Shown: positions 1 through 64,000 of the stretch, one piece after another | Layout of the letters: each line of letters opens with the position of its first letter | Numbering within the stretch: position 1 is the first letter of the stretch | DNA from: Lama glama | Lineage: Eukaryota | Assembly: GCA_028534125.1 (NCBI GenBank) | Contig: CM052816.1 | Coordinates: 12,402,001-12,466,000, forward strand | DNA length: 64,000 nt | Reading direction: 5' to 3' | Made by a program: the position numbers and the translations under genes | The notes under the pieces: model-generated | Told to the model about the DNA's origin: nothing | The model's database searches: none | The model's input: the letters and a program-made list of their open reading frames with translations, nothing else

Positions 1-742
1 ATGTTTCCGTGGCAAGTCTTTTCACATAGAGTGATGATTTATGAGCTGGCAGAATAAACAATGCCCTAATAATACAAACGCAGACACCTAGCACCATTTG
101 CTTTCCCATATTTATTTGCTAGATTTTACAAGTCAAGGCGGCCCTCATAATGATTTTGATAAAGAAACGTGATTCATACCTGGATGGCTGCAGAAAACAT
201 TTAAAATACAAAATTCATTTAGTACCGATTAGCCTTAGAACATTATTTATGTAATCTGTCACAACGGCAGATATTAGAGAGAACATTTTTCTCTTCCCTT
301 TGGAAAAGTTTATCAATCGCCCTTGTTCCTGACAAGCCCTTAGGAGAAGAACATTTATCAGGGTGTATTAGAAGACTCTAAAAATAAGAGCTGAAACTAG
401 TGTTTTAAAAGGAGAATACGGGCTGATTGCAAAAACTTGAGAAAAGCCTGTTTGGCCGCCAAGTCACTGCGGGCAACGGGAGAAGTCAAGTTTGCGAAGA
501 TTCACTGGGAGTGCTCTGGAGCAGAGGGAAGAACCTTTCTGGGGGGTTCTTAAAACTTGTAAAGTGCAGCCTTGAGGCAATTGCACAATACAGTGCTTAA
601 TACCCGGCTTCCAACAAGACGCGTGAAATGCATTCATAATTCGGCGCTTGTCAAATTTGCAAATTATCACAGAATTCGGTTACCCAGGAGTCAAACAAGT
701 AATAAAAATCTTGTATGAGGAATAATAAAATGTAGTACTTAC

Positions 743-878
743 ACAATACAGTGCTATCCATCTTGAAGACGGGGCAGGAAGCGCATTCCCCAGGGAGAGC
801 AGCCGTCCAGAAGGCCTGCGCCTCGGCCTCCGCTCCTCTCGGCAAACGCCTCAACTCCACCACGGCGTTTTTTCATTT
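743..878 (-). ncRNA. Putative exon 2 of the same transcript (alternative acceptor would start it at 914)
   Basis: Acceptor TTTTTCCAG| (AG 880-879), alternative CTTTGCTTTTAG| (AG 916-915); donor TGT|GTAAGT (GT 742-741). Confidence 0.4.
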
Positions 879-921
879 CTGGAAAAACCGTGTCCGAGTG
901 TGGCCTCCAGAAGCCTAAAAG

Positions 922-1030
922 CAAAGTTTCTCAATGCTGGCAGCGTATTAAAATTACCGGAGAAGCTTCAAAAGAGAAGTACTAAGCCGCACCCCCAAAC
1001 CAGCTAAATAACACCCTCAGGCGTTGCTGG
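922..1030 (+). mobile_element. Degraded MER5-like hAT-Charlie fragment
   Basis: caaagtttctcaatgctggcagcgtattaaaattaccggagaagcttc...cacccccaaa resembles the MER5A 5' half. Confidence 0.4.
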
Positions 1031-1129
1031 TTCCCAAACAGGACCCCCCCCAAACAGCAACGAGAGACCTAGAAAAGAGCAGGCGCCTCCACCGTGGGAG
1101 GCGACAGTCTAAGTAGCAAGGGGACTTAC

Positions 1130-1230
1130 TCCCGCGGCTTGTCCCGGGCACCGCAAGACGCCGACCTCCCCACGCGCCCGTCGCGGCCGGCGCCTCACAA
1201 GTTTATACGGAGACGCGTGACTGGAAAGAG
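1130..1230 (-). ncRNA. Putative exon 1 of an unidentified minus-strand transcript (no ATG)
   Basis: Runs from the TCT initiator to the donor GGA|GTAAGT (GT at 1129-1128). Confidence 0.45.
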
Positions 1231-1345
1231 GATTCCCTCCAGGTGGTTCCAGTTCCGCAGCTCTCGCGAGGCTGCCTCCCTGCAAAACGGCTCGGCCTGT
1301 GGGGGCGGTGGGCGGAGCTTGCAGCCTGAGGACAGGGATTGGCTG
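1223..1345 (-). promoter_or_regulatory. TCT (5'TOP)-type core promoter, predicted TSS ~1230/1228, transcribing leftward
   Basis: Minus strand TCCTCTTTCC (1232-1223) fits YC+1TYTYY. Upstream are TCTCGCGAG (1262-1270), GGGCGG at 1303-1308 and 1310-1315, and CCAAT (ATTGG 1338-1342, context AGCCAATC). No TATA box seen. Confidence 0.65.
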
Positions 1346-1836
1346 AGGAGCCTCCGCTCGCTGGGGTTAAGCTCAAGGGTCAGCCAGCGGTCACAGCCTC
1401 TCTAGGAACGCCCCAACATTTTATCCCTTATGACGACTGACTTTTATAATCTTACACGCCCCCCAGTTCCACAACGTACCCTGAGTGGTCAGCGAGCCGT
1501 TTTAGTAGCGTGGAGGTGGCTCGTTTGAGAGCTATGTGACTGCATTGCAGGCAGATTCCACAGCAGTATTATAGGCAAATGTAAGAGAAAACACAGATTA
1601 AAATATAATTCCCAAAATAAGTAACATTTTCCACTATGAGCCCAATGATTTGAACTATTTACTTGCTAAGTACCCTAGGCTGGGAGTATGATCACTTAAG
1701 GTAGTTACTTGGGTTCTCGTGTGGTTTTAATAAAGATGATACATTAGCAGACGCATCAAGTATAAAAGCGCATCACGCTGTTTGGATAATGGCACAGGTG
1801 CGTCCTTGTAAGGCAGCAATAATGTCTAAGGCCGTC

Positions 1837-2628
1837 TATGATATTGTGATTTATAATAAGAAATATATATATTTAGACTTCATTCCACTTTCTGGCACCA
1901 AGCTCCCAAAATTCTTGGCATTTGCTAAGTGATGGGGGGGGGGCAGGTTTCATTCCCCCTGCACCTTAACCTCCAGGGAGGAAAAAAGGCGGGGAGGGTT
2001 GGAAGTTGATTCAATCACGAACAGCTGATGATTTCATCAATCATGCCTGTGCAATGAAAACTCCATAAAAGCCAAAAAAGGGGGCGGGGGTGGCGGTTTG
2101 GAGAGGTTAGTGAACAGGTGGAGATTTGGGGAGAGTGATAGACCTGGAGAGGGCATGGAAGCTCCGTGCCTTTCCCACATACCTTGCCCTATGCATCTCT
2201 TCCATCTTACTATTTCTGGGTTACAACCTTTTATAACAAACTGGTAAACCTCAAAAGTAAAATGTTTTTCTGAGTTCTGTGAGCTGCTCTAGCAAATTAA
2301 TCAAACCTAAGGAGGGGGTCTGGGGAAACTCTGATCTACAACCAGTGGCCGGAAGCACGGTAACAACCTGCACCTGCAAATCGCAGCTGAAGTCCAAGGA
2401 GGAGGTTCCTAACCTCCAATCTGTAAGCTGCAAGCGCAAGGCTGGGCTTCTGATTGGCGTCCAAAGTCTGACGTAGGAATGGGGGATGGGAGAGTAGCCA
2501 TCTTACAAGACTAAACCCTTAACCTGGAGAATCATGCTATCTCTGGGCAGATGGGAACAGAACTGAGACGAATTGTAGGATACCTGGCTGGTGTTTATTG
2601 GTGTTAGAAACCCCCTTCTCGTGTCAGA
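1837..2628 (+). mobile_element. MER21-family solo LTR (ERVL)
   Basis: Start tgatattgtgatttataataagaaatatata, plus internal cctggagagggcatggaagctcc, cttgccctatgcatctcttccatct and tgagttctgtgagctgctctagcaaattaatcaaacc, all typical of MER21. Confidence 0.8.
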
Positions 2629-3419
2629 CTGTCCAGTTTTGAAGGACAGCTTTTCTTATTAGAGACATTTCAGTGTTCAGTAAAGATAGGTTTGCTGGCT
2701 ATCATTTAAGGCTTGCTGGATGAATTCAGTAAAAGATTCTATGTGTGCTATAATGACCTGCAGGCCAATGGAGGGGACAAAGACAGCGGACAAATCACTC
2801 ATACCTGTGGAAAACAGAAGGTGCCCACCTAGCCTTGAAGAGAGGAAGATTAGCAATTTTTGTTATGGTGGGTGGATTCTCCCCTGTGCCCAGGGAAACC
2901 TAGGGCACACCTCTTTGACCACCCAGGTAGAAGCCAGGGCCAAAGATTTGTGCCAAACCACCACTAGGTTCCATTCAGGGTGACCCAATAAATACCTGGG
3001 TGGCACAACTAGTCAGTGCCAAACCAGTCACTGTCCTTTAATGACCACACTGTTTCAGTGATATCCATCATCCCATATCCCTGGTGCAGTTGGGTTGATT
3101 CTGTTTAGAGTGATTTTTCTGTTCCCAATGTAGGAGTGCTGGATACTCAATTGTCCATAACCTAGGGTAAGCCTTATGAACCCATCCCAGATCTGAGTGT
3201 AGCTACTTGTGGCTCTAAATGTGGTATTTTTAGGACCCTTCTGGTCAGCAGTTTGATGGCTTTTCCACATTGTTTGACCGAAAAACAATACCCATGCCTA
3301 GTGTTACTGATAGTGTGTGCCACAGGCCAGGTTTTTGGGTAATATCAGAAGAATATAGAGTACTATTCTTAGGTTTTTCTTCCTTAAGGTACTGCTTTAG
3401 GTTCTTTCAGTCTTCCCTC

Positions 3420-3762
3420 TGGAGTGGTGATGTCCACCATGGCAATCCTCAAGCACTGGGAAGTTTTAAAAATCCAAATACTCAGGCCACAGTCAGTACC
3501 AATTACATCACAATCTGTAGGGGTAAACCTAAGCATCAGTATTTTGTAAAGCTCTCCAAAGATCCTCATGTACAGCCACGTTAGTGGACCAGTGGTCTAG
3601 ACCACTGCATCTCAAACTTCAACGTGCACATGGACAATCCAAGGATCCTATTAATATATAGACTCTTATTTAGTACATGGTACCTGATACTCTGCACACT
3701 TCCAGCAATCTCCCAGGTGATGCTTCCACTGCTCCTCTGTGGGCTGCATTTTGGGTAGCAAG
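3420..3762. mobile_element. Two adjacent MER5A/MER5B-like hAT-Charlie elements
   Basis: gcatcagtattttgtaaagctctcc...gaccagtg followed by tctcaaacttcaacgtgcaca...ctcccaggtgatgct...gggtagcaag. Confidence 0.55.
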
Positions 3763-4689
3763 AGAGGTCCTAGAGGAGCAAATGTGAACTTCTTACATGG
3801 CCATTTAAAGCTCTCTGTAGCCATCAGGGGAAAAAATGCACGTTTGGGCTAGAGAACTACAAATTCCTATCTGATGAGCTATCTAAGACTCATAAGCTCT
3901 TGTTGGGTACATTTCCATGTACTTTTCTACATGCTTCCTCTGAGAAGATACTGGAAATGGGCAAATGAAGGATGAGTATTACAAGAGCAATTTGAAACCA
4001 TCATTGGGTGTCCAGTCATACATCCTGCCTGGATCCACCCACTGCCCAGAGAGAAACAGCAAAATGGTACCAAAATGCAGAAGCTGTGGGCAATCCAGTC
4101 TTGAGATTTGAGCCCCAAGGGCCACAGATGATAGGAACCACTCTGCAAATCTCCCATTGTAAATGGCCTGAGGGTCTGACTGAGATTAGAAGCTGTCCCA
4201 ACTCATGTACTGCAGTAACAGCAGAACTGGGTGTCAGAAAATCCATAAGCACACAACCATGGCAGGAAGTAGCTGGGACCACCCAGGTCTTCAATACCCT
4301 TAATAGATGTTTCTTATAGTTGACCCCCTCTTTTGATTTGCACAGTAACCATCCTTGTCCAGACTTCCTTTTTTTTTTCATAATCCTTAGATTAGTACAT
4401 CAATTTCCTAACTAACCTCCCCATTCCACTCTCTTTTCTACTGCATGTCGTCCCTCAAATCGCTATGCAAGTAATGTTACTAGAAGACAGCTCTCATCAT
4501 CATGTCATGTTGAAAAGTCATCAATGGTCCCATTGCCAATAAAGTAACCATTATTGGATGACTCCAGTGGGGGACCTCTGAGGAACCCACAAGCATGTTC
4601 CAAAAGAAAAGTCCATGACTAAGCTTCCAGTGCAGAGAGGATTCAATGTTGGATTAAAACCATGCCAGCTACTAAGAGGCCTAGAATCT

Positions 4690-5785
4690 GTGAAGCCCCA
4701 GGAGCAATAAGCACACTGAGCACCCAGACTCTGGCCTCTAATACTATTCTCCAGTAAAGTAAGTCAGGGCTCCTGAGAAATGGCTAATTCTCAGACCAGG
4801 GCAGGGAGAACACAAGATGAGCCTACAGCATCTCTTAGCATCTCTTAGTGTGTGAAAATAAAGAAGTACTCAAAAACCAAAAGGATGGGGGCGTATCAGC
4901 GGGATACGAGAGCCAATTTGAAAAAGGTGTCAATGGCCAATTGAGCAGCAAAATAATGGACACAGTATTCCATTACAAAACAACGTATAAAATAAACACA
5001 CTTGAGTCCATGCTGATACAAATGAATAAATGGATGGATAGACAGATGGGCAGATAACAGTGGAGAAGGACAAATCTTCCTTACAGATGAGTTCCAAATT
5101 ATTTATGCATATATACCAGGAAGTGAAGCTTATCACCACCTCTTTGAATGTGCCTGGCTTTAGTGACATGCTTTTGAAGAATATTCTACAGGATCGAGGG
5201 GGAACTAACTTTACAACACAGAACCTGGTGAACGTTACCTTGGCCACGGAATCAAGATGGACATCTCTAGGAATAAGTCATGTTCATAGCCCACACCCTG
5301 AGAAGGCTTAATGAGAAGGGCACTTCATCTCTGAGGTCTTCTAAAAAACTCACAACTTCAGTCTAATCAAGAGCAAAATATCTGACAAACCCAAACTGAG
5401 GGACACTGTACAAAATACCTGACCAGTGCTCTTTGTAACTGTGAAGGTCGTTAATAACAAAGAGTGACTAAGGAACTGTCACAGACCAGAGGAGACTAAG
5501 GATACAGGACAACTAAATGAATGTGGTGTCTTCATGGGAACCTAGAACAGAAAACCTTATGGGAAAACATGTGAAACGTGAATCAAGTGTGGAGTTTGGT
5601 TAAGAGCAATGCAACCATAAATTGGTTTCTTAGTTGTGTATAAATGTTCTCTGTGGAAATATAAGATGTTAACATTAGGGAAAACTGGCCGAGGGGTATA
5701 TGAGAAAGTTCTGTATCATCTTTGCAACTTTTCTTTAAATCTAAATTAACTATTTTAAAATCAAAATGTTATATACTAAAAAAAA
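4690..5785 (+). mobile_element. Old L1 3' end (L1MC/L1MD class)
   Basis: agtctaatcaagagcaaaatatctgacaaacccaaactgagggacactgtacaaaatacctgaccagtgctc and tctttgcaactttttctttaaatctaaa, ending in an A-rich tail. Confidence 0.75.
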
Positions 5786-7074
5786 TACCAGCAGTGTAAA
5801 AAATCACACGCTTCCCTTTAATTAGCCTCCTCCCCTCCTTGACTCTGACCCTGAAGCAGCTAATAAATGTAAAAGGAGACAGAACCACAGGAGAACAAGT
5901 TTCACAGCTAATTTACAGCGATACAGAGCCTGGCACAGAGAAGTTACTCAAATTTGTATTAAAAAAAAAAAACAGAATTAAAGATCATGCAAAGAGTTGT
6001 GGAAGGAGGGTTTGTTTAGAGATGGAATAGACAGTCTTAAACTGATGTCACTGAGAAGATGAGATAGACAAAAAAAAAAAAAAAGGAAGAAAGTACCACA
6101 GAGAGGAAGTGAATTGTGCGATCAGATCTCTGTAAGAATTGAGAGACATTTATTCCAACTGGAGGGTTCAGAGCCATTATTTTAATTCAGTCTCACAAGA
6201 TGTATTTCCATTTCATAGTTGAGGAGACTCAGACACAGGGAGGTTAAGTGCTTGACTTGAGGCCTCCCTGTGTCCTTGAAGAAAGATGTTAGCAGACTGC
6301 GATGAAGGAGAATTTGTCCTAGGGCCATAACTCACCTCTGGAACGTAAATGACATAAAACCTCCCATCTCTAGCACCTCGGGATTTGTTAATTAGCAAGT
6401 GTGGAAACTGCCAGATTGTGTCGCTCTAAATGACAACGGGCAGGATCTATGAGTTACACCAGCGAGGCGTGTTAAGCCAATTCAGGCTTTTGAAGTTTGG
6501 GAATTCTCAAAGAAATTGTATAAATGTAAACAGGGTTACCTAGCAAAACAATCTGAACACGCAGGTTTACATTCATCTGCTGAGCCAAAATTCCTAAACT
6601 TCTCTAGATCACAAGTCAAACTCAAGCGTTAATGTTACTGTCTTCTTTCCCACCAGGTGTCCCACTGATGGGCTGTTGGGATTTCTGATGAGTGTGATCC
6701 ACCCCTTTGGGAGGAGGTAGAGGGAAGTGCATGGGTGGAAAGGAAGCTCCCTCTGACACCATGACTGTCAATCCTGGAGCCCTGCTGCTCCCCAAACCAG
6801 CGCCGGATCTCCACGCTGTCCCTGTGCCTCTCCAGAAGGCACATCATGGGCCAAGGACTTGTAAAGATGATGCCAAAAAAAAAAAAAGAAAGAAAGAAAA
6901 AAAAAAGAGCTCATGCAGTTGTGGTCACCAGGCTTGAAAACATTTCAGATTAGTTGGCACTGTCTGCTCTGCCTTGAGTCGTCTTCTCCTCTGAGTTAAA
7001 GTGTCGCCCTCTTTATTGTTGTAATACTGGTCTAGAATCTCTCACCATCACCGCCATCATCATCAATCATTGCA

Positions 7075-7275
7075 ATCTTTTACTGCGCTTTTGCTCTGCG
7101 TGAGGGGCTATACTAGGCAGTCGATGTGCATTAGCTCCTCCCGTCTTTAAAAAATGTCCTATAGAGGAAGTACATCATTATTAACCCCATTTTTACAGAA
7201 GGAGGAAACAAGACTGCCACCCAGATGTGATAGGACCCTGATTCAAATCCAGATTCGGAGCCTTTGCTCCAACTA
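7075..7275 (-). mobile_element. MIR SINE
   Basis: ccccattttacagaaggaggaaac core and flanks. Confidence 0.65.
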
Positions 7276-7384
7276 CGCGGTTAATGTGACTTCAGAGTTG
7301 AGGGGAAGTTTTGTATTTCAGTCCCCTGCCTGCATTAGGTTAGATTAAATGAGATTCCCTCTCAGGGTCTTTCTGACTTTGACA

Positions 7385-7516
7385 ATGGAATGTAAGTTTC
7401 ACGAGGGCGGACTTTTGTTTTCTTTATTTTCCTTTTCTTTTTCACTGCTGTGTCCCCCGTGCTGGACAAACTCCTGGCACAGAACGGGCACTCAAAAACT
7501 CTTTATTGAGTGAATC
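7385..7516 (+). mobile_element. L2 3' end
   Basis: gtaagtttcacgagggc...ttcactgctgtgtcccc...cctggcacaga...tgagtgaat. Confidence 0.7.
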
Positions 7517-9498
7517 ATTAACAACACTCTGCGGAGGCAGTAGAATATATTAGAAAATCTTGAAGCTTACAGTCATGTAAACTTGTATACTTACCAAGTA
7601 AATTAATTTTAGGCAGATTGTAAGATGCCTCTGACCCAAGAAGATAAACATAGCAATTCTTTCCTTAAAGGCAACTCCTGAGGACTAATGAGAAAACCTA
7701 CACAAAACCCCACAGAGTTGGCACACTGTGAGATTTTACTATTGTGACCTGCTAACAGAAGTTTCATTTCCTTACATGTTTCTTCTCTGTCTTCTGACTA
7801 GTTTTCTCTTTAGACATCATGTAAAGAAATTCAGATTAGCCTCTTGGTAAATCTGGCTTCCTCATTCGTTGGTCAAACCCCATCTGGGAATGTTCTAGAG
7901 ACACTTTTGGATTCTGGTTTCGTAAATAAAAATAACCTCGCCAGAATCATCAGTGGAATCTGTCCGAAGGCAGACGATAAGCCAGCATGATGACTCTGAT
8001 CAGCGGAGAGCAGAGACGGGTTGGCTTGCATTTTCGGCAAGAGCGGACGAGTGCATTCACGAGAAACAGAAGTTATTGGTTTGGAGGAAAGAGATAGTGC
8101 AACAAAAGAGGCTATAATGGTTGACGACATGTTTCCACTGTAAAGGACCTCAGAGAGTTGGCGTCTCTTTTTTTTAATTCCTCGAAAATGAAGCAGCATG
8201 TGCTAATTGGAGTTCTCAGTAGAAATGTGAGTGTGTATATATGTTCCAATCCAAGCTTTTTGCAAATGAAGAAAAACAGTTTCTGCACAGATCACAAGAC
8301 CATCGTTCTCCACGGAGGGGGAAAAGAAAGCTAAGGTTTCCACAAAGATCTTTTGTATTCCCAAGCACATCCAAAACTCTTTGTCTTCTTCTGCTCCAAG
8401 AATTTTCTGTGTTCTCGGCAGCGGCCCAGTAAACCTGGAAACCAATTTCCCTGTGGTCAGGAGCTGGCACTAAAGTTGATCAGTATAATCCAGGCTGCAC
8501 ATCACTGGGCAGTTTGTCGACTCCCAACAGATGTTGCAAAAGGCAGTCCAGATTTGCCAGCCTTTTCCTGGCAGCTTTCCTGCTTTCTCTTCCGAGGTCT
8601 GATGTTTCCTTGCAGTACACAGTGTCTGTCTGAAGAGCAGATGTGTTAGAGAGGGATATTTTTCTAAGCTAATTCTCCACCACTGTTTGCTGATTAAATC
8701 CCAGAATGTTCTCTGTATAGGCTTCTCGCAAAGAGGAGGGAACAGAACTTATTCAAAGCCGACTATCATGCATCTGCTTTCCATGGGAAGAAATAATAAA
8801 AGCATTTTATTTCACACTGAAATTTGTTCAGTTATGATGTGCAAGAAAGGACACAAAATGTGATTTACCTATGGCTGAAAATCTGAAATTGATCTGAGCT
8901 ACCTTTAAGGTGATTTCAATTGCCTGTAAAACACACTAGATAGTCTATGTACAAAAAAAAGGGCAGATGACACGACTTTGTCCAAATTCTGTCTGTTCTT
9001 TATTTGTGTTGCCTTCTGATCTCTTTGCTAATATTCTAGCTCCAGAAATGCCAATATATAATTTCTCTGCAAAGCATACAGTAGAGAATATTTTCCATAG
9101 ATGTTTTCCCACTTAGCACTCAGAAGCATTTTCATGGACACAACACAAACCTCAGAAGAAATCAAGAAGTGTCTTGACCATTGCACTGACTAGCGTGTGT
9201 CATTTCAGTTGTAATGAGCAAAGGTTATTATCAGTTATCACGATGGAGGGGGGGTTTACTGCAAGGATAGGCACAGACTGGAGCAGAAGAACGGGCGGCT
9301 CCAAATCCAAGCCAGCTTGAAGCGCTGCCTCCTTCTGCCTCCTCGTCTGGGGCTTCCCAGCTTCTACCTCATGGTAACTCTCCTTCTCTTTGCATAACGC
9401 TTCATCTTCTCCCTCCAGTGGATTCTTCCTCTGTTCTCCACCCTGGAGCCAAATTGTAAGTGGATTTATCTTATGCATAATTATCTCTCAGTGCTTCC

Positions 9499-9518
9499 CA
9501 CACACACACACACACACA
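9499..9518. repeat. (CA)n microsatellite
   Basis: Seen directly. Confidence 0.9.
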
Positions 9519-9994
9519 GAAGTGAGCAAGAGTGTCCTCAAACTGCTGTTCTCTTTGTCACGTTCAGTTTCCAGGTGCCTCCTGTACCATGATCATCTCA
9601 CGGCACCAAGTGTAAATCTAGTATTTAGAGACACATATTTTCAGTAAAATATGGCAAGCCAACTGCTTCATCTGGTGCTCTACTGAAGAAGCAATAATCT
9701 GTTCCAAAACTATAGAAAACTCATGTTATGTTGAGCTTACCAAGAAACAGTATGCTGGTCCAAAGTGGCACCTTTGTAAGGGATTTCAAGGGTGAATCTG
9801 ACTGCCTGTAACACCAGCTGCCTTTAGGGACCATGCTTTAATCTATGACTGCACTGTACGTCTTTCATGTGTTCTTGTAACTCTGGGCCCTGATGTACTC
9901 CCACATATATTTATGCCTTCCATACAACATCTCAGCCTCATCGTTCTCATTTTCCAAATTCTGAAGGAGAATCTGATTGGCTTGCCTCATCTTT

Positions 9995-10845
9995 ATATAG
10001 TTGGTTTATAATGGTGTGTTAATTTCTACTATATAGCAGAGTAATTCAGTTATAAATATACATTTATATATATTCCTTTTTATATTCCTCTTCCTTATAA
10101 GCTATTATAAGATATTGAATATATTTCCCTGTGCTATACAGTAGGACTTTATTGTTTATCTATTTTTTATATAGTAGTTAGTATCTGCAAATCCTGAACT
10201 CTCAATTTATCCCTCCACCCCCCATCCTCCCCTGGTAACCCTAAGTTTGTTTTCTATGTCTGTGAGTCTGTTTCTGTTTTGTACATAAGTTCATTTGTGT
10301 CATTTGTTTTAGATTCCACATGTAAGTGATATCATATAATTATCAGAAAAATGCAAATCAAAACTACAATGAGGTATCACCTCACACCAGTCAGAATGGT
10401 CATCATTCAAAAGTCCACAAACAATAAAGAGAGTGTGGAGAAAAGGGAACCCTCCTATACTGTTGGTGGGAATGTAGTTTGGCGCAGCCGTTAGGGAAAA
10501 CAGTATGGAGGTTCCTTTAAAAACTAAAAATTGACTTACCTTAGACATACCAGCAATCTCATTCCTGGGCTATATCCAGAGGGAACTAATTCGAAAAGAT
10601 ACGAACACCCCAATGTTCATAGCAGCACTATTTACAATAGCCAAGATGTGGAAGCAACCTAAATGTCCATCAACAGATGATTGGATAAAGAAGATGTGGT
10701 ATGTATAGAATTACATATATGTGTGTGGAATACTACTCAGCCATAAAGAAGAATAAAATAATGCCATTTGCAGCAACATGGATGGACCTGGAGATTGTCA
10801 TACTAAGAGAAGTAAGCCAGAAAGAGAAAGAAAAATACCATATGG
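9995..10845 (-). mobile_element. Relatively young L1 3' end with 5' inversion (twin priming) and 17-bp TSD
   Basis: 9995-10337 is antisense L1 3'UTR; 10338-10845 is sense ORF2 end (atgcaaatcaaaactacaatgaggtatcacctcacacc). TSD tggctt(g/a)cctcatcttt at 9978-9994 and 10843-10859. Confidence 0.9.
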
Positions 10846-11189
10846 CTTACCTCATCTTTTATTTCATAAAATCAATCAAATTTTACTGACTAGCATCAAA
10901 TTTGCTTGTCCACAGATCACATGTTCATCCGTCTCCAGCCCAATCTCCTGGGATGTGAGGAAAGCATCATGGATAAGGCTGCCTAATACCACAAACTGTA
11001 GACAGGACAGCTTTCTATAAAACCCTGTGTGAAAGGTGCATGTGATATCATCATCCAAATATTTCATTTTTTAGAAGTTTCTAGAAAAAACCCTAAAAAA
11101 GCAGCAAGAAGTAAGAACCTCAAGGAAATAGTAAAATGGTCTTTATATTTAAAAACAAATTAATTTTTGAAATAACTACTTAATTAGCA

Positions 11190-11790
11190 AGCCAATACTA
11201 GCTGCCACTAGGGATATAGGATGTATTAGACATAGAACATGCCCACAAGGATTTTCTTTTTTCTTTTATCTTCTTTTCTTTCCTTTCCCTTGTCAGAATT
11301 TTCAGAGAATGATGAAGCATGTATTAGAGATCAGCTCTAATACAAGTTAGAACCTGATGACTGTGCAAACAGAGAGGGATATGGATTAGATATTTGGGAA
11401 ATTGGGACTATCGCGTTATAATTTCTAGCTGGGTATCATTGTGAAGGAATTAGTAATCGAGCTTGAAGGTAAGTAAGAATCATACTAGAAAAGGGGGAGG
11501 AGAAGGAAGAGATTCCAGGCTAAGGCAGTGCTGGGAACAGCTGATCCTGGAGCACTGAGTAAGTGAAAGAGAAATGGGTGAAATAAGTTCACAGTGATAA
11601 TATCTGAAATTTTGAAAGTCGGAAGAGGCAAGGTTTTAGACTTTATCCAAAAGTCCAAGGGAACCCAGAACCAGGAAGTGGTGGGATCAGAACCATGCTC
11701 CATGGTGATAAATCTGGGTGAAATGAGAAAGACAGATTTGAGAGGGCAGAGAGTAGAGATGGGAAAACAAGTTAAGAACTTATTATAATT
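11190..11790 (-). mobile_element. L2 fragment
   Basis: Purine-rich antisense L2 pattern (gagattccaggc, ttagactttatcc, gacagatttgagagggcagagagtagagatggg). Confidence 0.5.
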
Positions 11791-11809
11791 CTACTCCTAA
11801 GTAACGTAT

Positions 11810-12480
11810 CTAACAGAAACCAATTCAAGTGTACAAAAATACTTATTGTATGTTTTATAATAAAGAGAAAAAAAGGAATCACTGAAGTGTCTGTTCTTAG
11901 GGAGTATTTTCACTGAACAAATTATTTCTTCTGTGCAACAGAATACTATACGGCTTATTAAAAAGAATGAGGTATTTCAATATAAGTACAGGTGTCTCTA
12001 ATATGTTAAGTAAAAAGAAGAAAGTTGCAAAACAGCATGTATAATGTCGTAGCAATTTTATTTTTAAAAAGCAACAAAGAATAGGCCAAGAGTAAAATAT
12101 GAGGTTCTGGAGTTCACCAGGCAAGGTTAGCATTTTGGTTCAATCAGTTACCAGATAGGACAACAAGGGTTACATAAGAAAATTTATGTAAAGCGTGTAA
12201 CACACTGCTGGCTCATAGTAATTCTTCAATGAATATTAGCTAATTTGTGATGATGGTTTATATGTTGATATGAATACATTACATGTAGATAAAGGTATTA
12301 TAGCTAGATAAAGGTATATAGCAATTTATTTTATGAGCATAGTAAAATCAGGAAATAACCATTGTTGCCAGTTGGGCAGTGAGATTAGAGAAGAGGAAAC
12401 TTTCAATTTGTACTTTATTCACTTTTTAAAATTTGAATTTGTTACCCAAAAAAAGTATTATTCTTATAATTAAAAAGAAG
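11810..12480 (+). mobile_element. Ancient L1ME-like 3' end, interrupted by a MIR fragment
   Basis: gaatactatacggcttattaaaaagaatgagg and atatgttaagtaaaaagaagaaagttgcaaaacagcatgtata. Confidence 0.55.
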
Positions 12481-12892
12481 TTGAATACTCTTTTTTTGAA
12501 GAAAAAAGATTATATGATCTGAACTTGAAGTTCAGTTCAAGGAAGAGTAAAAAGATATATAAGAAACATGTCTTTAAATTGACTCAAGAGAAAGCACTTA
12601 CCCACTGAATGGAAAATAAGGCAAAGAAGAGGAAGAAATTAAAGATGACACAGATGCTTGGAGCCCTGATGCCTGAAAGAACAGCACTGCTTCCTAACAG
12701 CAGGGGAGGAGGAAGAGTTTGGAAGCAAAGGCACATCCGTTTTATACTTTAGTAATTGATGGTTATGTAACGATTACACCACCATTCATTCTCTTTGTGA
12801 AAAATTCTCCCAGCAGGATCTTCACTCCTCACTGGGGATGAACCTGAATTAGAGGGGAAGAAAGTTTCCAAGGTTACTTTCCCTTTTCTTTT

Positions 12893-13345
12893 TTATCCTC
12901 ATCAGCTTGCTGTGTTGTCAGCATTCTGGATTTTGGCCATTCTAACAGGTGTATAGTGGTATGCTATTGTTTTGATTAATAATTCTGTAATGACCTGTTA
13001 CGTTGAACAGCGTTTCATATGTTTATTTGCCATCTGTATATCCTTTTAGTGAGGTGTCGTTCAGGTCTTTTGCCCATGTGTAAGAAGGCTGTTTATTTTC
13101 TTATTGTGGAATTTTAAGAGTTATCATATATTTTGGATAATAGTCCTTTATAAGATGTCTTTTGCAAATACTTTCTCCCAGTCGATGGCTTGTCTTCTTA
13201 TTCTCTTGAGATTATCCTTTGCAGAACAGCAGTTTTAATTTTAATGAAGTCCAGCTTATCAATCATTTCTTTCATGGATCAAGCCTTTGGTGTTGTATCT
13301 AAAGTCACTGCCATACCTTAGGCCCTCTAGGTTATGTCCTATGTT
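12893..13345 (-). mobile_element. L1 (L1MA/MB class) ORF2 3' fragment
   Basis: ttttggccattctaacaggtgtatagtggta, ttcatatgtttatttgccatctgtatatc, ttttaattttaatgaagtccagcttatc. Confidence 0.8.
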
Positions 13346-14118
13346 AGGTTTTCATAAGAAGAATCTTCTGTTTTCCTGGAAATATTTTACAGAACCTAGA
13401 ATCTGATTTTGACTAAAGGACAAGTTCTTTTTTTAATTCCTAAACTTTCAAGTTTTCACATGGATCATATTGATTCATGGTCTTGGTCTTCGTCTTATTA
13501 ATTGAGGATGATTTTCCAAGCCCCAAATCTTGAGAGCGGCTTCTGTGTGCATCAAGTCGATCTGATATCAAACATCTAGTTGTTAAAAGGAGGATTCTGT
13601 CAATTAGCCAGATGTTTCCAAATGCTCCGATCCTTGGCATTGTGTATACAGCTGGTTCCAGAAACAGCTAATTGATTGATAGAGCCTTTTTACTTTCCGT
13701 CTGCACTGTGGATATCAGCGAATGTATCCACCTTGACTTTAACATTTTTACTCTTTCTATGCATATAATCAAACAAATGAGAACTAAAGGTGCAGATTAA
13801 ACAATGCAGGGCTAATTGTAAGTAATCAGAGATGCTACTTAAAGCCCATTAACTAAAAGATCAAGTGAAAGAACAGATTCTTCTAGATAGAGGCAAATAA
13901 GGAATCCAATTATCAACTACATTGGGGGTTTTTCTGTATGGCTGTCATTATAGTGTCACCTCCTGCAAGCCTGCATTCAGATTTTGAATCTTTTATTTCT
14001 GAGGTGTCTCTTGGCATGCCAAGTGATAGTAACAATTTCATTAACAGTTTTAGGCTTCGGGTTCTTGAAGTCTAAATTTGTCCATATAATAGATGTGTAG
14101 TTGTTGCACTGGAATAAA

Positions 14119-14348
14119 CTATAACACAGTACATAAAATTAGGGTCTAATTCTTCCACTGCAGTGGATTACAGTACAGCTGACCTACGTAGCTACGGTCC
14201 CTACACTGAAGTCAACTACGATATAGTTGACCTACAAAGCTGCGGGCCTTACAATGAGATGAATGAGAATGCAGTTGTGTAGAGATATAATCCTTATATT
14301 AGATTACAGTACAGTTGATCTACAGGGCTAGAGTCTTCGCCTTGGATA
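14119..14348. repeat. Degenerate ~48-bp tandem repeat, ~5 units
   Basis: Units start at 14119, 14168, 14216, 14264, 14304. Units at 14168 and 14216 share 34/48 identity by hand alignment; core tacagtacagYtgacctac. Confidence 0.75.
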
Positions 14349-14448
14349 TTATAACAAATATGAAAGGATTAGACATTATGTGAAAAAAAATAAAAGCAGG
14401 CCCATAAAGATAACGTGATCCATATATAAGAACTGAACAAACTCAAAG

Positions 14449-14955
14449 TGTGTTACTTGGGGTTCTCCACAGAAACAGAATCAATAGGATATATATAAGA
14501 AGATGGATTATGGGGATCGACTCATGTAATTATAGAGGCTGGGAAGTCCCAGGATCCGATGCCTGCAAGCTGGAGAACCAGAAAAGCCAGCGGTATGATT
14601 CAGTCTGAGTCCCAGGGCCTGAGGATCAGGGGAACAACAGTGAAGGCCTAATCCTAGCCCCAAAGCCTGAGAACCAGAGCCATGTCCAATATCCAAAGGC
14701 AGAAGATGGATGTCTTGGTTCAAGCAGAGAGAGAGAGAATTTACTCTTTCCCACCTTTTTGTTCTATTTGAACCCTCAGTGGATTGGATGAAGCCCACCC
14801 ACACTGGTGAGGGCCATCTGCGTTGACTCAGCTCACAAATTCAATTGCTAACTTCCTTCAGAATCACCGTCACAAACACACCAAGAAGTATTTTTCACCA
14901 GCTATCTGGGTACTCCTTAGCCCAGCCAAGTTGACAGGTAAAGTTAACTAGTACA
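14449..14955 (-). mobile_element. MLT2-family solo LTR (ERVL)
   Basis: TG...CA ends; ggttctccacagaaacagaatcaatagga, gcctgcaagctggagaaccag, cccagccaagttgaca; 5-bp TSD caaag/cagag. Confidence 0.85.
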
Positions 14956-17900
14956 CAGAGTAAATCAGAATTTTATCAAAGCAGACTGAGGAAGTGGGGG
15001 GTGGAATGGAGATTGAAAATATGGTAAGGTGTAATGGTGAATCTTTCTAAGAGAAAATTAATTACTGCTTAAATTTCAAGAGACATCTTCTCTATCTCTT
15101 CTGGCTTTGTTCTTTCCTCGCCTAGATCCACCCACCACTGAGTGAGATATACTTCCTATTCCCTGATACTTATAGTGGTAAGTTACATCTATAATTAAGC
15201 AGTAACTGATACACAGAGTTAGCAAGAGGTGGAGCCAGGATTCTAATATAGAGTCATATGGCTGGGCTTCAGAATCATCCACTATTGGGTACCATGCAGC
15301 CATCTAAGGCAATATTCGAACTTACTGGTTAAATTCATCTTCATTTTACTAAGAAGGAAAAAGAGAGAGTATTTGTAGCAGTTTGCTCCCAGAGATAGCT
15401 AATTAGACACAAAGCTTCCTGGTGTTTCGTATAAACCAAAGGGTAGGAACAAGATGGTGGTAAATAAATATATGAAATGTATAAGTGAGAGGCCACTGGT
15501 GAATTGCATCTTAAAATGAAACCTTCCTGAATGGAAATGCTGTGCCCGCAGAAGAACCGGTATGTATGTTTCTACTCATATAAATTGTCTCTTTTACCCT
15601 AAAGGACTCACGAAGGTCTCATGCTTATAGTTATAAATGCTTGATGCTCTTATGCACAGAGAATTCTACCGTGTATTTTGAAGAGAGTCCTGGAGCCTGG
15701 TGGGTGCTTGTAGGCAAACGTGGTGCAAGATTTGATCATCATTTGCAGAAAGCCTACGTTTTCTCCCATTCACAACCATTCCTATGACTGTCAAAGCCTA
15801 TTTTCCTGAAGACACTGCATTTCTTAGAGCCATTGTCCTCTTTCCTGGCTCTGGATCATAAAGACCTATCCTTGAGTCAACTCCTCTTGTGTTCTAGGGG
15901 TATGCCCTGCCTGGCAACTGTGTTTTTAAGCACACATTTTTGGTAATTTTCTTTATCTCTAAAAATAGCAAAGCCATAAACATTATTTTGTTAACAGAAA
16001 TAGCAAAACTGTACTACCTCGTCACTCAAGCACAGGTGTTATTAGAAGATATATAAAAAATAAGAAAGAGCACTGGGGATATGGTGCAAGATAGCATTCA
16101 GTCAAACACTTGTTTAAATCTGGAAATATTTCAATTTGAGAAGTGGCTGGATGCTCACTCACCTTCCTAAGGGCTGACTTCTTTTGTTGAGGACATCTGG
16201 CCAGGTATACACAGTCAGAATCATCCAAATGGACAGCTGATGGAGACAGAATTTTTGCATCCTTAACATAAAGACAATCTGGGGGACTTGGACAAGAACA
16301 ATTAATGTAGAGCTTGCTGTGCTAGACTTTAAGAGAGACCTTTAAGGCCCACCATTAGAACTATCATGTTTTTAATCATAACAATAACTATCACGTCTGG
16401 AGGTTCCAGTCATTTGCTAGACCCTAAGCTGAGTGCTGGAGATTAGGGTTGTGTACAGCTTGAGTAGTTGAAAATTTTGAAAAATAGATATGTGCTCAGC
16501 TTAACAAACAGCCATAGGAATATTTTCCCATTGCCTTCTTCCAACAAGGATGTGACCATCCCAGAAGACAGGCACTGCCATCATCACTTTCTGCACTTTG
16601 CAGATGAGAGACCTGAAACTGAAGCTCAGGGACACGGACCTCACTGTCAGGTCACTGGAGCTCAGGAGCAGAGACAGGTCTCAGATCCTGCTTCCCTGAG
16701 TACATAGTCTACCCTCTTTCCACACTTTCCCCCTCTGTATTTTGAAATGCTCTCATTAATTTGGGTACTCAAAAACTTAGGCATCAGATAAGACCCATTA
16801 TCTGAAAACTAAAATGTGCAAGCTATTTCCAGTTTCAATTAAAACCCTATGTCCTGGTGGTGATTCTAACACGCAAAGCTACAGGGAGAACATAGCTCTT
16901 CAGCTTCAGAAATCCATAAAAGGAAATATTCGGACACAAGTTTGAACACATGAACTCTACAATAACAAATATATTAAGGAATTATCTGTGCAAACAGTAT
17001 CATGTTTTCTTCGCTTTTCAAAACTCCCTTCCTTAATTGACTGGTATAGTTCACTGTGGTTAACTATCCCGCTTAGATTAGCTGCTCCAGTGAAAACCAC
17101 CACCATTACGCTAGATTACATGTTAATAACTATGTAAATATTCCCTCAGACAATAAAATTCTCACGAAGATTTAAGATAGAATTGTTATAAAGTAAAATG
17201 TGAAGAAAATGAAGATCATTTCACTTCAATGTGGTGAAGCAGTATTTTCTATCGTTTAAATATCTGATCTGGGACTTGTAAAGGTGTAACAGAGAAGAAG
17301 CTATTAATCATATAGTGACAATAAAATAAAAATAACAGAATAAACATTGCAACATACTGTAAAAAATATAATGATGAAAAGCTTTGAAATATAGAATTTG
17401 TAACAGGATATAGATCAGTGAACTATGAGATTTTTTAATGTGACTACTATGTCTTATTCTCTGTATCCCTAGACACATGGTAAATATTTTAAAAATATTT
17501 GAGAAATAAAATAAATGGGATTTTAAATAAAGAGGTTATAATATCTGGGCAACAGGGAAGACATTTAAGCTTCAAAAACTACATTCCACCCTGCAAATTA
17601 AGTACAGCATTAGAAATATCTGAATTCCTTATTGGGGTCATAAAAAGTCAGGATACCATGATGGGTAAAAAGAGAGTTAAACTTTGGCATCTGAAAGACC
17701 TGAATTTGAATCCTAGCACCACCACTTACTCTATATAAGAATTAAAACCAGTTCCTATGTCTTTACTTCATCATGTGCGAAGTGAGAAAATAGGAACCAC
17801 CCAACACTGGCCTCCTCAATGTCTAAGAATTGTGGGGGCTGCCCTAGAAAGCCCACTGACTTAACTCCAACTTGGAAAAGCAATTACACAGGACTACAGT

Positions 17901-18984
17901 ATTATTTCTGGAAATTGAGCTTTGACGAAAAGTAGGCAAAGCATATTGTATCCCTCTATGACTGTCATATCAATAACCACGCAGAAGCCAGCTGGCATTG
18001 AAAATATAAATGATTAAAAACAGCACCACTTTCACAAGTTGCACTGAGTAGTAGCTGACCGGTCACGTAAGTTTATTTCTCATCACACCCATCCCCAATG
18101 CAACAATGTCTCATTAAAGCAGATCCCATTCTAACCAGAAATTTGGCATGCCCTAGGTCTTATACCTTATCCAATGTAATTTCATTGTTAAAACTCCGGA
18201 AGGAACTTATTATGATGTAACTTTTTTTTTTCACCTATAAAATAATCCTGTTGCAGAGATCTTACAGGCTTATTCCTGAAAACAGAATTGATTCCCAGGA
18301 CATACAGCCACGCCACTAACATCATACACAAAATAACCATTCAAAACAACAGGCAACTGAGCTAAGGACATTTAGACAAGTCAGGGCAAAGGATTCCTAT
18401 AAATTTAGCAAAATATCTTCCTGCTTCCATTAGGTCTATTGGAGAAAAAGAGTGTTCCCTGCAGCATCTCAGAAAAGAGTGGCTATAAACAAAGAGATAA
18501 GGCAGACTGAAATCGGACTCCATGGAAATTCATTTAATGATGCTTCGAGTTATTTTCAGTAAATTGGCAAATGTGTGAGTTCAATCAATCCTTAACAGGG
18601 GACCCTATCAAATAAGGAAATACCAGTTTCTTAACTTTCATTAGTAACTCCCAGGAAAGCTTTTTAATAGAGCATATTACTTGCAAGCCTTTGCCTTACT
18701 GGTAGATCTTCCTTCTGTCTTTTCCTTATCATAACACCATCAATGAGCACGTGTTGAGCCAGAGTTTCCTCGGGCCTAAGCTACTCCCAGAAGAGAAAAG
18801 GGCAGCCTGGGATGCTGCTAAGCAGGCAGCCAAGTGGTCCAGCTGCTTCCGGGCTAGTGAGGACCACAGTAACCAGACTGCGGTTTCTGTGGTTGCCTTA
18901 ACAACTCAGTCAGAACTACAGAGTGCCTTAGGAAAGCTCAGATGGATTACGTATTGCGAACACAGCTTATGCGAGGAATTTCTA

Positions 18985-19195
18985 GAATTAGGGTTCCTGG
19001 GTGTGGATCCCAATTCTACTCCTTACTAGCTGCTTGGAGTTGAATGCATTTCTTAACCTAGAGCATGCCTCCGTTTCCTCATCTGTAAAATGAGACGTTA
19101 GAACATCATCACAGGAGGTTGTGGTAAGAATTAGATGAGATATTTTCCATGGCTTCGTGCTTGGTACATTGAAAGGGCTCAACAAAGGTAAGATG
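18985..19195 (+). mobile_element. MIR SINE
   Basis: cttactagctg...gtttcctcatctgtaaaatgag core. Confidence 0.75.
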
Positions 19196-19204
19196 CTTAG
19201 AGAA

Positions 19205-19300
19205 GTAGCTGTGGTGACGGTGGGGTTGACGGTGGTGGAAGTGGTGCTCCTGGTGGAACGGAGGTCTTGGCAGCAGGGGTGGTGACAGTGGTAGGAGTAG
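19205..19300. repeat. Degenerate (GGT)n low-complexity tract
   Basis: gtggtgacggtggggttgacggtggtggaagtggtg... Confidence 0.6.
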
Positions 19301-19489
19301 TTTCAGGACTATATTGTTGAAGTGCTATGTCAGAGCATTAAGCACAATGACAAGAGTAATGATCTAGTCACTTAGATGCGGATCCAAAGCCCCATTCATT
19401 CAACCTTTTAAAAACACTAAGTGTTCTAGGCCTTCAACAGCCTCAGACTTAGCCTAGTGCCCTCAGTACCCATCTTAGAAGATTAGGAA

Positions 19490-19680
19490 GACTCATTAAT
19501 TTACTGAATGCCGATTATGTGCCACGTATTTTAAATATGTGACCCAGCAAAGGTACTCTCTCCACTTTATGAACGAGGAAACTGAAGGTCAGAGTTTAAA
19601 TGATTCTCCCAGGGTCATAGCAGTAGGATATTGGAGGTAATTTGACTTCAGATCCCAAACTCTTCCCACCAAGCTCCCAA
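19490..19680 (-). mobile_element. MIR SINE
   Basis: ccactttatgaacgaggaaactgaaggtcagag core. Confidence 0.65.
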
Positions 19681-19869
19681 TCCTTATGGTATGTAAGAGT
19701 GCCTAGTTACAGAGCTTGCTCAGTGCAGTTACCGAAAACATACAAGCTCTCTTCCCTAACCCTGCTACCCTCGCTGAGTGGGCCCATGGAGGACTTGGGC
19801 AACACCCAGATATGCCCAAACAGGTCGCTGTTACCAGTGAGGACTTTCGTGCTGCGTGTGGCAAAAACC

Positions 19870-20095
19870 CATTTCAATTACCTGTGTCTCTGACATGCTA
19901 CTTCTTACAGCTTTGCTTTTTTGATATTCACTTATTTTATTTTATATTAACGTTTTTTGGTCTTCCTCCCAAAGTGAAATCTAAGCTCCATGAGGGCAGG
20001 GACTTGTGTCTTGCTCTCATCCGTACCCCAACCACCTAGCACAGTACATGACACACAGTAGGGTGCTAAATAACTCTTGGTTGAATGAGTGAATA
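19870..20095 (+). mobile_element. L2 3' end
   Basis: taagctccatgagggcagggact...cctagcacagtac...gttgaatgagtgaat. Confidence 0.8.
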
Positions 20096-21299
20096 CATTT
20101 TTTGAAACAGCACTGATAGACCAAAGGCCATCTTTTTTTTACCCCAGGTAACCTGTATGGACCCTTCTAGTTGGACAGAATGCACACCCCCAATTTATAC
20201 AACTTTTGTTGACTTCTATCACCAACAGGGAAGGAAATGAGGAAAGTCCGTAATGTGCTTGTAAAATGCTGGCTTAAGTAAAACCCTCCACCTTGATCCT
20301 GGCTCTTTAAACATAAGGGCGCACTTTTATCTCCCCAGTACATTAGACCCTTTCATCCATCCAGCACTGCATACCAGGCGGTTTCTCATCTTCATTTTTT
20401 AAGGTCAATAACCAGGACAGAATTACGTAAACAAGCCTCACTCCAAATTCACTCACTGTTCTTTCCTGCTATTAACATGACTGGCTTTCAGTCTTTGGCT
20501 TTACAGGGAGCAAACTATTCCTTTGCTGTCAATGGACCAGGGCTGTGCATTTGCACTGACTATCTAATGTTTTGTGGACACTCTCTCCCTGTGGATCCAT
20601 TTTGACTTCCAGCAGCCAGTTTACTGTGTATTTCACTCAGGCTGACAGACTGCAAGTAGGTGAGTATTTTCAGATGATTTGTCAATATCAACTGATGTTT
20701 TCTTGTCACAGATAAACAGCCTCTGCCATGAATCAATAGTGTGCCAGCAACGCTGTCACAACCGCCTCTAATGTGTGTGCGGCGTATTGACAGCAGATAC
20801 ATTACCCTGAACGCCTGCAAGTGTGAAACGGCTTAGCTGGTTGTGTGCCACCACTCAGTGCCTCTCTGCAAAGGAGGGCATTTGTTTCTGTGGCCATCGG
20901 GGAACGCGATGGGGGCTGGTGTGCATGCACAACAGCAGACAGGATCCGGTTCACCCCATTCCAGCTGTAAGTTTCCATTTGAACCAATTAGCTGAAATCC
21001 ATCTAGGCTGTGTGGCTTTGATTACACAGCTGTGCCCAAAACAACATGCTGATGTTTTCCTTCACATCGGAATGATACAGTGCCCTGACCCTCAGCATCT
21101 GCACTCTGTATCCTACACAACTGGTAACATGTGAGTCAGGCCAAGGCGCCCCCAACTCGGACTTCTGGGTCAAAGAGATCTTCTCTAAAGGGCTCCCAGT
21201 CCCAGCAGGACATTACGAATCCAAACAAAGAAGTCAAGAACAGGTGAGTCAACCTGGAACCTGGATTGTCACCTTCAACACCCTCTGCAGTAGACAGTA

Positions 21300-21500
21300 C
21301 TGTGCTTTGAAATCAGACTCATCTTGTCTCTAGTCCTTTTGTTCCCCATCTGTATGCCCCTGAGCAAATGTTTTGGTCTCGGTTTCCTTATCTGAGAATG
21401 GGAATCATAATGGTAGAACCTGGTTATTGTGAGGGCTTAGTGAGCTACTATATGGAAAACTTTAGCCTAGGGTCTGGCACAGAATATGTTCTCATAATCT
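21300..21500 (+). mobile_element. MIR SINE
   Basis: ctcggtttccttatctgagaatgggaatcataat...ctggcacagaa. Confidence 0.6.
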
Positions 21501-22685
21501 GGAAAATTTTTATCAGAAAAAAATGAGCAAAATAAAGAAATGAGAAGGTAAGATTTCAATGAATAATCTGTCCCTGAAAGATGGAAGTGATGATATCACC
21601 CTCACGTTCAAATGAACTGCCAATCATTGATACGGCTTGACTTTATGGGATAAATGCCACCTCCATTTTACTATATACAGACATTAGAATTTTTAATAGA
21701 CTTTAGAATAAGACAAAGATTAAAAGCCTTCCAGAGTCCTATGCATGAAGGGCTGTCTTAAGAGAAATTCCTAGCGAACACTTGATACATGGTGATAATG
21801 TCTACTTAATTCACTCTGATTCCTTTGCTAATAAGTACACACAAAAAAGAAATACAGGCAAACAATAAACTCTATTCTTGCTAAGTTTATGTTCCTTTAA
21901 TACCTCACTCTAAACAAAATCATAAATCTATTCTAAAAAAGGCTCGCAAACACAGCCTTACTCTCCTCAAGAACATGATGAGATACGTAGGTCAGGAGGT
22001 AATGTTCCCCCTTATCAAGAGAGAGGAGCTACACTCAGAAAAGTGACTTACCCATAATCATGCACATAATTTTGCACTAACACCAGGCAAAAGGGGACGC
22101 TACTCCAAGTTCATGCATTGGAAGGACCTATGTAACACACACACACACAAAATAAGTGTAAGGAAGCGTGGGTACCTTGGTGCTCAGAATCCAGCACGCA
22201 GACATAGACCTGGCACACTGTGACCCTGAATCCTACACATCCCCTCCTGATTAATGCTGTTCAGGCCAAAGAAACATTTCTCCACCTCTCTTGCCCTATG
22301 CCCTCTAAAAAGGCAATTCTGTCCAAAAGCCGTGAACGTTTGTGATTGTTGCTGGTGTTGGAGACAGATACTGCTTCAGAGAGTATAGGATGTGAGCAGC
22401 ACAGGGGCTCAGGTAAAAGGACAGGCAAATTAACTCACTAGTCAAATCCTTTCTCTCCGACAGTATGCAAGCAATAGATTCCTGCGCAATGAAGTAGCCT
22501 CTCCCCCTAGCGCCTCTGCTTTCTCCCTTCTACGTGTTCAACAGAGCCAGGTTCCAGAGGTACAGTGGAACGATGGCAGTATTCTCCCGATGGTGGCTGG
22601 GTTGTATCTCCAGTATCAGACAACTCCTGTTACCCTGATGTTCCCACAGCACCTGCCGATTCTTCCTGTGTAATTAGAGACCGAA

Positions 22686-23153
22686 CGTGGAGGGGTTCAG
22701 AGTGAGTCGCCCCAGGATGTGCCACTCGGGAAGAACCTTTGACCTTCCCCCAAGTGCCTAAAAGAGTTCAGATGGAGGGCCTGTTCCAGGAAGGGAACTG
22801 TCATCCTGGGCAGCAGAGCATGGTATGAGCTTGGCATGGTAGACAGAGAGGGACCGAGCAGTCCTCTCTGTGTCGTGTAGGGACGGCCCAGCATACACTG
22901 TTCCCCAAACACTTTTCATTCTCCTTCTGAATTGCCTTCCTTCCCTTTGAAGTACAGGCCCCTAACTCCTTCTCCTTAGCCCAGAATGACATCTTTACCT
23001 CATTTTGCCTGTCTTTGCAATTTCTCACGTTAGTGTGAATTTCCAGTAGGTACATAATTAAATTTGATTTTCTCCTGTCAATCTATCATATGTCATTTTA
23101 GTTACTTGACCAGCCAAAAGAACCAAGAAAAGAAGGGTGGGGTGGAATTTTCC
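22686..23153 (+). mobile_element. ERV1-class solo LTR (MER34/MER39-like)
   Basis: Start ggggttcagag...ccccaggatgtgccact; 3' part ttttctcctgtcaatct...ccagccaaaagaacc...agggt. Confidence 0.65.
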
Positions 23154-23159
23154 TAAATG

Positions 23160-24012
23160 TTAGAAATGTAAATAATTTAATTAACATATAAACTATATAA
23201 TAAGAAGTAATTACATTTTCAAAATGTAATTAAAATTAAATTACAAGTTTTCAAATTTGAATAACTACATTATATTTTAATTGAAGTACAGTCAGTTATA
23301 ATGTGTCAGTTTGTGGTGTACAGCACAATGTTCCAGTCATGAAATTTAAATAACTATATTTTTATGTGCTGATGTTCATTATTAATAATTTAAGTTTTCT
23401 CTTTTATGTTTCACAAGCTTGCAGAATTTAGAAAACATTTTGAAAACACATGGAATATGTTTTTTGTACTTTATAACTTGTTGCATTTATTGTAATTTGC
23501 TTTTATGAGTAAAATATAATCAAACTGTGGACATTTTGAGTACAATCTTATGTACATATTTTTAAAGTGTAACATTTTTACAATTATATTCTTTAACCTC
23601 TCAATAGTTACTGTTACAAAACCAAATTATTTGGGAAAAATCTTGATTTTAACAGCCTTGTTAGTGCTTTGGCTGAAATCAATCAAGAAAGAAAAAATGA
23701 GGGAATGAGTATTCGTAATTTATTAGTTATGCATGTCTTTATTCTATTACTCATTCAAATATAAAACACCCGGATACAGGCAATAATAATTAGATTCAAT
23801 TGTCTCTGATATTTTGCAAGATTTCGATCATGTAAAAGCCAAAGCTTTACGCAGTTTGATTTTGTCATCATGAAGGTGAGGTTAGGATGATAAAATATAT
23901 TTTATGTAACAGGTTTTTAGCTTGATTTATTGTCTTCGAATGTTTAGAGATATGGTATGCTGACATCCATGTGTACTCTTTCCCCAGGCCCTGCAATCTT
24001 AGGGCTGGGCCT
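23160..24012. mobile_element. AT-rich ancient hAT (Tip100-like) DNA transposon remnant
   Basis: AT-rich body ending in cccaggccctgcaatcttagggctgggcct, resembling hAT-Tip100 termini. Confidence 0.4.
23272..23341 (-). mobile_element. 70-bp extremely 5'-truncated L1 tail with 19-bp TSD
   Basis: ttttaattgaagtacagtcagttataatgtgtc...ggtgtacagca; TSD aaattt(g/a)aataacta(c/t)att at 23253-23271 and 23342-23360. Confidence 0.75.
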
Positions 24013-25549
24013 AAATGCAGTTAGTAATCACCTGAACGGGGGCTCAAGACCCTCATATTTGAATCTAAGTCCAGGACGTTATTCTAACATTCACCACCAA
24101 ACATATGTACCTACTTTGTGCCAAGTGCTTTTTACATCGTTGCAAATACAAAAATCACAGTCACTTAGGGCCTAGGCAGGAATCCAAGGGGAAACAGATT
24201 TCCCCCAAGGCCAGTCTCACCCTCCCCCTGCCCATGTGGTTGAAGGAGTGGTTCCCCCTTTGCAAAGGACCAAGAGCCCAGATCCAAGGCATGTTTCTCT
24301 GTTCAGATGCAGTAAATAAAGTCACTGAAGGTTCTGGCAAAAGGACTCCTCCACCAAGGCACACATACACATCTGTACCTCATCCTAACTATACATTCGC
24401 ACCTTATTCTCTGCCTCCCTTTAAAACAAGGTAAAGTCGCTTGTCCTCTTAAGCCAAATCTTGTCAAACCCAAGTTGTCAAACTCAAGGCCATGCTTTTC
24501 TTCGCTCTTGGACCGCCTGGCTTCCTACCAACAAGGCACTGAGCAGCTAGCATGGATTTAGACTTACAACTCTCAGCTTTCTGGGGAGGCCCGGCTCCTT
24601 CCTAGTCCTGTGACCTGGAAACAATTCCTAACCCTCTAGGGGCCAGGCTCCTGGAAAGCCTGGAGCAAGTTGGTAGAGATCAAAGGATGTGATAATATAT
24701 CCCTCTTAAATTCTACCTAACTCCAGACCAAACCTCCCTGAGTGGTACATTTCTACTCTAATACAAATGCAAATTAGCTGTCATTCCCCTAGGGACAGCT
24801 AATCTGATAAACAAACACAGTGTTAAAAATGTGCTAATACATTCATGCATTTATTGCTCCCAAGTAATATTTGCATCTTAACAAAAGCCTTGGATGCTTT
24901 GACAGGAGGTGTGATGCAGGCCTGACAGGTGTGGGTGGAACAGGGGTGCAGGTGGGGTGGGGTGCTAGTGGGTTACGGGAGTCTAAGACCACGTGTTGCA
25001 AGGGGCTGCCTCCAAGCACAACTAACATCCCAGGGTCCCAGAGTGTCTCCCACACTTGTGTTTCTCCAAAATTTCCCGCTAACACTGAATTATTCATCCT
25101 CCCAAACTGGGATCATTTACTCTAAAAGTTGCAAATCCCTGGAGAGTACTTCAAGAGCCTGATAACCAGGCAGCAAGGCAACTCCTGAGCCCTGGAGAAT
25201 GTGCTCGGCTCAGCCGCGTTATCAGTGGCTCGGTTTACCTCCCACCGACCTGCCAGAGGGCAGGCAAGCCTCCTGCTCCGTAAATGGGGGCACTCAAGCC
25301 AGGGCAAGACTGATTTCTATCTCCGGGTCACATTGTCAGGTCCCGAGCTTCTCAAGTCAGCCAGAAAGGAGAAAATCAGGGGAGTTTTTATTTCAAAGGA
25401 ATTTTGTACATTAGCTGCATAATTGGTGTCTAATAATGATGAGTGAATTTCATTTCTAAGCAGCCATTTGTTACAAATAAAAGGGCATTTTTTGAGCATG
25501 GAAGGGTCAAAATAATAATAATGATTAAAAATCACGCTCAGCATTTATT

Positions 25550-25870
25550 AAATGTCTACTGCTCTTTTGAGGCTGTGTGCATTAAATCAATAAATCGTCA
25601 CGCAAAATCCCATGCATCATCTCTGTTTCACAGGTTGAGGAAACAGGATCTCTGGAAAGGTAAAAAATGAAAGCTATCAAGACACTTAAGTTGAAATCCT
25701 GGCCCCACTACCTTCTGGCTGTCTGATATTGGGCAGATCAGGTAACTTAACCTCTCTGTCTTGTAAGTAATGTAGGAATACCAATATTTACTGCATCGAG
25801 CTATGATGAGGACCAAATGACAGAAAGTTGTAAAGGTAGCTAGTGAATAATAGATCCACAATAAATGTTA
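25550..25870. mobile_element. Two MIR fragments in opposite orientation
   Basis: ttcacaggttgaggaaac (minus copy), then gggcagatcaggtaacttaacctctctgtc (plus copy). Confidence 0.55.
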
Positions 25871-26388
25871 TTTTCCCCCTCCTTTGTAAAACAAAGTTCT
25901 AAATTTATTCAATAACTTGCCTAGGGTCCCCCAGCAAGTCCTGTGCGTCTCAAAGGGAGTCCGGGTTCTCTGAGCCTGGGCACTGTTTCCTTCCCATGTT
26001 TCTCACTGTCTGCTCCTGCACGGGGTGGTTTCAGCTGAGTGGCTCCTCTTCGAGATTCTTCCATCTGATCTCACAAGGAGCTTGGACAAGGAGCTGCCAA
26101 ACTGCCTCATTGGAATAATCAACTTACTGGTTTCCCACAAGACTGCCTTGGGTGATATATTTTTAATAATTTTGGTGTCCACCCAATGTATGTCTGTGCC
26201 CCCACTCCACAACAAGGTGCCAGTCCACCTGAATAATGTGAGTTTTGCAACTCAAATCATCACAGAATGAACTAAACGATCAAGGAAACATCCTTAAGGA
26301 TGAAGAAAATTTGTCGAGGTCTGTTCATCTAGATACCCGTTTGGAGGCCTGAGGCAAAACTAACCCCTCCTGCAAGGCGTGCGCAAGC

Positions 26389-26407
26389 GCACACACACAC
26401 ACACACG

Positions 26408-26438
<31 letters not shown>

Positions 26439-26452
26439 ACACACACACACAC
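26389..26452. repeat. Interrupted (CA)n/(CG) microsatellite
   Basis: Seen directly; long alternating purine-pyrimidine tract. Confidence 0.95.
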
Positions 26453-26465
26453 TCTTATCCGATCT

Positions 26466-26669
26466 TATCAGCATCTCAACTGACACTTCAGACTGGATAC
26501 TGCCTTGTCCTGGGTGCTGTCTCCGGCATTGTAGGAGGTTAAGCAGCATCCCTGGCCTCTACCCACTAGATGCCAGTAGCAAGCCTTCCCTCATCCAACC
26601 ACCATGAACTTCTCCAGACACTGCAAAAGTCCCCTGGGGGGCAAACGTAGCTCCAAGTGAAAACCACTG
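26466..26669. mobile_element. MER20 (hAT-Charlie)
   Basis: gcattgtaggaggttaagcagcatccctggcctctacccactagatgccagtagca...aaaccactg. Confidence 0.85.
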
Positions 26670-27449
26670 GCTTACATGATTTTAAAGGGCCTTCTGAGCA
26701 CTAGATTTTCTCAGAGTCCACCTCCCTGCTACAACTCAGAGCAGAGGGGACTGTGGAGCAGATGGGTGAGCCTGTATGTCACCAATCCTTCTTTTCTACA
26801 TTTCTGCCATGGGCTGGCCTGAGACCTGGGATGGCTCTGAGTATTCGAATGATGACTCTTGGCTTTTGTATGAGATGAGCAGCTCACTGGGCGCCAGGGG
26901 TGTGATACTTCCGAACAGAATTTCCTTACAGGATGACCCATGGGTCTCAGTCAATACTAATCTCCCTTTCCGTTTTTCCCCTTTCTAATTCTCAAATAAA
27001 CATGTAACTCTGTAGCAAAAGAAGGGAGGTGGTGGGGACCGTGAGCCTAAACGAAGGTGATTCCCTTTCACTTACTGAATAGAGTTTAGTATATTGGAAG
27101 TTTGGGAAGGAAAATTAGTAAAAGAAACCAATTAAGCCCCTCCACCAAAAAAAAAAAAAAAAAAAGAAAGAAATCTGAAGTTAGCAAAACCCAATTTATT
27201 TTACAAAAATATACGATTTACCTTAAAAACAACTCCCTCCTGAATAAACACTAAATTTTAACAGAACTTACCTCTGTAGGATGGAGTTGCAGTGGTCTTT
27301 CCCTTTATAGTTGTACATTTTGATTCGGGGGGTTTAACTGTAACAAATATACATTATATGGATTTAGGATCTTTTAAAACAAAGGTCAGGAGGGCATAGA
27401 TCAAAATGGTATTAGTAATCGATGCTTTATCTGTTCTCCAAATGTTCTA

Positions 27450-28360
27450 AAACATATGGCACTGCTTTATCATGTTTATTCAACTCCGTTATCAAAGTTT
27501 ATTTCTTGACCATCTACGTCAAGAAACAGAACATCATTGACGGTCCAGAAGCCCTCGCACTCCATCCCCTGTCACTACCCACCTGCTCCTCCTGAACGGG
27601 AACCGCTGTGCTGATTCCTCACTGCAGAGCCTAGCTCTGTGTGGAATATTGCATAAACAGATTCACCCAGTATATATTCTTGTTTGTATCCAATCTATTA
27701 TGGAAGGGTTATGTTATTTCCAGTGTGGAATTTTTACTGATATTTAACGAATAATGCTGAAACAGCACAAAACACATTGACCAGCAGCTTAAACTAGTTT
27801 ATCCTCCTTAACTAGGTTGTTGATTAATCAAACTTCGAATTATTTTATGGCAACAGCACTGCCAATGCATGTGTTCAGGATGGGAACCTGCATCTACAGG
27901 ATGACCCTGGAACCAAGAATCTTCAGTCTACAGAACTTAACAGAAACACTGCCACTGGAGCCCATGGCGAAGCAAGAAGTCCTTCAAGGAAAATCTGCCT
28001 TCCAGAAGCACAAGTATCTTATTATGGACTGACTCAAGAGTAGCCATTCAGCTTCCAAATTTGAAATATCCTGAACCCCTTAAATTTCACCCCTAACTCT
28101 GGATCAAGGAAACAGATCTGAGCTGTGCCTTGTGGCTCCTTGCTGGTTGACTTTGCAATAAAGCTTTCTCTTTTCTCAAAATCGGATGCCATGGTATTGG
28201 CTTCTGGGTGTGTTGTGCAGCAAACCCTGTTTTGGAAACAGTGCTAAAAAGATTTCCAAATTAACTGTGCTGCTGTATCCTCTTGCCAGTAGTATATGTG
28301 AGTTCCCACTGCTCTACATACTTGCCAACATTCAGTATAGTCAGTCTTTTAAACATTAAC
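27450..28360. mobile_element. Ancient antisense L1ME fragment interrupted by an ERV-class solo LTR (LTR 3' end at 28240)
   Basis: LTR tail gcaataaagctttctcttttctcaaaa...gccatggtattggcttct...aaaca; flanks agtatatgtgagttccc...ctacatacttgccaaca are L1 antisense. Confidence 0.55.
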
Positions 28361-28763
28361 ATTTAAAACAAACTAATATTATTAATAAAAGACAATGCTT
28401 CCTAAAATTCAGTTTTATGAAATATCAAAATACGTTATAAACCAGAAACAAAAGTTACCACATGGCTTTTACAGACTCATCCCTATAAAATTAACATATT
28501 AAACCTAAATAATTGATATCAATATATTAATGTGTTTTACGGTTTGGCATATACTCATGTTTTATAGCTAATTTATATTCTAAATAAATATTTTACCTAT
28601 ACGTATTATAGATATATAGTAAATACATATATACCAAGAAAGTGGGAGGCAGGGTAAAATGTTAACCATGATTATATCTGATGGTTGCAGTTATAGTCAG
28701 CTTTTATCATCTTCTTTTTGTTTATATTAGATGCAAAACTTTACATTTAAAGTTTATTGTGCA

Positions 28764-28904
28764 GGGGGGTGGGGGTAGCTCAGTAGTAGAGTGCGTGCTT
28801 AGCATGCATGAGGTGGTGAATTCAATCCCCAGTACCGCCATTAAAAATATAAACAAACAAACAAACAAACAAACAAATTACCTACCCCCCCATTTTTTTA
28901 AGTA
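28764..28904 (+). mobile_element. tRNA-derived SINE of camelid (Vic-1-like) type with 16-bp TSD
   Basis: A box tagctcagtagtaga, gcttagcatgcatgagg, B box-like gaattcaatccc, (AAAC)n, then aattacct-C-run tail. TSD taaagtttattgt(g/a)ca at 28748-28763 and 28905-28920. Confidence 0.85.
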
Positions 28905-31900
28905 TAAAGTTTATTGTACAATGTAAGGAGTTTTAAAAATTTAGTAATAAACAGTCCTCATTTAAGCACAGAGTGTCATTCCACTCACTGGTGGTATTTT
29001 TATCGCCCACCACATCACCTAAATCCGTGGCAGCACTTGGGACGAGCCACCTCTCATACGTGCTTTCACCCTCACCTCTCCGAGGCTATCTCTGCGCATT
29101 CTACCAGACCTTATAGACCAATGCCCCTCAGACTGTAATGTGCCTGTGCCACCTGGGTTCTGCTGAACTTCAGATTCCGATTCCGTAAAGGTGTAGGGGT
29201 GCTCCTGAGATTCTTTAGTTCTAACACATCCCTAGGTGATGCCAGGGCTGCTTATCCACAGCCAGACTTGAGAATTAAGCCTCCAGACCTGCCTCCCCTC
29301 ACCTCCCAGACCCTATTTTATTCCAACTCCTTGCTGCCTATTTTCTGCCTCTTTTCCGGGCTACACCGAGAAATTCCAGTAAGAGAACCAGAGCAGAAAC
29401 AGCAACAGTGTCAGGGAGGGGAAGAGCTGAAGGAAGGAAAGGTTCACGGGGTTAGGTCAAGGAAGTTGGTCCATGACAAGCATCCTGAGGTCTTGTACCT
29501 GTGGGAGATATAATTGCTGATCGCTTGTCCTTCTGTTCTGTTTCCTATGGTTTTACAGACACATGCTCAGAGCTCAGTACTCGTGTTGACTTTCTCCAGC
29601 ACTGCCCTTAAGGTTGTTGAGAAACCTACAGGGTTTCTTGGTTGTGTGTCCTGGGTATTTCAGAAGCCTCTTCTGTGCGAGTGTTTCCACTGTCTTGGGA
29701 CTAAGATGGATCTACATTGCCTGCATGTCATAAACCGGAAAATAATTAACTTCCTCATTCAAACAAGAAGACATCCCTTGTATATATTTGTTTTTGGTTG
29801 ACATTTACTTCTTAATAAAAGAATACTACCAAATATGGGGAACAACGGCACTGAACATGTTTCTATGTTATCTTGTTAACTTTTATTCTGCTTTATTTCC
29901 AGCATTTCCTCAAAACTTCATAAATATCAATGCATGGTACTCCATAGCAATACAGACCCAAGGGAAGTTGTGTTAAAGGATGGCTCTAAGAGGAAAATGA
30001 TGCAATTCTTTCCAAACCCTGACCTTTTGCTTCTGCTGTAGGAAACTTCAGGTGAACAAGCATGTTCACAGAAAACTTCAAGGTGCTAGGTGACAGACAG
30101 TGCACACTCGATCCCATTGTGAACACAGAAGCTGGGCTTTGGAAAGGGACCTGCAGGTAGCAGCTCTCTGAAGACTAGATCAGGATAATTACCATGCTAT
30201 TCATTGACTCTTGTCGAAAAAACTCTTACGCCTCAGGCACACAGACTTGATGGTTATAACGTCTCTCTTTCGGTCCCTCACACCCTCTCACATTTGTTAA
30301 TGTCAGGTGGCAGAGAGAGAAATATGTCTATCTCCTTCTTTAAAAAAAAATCTATCAGTTTATTATTTCTAGGTACTGAGGGACACACTTCCCCAGGGGT
30401 AAGGGAGAGGAAGAAAAATTTGTTATCAACTGTGCCCTTCCCCTCTCTGACTCCAATCAGTTGACTATTTGTCCGCCTTGCCAATTCCTTCCCATCTATC
30501 CACAGTGAAGAGAAAATGGGCACTTACACTGGGCATGCTGAAATCAAAGCTGCAGCCCTGGGTAATGCAGGAGGGGAATCACTGGGTGTCCTTTTCACCC
30601 CCTGGGAGGCTTGTCAGAGGTGAGGGGGAGGACAGCTGACTCATTCACAATAACTTTGGAACATCACAGTTTGGAAAGACAGAACAACATCCAACTTACC
30701 TTTATTGTTTGGGCTCTGTTAGGTAGAAGAGACGTTTTCATTCAAAGACAATCTGAAATTGTCAACTTCTGTGACCCAGGGAAGCCTCCTCTGCCCTCTC
30801 CTACCCATGTCTCCCAAGTCGGAGACCAACTAGAGCCGAAGGTTAAAAAATAATAGAGGTGGGATGGTGAAGGGTGCAGAGAAGCATCTCCTCCAAGCTC
30901 CTCGTTTACAGCTCAGGTGAGGAAACTGAGGCCTGGAAAGAAGTGTGGGCCTGGGGTGGGGATGTTGGACATGGGGTCCTGTGGTTTATTATATTAGTTT
31001 GCTCCATGTATCAGGCATCCAAAGAGAAAACAAATACGAAAAGAAAAGCAGAAATGTAGAGCTGCAGAAGTGGGGAGGGCAGGAGAGATAGAGGAAAGAA
31101 AAGCTTTATCTGGGTGAAGGACGCATGCGTTTCGTGGTTTTATGACCTGGAGGCGGCGGATTTCATTGCTTTACCTCCACCAGGGATTGCATAGGCTTGG
31201 AGAGCAGGTGTGAGCCCAGACCCAGCAGCAGAGGAAAGGCAAGTCCATTTCACTGGCTATCGTAAGTTACAGAGGGTGCTTTGTTTCTCATTACCCTGCA
31301 GGTGGGGGATGGAGAGAGAAGGAAGGAGAAAACAAGCTGAAGATGGAGTTTGGTGCCCAGACTGTCTTTCTGGAGCTTTCATGATTTGCTTGCTGAGATG
31401 AAGCAGCAAGGGCTGTCCCTGGAGATCTCGGGGGTTCTGAGCATTTGGAAAACCCGCCCTCCTGGACCTTTGCTGCTGACACATTATTATTTGTCAGCCT
31501 TGCAAGGTGAGCTTGGCTAATTTTAAGCTGTTGGTGTTCTGCCTGGCCAGGGGCTGTTACCAGCCCCCAACTGAGATAAACACCTACTGTGACTTGTCTC
31601 AGTGGCAGCTGTCATTGGGGCCGAAATTGATGTGGCTCCAGGTGTTTCGTAAGCATGGGAAGGAACGCTGCCTTTGGGTTTAAATTAGAGGGGAGGAGAA
31701 ATATTGTCTGGGAAGGTGGTGTTTTTCCCTATTTCACTACCCCTGTTTCAAAAGCTGTGATCCTTTTGATCAAGCCCTGTTCAACTCAATTTGTCAGACA
31801 GATGAGTTTTTGGACGGCGGCTGTGTGCTGTTGCTGGTTCTGTGTAACTTCCATCCTGAGATGGATGACGTCTCCCGAGGACTCCCCAAGTCTCCCCAGA

Positions 31901-33289
31901 CCCACCGTCAGTGTTCTCCTGGCCCAGTCCCTGCACACTTACCTTCCCACCCAGGCAGGCTTCAAGGAAATTAGAGGGAGCAGCCTCGTGTCCTCACCAC
32001 CCCATCACAGGGGCAGTGTTCTCGGGACCCTGGATTTGAGGAGGACCCAGCTGCTGTGCGAGGCAGATCAGTGGTCACAGATTCTTTGCGGTCTCTCTTC
32101 CTTTAAAGCTGTAGCCAGCTTTCCCTCTTGATCTGGGTCCTTCACTCTCTGTGTGCTTCTGGCACAGTGGTGGCAACACCTTTCCCTGTGGCCCGCACCT
32201 GACCGCACTGTGGCTCTGCATAAGCATTCTCTGGGGCTGTGGAGGTCACGACTTCACAAGTTCTCAACACTGGGGACTTCTCTCTAAGCTTTCTGGAGGA
32301 AAGCCCCCAGCTTCCCACACAAGAATTCATAGGAAAACTTCCTTTCCCACCCTTCCACCCTCTTGGTCCAGCTAAGCTCTTACCCCTGTGCTGGGCAGAG
32401 GGACAGCCTGGCCCAGTATCTGTGTCACGGCAGGGACTATCTCAGAAGATAGCTTCAGGAGGCCTTACGTCTGTCCTTCAGCAATCTCACGGGGTAACTG
32501 AGTCTACAGCAGGATTCCTGTCCACTGCGTCCTCACCTGTCTCCTCCTCATCCTTCAATACCTCGTTCAACTCTTTAGTTTGCGTCTGTGCTGGAAGGAG
32601 GCTGTGAATTTAGAAGAAGTTTTCCGATTAATTGATTAATGCCATTGTTGTTATCCGTCATCTACGTAAGAGGGGTTTAGGAGGAAGTGTCCTAGCCTGG
32701 GTCCATAGATGGGGCTCCAGACCTAGGACCATCACACCTTCAGCACATCCCTTCCCCTCTCTGGGTCTCAGCTTTCCTTCCTGTACAAGGAGGAGACTGG
32801 GCTAAATTAGCTTTTCCCAAAATGTGTGCCTTAGAACTAGAAGCGTCCTTAGTGAGAAAAGTCTGGGAGATACTGGGCTAAATAAAGCTCAAAAGTTCCT
32901 TTACTGTGTAGCTCCCAGGCCTTTAGATATAATAAAGAGCATTTAGACATTACAAAGAGGGGTGTGTAAAAAGGTTCTATTTCCCAAACTGCACATTGTC
33001 CAATCCCTTTCCTTTTTTCTGCACATTTCATGGGACAAGTGTTCTGAATATATTTTACAGCAGCAAAGGCTAAATTATTTCTAAATCACCCCACAAGCCG
33101 TAGAATTCCCCTTTATCCCCTGTATAATTTTTCCCTTTTGATTAAACAACATACTGAATGTTTAGCTCTATAGGCAATGCCAGAAAAGCTAAAGAGAAAA
33201 AAAAAAAGGAAAATATATTCATATATTCCGAGTACTAAAGTCAAACTCCTCGTCAGCCTGCATTTTGGATAAAACTACTACTAGTGAAT

Positions 33290-33510
33290 AGGGATTATTA
33301 AGCATCTATTTAATGTATGATACTGTGCTAAGTACTTTGGGTTTTCTAATTGAATTCTCACATGAACCTTATGAGGTGTCTATTATTTTTATTTTTTATT
33401 TTCAGATGAGGAAACTGTGGTCCAAAGAGGCTGGATCAACAGCGTAAAGCCATCTGATTAAGAAGAGGCAGCGACATGGCCTCAGCTCACTGCAGTCTCA
33501 TTCTAAGAAA
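33290..33510 (-). mobile_element. MIR SINE
   Basis: ttttcagatgaggaaactgtggtccaaagagg. Confidence 0.7.
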
Positions 33511-33708
33511 GTTAAATAACCAACTTATTCAGTCTCCCTTTTTATACCCCAGTCCAGCAAGCTGCCACAACAAACCAGAAATAAACTAATTGCAATGGTA
33601 ATTACCTTGCATCTGAAATTCTTGAGTTAGCGTGAAATAATGTTGAATCATCAGTCTCTCACGAATACTGAAAATAGATAACTATAACAACTGAATGTTA
33701 CCAAACGA

Positions 33709-33714
33709 TTTATT
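33709..33714 (-). terminator. KCTD16: Distal polyadenylation signal (AATAAA), probable end of the long KCTD16 3'UTR (~33690)
   Basis: Minus strand TGTA...AATAAAtcgtttggtaaca, followed by GU/U-rich gttgttatagttatctatttt. It ends a repeat-free UTR-like block; a MIR lies ~200 bp beyond. Confidence 0.65.
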
Positions 33715-36584
33715 ACGATTGGTGCTAAATTACAATGTATATGAAATGGAGTCATCTATGGAAACACATAAAAAATAGTTACCTATTTCTGTAATTATAT
33801 TCACACAAGGATCTGAAATATAGTTTCTGGTCTGCCTTTTAAAATATATCCACAGAATGACTTTTGCAGTTTTCACCACACAGTTTTACAATACTGATAC
33901 TGCACTTGTGTCGTTTACCATACTCTAGGAACTAAACAGAATATGAAAGCAGTTAGTAGCAAATTAATCTCTGTATATCCATCAGTGATTCCAAAGAAAA
34001 TAGCTTGTTTCCACTGGCAGTGAGACTATATATGGTAATAATTAGCATTGTCGATATTGCATACATAGATATGTATGTATATATATTTATACGTTGCTCA
34101 GGGCCATTGTTCCAGCACAAGGCAGCTGCCTTTTGGGTGGACCAATGATCGCCAAGATGGTGCGCAATTCCATTGGGACAATTAGAAGTGCTATCTTAGA
34201 TCATGTTTCTCTTGCAAAAACAAATAGGTAAGAAAGAAATACAGCAGGCTGAAATCTACAGTGTTACATACCAAGGTAAAAACAGTTACTGAGTTAGCAG
34301 AGTCACAGAAGTTTATGTATATTTTGCTATTCACAGACTGCAGACTTTTTGCTGGATAACCGAGCTGCTGGGAGTTGACAACAGGTAGACATGCATTCAT
34401 GGGAGTCCATAATTAATGATGTTTATACTGTAATAAGCACATTCATTTTTAACACAATTCAGTAAACAGATTCCTTTAAAGTTTGAGCTAAATCTGCTAT
34501 CACAATTACACACAAAAAAAGAACCTGTAAACAATTTGACATTACACTTATGTACAAGTGAACTGCATTCGAAAGGAAAAGAGGTAATTTCAGTGGGTGT
34601 CACTTGGTATACATCAGTGTGCAACAAACCAACCCAAGTCATCAAGCACTTGAATGAGGTCAGGAAAAAGGAACATGAGCAAGGCCCCAACAGATTCACC
34701 ACTCAGGGTTAGTACCAGCAAAATTCAGACTCCTCTGTCTATGGTGACATCACATTCAAAGCATCAGAGATGGATGTACGAGGAGCTTGACAGTCCCTGG
34801 CAAACGTGGTACTTGGAGATCCCCAGGTATCCCAATCAGCAGGATCTTTGTAAGTGTCAACAGTGGTGCTAATCCTATTTAAACAGGTTGGTTTAATTTG
34901 GACAAATTATGTTGTTTGTTAGATTCTACTCAGTGCTCTGCTGGATCTGAAGAGATGTGGGGAAAAGATGCTCAGGAATTCAACTGAGACCATTAGTTCA
35001 ATTCCTTCAGCCAACCCAAAGGGTCTTGATTTTACAGACCAAGTTCCTATCAGGGAAACAAGCTAGATGCCATCGCTAATCGAAGTGGTAACGCACTTAC
35101 GGTAGATCCCATTAACAGCTTTCACTGAGGCTCTGAAATGCAGCTGCTCTACGTTTCTGCTTCTCCGTGTTTCAAGTAGGATACCACTCCAGTAACTCAT
35201 GAGTCAGAAACAGGGTGATGAGGGGTTTGGGCACCCCCACTTCTCCACCCCTCATGATGTACAAAAAACATTAATCTGTCCTTTTCTAAACTAAGCAGAA
35301 TATTTTAAGCAAAATTCTCCTGATCCAACATACTTCTTTGGAATAAAAATAAAGGAAAGAAAAATGAGATGGGAACTTGAAGCCAAGGTTGGTGTTAAAC
35401 CTCTCCCTCTGCTCCAAAATTTTTTAGAAAACCAACCACTCCTTCTTAAAGTGTCCTTAAACCTAATTAGAACATTTAATTGCTACAAAATTGATTTTCT
35501 TTCCTAGGCTTTTAAGACCATATCTGCAGGGAGCCTTTGGGGAAAAAGTGAATGACCGTTCTCAATAGGTTTGCAAATGTTTCTGACTGAGCTAACCTGA
35601 CAGGTCCCTGGGAGGGAGAGTCTGTGCCTGGACTATCAGCTGAGCCAGGCTGAGCTTCTGAAGGTATGAGCTTGTGTGCAATCAACTGATCCCAAGGAGC
35701 ACCAGGGAAGCTCTGTTTGCATAGGTTGACTTAAAACACCTTTCATATTCTCCAAAATATGCAAAGCACATGGCTATGGATAAAAACATAACTTACCGTA
35801 CCTTTAAGAGTGCCCAAATTTCAGTCATTTGGTCCTATGCCTACCGGATGCCAAAACAGATAAGTAACATTTTCTTTCGTTTAACTTTTATGTTGTTCCT
35901 TCTTTGAGCAACTATTTTGGTATCTGTATAAACAGGCGTAAAGGGTTATTTGCAGGAGGCTAGAAAACGTTTGGCTATTATTACAATGTGCCCTTGAGCT
36001 TTAGTATATATTTACAATATGCATATTACAAGTTATTTACGGTAGCATTAAAATAATTAAACAGATAATGAGCCCCACCTAAAAATCATGTAAGGCCACA
36101 GGGACCCCCATGAATGATGAAGTGAAATCAATAAGGAGATAGTAAACTAACAAATAGGCAGGCGAAATACCACTGGCATGATAACCATTGGATTTATGCT
36201 GCCATAGACCTCTATTTTCTTCCTAAACATCACCACCTTTACTTGGTGGTGGTGGTGTTTTTTTTGTTGTTGTTTTGTTTTGTTTTTTAATGAACAAGTT
36301 AGACAATACATAGTTTGAAATTCCAACAAATGGTTCAAATAAGAAAGCCAGGTTTTCCAAGTTTGGCTTTTCCTTAAATGCACTTTTGTTTGGTTTTGCA
36401 TCCACAGATGTTAAACCTAGGTATTCTAATCATATTCTCTGCACCATAGATACATACATTATACTCATAATGGAAGAGAATTTTGGAAATTAGAACTGTG
36501 TTAGACTATCTAGTAATCAAAAATAAATTATAATAATAATAAATCCCTCAAACTCAAAATTCCAGTTTCAAACTAAGATCTGCT

Positions 36585-36712
36585 TATATATGTATACAAA
36601 TGTATAGATATATTTATATACATTTAGATAGATGTACACACATATATACATATATACACAAAAATTTATACATAAACACACATACACAACACATGCACAC
36701 ACACACTCACAC
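36585..36712. repeat. (TA)n/(CA)n compound low-complexity repeat
   Basis: Seen directly. Confidence 0.8.
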
Positions 36713-37249
36713 ATTTCAGTGCAGTTTCTTTTCTCTAGCTGCCTCCCTTTTTTCCAACTTAGAACAGTAATGATGAGATGCTAGGGGCAGTCAATCATAT
36801 TCAGATTTCTGACCTGTCATGAACAAAACTTGAGATTGTTTAAAAAGCCAAAAGGTGAAAATAGCAGATTCATCCATACACACATACACATACGCGTGCG
36901 TGCATACACAGACACCTGTCTTACCCCTAGTGAAATCTTCCTTGGTGAACTGGAAGCTAGCTGACCGCTATGGGTTTCAGAGGGCACTGTCCTCACCATA
37001 TCTCTCTTCTATAACATCACTGCCCCTTGATCGGGCTTCTTCCATGAAGCAGTCTTTGGTAGGCAAAAGTGCCCATCCAAACCTGTCCTTTATCCCCTAG
37101 GGATGTGCATGCCTCATGGGACTTGCAACTCAAAATAGCTAGCGACTTTCAGGAAGGATTTCAGGCTGGAGTCATCCCGGCTGCCTTCTGCTTAGACTAG
37201 AAGAAACTATTAAAAGGCGAAATCCAGAAAACAGAGAGAAGAGCTTGTA

Positions 37250-37470
37250 TCATGAGGTGGTTAAGCTGTCGGCCTCTGGGGTCTAAGAAACCTTGATGAA
37301 AGCCTGTCTCTGCCCTTGTCAAGCGATGTGCTACTTTACGTTTCTGTTACTGACCTCTTCTGTAAAAAGGGGACAGTAACAGGGGCTACTTTATTAGGTC
37401 TTTATGGGATTAAATAAATAAGGTATATAAAGCTCTTAGGAGAGTTTCTGGCACATAATAATAAATCCTT
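37250..37470 (+). mobile_element. MIR SINE
   Basis: gtggttaagctg...cttctgtaaaaaggggacagtaac...ctggcacata. Confidence 0.65.
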
Positions 37471-38439
37471 CGTATATATTATTTGTAACTTGATATTTAA
37501 ACCGTAAATCTACAAAGTGGATCGGAACTACACACAGGATAATGTCAGCCTAGGATCTGGATGAATTCAAGCTCGACCACCCAAGTTCTAGTCCCTAGTA
37601 GACGACAATGCTTATCACAGTAAACTGGGCCCTAAATGAACACATGAACAAATGAATAGGCAAATGACTAACGTAAACTCTCTGGGTCTTCAGGTTCCCT
37701 TGTATGACATGGGGGAGAATAATCTGACCTTTATTCTATCACTGGGAGGTTAGCATGTTAGATTAAAAGAAAAATGTCAAATTCTTTAAGACACAAAACC
37801 TGTTTCGAGTGAAATAAGGCTCAGTAACCAGAGCCTGTGCCTAGACTTGTCACATCTCTGACAACAAGGGCATGGGGGCAGCTGTCTGAGTCTGAGGATC
37901 ATATTTTCCAAGATCTAAGTATCATCTTTAGTGAGGGGATATTCAACCCAAAGTAATGGAGGACACACTCAGCATTAAAGACAATGAAGTCGTTGGCCTG
38001 TTCTAAGCATTCTTGCTCCCTCTTTCCTGTTTTATTTCTGAGAGCACCTTGTTGTCTACTGTTGATCAGCTTAAAAAACATCCCTCATAGAGTCACCTAA
38101 CTTAAAATGCCCCCAAAGTGCTTCACGACAAACACATTTCGCTGCTATAAAGTTGATGACTCCACTGAAGTAGCATTTTTCCTGAGGCACAAAAAGACTT
38201 AGATAGAAGAAAGAGTCCTAGCCCACAGGCCTGCCTCATCACTACTGGAACTCTGGAAGAAAATGACACATTTTTCTCCAAATTTTAGCATTTACATCTG
38301 TATGAAGTGATAATAAATGAACACTGTACAGAATTAAGGTGATACAAATTGTTGCTGTTCATTTCATCCTATCTCTTGATCCAGAGTCTGTCTCTACATG
38401 GTTAAGAATGTCTTAGAAGATATAAGCCAACCCTTAACT

Positions 38440-38649
38440 CAGGGTTTCTCAGCCTCAGCACCATGGACATGTGGGGTTGGATAATTCTCTGTTGTGGCGT
38501 CTGTTTGGTGCATTGTGGGATATTTAGCAGCTTCCTTTTTACTCGCTGGATGCCAGTAGCACCTCTCAAATCATGAAAATCAAAAAATGTCCCCAGGCAT
38601 TGGGGAAAGTTCCCTGGGGTGCTAAATCTCCCCTGGATGCGAGTCGCTG
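38440..38649. mobile_element. MER20 (hAT-Charlie) with 8-bp TSD
   Basis: cagggtttctcagcctcagcac...gataattctctgttgtgg...gatgccagtagcacc; TSD ccttaact (38432-38439) / ccttaaat (38650-38657). Confidence 0.85.
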
Positions 38650-40649
38650 CCTTAAATGCACATAACTCACAAAAATCAGAGAAGAGCTGTTCCTGCAAGT
38701 GTTTCTGTGTGTCTCTCTCCTTCAAGATAAAACACTGACCACTGGCTGCAGTTGACAAAAACTGCTAGTGATCAGTGTGAATTTGATGCACATTTAATTT
38801 CCCAGGCATTCATTTTCTTTTTTCTTTCTTTTAGTAAGATGCCACCAGTGACTATGTAAATGAAAATGAGTTTGGTTTTTATCTAGAAATCTGAAATGTT
38901 TGAATTTTGCATCAGGAAACCAGCTCTTCTCAACATTCTCAAAGACTGACACCCACCGTGAAGAAAAATTATTCAAAGTGCTGAATTCAAAGCTGTTAAA
39001 CTTTGTAACCAAAGAACTTTATCCTTGCACTTGGATAGCGTTACCATGGACATGACTAGCCACTGACCCAACACCAAGCTAAAAATTGCACATGTACACA
39101 CATACACACACACGTGCACACACAGACAGATGCAATTATAAAGCAACTCTTCTCCACTACTTAGTTGTGCATCAGTCCTCTTCCATTTGTGATGGATGGA
39201 GCCAACATCAGCAGGGGGAGAGTCTGAAGTTATGCTGATTTTTATTGTGCAAATGCAGGTAAATTAGCTAAAGGTCAATTCTAAGAATAAACTGACAAGA
39301 TGGAAGAGGTCGCTGGAGAGAGGAGACTTACTAAATCCTCGAGTTGGCATGTAAGTGCTTTTAGAAAGCTGATTAACAGGAACATCACTGCCTTCTTCCC
39401 CCAGGACAAACTCCTTGATAGTCACTGGACAGGGACACATTTTTCTTTAGACTTTTCAAAGTAGATTTCCTAAATAAAGCAAGGATGACAGTCTAGGAAC
39501 TCAAAATTCTTTATCCAGTAAACAACACAATTTGTTCACAAACAAGAGGAACATTTTTTAAAGATTAGGAAGCTGGGGAAGTAAAGGAATCCCACTTGGG
39601 AAGTAAAGGAGGGAAGGCAAATTGAATCAAATTTAAAGTTATTGTTATTTTTTTAAATTCTTGGCCAAGTAATCTTAATTAGTGTCTCAAGCTCATTAGT
39701 TTCATTAACCATTATTTCCTTTCCTTTGTAGTAGTCTTTACTTAAATGCTAACTCATGATCATGACAAGCATGAATTTAAGTCATCCATTCTCTATTTCT
39801 GGTAGCACGTGGGAGTTTGGTACCTCTCTAGTTACTCTTGTACATGCAGGGACCAAGTGGATCACTGAAAAACCTCCAAATTTTTTTCTTTCTGAATAAT
39901 CATAGTACAGCCATCTCTCCTGGTCAGAGTGCCTGGAAAATTAGAGAACTTCATGTCATTACTTAGGGACTATGACAGCTATTTTGTATCCACTCCTTCT
40001 TTTTTTTTCTTTTCTTTTTAAATTTATTCTCCCTCATTGGTTTCGCTTGAAGTTTTTAATTAATGTTGGGGTTCAGGGTCTTCAACTATCTGAGAGCCTC
40101 CTAGTCCTGTTTGAGTCAAACTGGACAAATTGAGCAGCTCCATGAGTTAGGATTTTATTTGTGAAATACAGCTGAAATCATGAATCATTCCATATTCATT
40201 TGGGTAGTTTGTGCATGCAGTTATTGGAACCCCCTTTGGGGCCACACACATCATTAAATTATGGATCATCCTCAAGTTCCTCTGACCCGAACCGCGTAAG
40301 GGCCTAGAAATGAACAACTCCTTGTTGGGCATCATTAGGGCACATCTCACTCAGACATGTGCTCCCATCTACCCAGCCACAAAACTATACTGATGCAGGT
40401 TTTCAGCATGGGAAAAAAAAAAAAAAGGCATAAACATACACAACATGGAGAAGACGTTATGATTGACAGGCAGGTGAAAGGACAAAGAAATTATGGAAAT
40501 CTACTCTGCCCTTGTCCTGGGTGTTCCTTTTTGGGGTCTTTTCTCTTAAGATAATGAATTATGCATGCTTTGACTTATCTGCAGTGGAAAGAGAGAGGAA
40601 GTACCACAAGGAAGTGAGAGATATGTTGACCTCCGCATTGTCTCTGAGC

Positions 40650-40823
40650 AGTTTCTCAAAGAAAGGTCCACAAGCCATCTCATTAAAATCATTAAGGATA
40701 ATGATGCACAATGAAGATTCCTTGGCCCTGTTTGAAGTTTCTGAATCAGACTCTCCGGGGCTAGGGTGAAGGAAGCTGCATTTTTACAAATGATTTTATG
40801 CATGCTGAGTATTGGAAACACTG
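40650..40823. mobile_element. MER5-like hAT-Charlie element
   Basis: cagtttctcaaa...ctgaatcagactctccgggg...ctgcatttttac...gaaacactg. Confidence 0.6.
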
Positions 40824-41954
40824 CCCAAAAGTTTGCAGAGGAGGTCACAGGAGAGAGAGTCTCTATTCTAAAGTATATGTGAAGATGAGAAAAACAGACA
40901 TTTCAAATGAACAAGCTTTGTGCTTGCATCATGGTGCTGTGATTATTAAAGTTTAACACTCTCTTTTTTCAGCAGGGGTGGAAAGCAATAACCATTTCAT
41001 CTAAAATCAGAATGATGAAGACAATATAAATCAAAACCATTCTAGCAGGTTTCATTTGGTCTAATTTCTCTACAGATATTAATCATTGTACAGACTCGTA
41101 CAAATGACATCTAACTCCATTTTAACTCAGAATACAGAATGCTCACTCTGATTCTTTCTCTAGCATGTTATTTTGACAGTATTAAAGAAAATAAATAAAT
41201 TGGAATAGTGGGCCATCAAGATTGCAAGATGCCAACAATACAAAGACATTAAAAGAGAAACAGCCCACGCTAAACCTATAACCCAGAATGCAAATTGGCA
41301 AAAAACATCTCTCTGCCAGAGTCATTGGGGGAAAAATGACTCTCTGCACTTTCCCTCTGAAAACTGTTAGGTCGAGTGGAGGTGACAAAGAATTCTTCCT
41401 AAAAGTTCAGAGTCTTAACTCTAGTAAAGAACATCTAGAAGACCAAGGTTAGTCAAGTTCCACGGCATTACATCTAGTAGCAAAAAACATCAGCACTGAA
41501 GTGCTCTTAGTTAATCCACTATGATAAATACCAAGTTGCAAGGTTGGAATTGTAACCAAGAAAAATAGATGAGAATCAAAGTTTGGTTCCCATTCCGGGA
41601 CCTGGTGTCAAGTAATTTTGCAAAACACCAAATACGCCTTTTCTTTTTTCTCCCTGGAGCATGTTTCGCTTGGCACAGACAAAGGATAGTCAGAAAGGAA
41701 TCAAAAGCCCAGAGAAGCAAAAGTAATCCAGAAACACACGCAAAGACAACAAAGATGACCCAGAATGAACAATACACATCCACACCTATGGATAAAGGTG
41801 GCCCTGAATCAAATAAGGCCAGTGGAAAAGTGAAAACTTCCATGTTAGCTCTTTTAATAAATGTGCCCCCAACAAACGAATTAGTTGGGGACAGACAAAG
41901 CTATGGAAGAATAAATAGCAAAGGGAACACTTATGATTTGTGCACTGTTCCCCT

Positions 41955-41960
41955 TTTATT
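41955..41960 (-). terminator. KCTD16: Proximal polyadenylation signal (AATAAA), ~3.25 kb 3'UTR form
   Basis: Minus strand: upstream TGTA, AATAAA, CA ~20-25 nt downstream, then GU/U-rich gtgttccctttgctattt. Confidence 0.5.
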
Positions 41961-44900
41961 ATAATTCACCATGCATGCATTTCCAGAAGATAACTGTGCC
42001 TACAATTACCAAAGACAACATCACTGCGTATTGTGGAAGCCGCCTCACTTTGTGTTTTATGGCCATTCCTCAGTGCCGTATTTTTCTTAGTGGGGGCAGG
42101 GAGAGCACACTACCACAGTGATCCCACAGTTTTATTTTCCTGTCTTCCCCCTTTCCTGCTGAACACAGGTCACTCTCTTTTTGACAGTGGGTAGGAGGAC
42201 ATTATAAATACGGTTCTGACTTCAGAAGACCCACATATCATAGTGAATGACCACCGCCTCCCCACACTCAAACCTCAGGGGGTTTCAGCATTGCAGAATT
42301 TTCCAGGAGGCAACTTAAGTTGGGGCTCTGCACATATGAGTCCTCATCCATTTGACCCATTTGATGCTACTAGTTTCTTCCTATCAGCCCTTGTCATAAC
42401 GAATATCCAAGAAGCAAACCATATGTATCATTCTGCCTGGAACTGAACTACACGTTTTTAAAACTATGTTAAGTTCAGGACAATGGGCCTGATTCATGGT
42501 GACTACCAGGGCTACTACAGTATTTAACCTTCTAACTCACCCAGAACTTACTGCCAGTGTTGCAGGCCACGTAGCCCTCACTCGAATCCCATTCAAGCTA
42601 GGACTGAAGGTGTCCAGTGACTCGGTGCCCCTGCAGAATCTTTCACCGGCCAGGTCTACCATCACCTCTGCACCAAACACCCACACACAAGAAGAGCATG
42701 CTGTTGCTTCAGCTATTTGGACACTTTGGAGTGGGTATCAGCCTAGACCTGACCCAGATTAAAAATTTTATTGTTGTTTTAAACAGACTTCCCACTAGTT
42801 TTGTTCATTGAGGGTATAAAGACTGCCTACCCAGGAAAAAAGTCATGACGGGGCAAAGGACAGAGAAGTGATGCCATGAACATTTTCTTTGCAGTCTTCA
42901 ATTTCCTATTTAAAGTATGCGGTAAGAGTAGTGGGTTGACTGCCATCTTACTAGTTCCCTAATTCTTACTAGTGTGTCTTGATCTGATACCATTACAATC
43001 AGGTTTGAAATTTAAGGAAGCTGGGACTCTGCCCTTCTTATTCGGACCCCCAACTCTTTGACAGCACTTCCAGGAGGACCGTAAGAATCATCTGACCAAA
43101 GTGAGTTCAGGGATATTTTCACCAAATTTAACTTCTTGACCCATGAAGTTCTATGATCCTTTGCAAAATCTTCTATTATTAGGACGGTGGTATTCTGATA
43201 TGGCATAAAGAAACATTGAAAAGACTGAAGATTACTGGTAGGCTTTACAAAGCTATGTTGCAGTTAAGATCAAACGTCAACTAATATATTAACACATAAA
43301 AGGATACCACTTAAATTCATAATTATAATTCTCTTGACAACTCAACTCCCCAAATGATCTTTCTTTCTTACTTAAGTAAAACTGTAAACTCCATTCAAAT
43401 CATCAGGACAAGAAACCACTGGCCAAGTCTGTTGCCCGGGTGTGAAGGCAAGAATTACAAAAAATTCAGAAAGATATCCATATACTAATGGGTATAATAA
43501 CAGAAATTAAGATGGATCTCTTACATGATAAACGTGTATCAATCAAAGATTTCAAAAAGAAGCCACTGGTCGTTATTTTTCCTTCCTACAGACACCATCC
43601 AGTTGCCTTTATTACCTGTGACACATATATACATACACACATAATAAAAAGAAAGAAATTAGGAGTGCTTGGCACACAATTAATGATGGACAAATTATTT
43701 TTCAGTTTCCACTTAACTGCATGAGGAATGCTGAAGGTAAAACTTGGCCTCTAATCTTCATTTACCACAAGTCTATGAAAGAACTATTGGTAGGTGAATA
43801 GAATACAGAGTCACATGGATGGATGGCTATTCACAGTTTCTTTTTGGCTGTGTCTATACAAGTCAAGGGTGTAATCAAGAAAGACGGTTTAGAAAGCCGG
43901 AATCATCATTTCGGGGCTCCAGTTATCCAGATGGATTGTTCACAGACATCAGTGACGGCCAAGTCCTAGTATGGACACAGCCAAATCCCAGATCCCAAAG
44001 GCAAACAGATCTGGCTACAAGAAAGTAACAATGTAGCACTGTAGTTTTAAAAGGTTATGAGAAATGATTAGGAGGGATGTGAAAAACACTTTCCTCTGAG
44101 CACAAAAAGTGGGAGCCTTAAAGGACTCTGTGCTGTTCTTATTCCCACGGCTACACAGGAGTGCAGAGAACTCAACGTGGGCTATGTGGGAAGGCCACAC
44201 CGTTACAACACGGGCAGTAAGAGCTCTGAAAATACTGAGAGAAGGAAAGTAATTCAGCCCAGGGTAGGGCAGGCTGAGTGTGGGGTCGTTTTGCAGTCAT
44301 TTTTGTGGATATGGGTGTTTGGGTTCCTTTAATACAAAGAAAGTTTGACTAGCTCTCCTAGCACAGAGAAAGAGCATCGTGGTAAAGTGGAGCCTGAGGG
44401 TGATAATTTCGAAATAAGGAAGGTGATTTGTTGATGATGAGGGTTATTGGATGTTCGGAAGCCTTGCCAAGAGAGGCTGGGAAACCTTCCCAGGAGGGCT
44501 TTAAGAAAAGAGCAGAGGCTCGTGTGTCGGAAGGACCCTAAGAGGGTGCTGCTGGGAGTGTGAGCACAGCCCTTAGGACGTCCAGGCCCTGGGATCTCGT
44601 GCGCCGTATGTATATACACACTTCGTTGTGCTTGTGTTGCACAAACACTCATGCAGACGGGGTCATTATAAACTGGCACATAATCGATGTGAGTGAAAAG
44701 TCATATAAATCTGCCATTCCCCCCACCCCTTCCCCCATAAACAAAAGGGAAAAGGAAAATTTAAAAATCCAAACATATGCCATTGGGCCGGGTCTCTACC
44801 ATATTCTCATTCAAAGGAGGGAGATAGAAGATGAGAGAAAAACCCAGTCTGGGAGGAAGGATTCCCACGTCTTCTCAGCTATTCTTACATAGCTGGCTCT

Positions 44901-45199
44901 CCTTAGAGATAAGATACTCAGGACATGGGACCAAGTTAACAAACAAACAAAGAAATAACTCCCCCCCCACCAAAAAAAAAAAGATTTTTTTACACTTGCA
45001 CATCTGGAGAGAAATCTACCCTGTGGCTTTACGTGTTAAGGTGAACTAGGTAAGTAGGCAGTAGTAATAGGTCAATGAGCTATTGTGTTCTAATAAACGT
45101 GGATTGTTGTTTTTCTTTTCAAATGTGGATTCTGTTTAGGAGGTTTATTTCAAAATGGTGACACGGTTTGTTTCTCCTCCCCCCCCCCCCAGCCTGCCC

Positions 45200-45796
<597 letters not shown>

Positions 45797-45889
45797 CTAC
45801 CCAGCAGCCAAATCCATTGAGGGGAGGAAGTTAATGATGAGATGCTGCTAAGAGGAAATGCAGGCTAATGCTTCCACCCATAGGCAACA

Positions 45890-46410
45890 GAGTCAGATAG
45901 TTACTCAGCTACACCCTTCATGAGCCTTACTACCTTGGCAGGCCCCTTAAATTCTCGAGGCTTCTGTTTCCTCATCTGTGAGATGAGAATAATAACACCC
46001 CTACTGCCTAGAGTTGTAGGGCGGATTTAGATATGCCAAGTGAAACTCTACATGCAGTCTGAGGTACACGGGAAGCACTCAATGCTAGCTGATTTTACTG
46101 AGGCCGATTAAACTCTAATCTAATGCCCTGCATCACTGCAGGCAGGTACAACAGGGGGAGTCCATGAGAGTGCAATGACAGCTACTAGTCAGGGAGGCTT
46201 ACTCTGCACCAGCCCCATGTAGCTCTGTGCACTCATCAACTCGCCAGACCCTCATGATAATTCTAAGAAAGTAACTCCACTCCCAGTTTCCACACAAAGA
46301 AACTAAGGCCCTGGAAATGTAAGAAACTTGCACAATTTGTAATGGCACAATTTGTAAATGGCAGAGCTCGGATTTGAATACAGATCTCCCAAATACTATA
46401 ATCAAGGCTG
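45890..46410. mobile_element. Two MIRs (plus ~45890-46090, minus ~46240-46410)
   Basis: tgtttcctcatctgtgagatgagaataat; gtaaatggcagagctcggatttgaa. Confidence 0.6.
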
Positions 46411-49139
46411 TTTATGAAATTCCTGCTTCTCTTTCAAAACAATTTTGTAACTTCTCTCTAAAGTCCTTGTTCATCTCTCCTCAGAAATATTTGTCAAGTT
46501 TAACTCTGAATTATGGTTTTATTTTGTAAGTGCCTTTATTATTGTACATATCATGTTTGTTGTAATTCTTTTCTACCTTCGGCATCTCAGCTACTATGCC
46601 ATAAGCTCCCTGAGGTAGACACAGTAAAGTGTCCATTATTGTAATTGCAGAAAATAGCTTGGGTCACAGTGTAGAAATTCAATGAAAGACTATTCCAGTA
46701 AAAATGTAAATACCTGGATCCAGCCATATCTGAAGGCAGATCTGTCACTGAGCTTTTCACTTATATGAGCCCCTACATTTATATCTAAGCCAGTGTGAAT
46801 TCCTCTATCCCTGTCTGCCTGCGGCTTGATTCATAGTGCTGCATTCAGCTATTTAGAGGGAGAGCCATTTTTCAGATACACAGTTGGTGGCTCCCTGAAC
46901 TAAAAAACCCCCAATCATGGCACAAAGCAATTTCCTAAATGTAAGTCACTGCTCCCAGCCCTCCACCCTCTGAACAACCATAGTCTTCTTGGAGTTACGA
47001 ACTTAATACTGTTTGATGATCACAGGTGATACACTGGGTACCTCATATAGTACACTGCATTTAAGCCATAAAAAATAAAGGGAAATCAATCTACTTTATG
47101 ATGCTAATATTGAGGACATGGATAATATAGTATGTTTATATGTTTTAAAGGAGACCCAGTTTTGATTTGCACTATATCTTATTCCCATGAATGTAAGTCA
47201 CATTAAAAAGATCCCATTTTACTGTCATTTCTAATGTGGTCAAAGTAGAGGAGCCCTAGAATGGAAACTATTAGGAGAGTTATATCCTGTCTTCTTGTAC
47301 AATGCCTGTCCTCTTTGTATCTAAATGATGTAAATATTTATAGCAATTTCTACATTTTTTCCAGCGAGAGTGAAAAAAACACAGTCCCTGTAAATTACAA
47401 TGCCAAAAGTATCTCAATATATGTCTGCTCCTTCAAACCACTTTTTAAAATGTGGAATCATTGTATTTATATACCCATTAAGTGAAATGCAACAATCCAA
47501 TTAGCCAAAAGGAATCACCCCAGCAGTAATGTCCTAGTTATCTCAGGCTATTACAAATAAATCTCTTCCGTGCAACAGAAAAACTGTTCAACATGTACCA
47601 GCTGGTGACTGAAAATATCAGTGATAGGAAACGTTTTCTGTCTGCCAGCCTAGATTCTGAGGTGAACTTTTTTTCTCCTTCAGAAGGCAGAATCTGCCTC
47701 TGCCTCTGCAAACCTGGCCATCCCCATACTAATATGACTCAATGGGGAAAAGTCTCTAAGGAATTGGGTCAAGGAAAAGTAATCACATCAAGTCAGAGCT
47801 GATCTAGTTTGCCCTTTCTTGAGAAAAGTTCAGAAACTGAACTCAGCTTCTAAAAAAAGAAAGAGGAGCAGGAGAAAGAAAAGAGAGGAACTATGTGCTG
47901 GAATACGCCTGCCTATTACCTTTACAGAAGATGACAAAATACTTTGGCCATTAACCCAGCTGAACCAGAAGAAATACAAGCCTGTGTTTCCCTGCCCAAG
48001 AGTTATCTTCCTCATGGTAAAGTCATTCCATTCAGTGGACCTGGAGTGAAACCCGAGGCTTTTCTAAAAGGCATTTTCACAACACAAACACCATCATGGG
48101 AGGGAGTTCTGTGTATTCCGGTGGAAAACTACACGCAGCCCTCCACTACCTGCCCCAGCCAAGAACCTGGCACGGATGCGCTGCTTCCTGCCTGAACGGC
48201 TGGGATGAGCAGGGGTTTAAATGTCAGCTGGCATCTTCCAGCTTCCGGGAAAAACAGAAGTATTACTTTCTCATTACTTTCTACTTATTCTAAGCACTTT
48301 CACTATTAAAGGGAAATGGAACAACTTAATTTTAGGGGAGCCTGTTAGACTACCACATGTTTCAATATTTTATGAGTACATTTGAATGTTTTTACTCTTT
48401 TGGAAAGATAATTTGTAAGATGGCTTCTGAAGTCTATATATTAGGTTGAAATCAAGGAAGACAATGGGATTAATACAGTCCAGCGGGAGCTGCTGTGGGA
48501 AGAGTCATTATGAAATTTGAAAAATAACCAAAATGTAAGACGAGAATCTTGCTGTTTCTTCTTTGGAAGCATTGTCTGATGCTATCCATCCCAAGAATTT
48601 AACCACAGAAGACCGAAGTTTTAAACCAGAACACAGAAGACCCTTTTGCCCTTGCAGTCCCACTGACATGTGCTCACCAGTCCTAGAAAGGGCACAAAGA
48701 TCTATGAAAGGTCAATTATGTAACTCAGGGTACGCTAGAATCCCCTCCATCACAGCAAACCATGATCTCCTAAATACCTTGGTACTTCAGATTGCAACAT
48801 ACTTTTGCTCTCCATTTCCTGAGGTTTCAATACTGGCTCTCCATTTGTGGAGAAAACAGGTTACAATTGATTAGTCAGATACAGAGAGAAAACCATTTCA
48901 TTCTAAGAGAAGTCTGTTTCATTGATAATAAAAAAGGAAAACACCTGCTGCCTTTTGAGGGGATGTATTAACTAGTTGCTGGTCAAAGAGGCTAATAGCT
49001 TGTCCTTATTTTTAAGCAAACCATTGTTGAATTTGTTGGACATCAATTTTTGCTGTCTGGCACACAACAGAGGTTTGATAAATGTCTGATGATTAAATGA
49101 GTGAGGCAAACACATGTGTTGAGTTATGTGAAGTTGATA

Positions 49140-49340
49140 GCAGAGCAGACAAATTTCAGGCTCCAGAATCAGGCCCCACAATATGTCAGCTTGGATAAGT
49201 TACTTTACCTCCCTGAGCCACAGCTTCCTTGTCTGAAAAATAAGGCTCATAACAGTATCTTCCTCATAAGGGGTTTAGGAAAATTAAATGAAAAAGTTAA
49301 GGCAAAGGTGTTTCATGGTTTGTGGCATCCAATAAGCGTT
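49140..49340 (+). mobile_element. MIR SINE
   Basis: ttggataagttactttacctccctgagccacagcttccttgtctgaaaaat. Confidence 0.65.
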
Positions 49341-50475
49341 TCAGTCACCATATACATTTATTCTACTAGGAGTCACACACTGACCTACGGGAACAAAACC
49401 AGTCAGGAGCTTGTTAGATATGATGGTGATGCTTCCACTAAAATGCTGTACAACGGATGCTGGGGTCTGGCTGGAATATCATGTTAGGAAGAGCACTGAT
49501 GCAATAACTGGATTCATTAGGGAAGTATCTACCGAGCACTTTGTAAGGTCTGACTTTGTCTTGGGAATGGAGAGTAACCGCTAGCACATACAGTGTCTGG
49601 TAGATAGTGTGGGACCAGGGCATCACTTTGGATAGAAGGCTCCTTTACAGTTTGCAGTGCTTAGGATTTCACAAACGGATGAGTCTTCCAGGGTAAAATT
49701 TTACTTGAAGACACATCGAATAAATTTAAACCCAGAGCCTGGAGGAATCTGTCTTCTGGATTAAACGGGGAAGGGCAGGAAACTCAACAGACTCAAGTCC
49801 TTAAACACTAAATCTTCCAACATTTTACAACTTGGAAAAAATTGAGGACCAATCAAGAAAATTATATGATTGGACTTGGCCCCTTTCCACTGTAGCCCTA
49901 AGTTCTTACTGACATAGAAGGAATAAAAGAGGAAAGACTACAGAATCTTTCTCCCCTATGAAAAATTCAAACCGAGCTGAGTGAAACATGACTTAGCAAA
50001 CTCACAAAGTGCTTATGCATTTTTAAAAGAGGCAGCTCTGCAATCTACCCACACTTCAAATCCTCCACCTGCTAATGGTTGCAAACACAATGCACATCAT
50101 TTACAGCAACAGCTGGGAAAACTGCTTTCCCCTGTCTTCTCTGTCAATGATGTAGGAGCCTGCCAGTCTGGGAGCTAGGTGGCCAGATTTAATTTATCGA
50201 GGCTGCTGAAACACTTTCTTGGTATCCCAGCTGAAAAGTCAATAATGCCCAAATTGATATTTTTATAATTCTGCCAGCCTTGGAAAAGATATTGCATAGA
50301 GGAGATTGGAAACAGGCAGACTGTGCAAAATGCATCTTCCAGCTTGACCATCACATCATTTCTTGCTTGCGACTTAGCTTTTCCACTCATGGACATTTGG
50401 CCTTGGATGGGCCCAGCTGGGGACCCTCATTAAGAGGTGGCAAGTTTGGGCAACTGTAAACAGTGAAACTACCTA

Positions 50476-51012
50476 TGCATCAGTCAGGGCCAGTTAGGAA
50501 AACAGACATTCCACCTGTTATCTTAACATGGAGAATTTAATACCAGGAATGTTTAAGCAGACGTTGGAGGAGTGAAAATGCAAAAAAAGTGGCATGGAGG
50601 AGTCCAAGATAGTGATTGCAAGAGGCAGCTACCTCCCTTAGGGCTGGGGAGACGATGGGGTTAGTAGAACCTGAAGCTAGCCAGAGTCATCCTGTGGAGG
50701 TGGGACCTAGGTGTCTGAGAAGGGCACCCTGCCTGCTGGTCCTGGTCTCGCTGAAGTGGCCTGGTCTGGGGATTACAGAAAAAGAAACAAAATTGGGAAC
50801 TGGGACCAATTGCTTCTGGATTGATGCTGATGAGCAGGAAACAAAGGAGTCCTTCTCTCCCTGTATTATAGTCTTCCTCTAGCGCCCACTATGGACAGAA
50901 CCTAAAAGGAAGCCAGTTGGGTCAATTAAAAGGGTGGTGAGCTGAATCCTAGCCCCAGCATCACATTGCACAGTAGAGGGTGTGGGTTTGGAGCTGAGAG
51001 ACAACAGCTTAG
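50476..51012. mobile_element. Ancient solo LTR (family uncertain, LTR78/79-like)
   Basis: Start tgcatcagtcagggcc...ggaaaacag...gagaatttaatac; end gggtttggagctgagagacaaca. Confidence 0.5.
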
Positions 51013-51159
51013 TAAGAGCACACTGACCCCGCCAGGGATGCAACAGAAAAGAAAGACACAGCTCTTGACTTGCTGGACCATGTGAATTAACAGAGGAGTT
51101 AGGGAAGGGAAGGAAAAGAACCACCGCCTCAGTTCAGTTGCTGCTCTACTGCCCTTTCT

Positions 51160-51500
51160 TATTCCTTACTAAGGGTTCTGCACTGGCTCTTCCCTCTGCC
51201 AGCAGCACTTATTCTTCTGATTTTCACCTCTTCAGCTCTTTTTTGTCTTCAAGAGCTCGGCTTACACATTCCTTTCTCAAAGTTCTTCATATGTCTCTCC
51301 CCCAACACAGTTTAAGCCAGTCCCAACCTCCAGCCTGTTTCCATCACACAACCACACTGCATAACTATGGATGTGTTTCTAGGCTGGTCTAATGTCTGTT
51401 TTCCTGTGTTAAGGCTTATGTCTATTCCCTTGTGAATTCTAACGCACACTCTGGGGCACACGGTAGATGTTCGGGAAATACCTGCGTGAAAATGAATGGA
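51160..51500 (+). mobile_element. L2 3' fragment
   Basis: ttccctctgcc...ggcacacggtagatgttcgggaaatac...aatgaatg. Confidence 0.5.
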
Positions 51501-52344
51501 AGAGGAAATGGATGATGCATACGGAAAGTCATTTTTGGCTTAGAGTGTATGTGAGAGGCAGTAAACCTTCTGCCAAAAAAAAAAAAAACAGATATGCAGA
51601 GGTTATTAGAATGGAAAATATTTAAGCATATCACTAGACATTTAATGTACATGTGACAAAAACATAAAACATACTCACCAACAGAAATGATGGCAAAATC
51701 CATCCAGAACTGAATAATTGGATATATATTTATTAGCTAATTATCGCTCATAATTATCTATTAATGTCCCCAAATCCCTAAAGGCATTATACAATTTAAG
51801 TAAAAATTAACTTTCCTAACCACTCAACTATGGTCTCTAGGCATGTAATTTTCCACTTTGTTGAATTTCAGACACCCTCCTAGCTCAGAGAAACCTTTAA
51901 GGTTTCTCTCTAAATAAAGCAGTGCAATGCTGTGTGTATGGCAAGAAATCCTGAATTTTAACTTCCTGTTCTACCGCCTCGCTCTTTCAAGTGTTCCTTA
52001 ATGACACACTTATTTCATTTTCCAGGTCCTTTGTGTCCTTTTCTTGCTTTCTTCCTCCTTATTGTATTTCCTCCTCTTAGCCTCAGCATTTTTCAGCTAA
52101 GACCATATTTAATTACTCCTGTCCCCCAAAGCCCTTCTCAGCCATTTCATAGGGAGTGCTGGGGCCCATCCTCATCCCTTTTCCCACTTAGTCCCCTTCA
52201 TCCTGGCCACTTCCTTTCACAATTTTCTTCTTCAGTTTTCACAAGCTTGAACAAGTCCCCTAAATAATAAGTTCCCCTACAACTCCTCTCAATCAATATC
52301 TCACGGTCTTTTCTCTCTTAGAATGAAATGTATATGAAATTATT

Positions 52345-52830
52345 ATAAGGTTTGTTTGTCCCCCCTTTCCAGTAAAAACACCCTTCTTTTCCTTCAGGGA
52401 GCTTCCCTTTCCCTATTCCATGGTGTCCTGAAGGGGCTGTCAACCATGGTGCTGTGCCTAGCCACAAGAGGAGGACATGTGGCCCACGTGTGGACTTCCT
52501 ATCTCCCAAGCACAGTGGGTGATTCAGGCATGGTCATGTGACCCAGGCTGGGAGAACTGGAGTCCTTGCTGGGGCTGTTTTGCTGAAACTGATGGGTAGT
52601 ATCTGTTCTATGATGCGGAACACACCAAGCTAGGAGAATGTGAGTTCACTGGCCATCTTCCTTATTGGTTGGAGAGGACAGCCATGCACGAAGAAGAAGA
52701 ACAGTCAAGAGACCAAGCCCTCCATCTAGCAGTATCACAAGTTGGTCCCATTTCTAGGCTTATAATTTTATAAGCCAAGAAATTCTCTTTTTGCCTAATC
52801 TAGGGAAATTTCATGTTGTGTTACTTACAG
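52345..52830 (+). mobile_element. MLT1-type (ERVL-MaLR) LTR remnant
   Basis: gtgattcaggcatggtcatgtgacccaggctgg; taagccaagaaattctctttttgcctaa. Confidence 0.55.
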
Positions 52831-53159
52831 TAAGTCTTGAATACGACATCAAATTCATAGAAACACTTAATGTCTGTCTAGCTTATCTTCCATGCTCTCA
52901 GCACGTGTGCAGTTCCAGCACTGACACTGGCCTGTGCTTTAGGGCACAAGTACAATCACTTTTCTGAGCCACTTTGCAGGTAACTTGTTTCTTCTCTGGA
53001 ATCATAGCCTCTTTGCTACACTAGTCCCAACAAATTTGATTAACACTCTCAAAAGACACACAAAGGTAATGATACTACCACCTGCTGTACCCAGCTACTC
53101 CAACAGTGAACAAGATAATAGCTGTACCTCAAAAACCAGAAACTTAGCATCAAAACAAT

Positions 53160-53380
53160 AGCTCTCATTTGTTGAGGACCCTAAGTGCCTAGCGTTGTGC
53201 TTAGGAGTTTAGATAATTTAACCTTCGCAATAACTCTGTTAAGTGGATGGTATTCTCTTTACTTTTTATGGGCAAGGAGACAGTAGCTTAAAATGGCTAA
53301 CTATCTGACCCAAAGTTACTGAGTTTACAAGTGGAAGACTGAGAATTCAAACTCAGATTTCTTTTAATACCAACTCTCTG
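53160..53380 (-). mobile_element. MIR SINE
   Basis: catttgttgagg...gacccaaagttac...gaattcaaactcag. Confidence 0.6.
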
Positions 53381-54957
53381 CTCTTTTTGGTGGACACATT
53401 ATTCAACATCACAAGGATTTTCTACTAGAAACATTTCAAAAACACTAAGAAGCCAAAAGGGTTAAAGTATTGACTTCGAGATGTGATAGTCCCAGGGTTT
53501 CCAGCCCTTCAGTAGCTTTAGAAATTAATCAACTGATTAGACAACTTGAAAATGTAGATTTTCATGGGTCTTTTATCATTATATTTATAAAAGAAACCTC
53601 AGCTCCCTTCCCCATGTTCACTGGAGAGAAGTGAAAATAAAGTAAATGAAGGCTGAAGAGTTCTGGCACCCTTCCTGATGTCAGGGTATGTCACACCCCT
53701 CCGCCGGCCTTCGTTCTACCCGGGCTGCCCTGGCAGCAATCAACAGTGTTTGAAGTACGCACTTAATTAGCACAGGAAAAAAAGCCCTTTGCCAGATGAG
53801 TAAGATTTAACATTTGCCAATACTGCTTAAGGAATTTTCAATAACCAATCAGTATGTGATACCTCCTCAAAGGGGTAAAATCAAAATACAACAATCTATG
53901 GCTTATTGATAAAAGCAAACATAAATTTCTGTTGAACTTCCTGGTGGAAGAAAAAAAAAAGCCAAATTAACCTAGAGCAGTGGTTTAAGAGCCAGAGAAC
54001 ACTGTGATTTTTTTGAGAATCACAGATAAAAAAAAAAAGAACTGTCTTGGAACATTTATAAGTCATAAACGGCTTTGAAGTCGAAGGTAACCAGAAAAAC
54101 TTCGGACCGTGAGAAGCACAGCCATGAGCAGGCCAACCGGGGTGTGATGCAGAACTCGCCGTGGGCAGGCCCAGGCAGAGCCACAGAGTGAGAGACCCAG
54201 AAGGGATCTTCCAGGCCACTGAGCACCCTTGTTTTACAATAAGGAAAGAGAAAGGGGCCCAGCAGTGCTGTCAGAGCCCAGGTGCAGGTCTCGAGCCCCG
54301 TCTGGGACCTTGTAGGCCAAATCAAACCCAACTGGGGAGGGTTTCCTATCTCAACAGTCCATCATCTGGGGAAGAAAAGCTCTCAGGAAGAGTTCATTAC
54401 TGAGCACAGTGATTAACACAGGACAGAGCAGGGTGGAGAAAGCAGATTCCTTTAATATGACCACAAGCCTAATGGACAGAGAGAGACAGACAGACACTAA
54501 GTGATGATAACGCTGACCTACATTTACACCCACCCTATGCCATACACAGGGCTGGACGCGTTACCTGCATCGTCGCACCGATCTTCACAACCAGTAAGGA
54601 GAGGTAAGAAATTACAGTGCCAGATTCCTGCCTCCTTGTGGGGGAAGAGGAGGTGAGGGGAAACCTAACTTCCCCAGGTGCCAAGGGCTGACATTCCATC
54701 ATAAAGATACACTCAGAATCAGCCTCTAAGAGGCCTACTTTTTAACTGCATATACCGTTGACAGAAGAATTAGTGTGACACCTCTGTATGAATTTGTTGA
54801 TCACAGTGCTTGGACCTGACAGAAGCCTGGAAACTCACATTAGTGAGTAACGCCTGGCAGATGACATTAACGAATTATGAACTCCTACCACACGTCATGC
54901 ACAAGGCTAAGTGCTTCACAAACATTGTTATTTTATTCAAGTAACAACACTCTGAGG

Positions 54958-55112
54958 CAGAGTTTCTAAACCTCAGTACCACTGATGCTGGGGCTGAATC
55001 CCGTGCGCCGTAGGATGTGTGCCAGCATCCCTGGCCTCTACCCATTAGCTGTCAGTAGCACCTCTGCTCCTCAGTCAAGACAACGAAAGTCACCTCTAGC
55101 TGAGAATCACTG
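54958..55112. mobile_element. Internally deleted MER20 inserted into a MIR
   Basis: cagagtttctaaacctcagtacc...cagcatccctggcctctaccca...gagaatcactg; MIR sequence on both sides. Confidence 0.75.
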
Positions 55113-55619
55113 CTCTAGGGTAAATATTACTCCTATTTTATTGATGAAGAAACTGAATTTCATAATTTTTGACTAATTTGCCCATGAGTCACAAAGCTGA
55201 TCTAAGGCGAAACTAGGACTGATATTTAGCAGGTCTAGTTCCAAGACTAACGCCTGTTCCATCAGTATGCGTGATGCTTCAGTGAAACGGTGTCTTTCTG
55301 AAAAGAGTTTACTGGGCAGAGATCCAACCATTTCACTCCCTATGAGGTCCAAAAGAAGGCCAGTGAAAGGGAAGGAAGGAAACTGAGTTGCCTTTTCACT
55401 TTTCATAAAATGCAAAGAGCACCTATTTTCCACCTGCAGATGATAGCAGAAAAGAAAGATTTACAGAATTTAGCAGCTCAGCCTGAACATGTATCTCTGC
55501 CAACTGGACACTGACTAATTACCATTCTTTTAATTAGGATTTCAAAATCGGACAAAGGCGACTTTAACCTGAGATTCTCCCATATAGCCACAGCCTAAAT
55601 GCATAGCATGTAATAATCA

Positions 55620-56040
55620 CAGACAACGTTTAATGGGTGTTTACTAACAAGCCGAGAGTTGTTATGCATTTTCCTTGCAGAATCTCATTTGCGATCTACA
55701 ACATCCCTATGAAGTAGGCTCTCCTGTCACCCACACTTTATAGAAGGGTGGACTGAGGCACAGAGCAGTGAAGCAACTAAAATGAAGTCTTTAAGAGACG
55801 AGCTGTGTGCCGACATGGACAGTCTGACTCCAGAATTCCCATAGCGAGGCAGGCAATAAAGCCCAGTGGTTCAGAACCTGGGCTTAGAGTCAGAGAAACA
55901 GGAAGAAGGCACAACTCTGCTGGTGACTTGCAGTTTCTCCATCTGAAAATGTTGGAAATAACAACATCGCTCTGGTAGGAGGGTTAGAATCAAATGATAT
56001 TTGTCCACAGCATGATCACAACACCTCAAATAGGTTCAAT
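55620..56040. mobile_element. Two MIRs (minus then plus)
   Basis: actgaggcacagagcagtgaagcaact; cagtttctccatctgaaaatg. Confidence 0.6.
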
Positions 56041-56899
56041 GTCCAACACATAATTTAAAAAAAGAAAGATTGTTGATTACTTTGATACCCAAATTGAAAA
56101 TGTTACTGTCAATCACAGTTGTAAACTATTTAAAGGGTAATTTTAATAAAGATACCTTTATAGGCAATCTCCTGTTTTTGTTTTTCTTTCAATTGACAGT
56201 CTACCCAAAGCCCATCTTCCCATCACTTATCCAATATCTCTACTTTCTACTCTCATCACCTACCTACCAAAGAATTGATCCCATGTACATAACTGATAAT
56301 ATTTAGGAAAACATGGCTGATGAACAAATCCATTAAAAGAGAAATTTTTCTCCTCTTGGCTCTGGAGCAAGGATTGCCATTCATGACATGCATTGGCTCT
56401 AAGAGCAACAAGAATTCCTGAAAGAGGGGGTAAATTGTGCACTGTGATGATAGTTCATTGATACTCCTTTATATACGATTTGCCTTTTTTGGTTAAATCA
56501 TATTAATTACACATAATGCACAACTTCATAAGATTGCCCAATGCACCCTTCTTATAGGAAGCAATATCCTTCAACTGTGGAGCCCACCATAACCTCTATG
56601 GTTAATTCACTTAAAACCGATATTCAAGTGGATTGACTGATGTACCCAGTAAGCAATGAAAGAAAAGGAGTGCTACCAATATAAAGTAGCACTAATGATT
56701 CCCAGACCAAAGGGGATAGAAAATAAATATTATGATTCCTCTGATAACCATGGGAAAGTTAGACCGAAGTTCTACATTGCTTGGTTTCTGGTTATAAGAT
56801 ATATTTTCCCCTTTGCATTAATAATTACACCTTTAGTAACATACTCTTAATTGTTAAGATTTGGAAAATAGATGGGGAAAAAACTTAGAACCAGAAGAG

Positions 56900-57724
56900 T
56901 GGTGTAAGGTAAGGGTCAAATTTCATCCTTCTGCATGTGGTTATAAAGTTTTCCCACCACAACTTATTGCAGAGACTAGCCTTTCCCCAGTGAGTGTTTT
57001 GGGCTCCCTTGTCAAATATGAGTTGACTGTATGTGTGAGAGTTTATTTTTGGGCTCTTGATTCTGTTCCACTGGTCTGTGTCTATTTTTATGCTAATGCC
57101 ATACTGTTTTGATTATTATCACTTTGTAATGTAATCTGAGACCAGGGAGTGTGATGCCTCCAGCTCTGTTCTTATTCCTTAGGATTGCTTTGGTTATGCA
57201 GGGTCTCTTGTGGTTCCATGTAAATTTTAGGATTTTTTTCTATTTATGTGAAAAATATCATTGGCATTTTGATAGAGTTTGCATTAAATCAAAATGGATT
57301 AAAGTATTAAACATAAAGCCTAAAACCATAACACTCCTAGAAGAAAACATAGGAGTAAAGTCCTTGATAACTGGTCATGGCAATGATTTTTTTTTTTTTT
57401 TTGGGATGTGACACCAAAAGCACGAGCAACAAAAGCAAAAAATCAATCAAGTGGGACCATATCAAACTAAAAAGCTTTTATACAGCAGAACGAACAACCA
57501 ACAAAATAAAAAGGCAACCTATGGAATGGAAGAATATATTTGCATACAATGCATCTGATAAGGGGTTATTAACATGTAAAATATATTAAAAAATTCATAT
57601 AACTCAATTGCAACAAACAAACAAAATAAGCAAACAATCTGATTTAAAAATGAGCAGTGGAACTGAATAGATTTTTTTTTCTCAATGAAGACATACAAAT
57701 GGCAAAAAGATATATGAAAAAAAA
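56900..57724 (+). mobile_element. L1 ORF2 fragment with 5' inversion
   Basis: 56900-57289 antisense (tgatgcctccagctctgttctt); 57290-57724 sense (aaaatggattaaag...ctagaagaaaacatagg...gaagacatacaaatggc). Confidence 0.85.
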
Positions 57725-58234
57725 GGGACTAGAGGATTTGGGAGGATGGAGGTAATTAGTGAAATTTGGGAATTCTTACGGGCCTGTAAAATGTCCAAAT
57801 TGATAAATCCTGCTCTCTCCCTGCATCAACAGTATTTCAAATTCCCTTTTCCCAAGACTCTCCTCTAATTCTATACATACCCCTTGTTTCAATAACTCTC
57901 TGTGACATACGTGCATCCATACAGTTATATAGCGTGGTATATAGAATTACATGGTGCAAAAGAGAAAGCTGACCTTGGCAAAGTGAATATAGGGTATCTT
58001 AATTTTTTTTGTAAAATAATTTATTTTACTCTTTGTACTCATCTGGTCTTTCATTAAACTATAAGTCCCTAGAAAGTAAGTTCCCATTTGAAAGAGTTCT
58101 TGGCTGAAAATTATGCTCATTCCATTTTGACAATGACTTAGCAGGAGAGAAGAAATTATGAAACCGAGTGGTTGTGCAACACAATAGATTAGGGAGCCAT
58201 TTCCATTGATTATACCTCATTTGATCCTCACATT

Positions 58235-58880
58235 TGTTCACTCAGCACTAAATTAATACTTGATTGCACTCTTAGGCAATGGGTACCCAGGTGGCCACAG
58301 GGATTTTGTGTTCTAGTAAGGAAGATAAACAGCTAACAAGTAAAATATAAAATTTCAGGTAGTGAGGGCTACACAGAAAATAAAACAAGATAATATGATG
58401 GAGTGAGTTGGAGAGAGAGAGTTGCAATCAATAGAGTGGTCAGACAGTATCTCCAAAGAAGCTGATATTTCAGAGAGGGCCTACTGTCCAAAAGAAGACA
58501 GCCTGTGAAGACCAGGTGTAAGTCATTACAAGCAAAAAATCAGAGGAGAAGGTCCTGAGATGTGAATAAGACAGAATGTGCAAGAAACAGAAAGAAGACC
58601 TGCATGGCTTGAAAATGTTGAGAGGAGAAATGATGGAAAACCAGGTTGGAGAGCGAAACAGGGGCCAAACTGTACAGAACCTCAAAGGCTACAGCCAGGA
58701 GTTAGGATTTTATACCAGGGAAAAAGGAATGATGGTTTTAATAGAGGAATTACAAGATGTGATTGATTTTCATTATGAGCTTACTCATGGTGCTCTCTAG
58801 AGAACAGATTGTAGGTGAGTGAGAATGGAGGTAGGGAAGCCAGGTAGAAGGCTGTCATGGAGTCCACGCATGGACTCATG
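58235..58880 (-). mobile_element. L2 fragment
   Basis: tgttcactcagca...gagttaggattttatacc...tagagaacagattgtagg...gtagaaggctgt. Confidence 0.6.
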
Positions 58881-59889
58881 ATGGTGACTGTCAAGCATGG
58901 AGATGGAGAGCAGGGACCCTGTGAGAGAGATGCCCTTATTCCCATTTTACAGATGAGGAAAGTGAGGGTCAGGAAAGCAAAGGATTTGTCCAGGCTGGGT
59001 ATTAGAATGGAGGATGATTCTGTTTCTGTTTCTTTTAAGTCCCGTTCTTCCCTGTTACGTTATGGCTGTGTCAATGGTTAAGGCATCCTGATATACTGAT
59101 TATTCAAATCTTCAGCAATCAATCAGTTTTTGACAGAAGATGTCTCCAGCTCTATCCTGTATATCAGAACACATACTTGGTTAGTCCTTCTGCTGATCTG
59201 CACCTGCTGGGGTTGTTTGATTGACTTCACAAACTAGAAGCCTGGAGTTTAATTCCACAATCAGGAATCATTATGTTGTTTGTAAACAATGACAGACTAT
59301 GATAAATATGCATTCCGGTTAATTACTGCCTTCCCATGTGCCTTCTTCACTTCCTCATTTCCATCATTCTGTCACATCTTAATACCTGATTGTGTGTCCC
59401 CTACAACAGGGAGAGAGAAAATAGCTGCAAACACACTGAAATGCAAGAAGACAGCCCTGCATCCTGTCGGGTTCTTGGGAACACAAGCCAAACCTGAAGT
59501 TCAAACACTATTGAAAATTAACAGGTTTTCAGTGTGTTCAGCTTCCATCATTCCTTTGGTTCGTACTTCAGGTTTATATTCAAGGGACAGTTTCTAATAG
59601 ATTTCTGAAGATGAAATAAGAAACAGTAAACCAAATTCTATTAAGGTCTAAGACATTTACCTTTTTTCCCCTTCCTTTTATTTTTTAAACAGCAGGACCA
59701 AGGAGTAGTTAGTAAACATTCCAGAATGGGGTTCCTTTAGCTACAGAACAGCAGCCTCTGTAGCAGAATTCTTGGAACAGAGAAAGAAGTCCCCATATGG
59801 TTTATTAAATATCAACAATTCACATAAGGTATAGCACAGGTGTTGTACAAGTGAAGCTGCAGTGCATGAGAAAGGCAGTTTCACACGGT

Positions 59890-60080
59890 GGTGATGAGCT
59901 TGGGCTGTGACATCAACAGACCTCAGCGTCATCGCACTTCTACTTGTCACTGGTGTGACCTGAGCACGTTGCCCAGCCTCATTTTGCTCACCTGCAAAAT
60001 GGGAGCAATAGCAGTACCTGCCCCATGGGATTGTTTAAGAGGTAAATGGAAAGAGTTTGGTGCTTGGCCCCCGAAATAAA
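59890..60080 (+). mobile_element. MIR SINE
   Basis: ggtgtgacctgagca...ctcacctgcaaaatgggagcaatagcagtacctgccccatggg. Confidence 0.7.
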
Positions 60081-63000
60081 TGTATTTGTAATCCGTGTTA
60101 GTGGTGCTTATTATAATTAGTATACTATAATTAGAAATATATTATTTACTAATTACTAATATTGCTTATAATTTTTTATTATTCCTTATTCTGTTTCTCT
60201 CATGTGAAGAGAATGAATACATACAATATGAGTCTTTTTCCCCATCAGTGGAGTTAGCCTTGCCCTACTCTGCCAAACACAAGTCCATCTGACCAACCCC
60301 ACAGGTGGGAAGCCTGGATTTCAGGGTATTACCCTGAGCTAAGATGCCCTGGTTACATGGGCAGGTGGTGTACTGCACGGGTCATGGTACAAAATCCCTG
60401 ACCCAGCCCTGATCGGGTACCAACAAGTTATAAGATGTTGGTCAAATTCCTAAAATCCCTATATTTTTCTCATCCCTAATTTTCACAGTATTATTACCCT
60501 ACTTACACCTTGCTAGGTTCTCTCTGTCAAATGAGAATATTCATGAAGATATTTTGCAACATAATAATAATTATCACAGCACATAAATTTAAGGTAGGAT
60601 CTGTATCTCTGATACTGTTACCGTTCTATTTCTCAGTCTTCAGTTTGGCCTCATTGGCACCAGACTGTCTTCTTTGCAAGACAGAAGGGACTCTTTATCT
60701 GGGATTTGATTCTCTGCTTAACCTGGTCTTCTTCCCACACCCTTTATTCACACCTAAGCATCTGTACATAAAATTTCTTGCCTCATTGACATTATTCAGA
60801 CTGTCCTTTCTGCCCAAACACCTTCCCCGTCCCCTCTTCCCTCTACCTGGGTAACTCATCAAGGAAGAGTCAGCTTAATTGCACCTCCTCCAGAAAGTCT
60901 CCTGATTCCCACAATGCCCAACCCAATGTCCCTAGAGGCTGAGTTACCTACCCCTCGTCTGCCCTTTGACATGGGGCTCCTCTCCCGTGCATATAAACTA
61001 CGGTGCTGCACTCTGTAAGTGGCTCCCACATCAGACCCTGGGTCTCTTACCAGCAGGGACCACACTGCTCCATCTTCTGTCCCCACAGAAAAGCAAAATA
61101 TTTGGCATACGAGGGCCACTCCACCCTGGTCATTTGAGTGACCAAGTAGATGCAACATCCTTTAATCAACTAGGCCATCTGGCCACAGATTCATTAAGTA
61201 CTCATGACATTTACATACATATAGTCCAGTGATTATTGCCTTTCCATTACAAGTTTGTACTTCATCTGAGCATAGCTTCATTTGTTTCCTCAACCATCTC
61301 ACTTAAGCTTCAAGTTCACTTTCCATCTATGGCTATGTGTATATTTTATTTAGAAAATTTCTGCATTCTCCCTCCTCTCAGATCTTCAAATACAACTCTT
61401 GAATAAAAACTCTGTATAGCACAAGGTGTAAAAGAATATCGAGGGAAGGACCATTTCCAGGTATCTTCACAAATGCTCGTCCTTACAGTCATTGTAAGAG
61501 ATTGATTGTTTTACATTCACCAAGAAAAAAAAGAGATGGGGGTACAGTACCAAAGAAAGTGTGGCCAAAATGAATTCAAAAGCCTAGATCTACCAGGCTC
61601 TTGATTTATCACATAAAAAATACATTCACTCATTAAGTGAAGTCGTTGAATCATGCATTAAGGAAAATGAAGAGTAAATCTGAGACCATGGCAGTGTACC
61701 TTCCTCAACTGAATGGAAAATAAGCAAGAGGCGTTTGATACTCAAACTGCACTGTAACATGGTCCTAGGGAGTCTAGGTACATCATGTTGGGGGCGAGAA
61801 GGGGACGCACAGACAGGAACAAAGTGATAGAGTAAGGCAGAGAGAAGAAAGAAGTACACAGTGAGTTGAGGGACAGGTTATGTTTCAGTCACAGTTAATT
61901 TTAGTTAAAAGCACACACATACTTTAAGTTAAAATGTTAGTGTTAAAGGTCGAAAAGTCACACACTATCCTCTTGCTATCCCTATTGACCAAAACCCCAG
62001 TAAGATTATGCTTTTTTTTTTATTGTGTGTGTGAGAGAAACACATAAAGAATTAAACATAGTGAAAATATATAAAGAGCTTAAAATAGTGTATGCATATA
62101 CAGAATTAGTGTGCCTCTTTAGATATGCTTAGAGAAAAAGGTGATGCTCCAAAAACATACTCCTGCTCCTATTATTTGAAGATGATGTGTGTACTGTATA
62201 TTTATTGCAATGGGTAGAGGATGATGGAAGTTTGGCACAATTTAAAAATGTCATAATAGGAGATATGGCAATGACTTACGGTTTATCTTTGAATCAAGCT
62301 TGTGTTTATAGCATTTCAAATGTGGGGATAAGCTTCCCGTCTGTAATGCTGCTGCAAGAGAATCAGGCATGATGCAGGGCACCAAGCAATAATGCCTGGA
62401 GAACGGAACCTAGGTGCAGGCACTCTCAGCTCGTGCACCACCAACCTATGGGAGTCCCTTTCATAAACACCACAGGCTGTCAAAGACTCCGCTTCAATGC
62501 TTAAATGCTCTCTGAACACTGCCAGTCCTACCTAGAAACATGCCTTCCCTTCCTTCACCCCACCAGTAAGCTTTTAGACTGCTACAGTCCCCTGCTCCGT
62601 CATTCAGCCATAACGGCCCTCCAAACCCAGCTCTCTCCATTCCATGACTGGTTCAACCAGTCTTGCCCTAGCCATCCCATCACCTAGCCAGGGGGATCAG
62701 AGCAGCTGGGCTTTGCCCCACAGCCCCACACCAAACTGCATCACTATCGTCCTCATTGAACTTCCTTCTCTTTTCCCTCTCGACCTTCTCTTGGTCCCCA
62801 AATTATCTGCCACCGTAATCTCTCCCACAGCAAGAGAATGCTCTATTCCCTAGTAAAAGCAGGAACTGTTGCAGAAGTTGAAATGTGCCTCCGTCTTGTC
62901 GTGTGGTGCTGGGGTACCACACTCAGTAACCCATTAGGTATGAAAATGGGTTTTGGCTAAGGGGAAGTAGTCTCCCACTTCGGAAGGGAGGGGGTCACGT

Positions 63001-64000
63001 AGAAGCAGAAGAAAGTTGAGTGAGACTCTCCCAATTGCCCCTCCCCCATCTGCTCCAGGCTCAGCACTGTGCATACCCCACAGTGTTGCCATGCCGAAGG
63101 AAAGGAAGAAGGGCCTGCGACAGCTTACTGGGAGATGCTGCAGTCGGGGCCACCCGAGGCAGCAGGCAGCTTATGACCTCGTAGGACCTATGCTTGCACC
63201 AATTATCTCAAAACTTAAGGGCTCCAGATACGCTCTCAAATGTAAGCACTCTGAGACCAAGAAATTGCTGTCTCTGTTCTACTGCTGTATCTGCAGTGCC
63301 TACAGGAATATCTGTACACGGTAGATACCAACCCCCAAATTTCAATTTTGTGAATCAATGTCTTGCACTGGCTTTGGCCATTATATTTGTATTACCATAT
63401 TCCTCTTTCAGGAAAGCTTAGGATGAACAGTCTTTGTATCTCCAGATTTCCCTAAAGAAGTTATCAGATATTCAACGATACTTTCTTCTTTATTGGAAAA
63501 AAAATTAATAAAAATAGTTACTTTTACGTAGCGTCCTCAGTGAGGATAAACAAAGATCCAAGTGCACCCTTCTCAGAATGAAGAGCCCTCATTATTGCAC
63601 CAAAGAAATAGCTGACACTTTTGAAGTCTGCATGAGAAATGCGTTCAGACGTTTTGCCTGCTTGCCAGGTACCGGCACTCCTGAAGAACAGAGGGAGTGA
63701 TGCTGAGCGCAGAGCACGCCTCAGATGAGATAATGGAGCTCTGAGTGGGTACTTTTATCACAGGTCACGTCTGCCCAGGAGCAGCTATGAAAGGGGATGA
63801 GAACCTTTCGTCTCAGCTCCGACGCAGAGGTCTGGTTGTGAACAAAATCGCTCAGATGATGAGGTGCAGGGTCCCCCTCATCTCACATGCTTGAAAAGAA
63901 AAAGGAGGAAATCTCAAGCAGCAGGTTGAAGCTGCTGCACTGCCTTCGAAGCACGGTAACCTCAAAACACAGTGTTACAGAGTCGGGACGCACAACAAAA

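Follow-up and report, generated by a model that had tools for sequence, protein, structure and literature searches.

Does the only CpG island in a gene-poor stretch beyond KCTD16 hold a working promoter, and if so, of what class and for what kind of gene? We address this question in 64,000 nt of Lama glama DNA (the window; positions are counted from its first letter). An earlier note on this DNA, made from the sequence alone, proposed that a TCT/5'TOP-type promoter lies on the minus strand near one end of the window. Here, we ask which parts of that proposal the sequence and its matches in public sequencing runs bear out, and we weigh the explanations that compete with it.

The locus and its landmark

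The landmark is KCTD16, and the earlier note had named it correctly. Specifically, the last coding exon lies on the minus strand at 45652-45203, where 150 of 150 residues align at 99% identity to a named KCTD16 protein.

45200..45652, minus strand: last coding exon of KCTD16, the landmark, from a protein match

C1230, the main candidate start considered below, is 43,970 nt away from the KCTD16 stop codon. The island had been placed 32 kb past the 3' end of the gene. That distance depends on an AATAAA pair at 33400/33393 (minus), 32,163 nt from C1230, which is only a putative 3' end. Presumably it sits in a MIR-like relic (33393-33400), and KCTD16 transcripts may be polyadenylated elsewhere. 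A bovine KCTD16 model (P0027) carries extra residues that match 50360-50470 (minus; 62% over 37 residues), where the window frame has a stop. The extra sequence is probably a gene-model artefact; considered as a link to this locus it was rejected, as it maps to ~50.4 kb instead.

Closer to the island, positions ~1840-2630 hold what we take to be an LTR relic, MER21-like and on the plus strand, which points away from the promoter and begins ~600 nt upstream of the tract that concerns us here. Weaker CpG retention is seen at 7601-8500 (o/e 0.50-0.67, GC ~0.42-0.44); this stretch is below island threshold and is a possible enhancer. Within the window, there is no second copy of 1-1850. Among the papers listed by searches of the literature on the surroundings of KCTD16, none was evidently on this locus. 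Camelid lncRNA supplement tables or RefSeq/Ensembl models may already list the transcript that we describe.

Promoter motifs in the only CpG island

As the earlier note had it, the window contains a single CpG-island cluster. In a 200-bp scan, its GC content is 0.578 and its CpG o/e is 0.80 versus 0.25 in the background, a ratio that points, indirectly, to an unmethylated island. The candidate promoter elements are the following, in which "the relative" is the source of sequencing run X1, described in the next section.

731..1540, no strand: CpG island, the window's only one, from GC content and CpG o/e
1337..1344, minus strand: CCAAT box AGCCAATC, no listed difference in the relative
1303..1315, plus strand: two GC boxes, no listed difference in the relative
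1262..1271, no strand: CGCG element (Banp/DYRK1A motif), 9/10 match, no listed difference in the relative
1223..1232, minus strand: TCT/TOP-type pyrimidine tract with candidate starts at C1231/C1230/C1228, perfect YC+1TYTYY at 1230 and 1228
1202..1207, minus strand: TATAAA hexamer, read from the sequence, that could support a rival start near 1177

The pyrimidine tract reads TCCTCTTTCC on the minus strand (1232-1223), and it matches YC+1TYTYY with 0 mismatches at both C1230 and C1228. This motif is the TCT consensus, present at 77 of 86 human ribosomal-protein (RP) promoters (PMC10813206), and the description of the initiator as perfect thus stands. The neighboring elements are also where they had been reported: the CGCG element has its centre 36.5 nt upstream of C1230 (~30-40 bp had been given), two GC boxes (GGGCGG) begin at 1303 and 1310, the CCAAT box AGCCAATC at minus 1344-1337 is 110 nt upstream of C1230 and the GT of a GTAAGT donor lies at 1129-1128 (minus), ~100 nt downstream. 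Only in part, by contrast, do the elements lie "all in one orientation": TCTCGCGAG is a plus-strand sequence, as are the two GGGCGG boxes. The TATAAA hexamer, at 1207-1202 on the minus strand, is downstream of the pyrimidine tract. It agrees with the TATA consensus at 6 of 8 positions.

The CGCG motif is present, but as a variant. Specifically, TCTCGCGAGG agrees with the consensus at 9 of 10 positions, and matches of this quality occur in 22 of 100 shuffles of the whole window. CCT/AGG flanks of the CGCG element are associated with reduced reporter activity, and the flanks here are of that lower-activity type (PMC6192621). Calling the motif BANP-type agrees with literature listings. The ZBED1 label that had been attached to it fares worse: ZBED1 shows no significant enrichment at human RP promoters (PMC10813206).

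How much of this arrangement would chance deliver? Some YCTYTYY match arises in 4762 of 5000 dinucleotide shuffles of 701-1600, and the window holds 390 such matches; thus, the initiator alone means little. CCTCTTTCC arises in 80 and TCTCGCGAG in 26 of the same 5000 shuffles. A TCT motif with a CGCG element 15-60 nt upstream arises in 6 of 5000, and all five features together in 0 of 5000, counts whose significance is overstated because the distance windows were picked after the sequence had been seen.

A spliced transcript on the minus strand

A search with 1-1500 listed 24 runs, among which four, from one study, are recorded as RNA and share 0.28-0.37 of its words. Four of the 24 runs (X1, X5, X9 and X21) were examined in detail. 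Run X1 comes from a relative that is 92-99% alike by segment, and it supplies three contigs. One of these, record 2, is 336 nt long at a depth of 16.8; it matches 743-914 and 1131-1293, and a single additional letter separates the two matches. If that letter stands for a base change at 1130, the contig omits 915-1129, which has GT..AG ends on the minus strand. This intron 1 is 215 nt long, and a TTAAT that resembles a branch point precedes its AG by 37 nt. Because the joint uses the predicted GTAAGT donor and has GT..AG ends, the strand of the spliced molecule is fixed as minus. The donor that had been pointed out from the letters is therefore in use, spliced at 1130/1129, in one contig of one of the four runs, from a relative. 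The depth of 16.8 is modest, and depth is, according to the tool, a poor measure of expression.

The remaining runs contribute less. Run X5, which is RNA by guess, yields a contig (record 5) that spans 836-989, crosses the exon 2/intron boundary unspliced and carries X1's letters at 878 and 892. The relative thus carries the intron as sequence, and so the joint in X1 does not reflect a deletion fixed in its genome; it could conceivably stem from a copy in DNA elsewhere that lacks the intron. The X5 contigs contain no joint and no exon 1 piece. Nothing matched in run X9, which has a small share. In the RNA-seq comparison that had been proposed for this locus, the X1 contig has the junction at 1130; 0 of 12.8 million raw reads of run X21 matched, a result that the tool itself counts as no test. 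Taken together, we are confident that a spliced minus-strand transcript from this island is real. Its first two exons are now mapped.

1130..1230, minus strand: exon 1, 101 nt if the start is C1230, from X1 record 2 (1131-1293 joined to 914), which extends beyond C1230
915..1129, minus strand: intron 1, GT..AG, joint 914 to 1131
743..914, minus strand: exon 2, 172 nt, X1 record 2 stopping at 743
737..742, minus strand: probable second donor GTAAGT, new with respect to the earlier note, from the record overlap and the likely fork
1..742, minus strand: intron 2 or extended terminal exon, from X1 record 1, with 10 differences in 742 nt

The second donor emerges from the way the X1 records meet. 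GTAAGT occupies 742-737 (minus), with 742 as its first base, and record 2 ends exactly there. Record 1 (1773 nt, depth 9.95) covers 1-772 unbroken and continues for 1001 letters beyond the start of the window. The two records overlap by 30 letters (743-772), which we read as the trace of an assembly fork between 743 and 742 with 31-letter words. If so, exon 2 would be 914-743, with some molecules spliced at donor 742 and others running on. Exon 3 would lie more than ~1 kb to the left of the window, because no joint into 1-742 is listed and record 1 is unbroken. Intron 2 appears to be longer than 1.7 kb.

The same stretch holds an exact 14-nt direct repeat, with copies at 584-597 and 742-755 that are 158 nt apart (17 nt at 94%). 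One of the copies closes exon 2, at donor 2. Exact 14-mer repeats arise in 14 of 2000 shuffles of 1-1500; the repeat could be a local duplication or an insertion footprint.

Where transcription begins

Contigs have no power to show transcript starts. They do show that the core of the promoter is covered by some RNA (or DNA), since the spliced X1 contig crosses the CGCG element and ends at 1293, 63 nt beyond C1230 on the upstream side. Upstream of it lie separate contigs.

1288..1496, no strand assigned: separate upstream contigs (X1 record 3, X5 record 6), which may be divergent RNA, upstream starts or DNA

X1 record 3, at 1288-1496, has a depth of 2.2 and is separate from the spliced contig; X5 record 6, at 1306-1457, has a depth of 7.1. 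Most CGCG elements lie no more than 50 nt from the main start, and they give rise to divergent RNA; by analogy, the upstream contigs would fit the divergent RNA of such promoters (PMC6192621).

The relative offers a second view of the initiator. Its tract has two pyrimidine-to-pyrimidine changes, at 1230 and 1227; a perfect TCT is thereby gone, the best match having one mismatch. Pyrimidines still run uninterrupted for 9 and 6 nt from C1231 and C1228. The TOP rule is a +1 C followed by about four pyrimidines (CYYYY), and because these runs remain, the relative's tract still fits it (PMC9731452). At the local rate, two changes in a 10-nt tract are nothing unusual (p 0.11-0.18), and thus no special constraint on the initiator is seen. 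The CGCG, GC and CCAAT boxes together have 0 listed differences over 35 nt, a weak signal (p 0.15-0.23).

Initiation need not follow one rule. Mixed YR and YC starts are reported in ~45% of expressed HepG2 promoters, including that of GAS5 (PMC6954239). For this island, mixed YC/YR initiation is probably to be preferred over a single mode. Whether TOP starts make up a substantial share of initiation is, in our judgment, evenly balanced.

Uneven divergence across the transcript

Exon 1 is the most diverged part of the region, at 8 of 101 positions plus a 3-nt gap (7.9%), which is not what a constrained start of the RP type would show. The stretch 1-742 differs at 10 positions (1.35%; Fisher p 5e-4 for exon 1 versus 1-742), exon 2 at 6 of 172 and 1231-1293 at 1 of 63. 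The upstream island differs at 13 of 209 (p 3e-4). As an observation in its own right, exon 1 and the upstream island have diverged from the relative four to six times as much as 1-742. That stretch is also AT-rich (GC 0.39) and has retained its CpGs (o/e 0.63).

The contrast has two readings: either 1-742 is constrained or the island is evolving fast. The fastest divergence has been reported for promoters without ties to protein-coding genes (PMC1449885). In the literature, we found no neutral divergence baseline for camelids.

Coding content and small RNAs

The only ORFs in the first two exons are of 40 and 36 codons.

754..876, minus strand: 40-codon ORF wholly within exon 2, no relative found
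743..761, minus strand: strong-context ATG at 761 (A at -3, G at +4), with six codons and one base before donor 2

With intron 2 retained, the ATG at 761 opens a frame of 36 aa that runs to 651. Differences in the relative are uninformative, with two synonymous and two non-synonymous in the 40-codon ORF and one of each in the 36-codon ORF. Protein searches are weak here, as only six residues of the frame from ATG 761 lie in the window. Within the "longer" protein length class, a 52-aa frame returned 83 candidates, none at E<=10, and a 43-aa frame returned 34, again with no hit. The one match of a 73-aa frame, to P0003, a tandem-repeat ORF at 25% identity, was rejected. An exact protein look-up gave 0 of 3, a blank that means little, as the queries included a stop-to-stop piece of KCTD16 that is no natural protein. 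A protein atlas search of the in-window frames had a best score of 0.77 and no credible relative, and Pfam, run on six ORFs, gave two sub-threshold matches, both on the KCTD16 frame. As far as these sequence comparisons reach, the in-window frames seem to have no credible protein relative, RPs and translation factors included.

Small RNAs were sought along the same stretch. The suggested Rfam check for intronic snoRNAs, aimed at sequence beyond the window, was run on the part of the gene inside it (1-1129), and none was found. Across the 64 kb, Rfam gave 0 matches at gathering score. Relaxed searches gave four matches in 1-2500 (E 5.3-8) and five in 1-760 (E 1.6-8.2), all of which we rejected as chance. 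Crude C/D and H/ACA box scans of minus 1129-1 gave 0 candidates, and ARAGORN also gave 0. Folding z scores are -2.93 for minus 301-440, -2.66 for 521-600 and -2.54 for 541-680, with four other stretches unremarkable. These hairpins are the best of 278 windows scanned, and they are therefore not counted as evidence. The hairpin-rich stretches 301-440 and 521-680 (minus) have no snoRNA boxes in the expected places. Scans of metagenome DNA gave 0 matches and then three that aligned over 20-26 nt only, also rejected as chance.

Given that the 40-codon ORF precedes the best ATG and that neither ORF has relatives, the RNA is likely to be non-coding or to encode only a small ORF.

Resemblance to known promoter classes

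CGCG-element promoters (TCTCGCGAGA; Banp/DYRK1A/Kaiso motif) resemble this locus in having a CpG island, an element at most 50 nt from the likely (here, assumed) start and contigs on both sides (PMC6192621, PMC10813206, PMC9363121). The class features present here are a core with TCT/AGA-like flanks (9/10), a position inside 731-1540 and a distance of 36.5 nt from C1230, if that is the start. The differences are that the element is a single copy, that its flanks are the weaker variant and that it is a candidate BANP site. In humans, 13% of CGCG elements are at unidirectional non-coding promoters (PMC6192621). The class that combines CGCG and TCT is enriched at RP and housekeeping genes.

With TCT/5'TOP promoters, the locus shares the perfect consensus, a short exon 1, an early first intron, GC boxes and the CGCG element. 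It differs from them in that no RP or translation-factor frame was found in the window, that the consensus is broken in a close relative and that there is a 40-codon leader ORF. Strong TCT/TOP promoters are mostly those of RP, translation-factor and snoRNA-host genes. GAS5-type snoRNA hosts and YC/YR dual-initiation promoters likewise have short, non-coding-looking exons, a pyrimidine tract and signs of starts outside it (PMC6954239, PMC13736004). Unlike in the GAS5-type hosts, no snoRNA was found here, either in intron 1 or in those 742 nt of the putative intron 2 that lie within the window.

Orphan CpG islands, finally, are similar in being intergenic with signs of transcription, and the RP-like motif set marks out something narrower. 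About half of mammalian CpG islands are orphan, and 42% of human orphan islands have promoter signs (PMC2944787). Orphan status depends on annotation.

A working model and its competitors

The reading that we favor, and hold to be somewhat more probable than its negation, is that the island is a TATA-poor, active promoter of the CGCG-element class that drives a spliced minus-strand RNA. The notion, taken from motif function, is that BANP-type binding at the CGCG element, together with what we presume to be SP1- and NF-Y-type factors at the GC and CCAAT boxes, would open the island, which would then fire both ways. The RNA would have a short exon 1 (to 1130), the 215-nt intron and an exon 2 of 172 nt, followed by more exons beyond the left edge of the window, and donor 742 would be used alongside an unspliced or extended form. 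Initiation would be of the mixed, dual type, with some molecules beginning on a C in the 1231-1228 tract and others upstream. Tract-started molecules would carry a 5'TOP and would be sensitive to LARP1/mTORC1.

Other accounts of the promoter part company with this model over where and how RNA begins. The island could be an ordinary lncRNA promoter of the orphan-island type that fires on purines (YR), either upstream of 1230 or near 1177, in which case the TCT would be incidental and there would be no TOP. We consider this unlikely but a serious contender: it would account for the spliced contig extending to 1293, and it draws strength from YCTYTYY appearing in 4762 of 5000 shuffles, from the local-rate differences at 2 of 10 initiator positions in the relative (p 0.11-0.18), from promoter activity at 42% of human orphan islands (PMC2944787) and from the fast divergence of promoters outside protein-coding genes (PMC1449885). 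What it leaves unexplained is a TCT with a CGCG element at this spacing, seen in 6 of 5000 shuffles, and a pyrimidine tract that outlives both changes. Moreover, the hexamer near 1207, which would serve a start at 1177, has only 6 of the 8 TATA consensus positions. Read-through from KCTD16 or from another upstream source, with cryptic splicing and an island that is no promoter, could be read into the strand shared with KCTD16 and into the contigs over 1288-1496. It strikes us as highly improbable: the upstream contig, at a depth of 2.2, stays separate from the spliced one (depth 16.8; 6-nt overlap), the joints listed include no acceptor for exon 1, and the CpG o/e of 0.80 suggests an unmethylated island.

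A further set of explanations concerns the gene that the promoter serves. A non-coding snoRNA host of the GAS5/SNHG type, with snoRNAs in intron 2 or further left, is compatible with the favored model and more specific than it. The TCT-type start, the short exons and short first intron and the presence of short ORFs only are what such a host would have, and in snoRNA hosts, the intron side is less diverged than the exons, as 1-742 is relative to exon 1 (1.35% versus 7.9%, p 5e-4). We nonetheless regard a snoRNA host as rather improbable, as Rfam gives 0 at gathering score (relaxed best E 5.3 and 1.6), the C/D and H/ACA scans of minus 1129-1 give 0 candidates, the hairpins (z -2.5 to -2.9) are the best of 278 windows and intron 2 apparently exceeds 1.7 kb, against a median of 522 nt for the short snoRNA-bearing introns of RP hosts (PMC13736004). 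A protein-coding gene, for example one with a TOP mRNA or a retrogene to the left that recruited the island, would be read from ATG 761 into exon 3. That ATG has a strong context, unchanged in the relative, and lies 19 nt before an apparently used donor, but an out-of-frame 40-codon ORF overlaps it and the in-window frames have no credible relative (in weak searches, on six residues); we judge a coding gene of this kind doubtful. Fainter still is the prospect that part of a known TOP gene was duplicated or moved to give this promoter and these first exons, or that they mark a rearrangement. We hold this very unlikely. An RP-like motif set in a gene-poor setting would fit that idea, but the relative keeps the same order of pieces over 1-1496; the single copy of 1-1850 in the window neither supports nor excludes a distant parent.

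Implications

What the locus means depends on where its RNA starts. With purine starts, the island would join the many orphan CpG islands that are transcribed, and it would hold little special interest. A new TCT/TOP promoter at a spliced gene would, by comparison, point to a missed snoRNA host or a small protein, or else would show the entry of a young gene into mTOR/LARP1 control. The two initiator differences between the relatives provide a natural pair, in which the TCT consensus can be set against a pyrimidine tract alone.

We end with a speculative reading, one that we think quite unlikely. Specifically, a lineage-restricted 5'TOP gene could have arisen in, or moved to, the gene-poor stretch past KCTD16 with a full RP-type promoter. 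Its exons would be drifting fast, and the AT-rich, CpG-retaining 1-742 would be near-constant owing to a small RNA or RNA element within it that is yet to be described and that falls outside the Rfam families. The divergence contrast between 1-742 and exon 1 is the main lead to this reading. If it is true, TOP host genes would be seen to carry a novel type of cargo, and the locus would be a young example of a gene's entry into the regulon under mTOR control.
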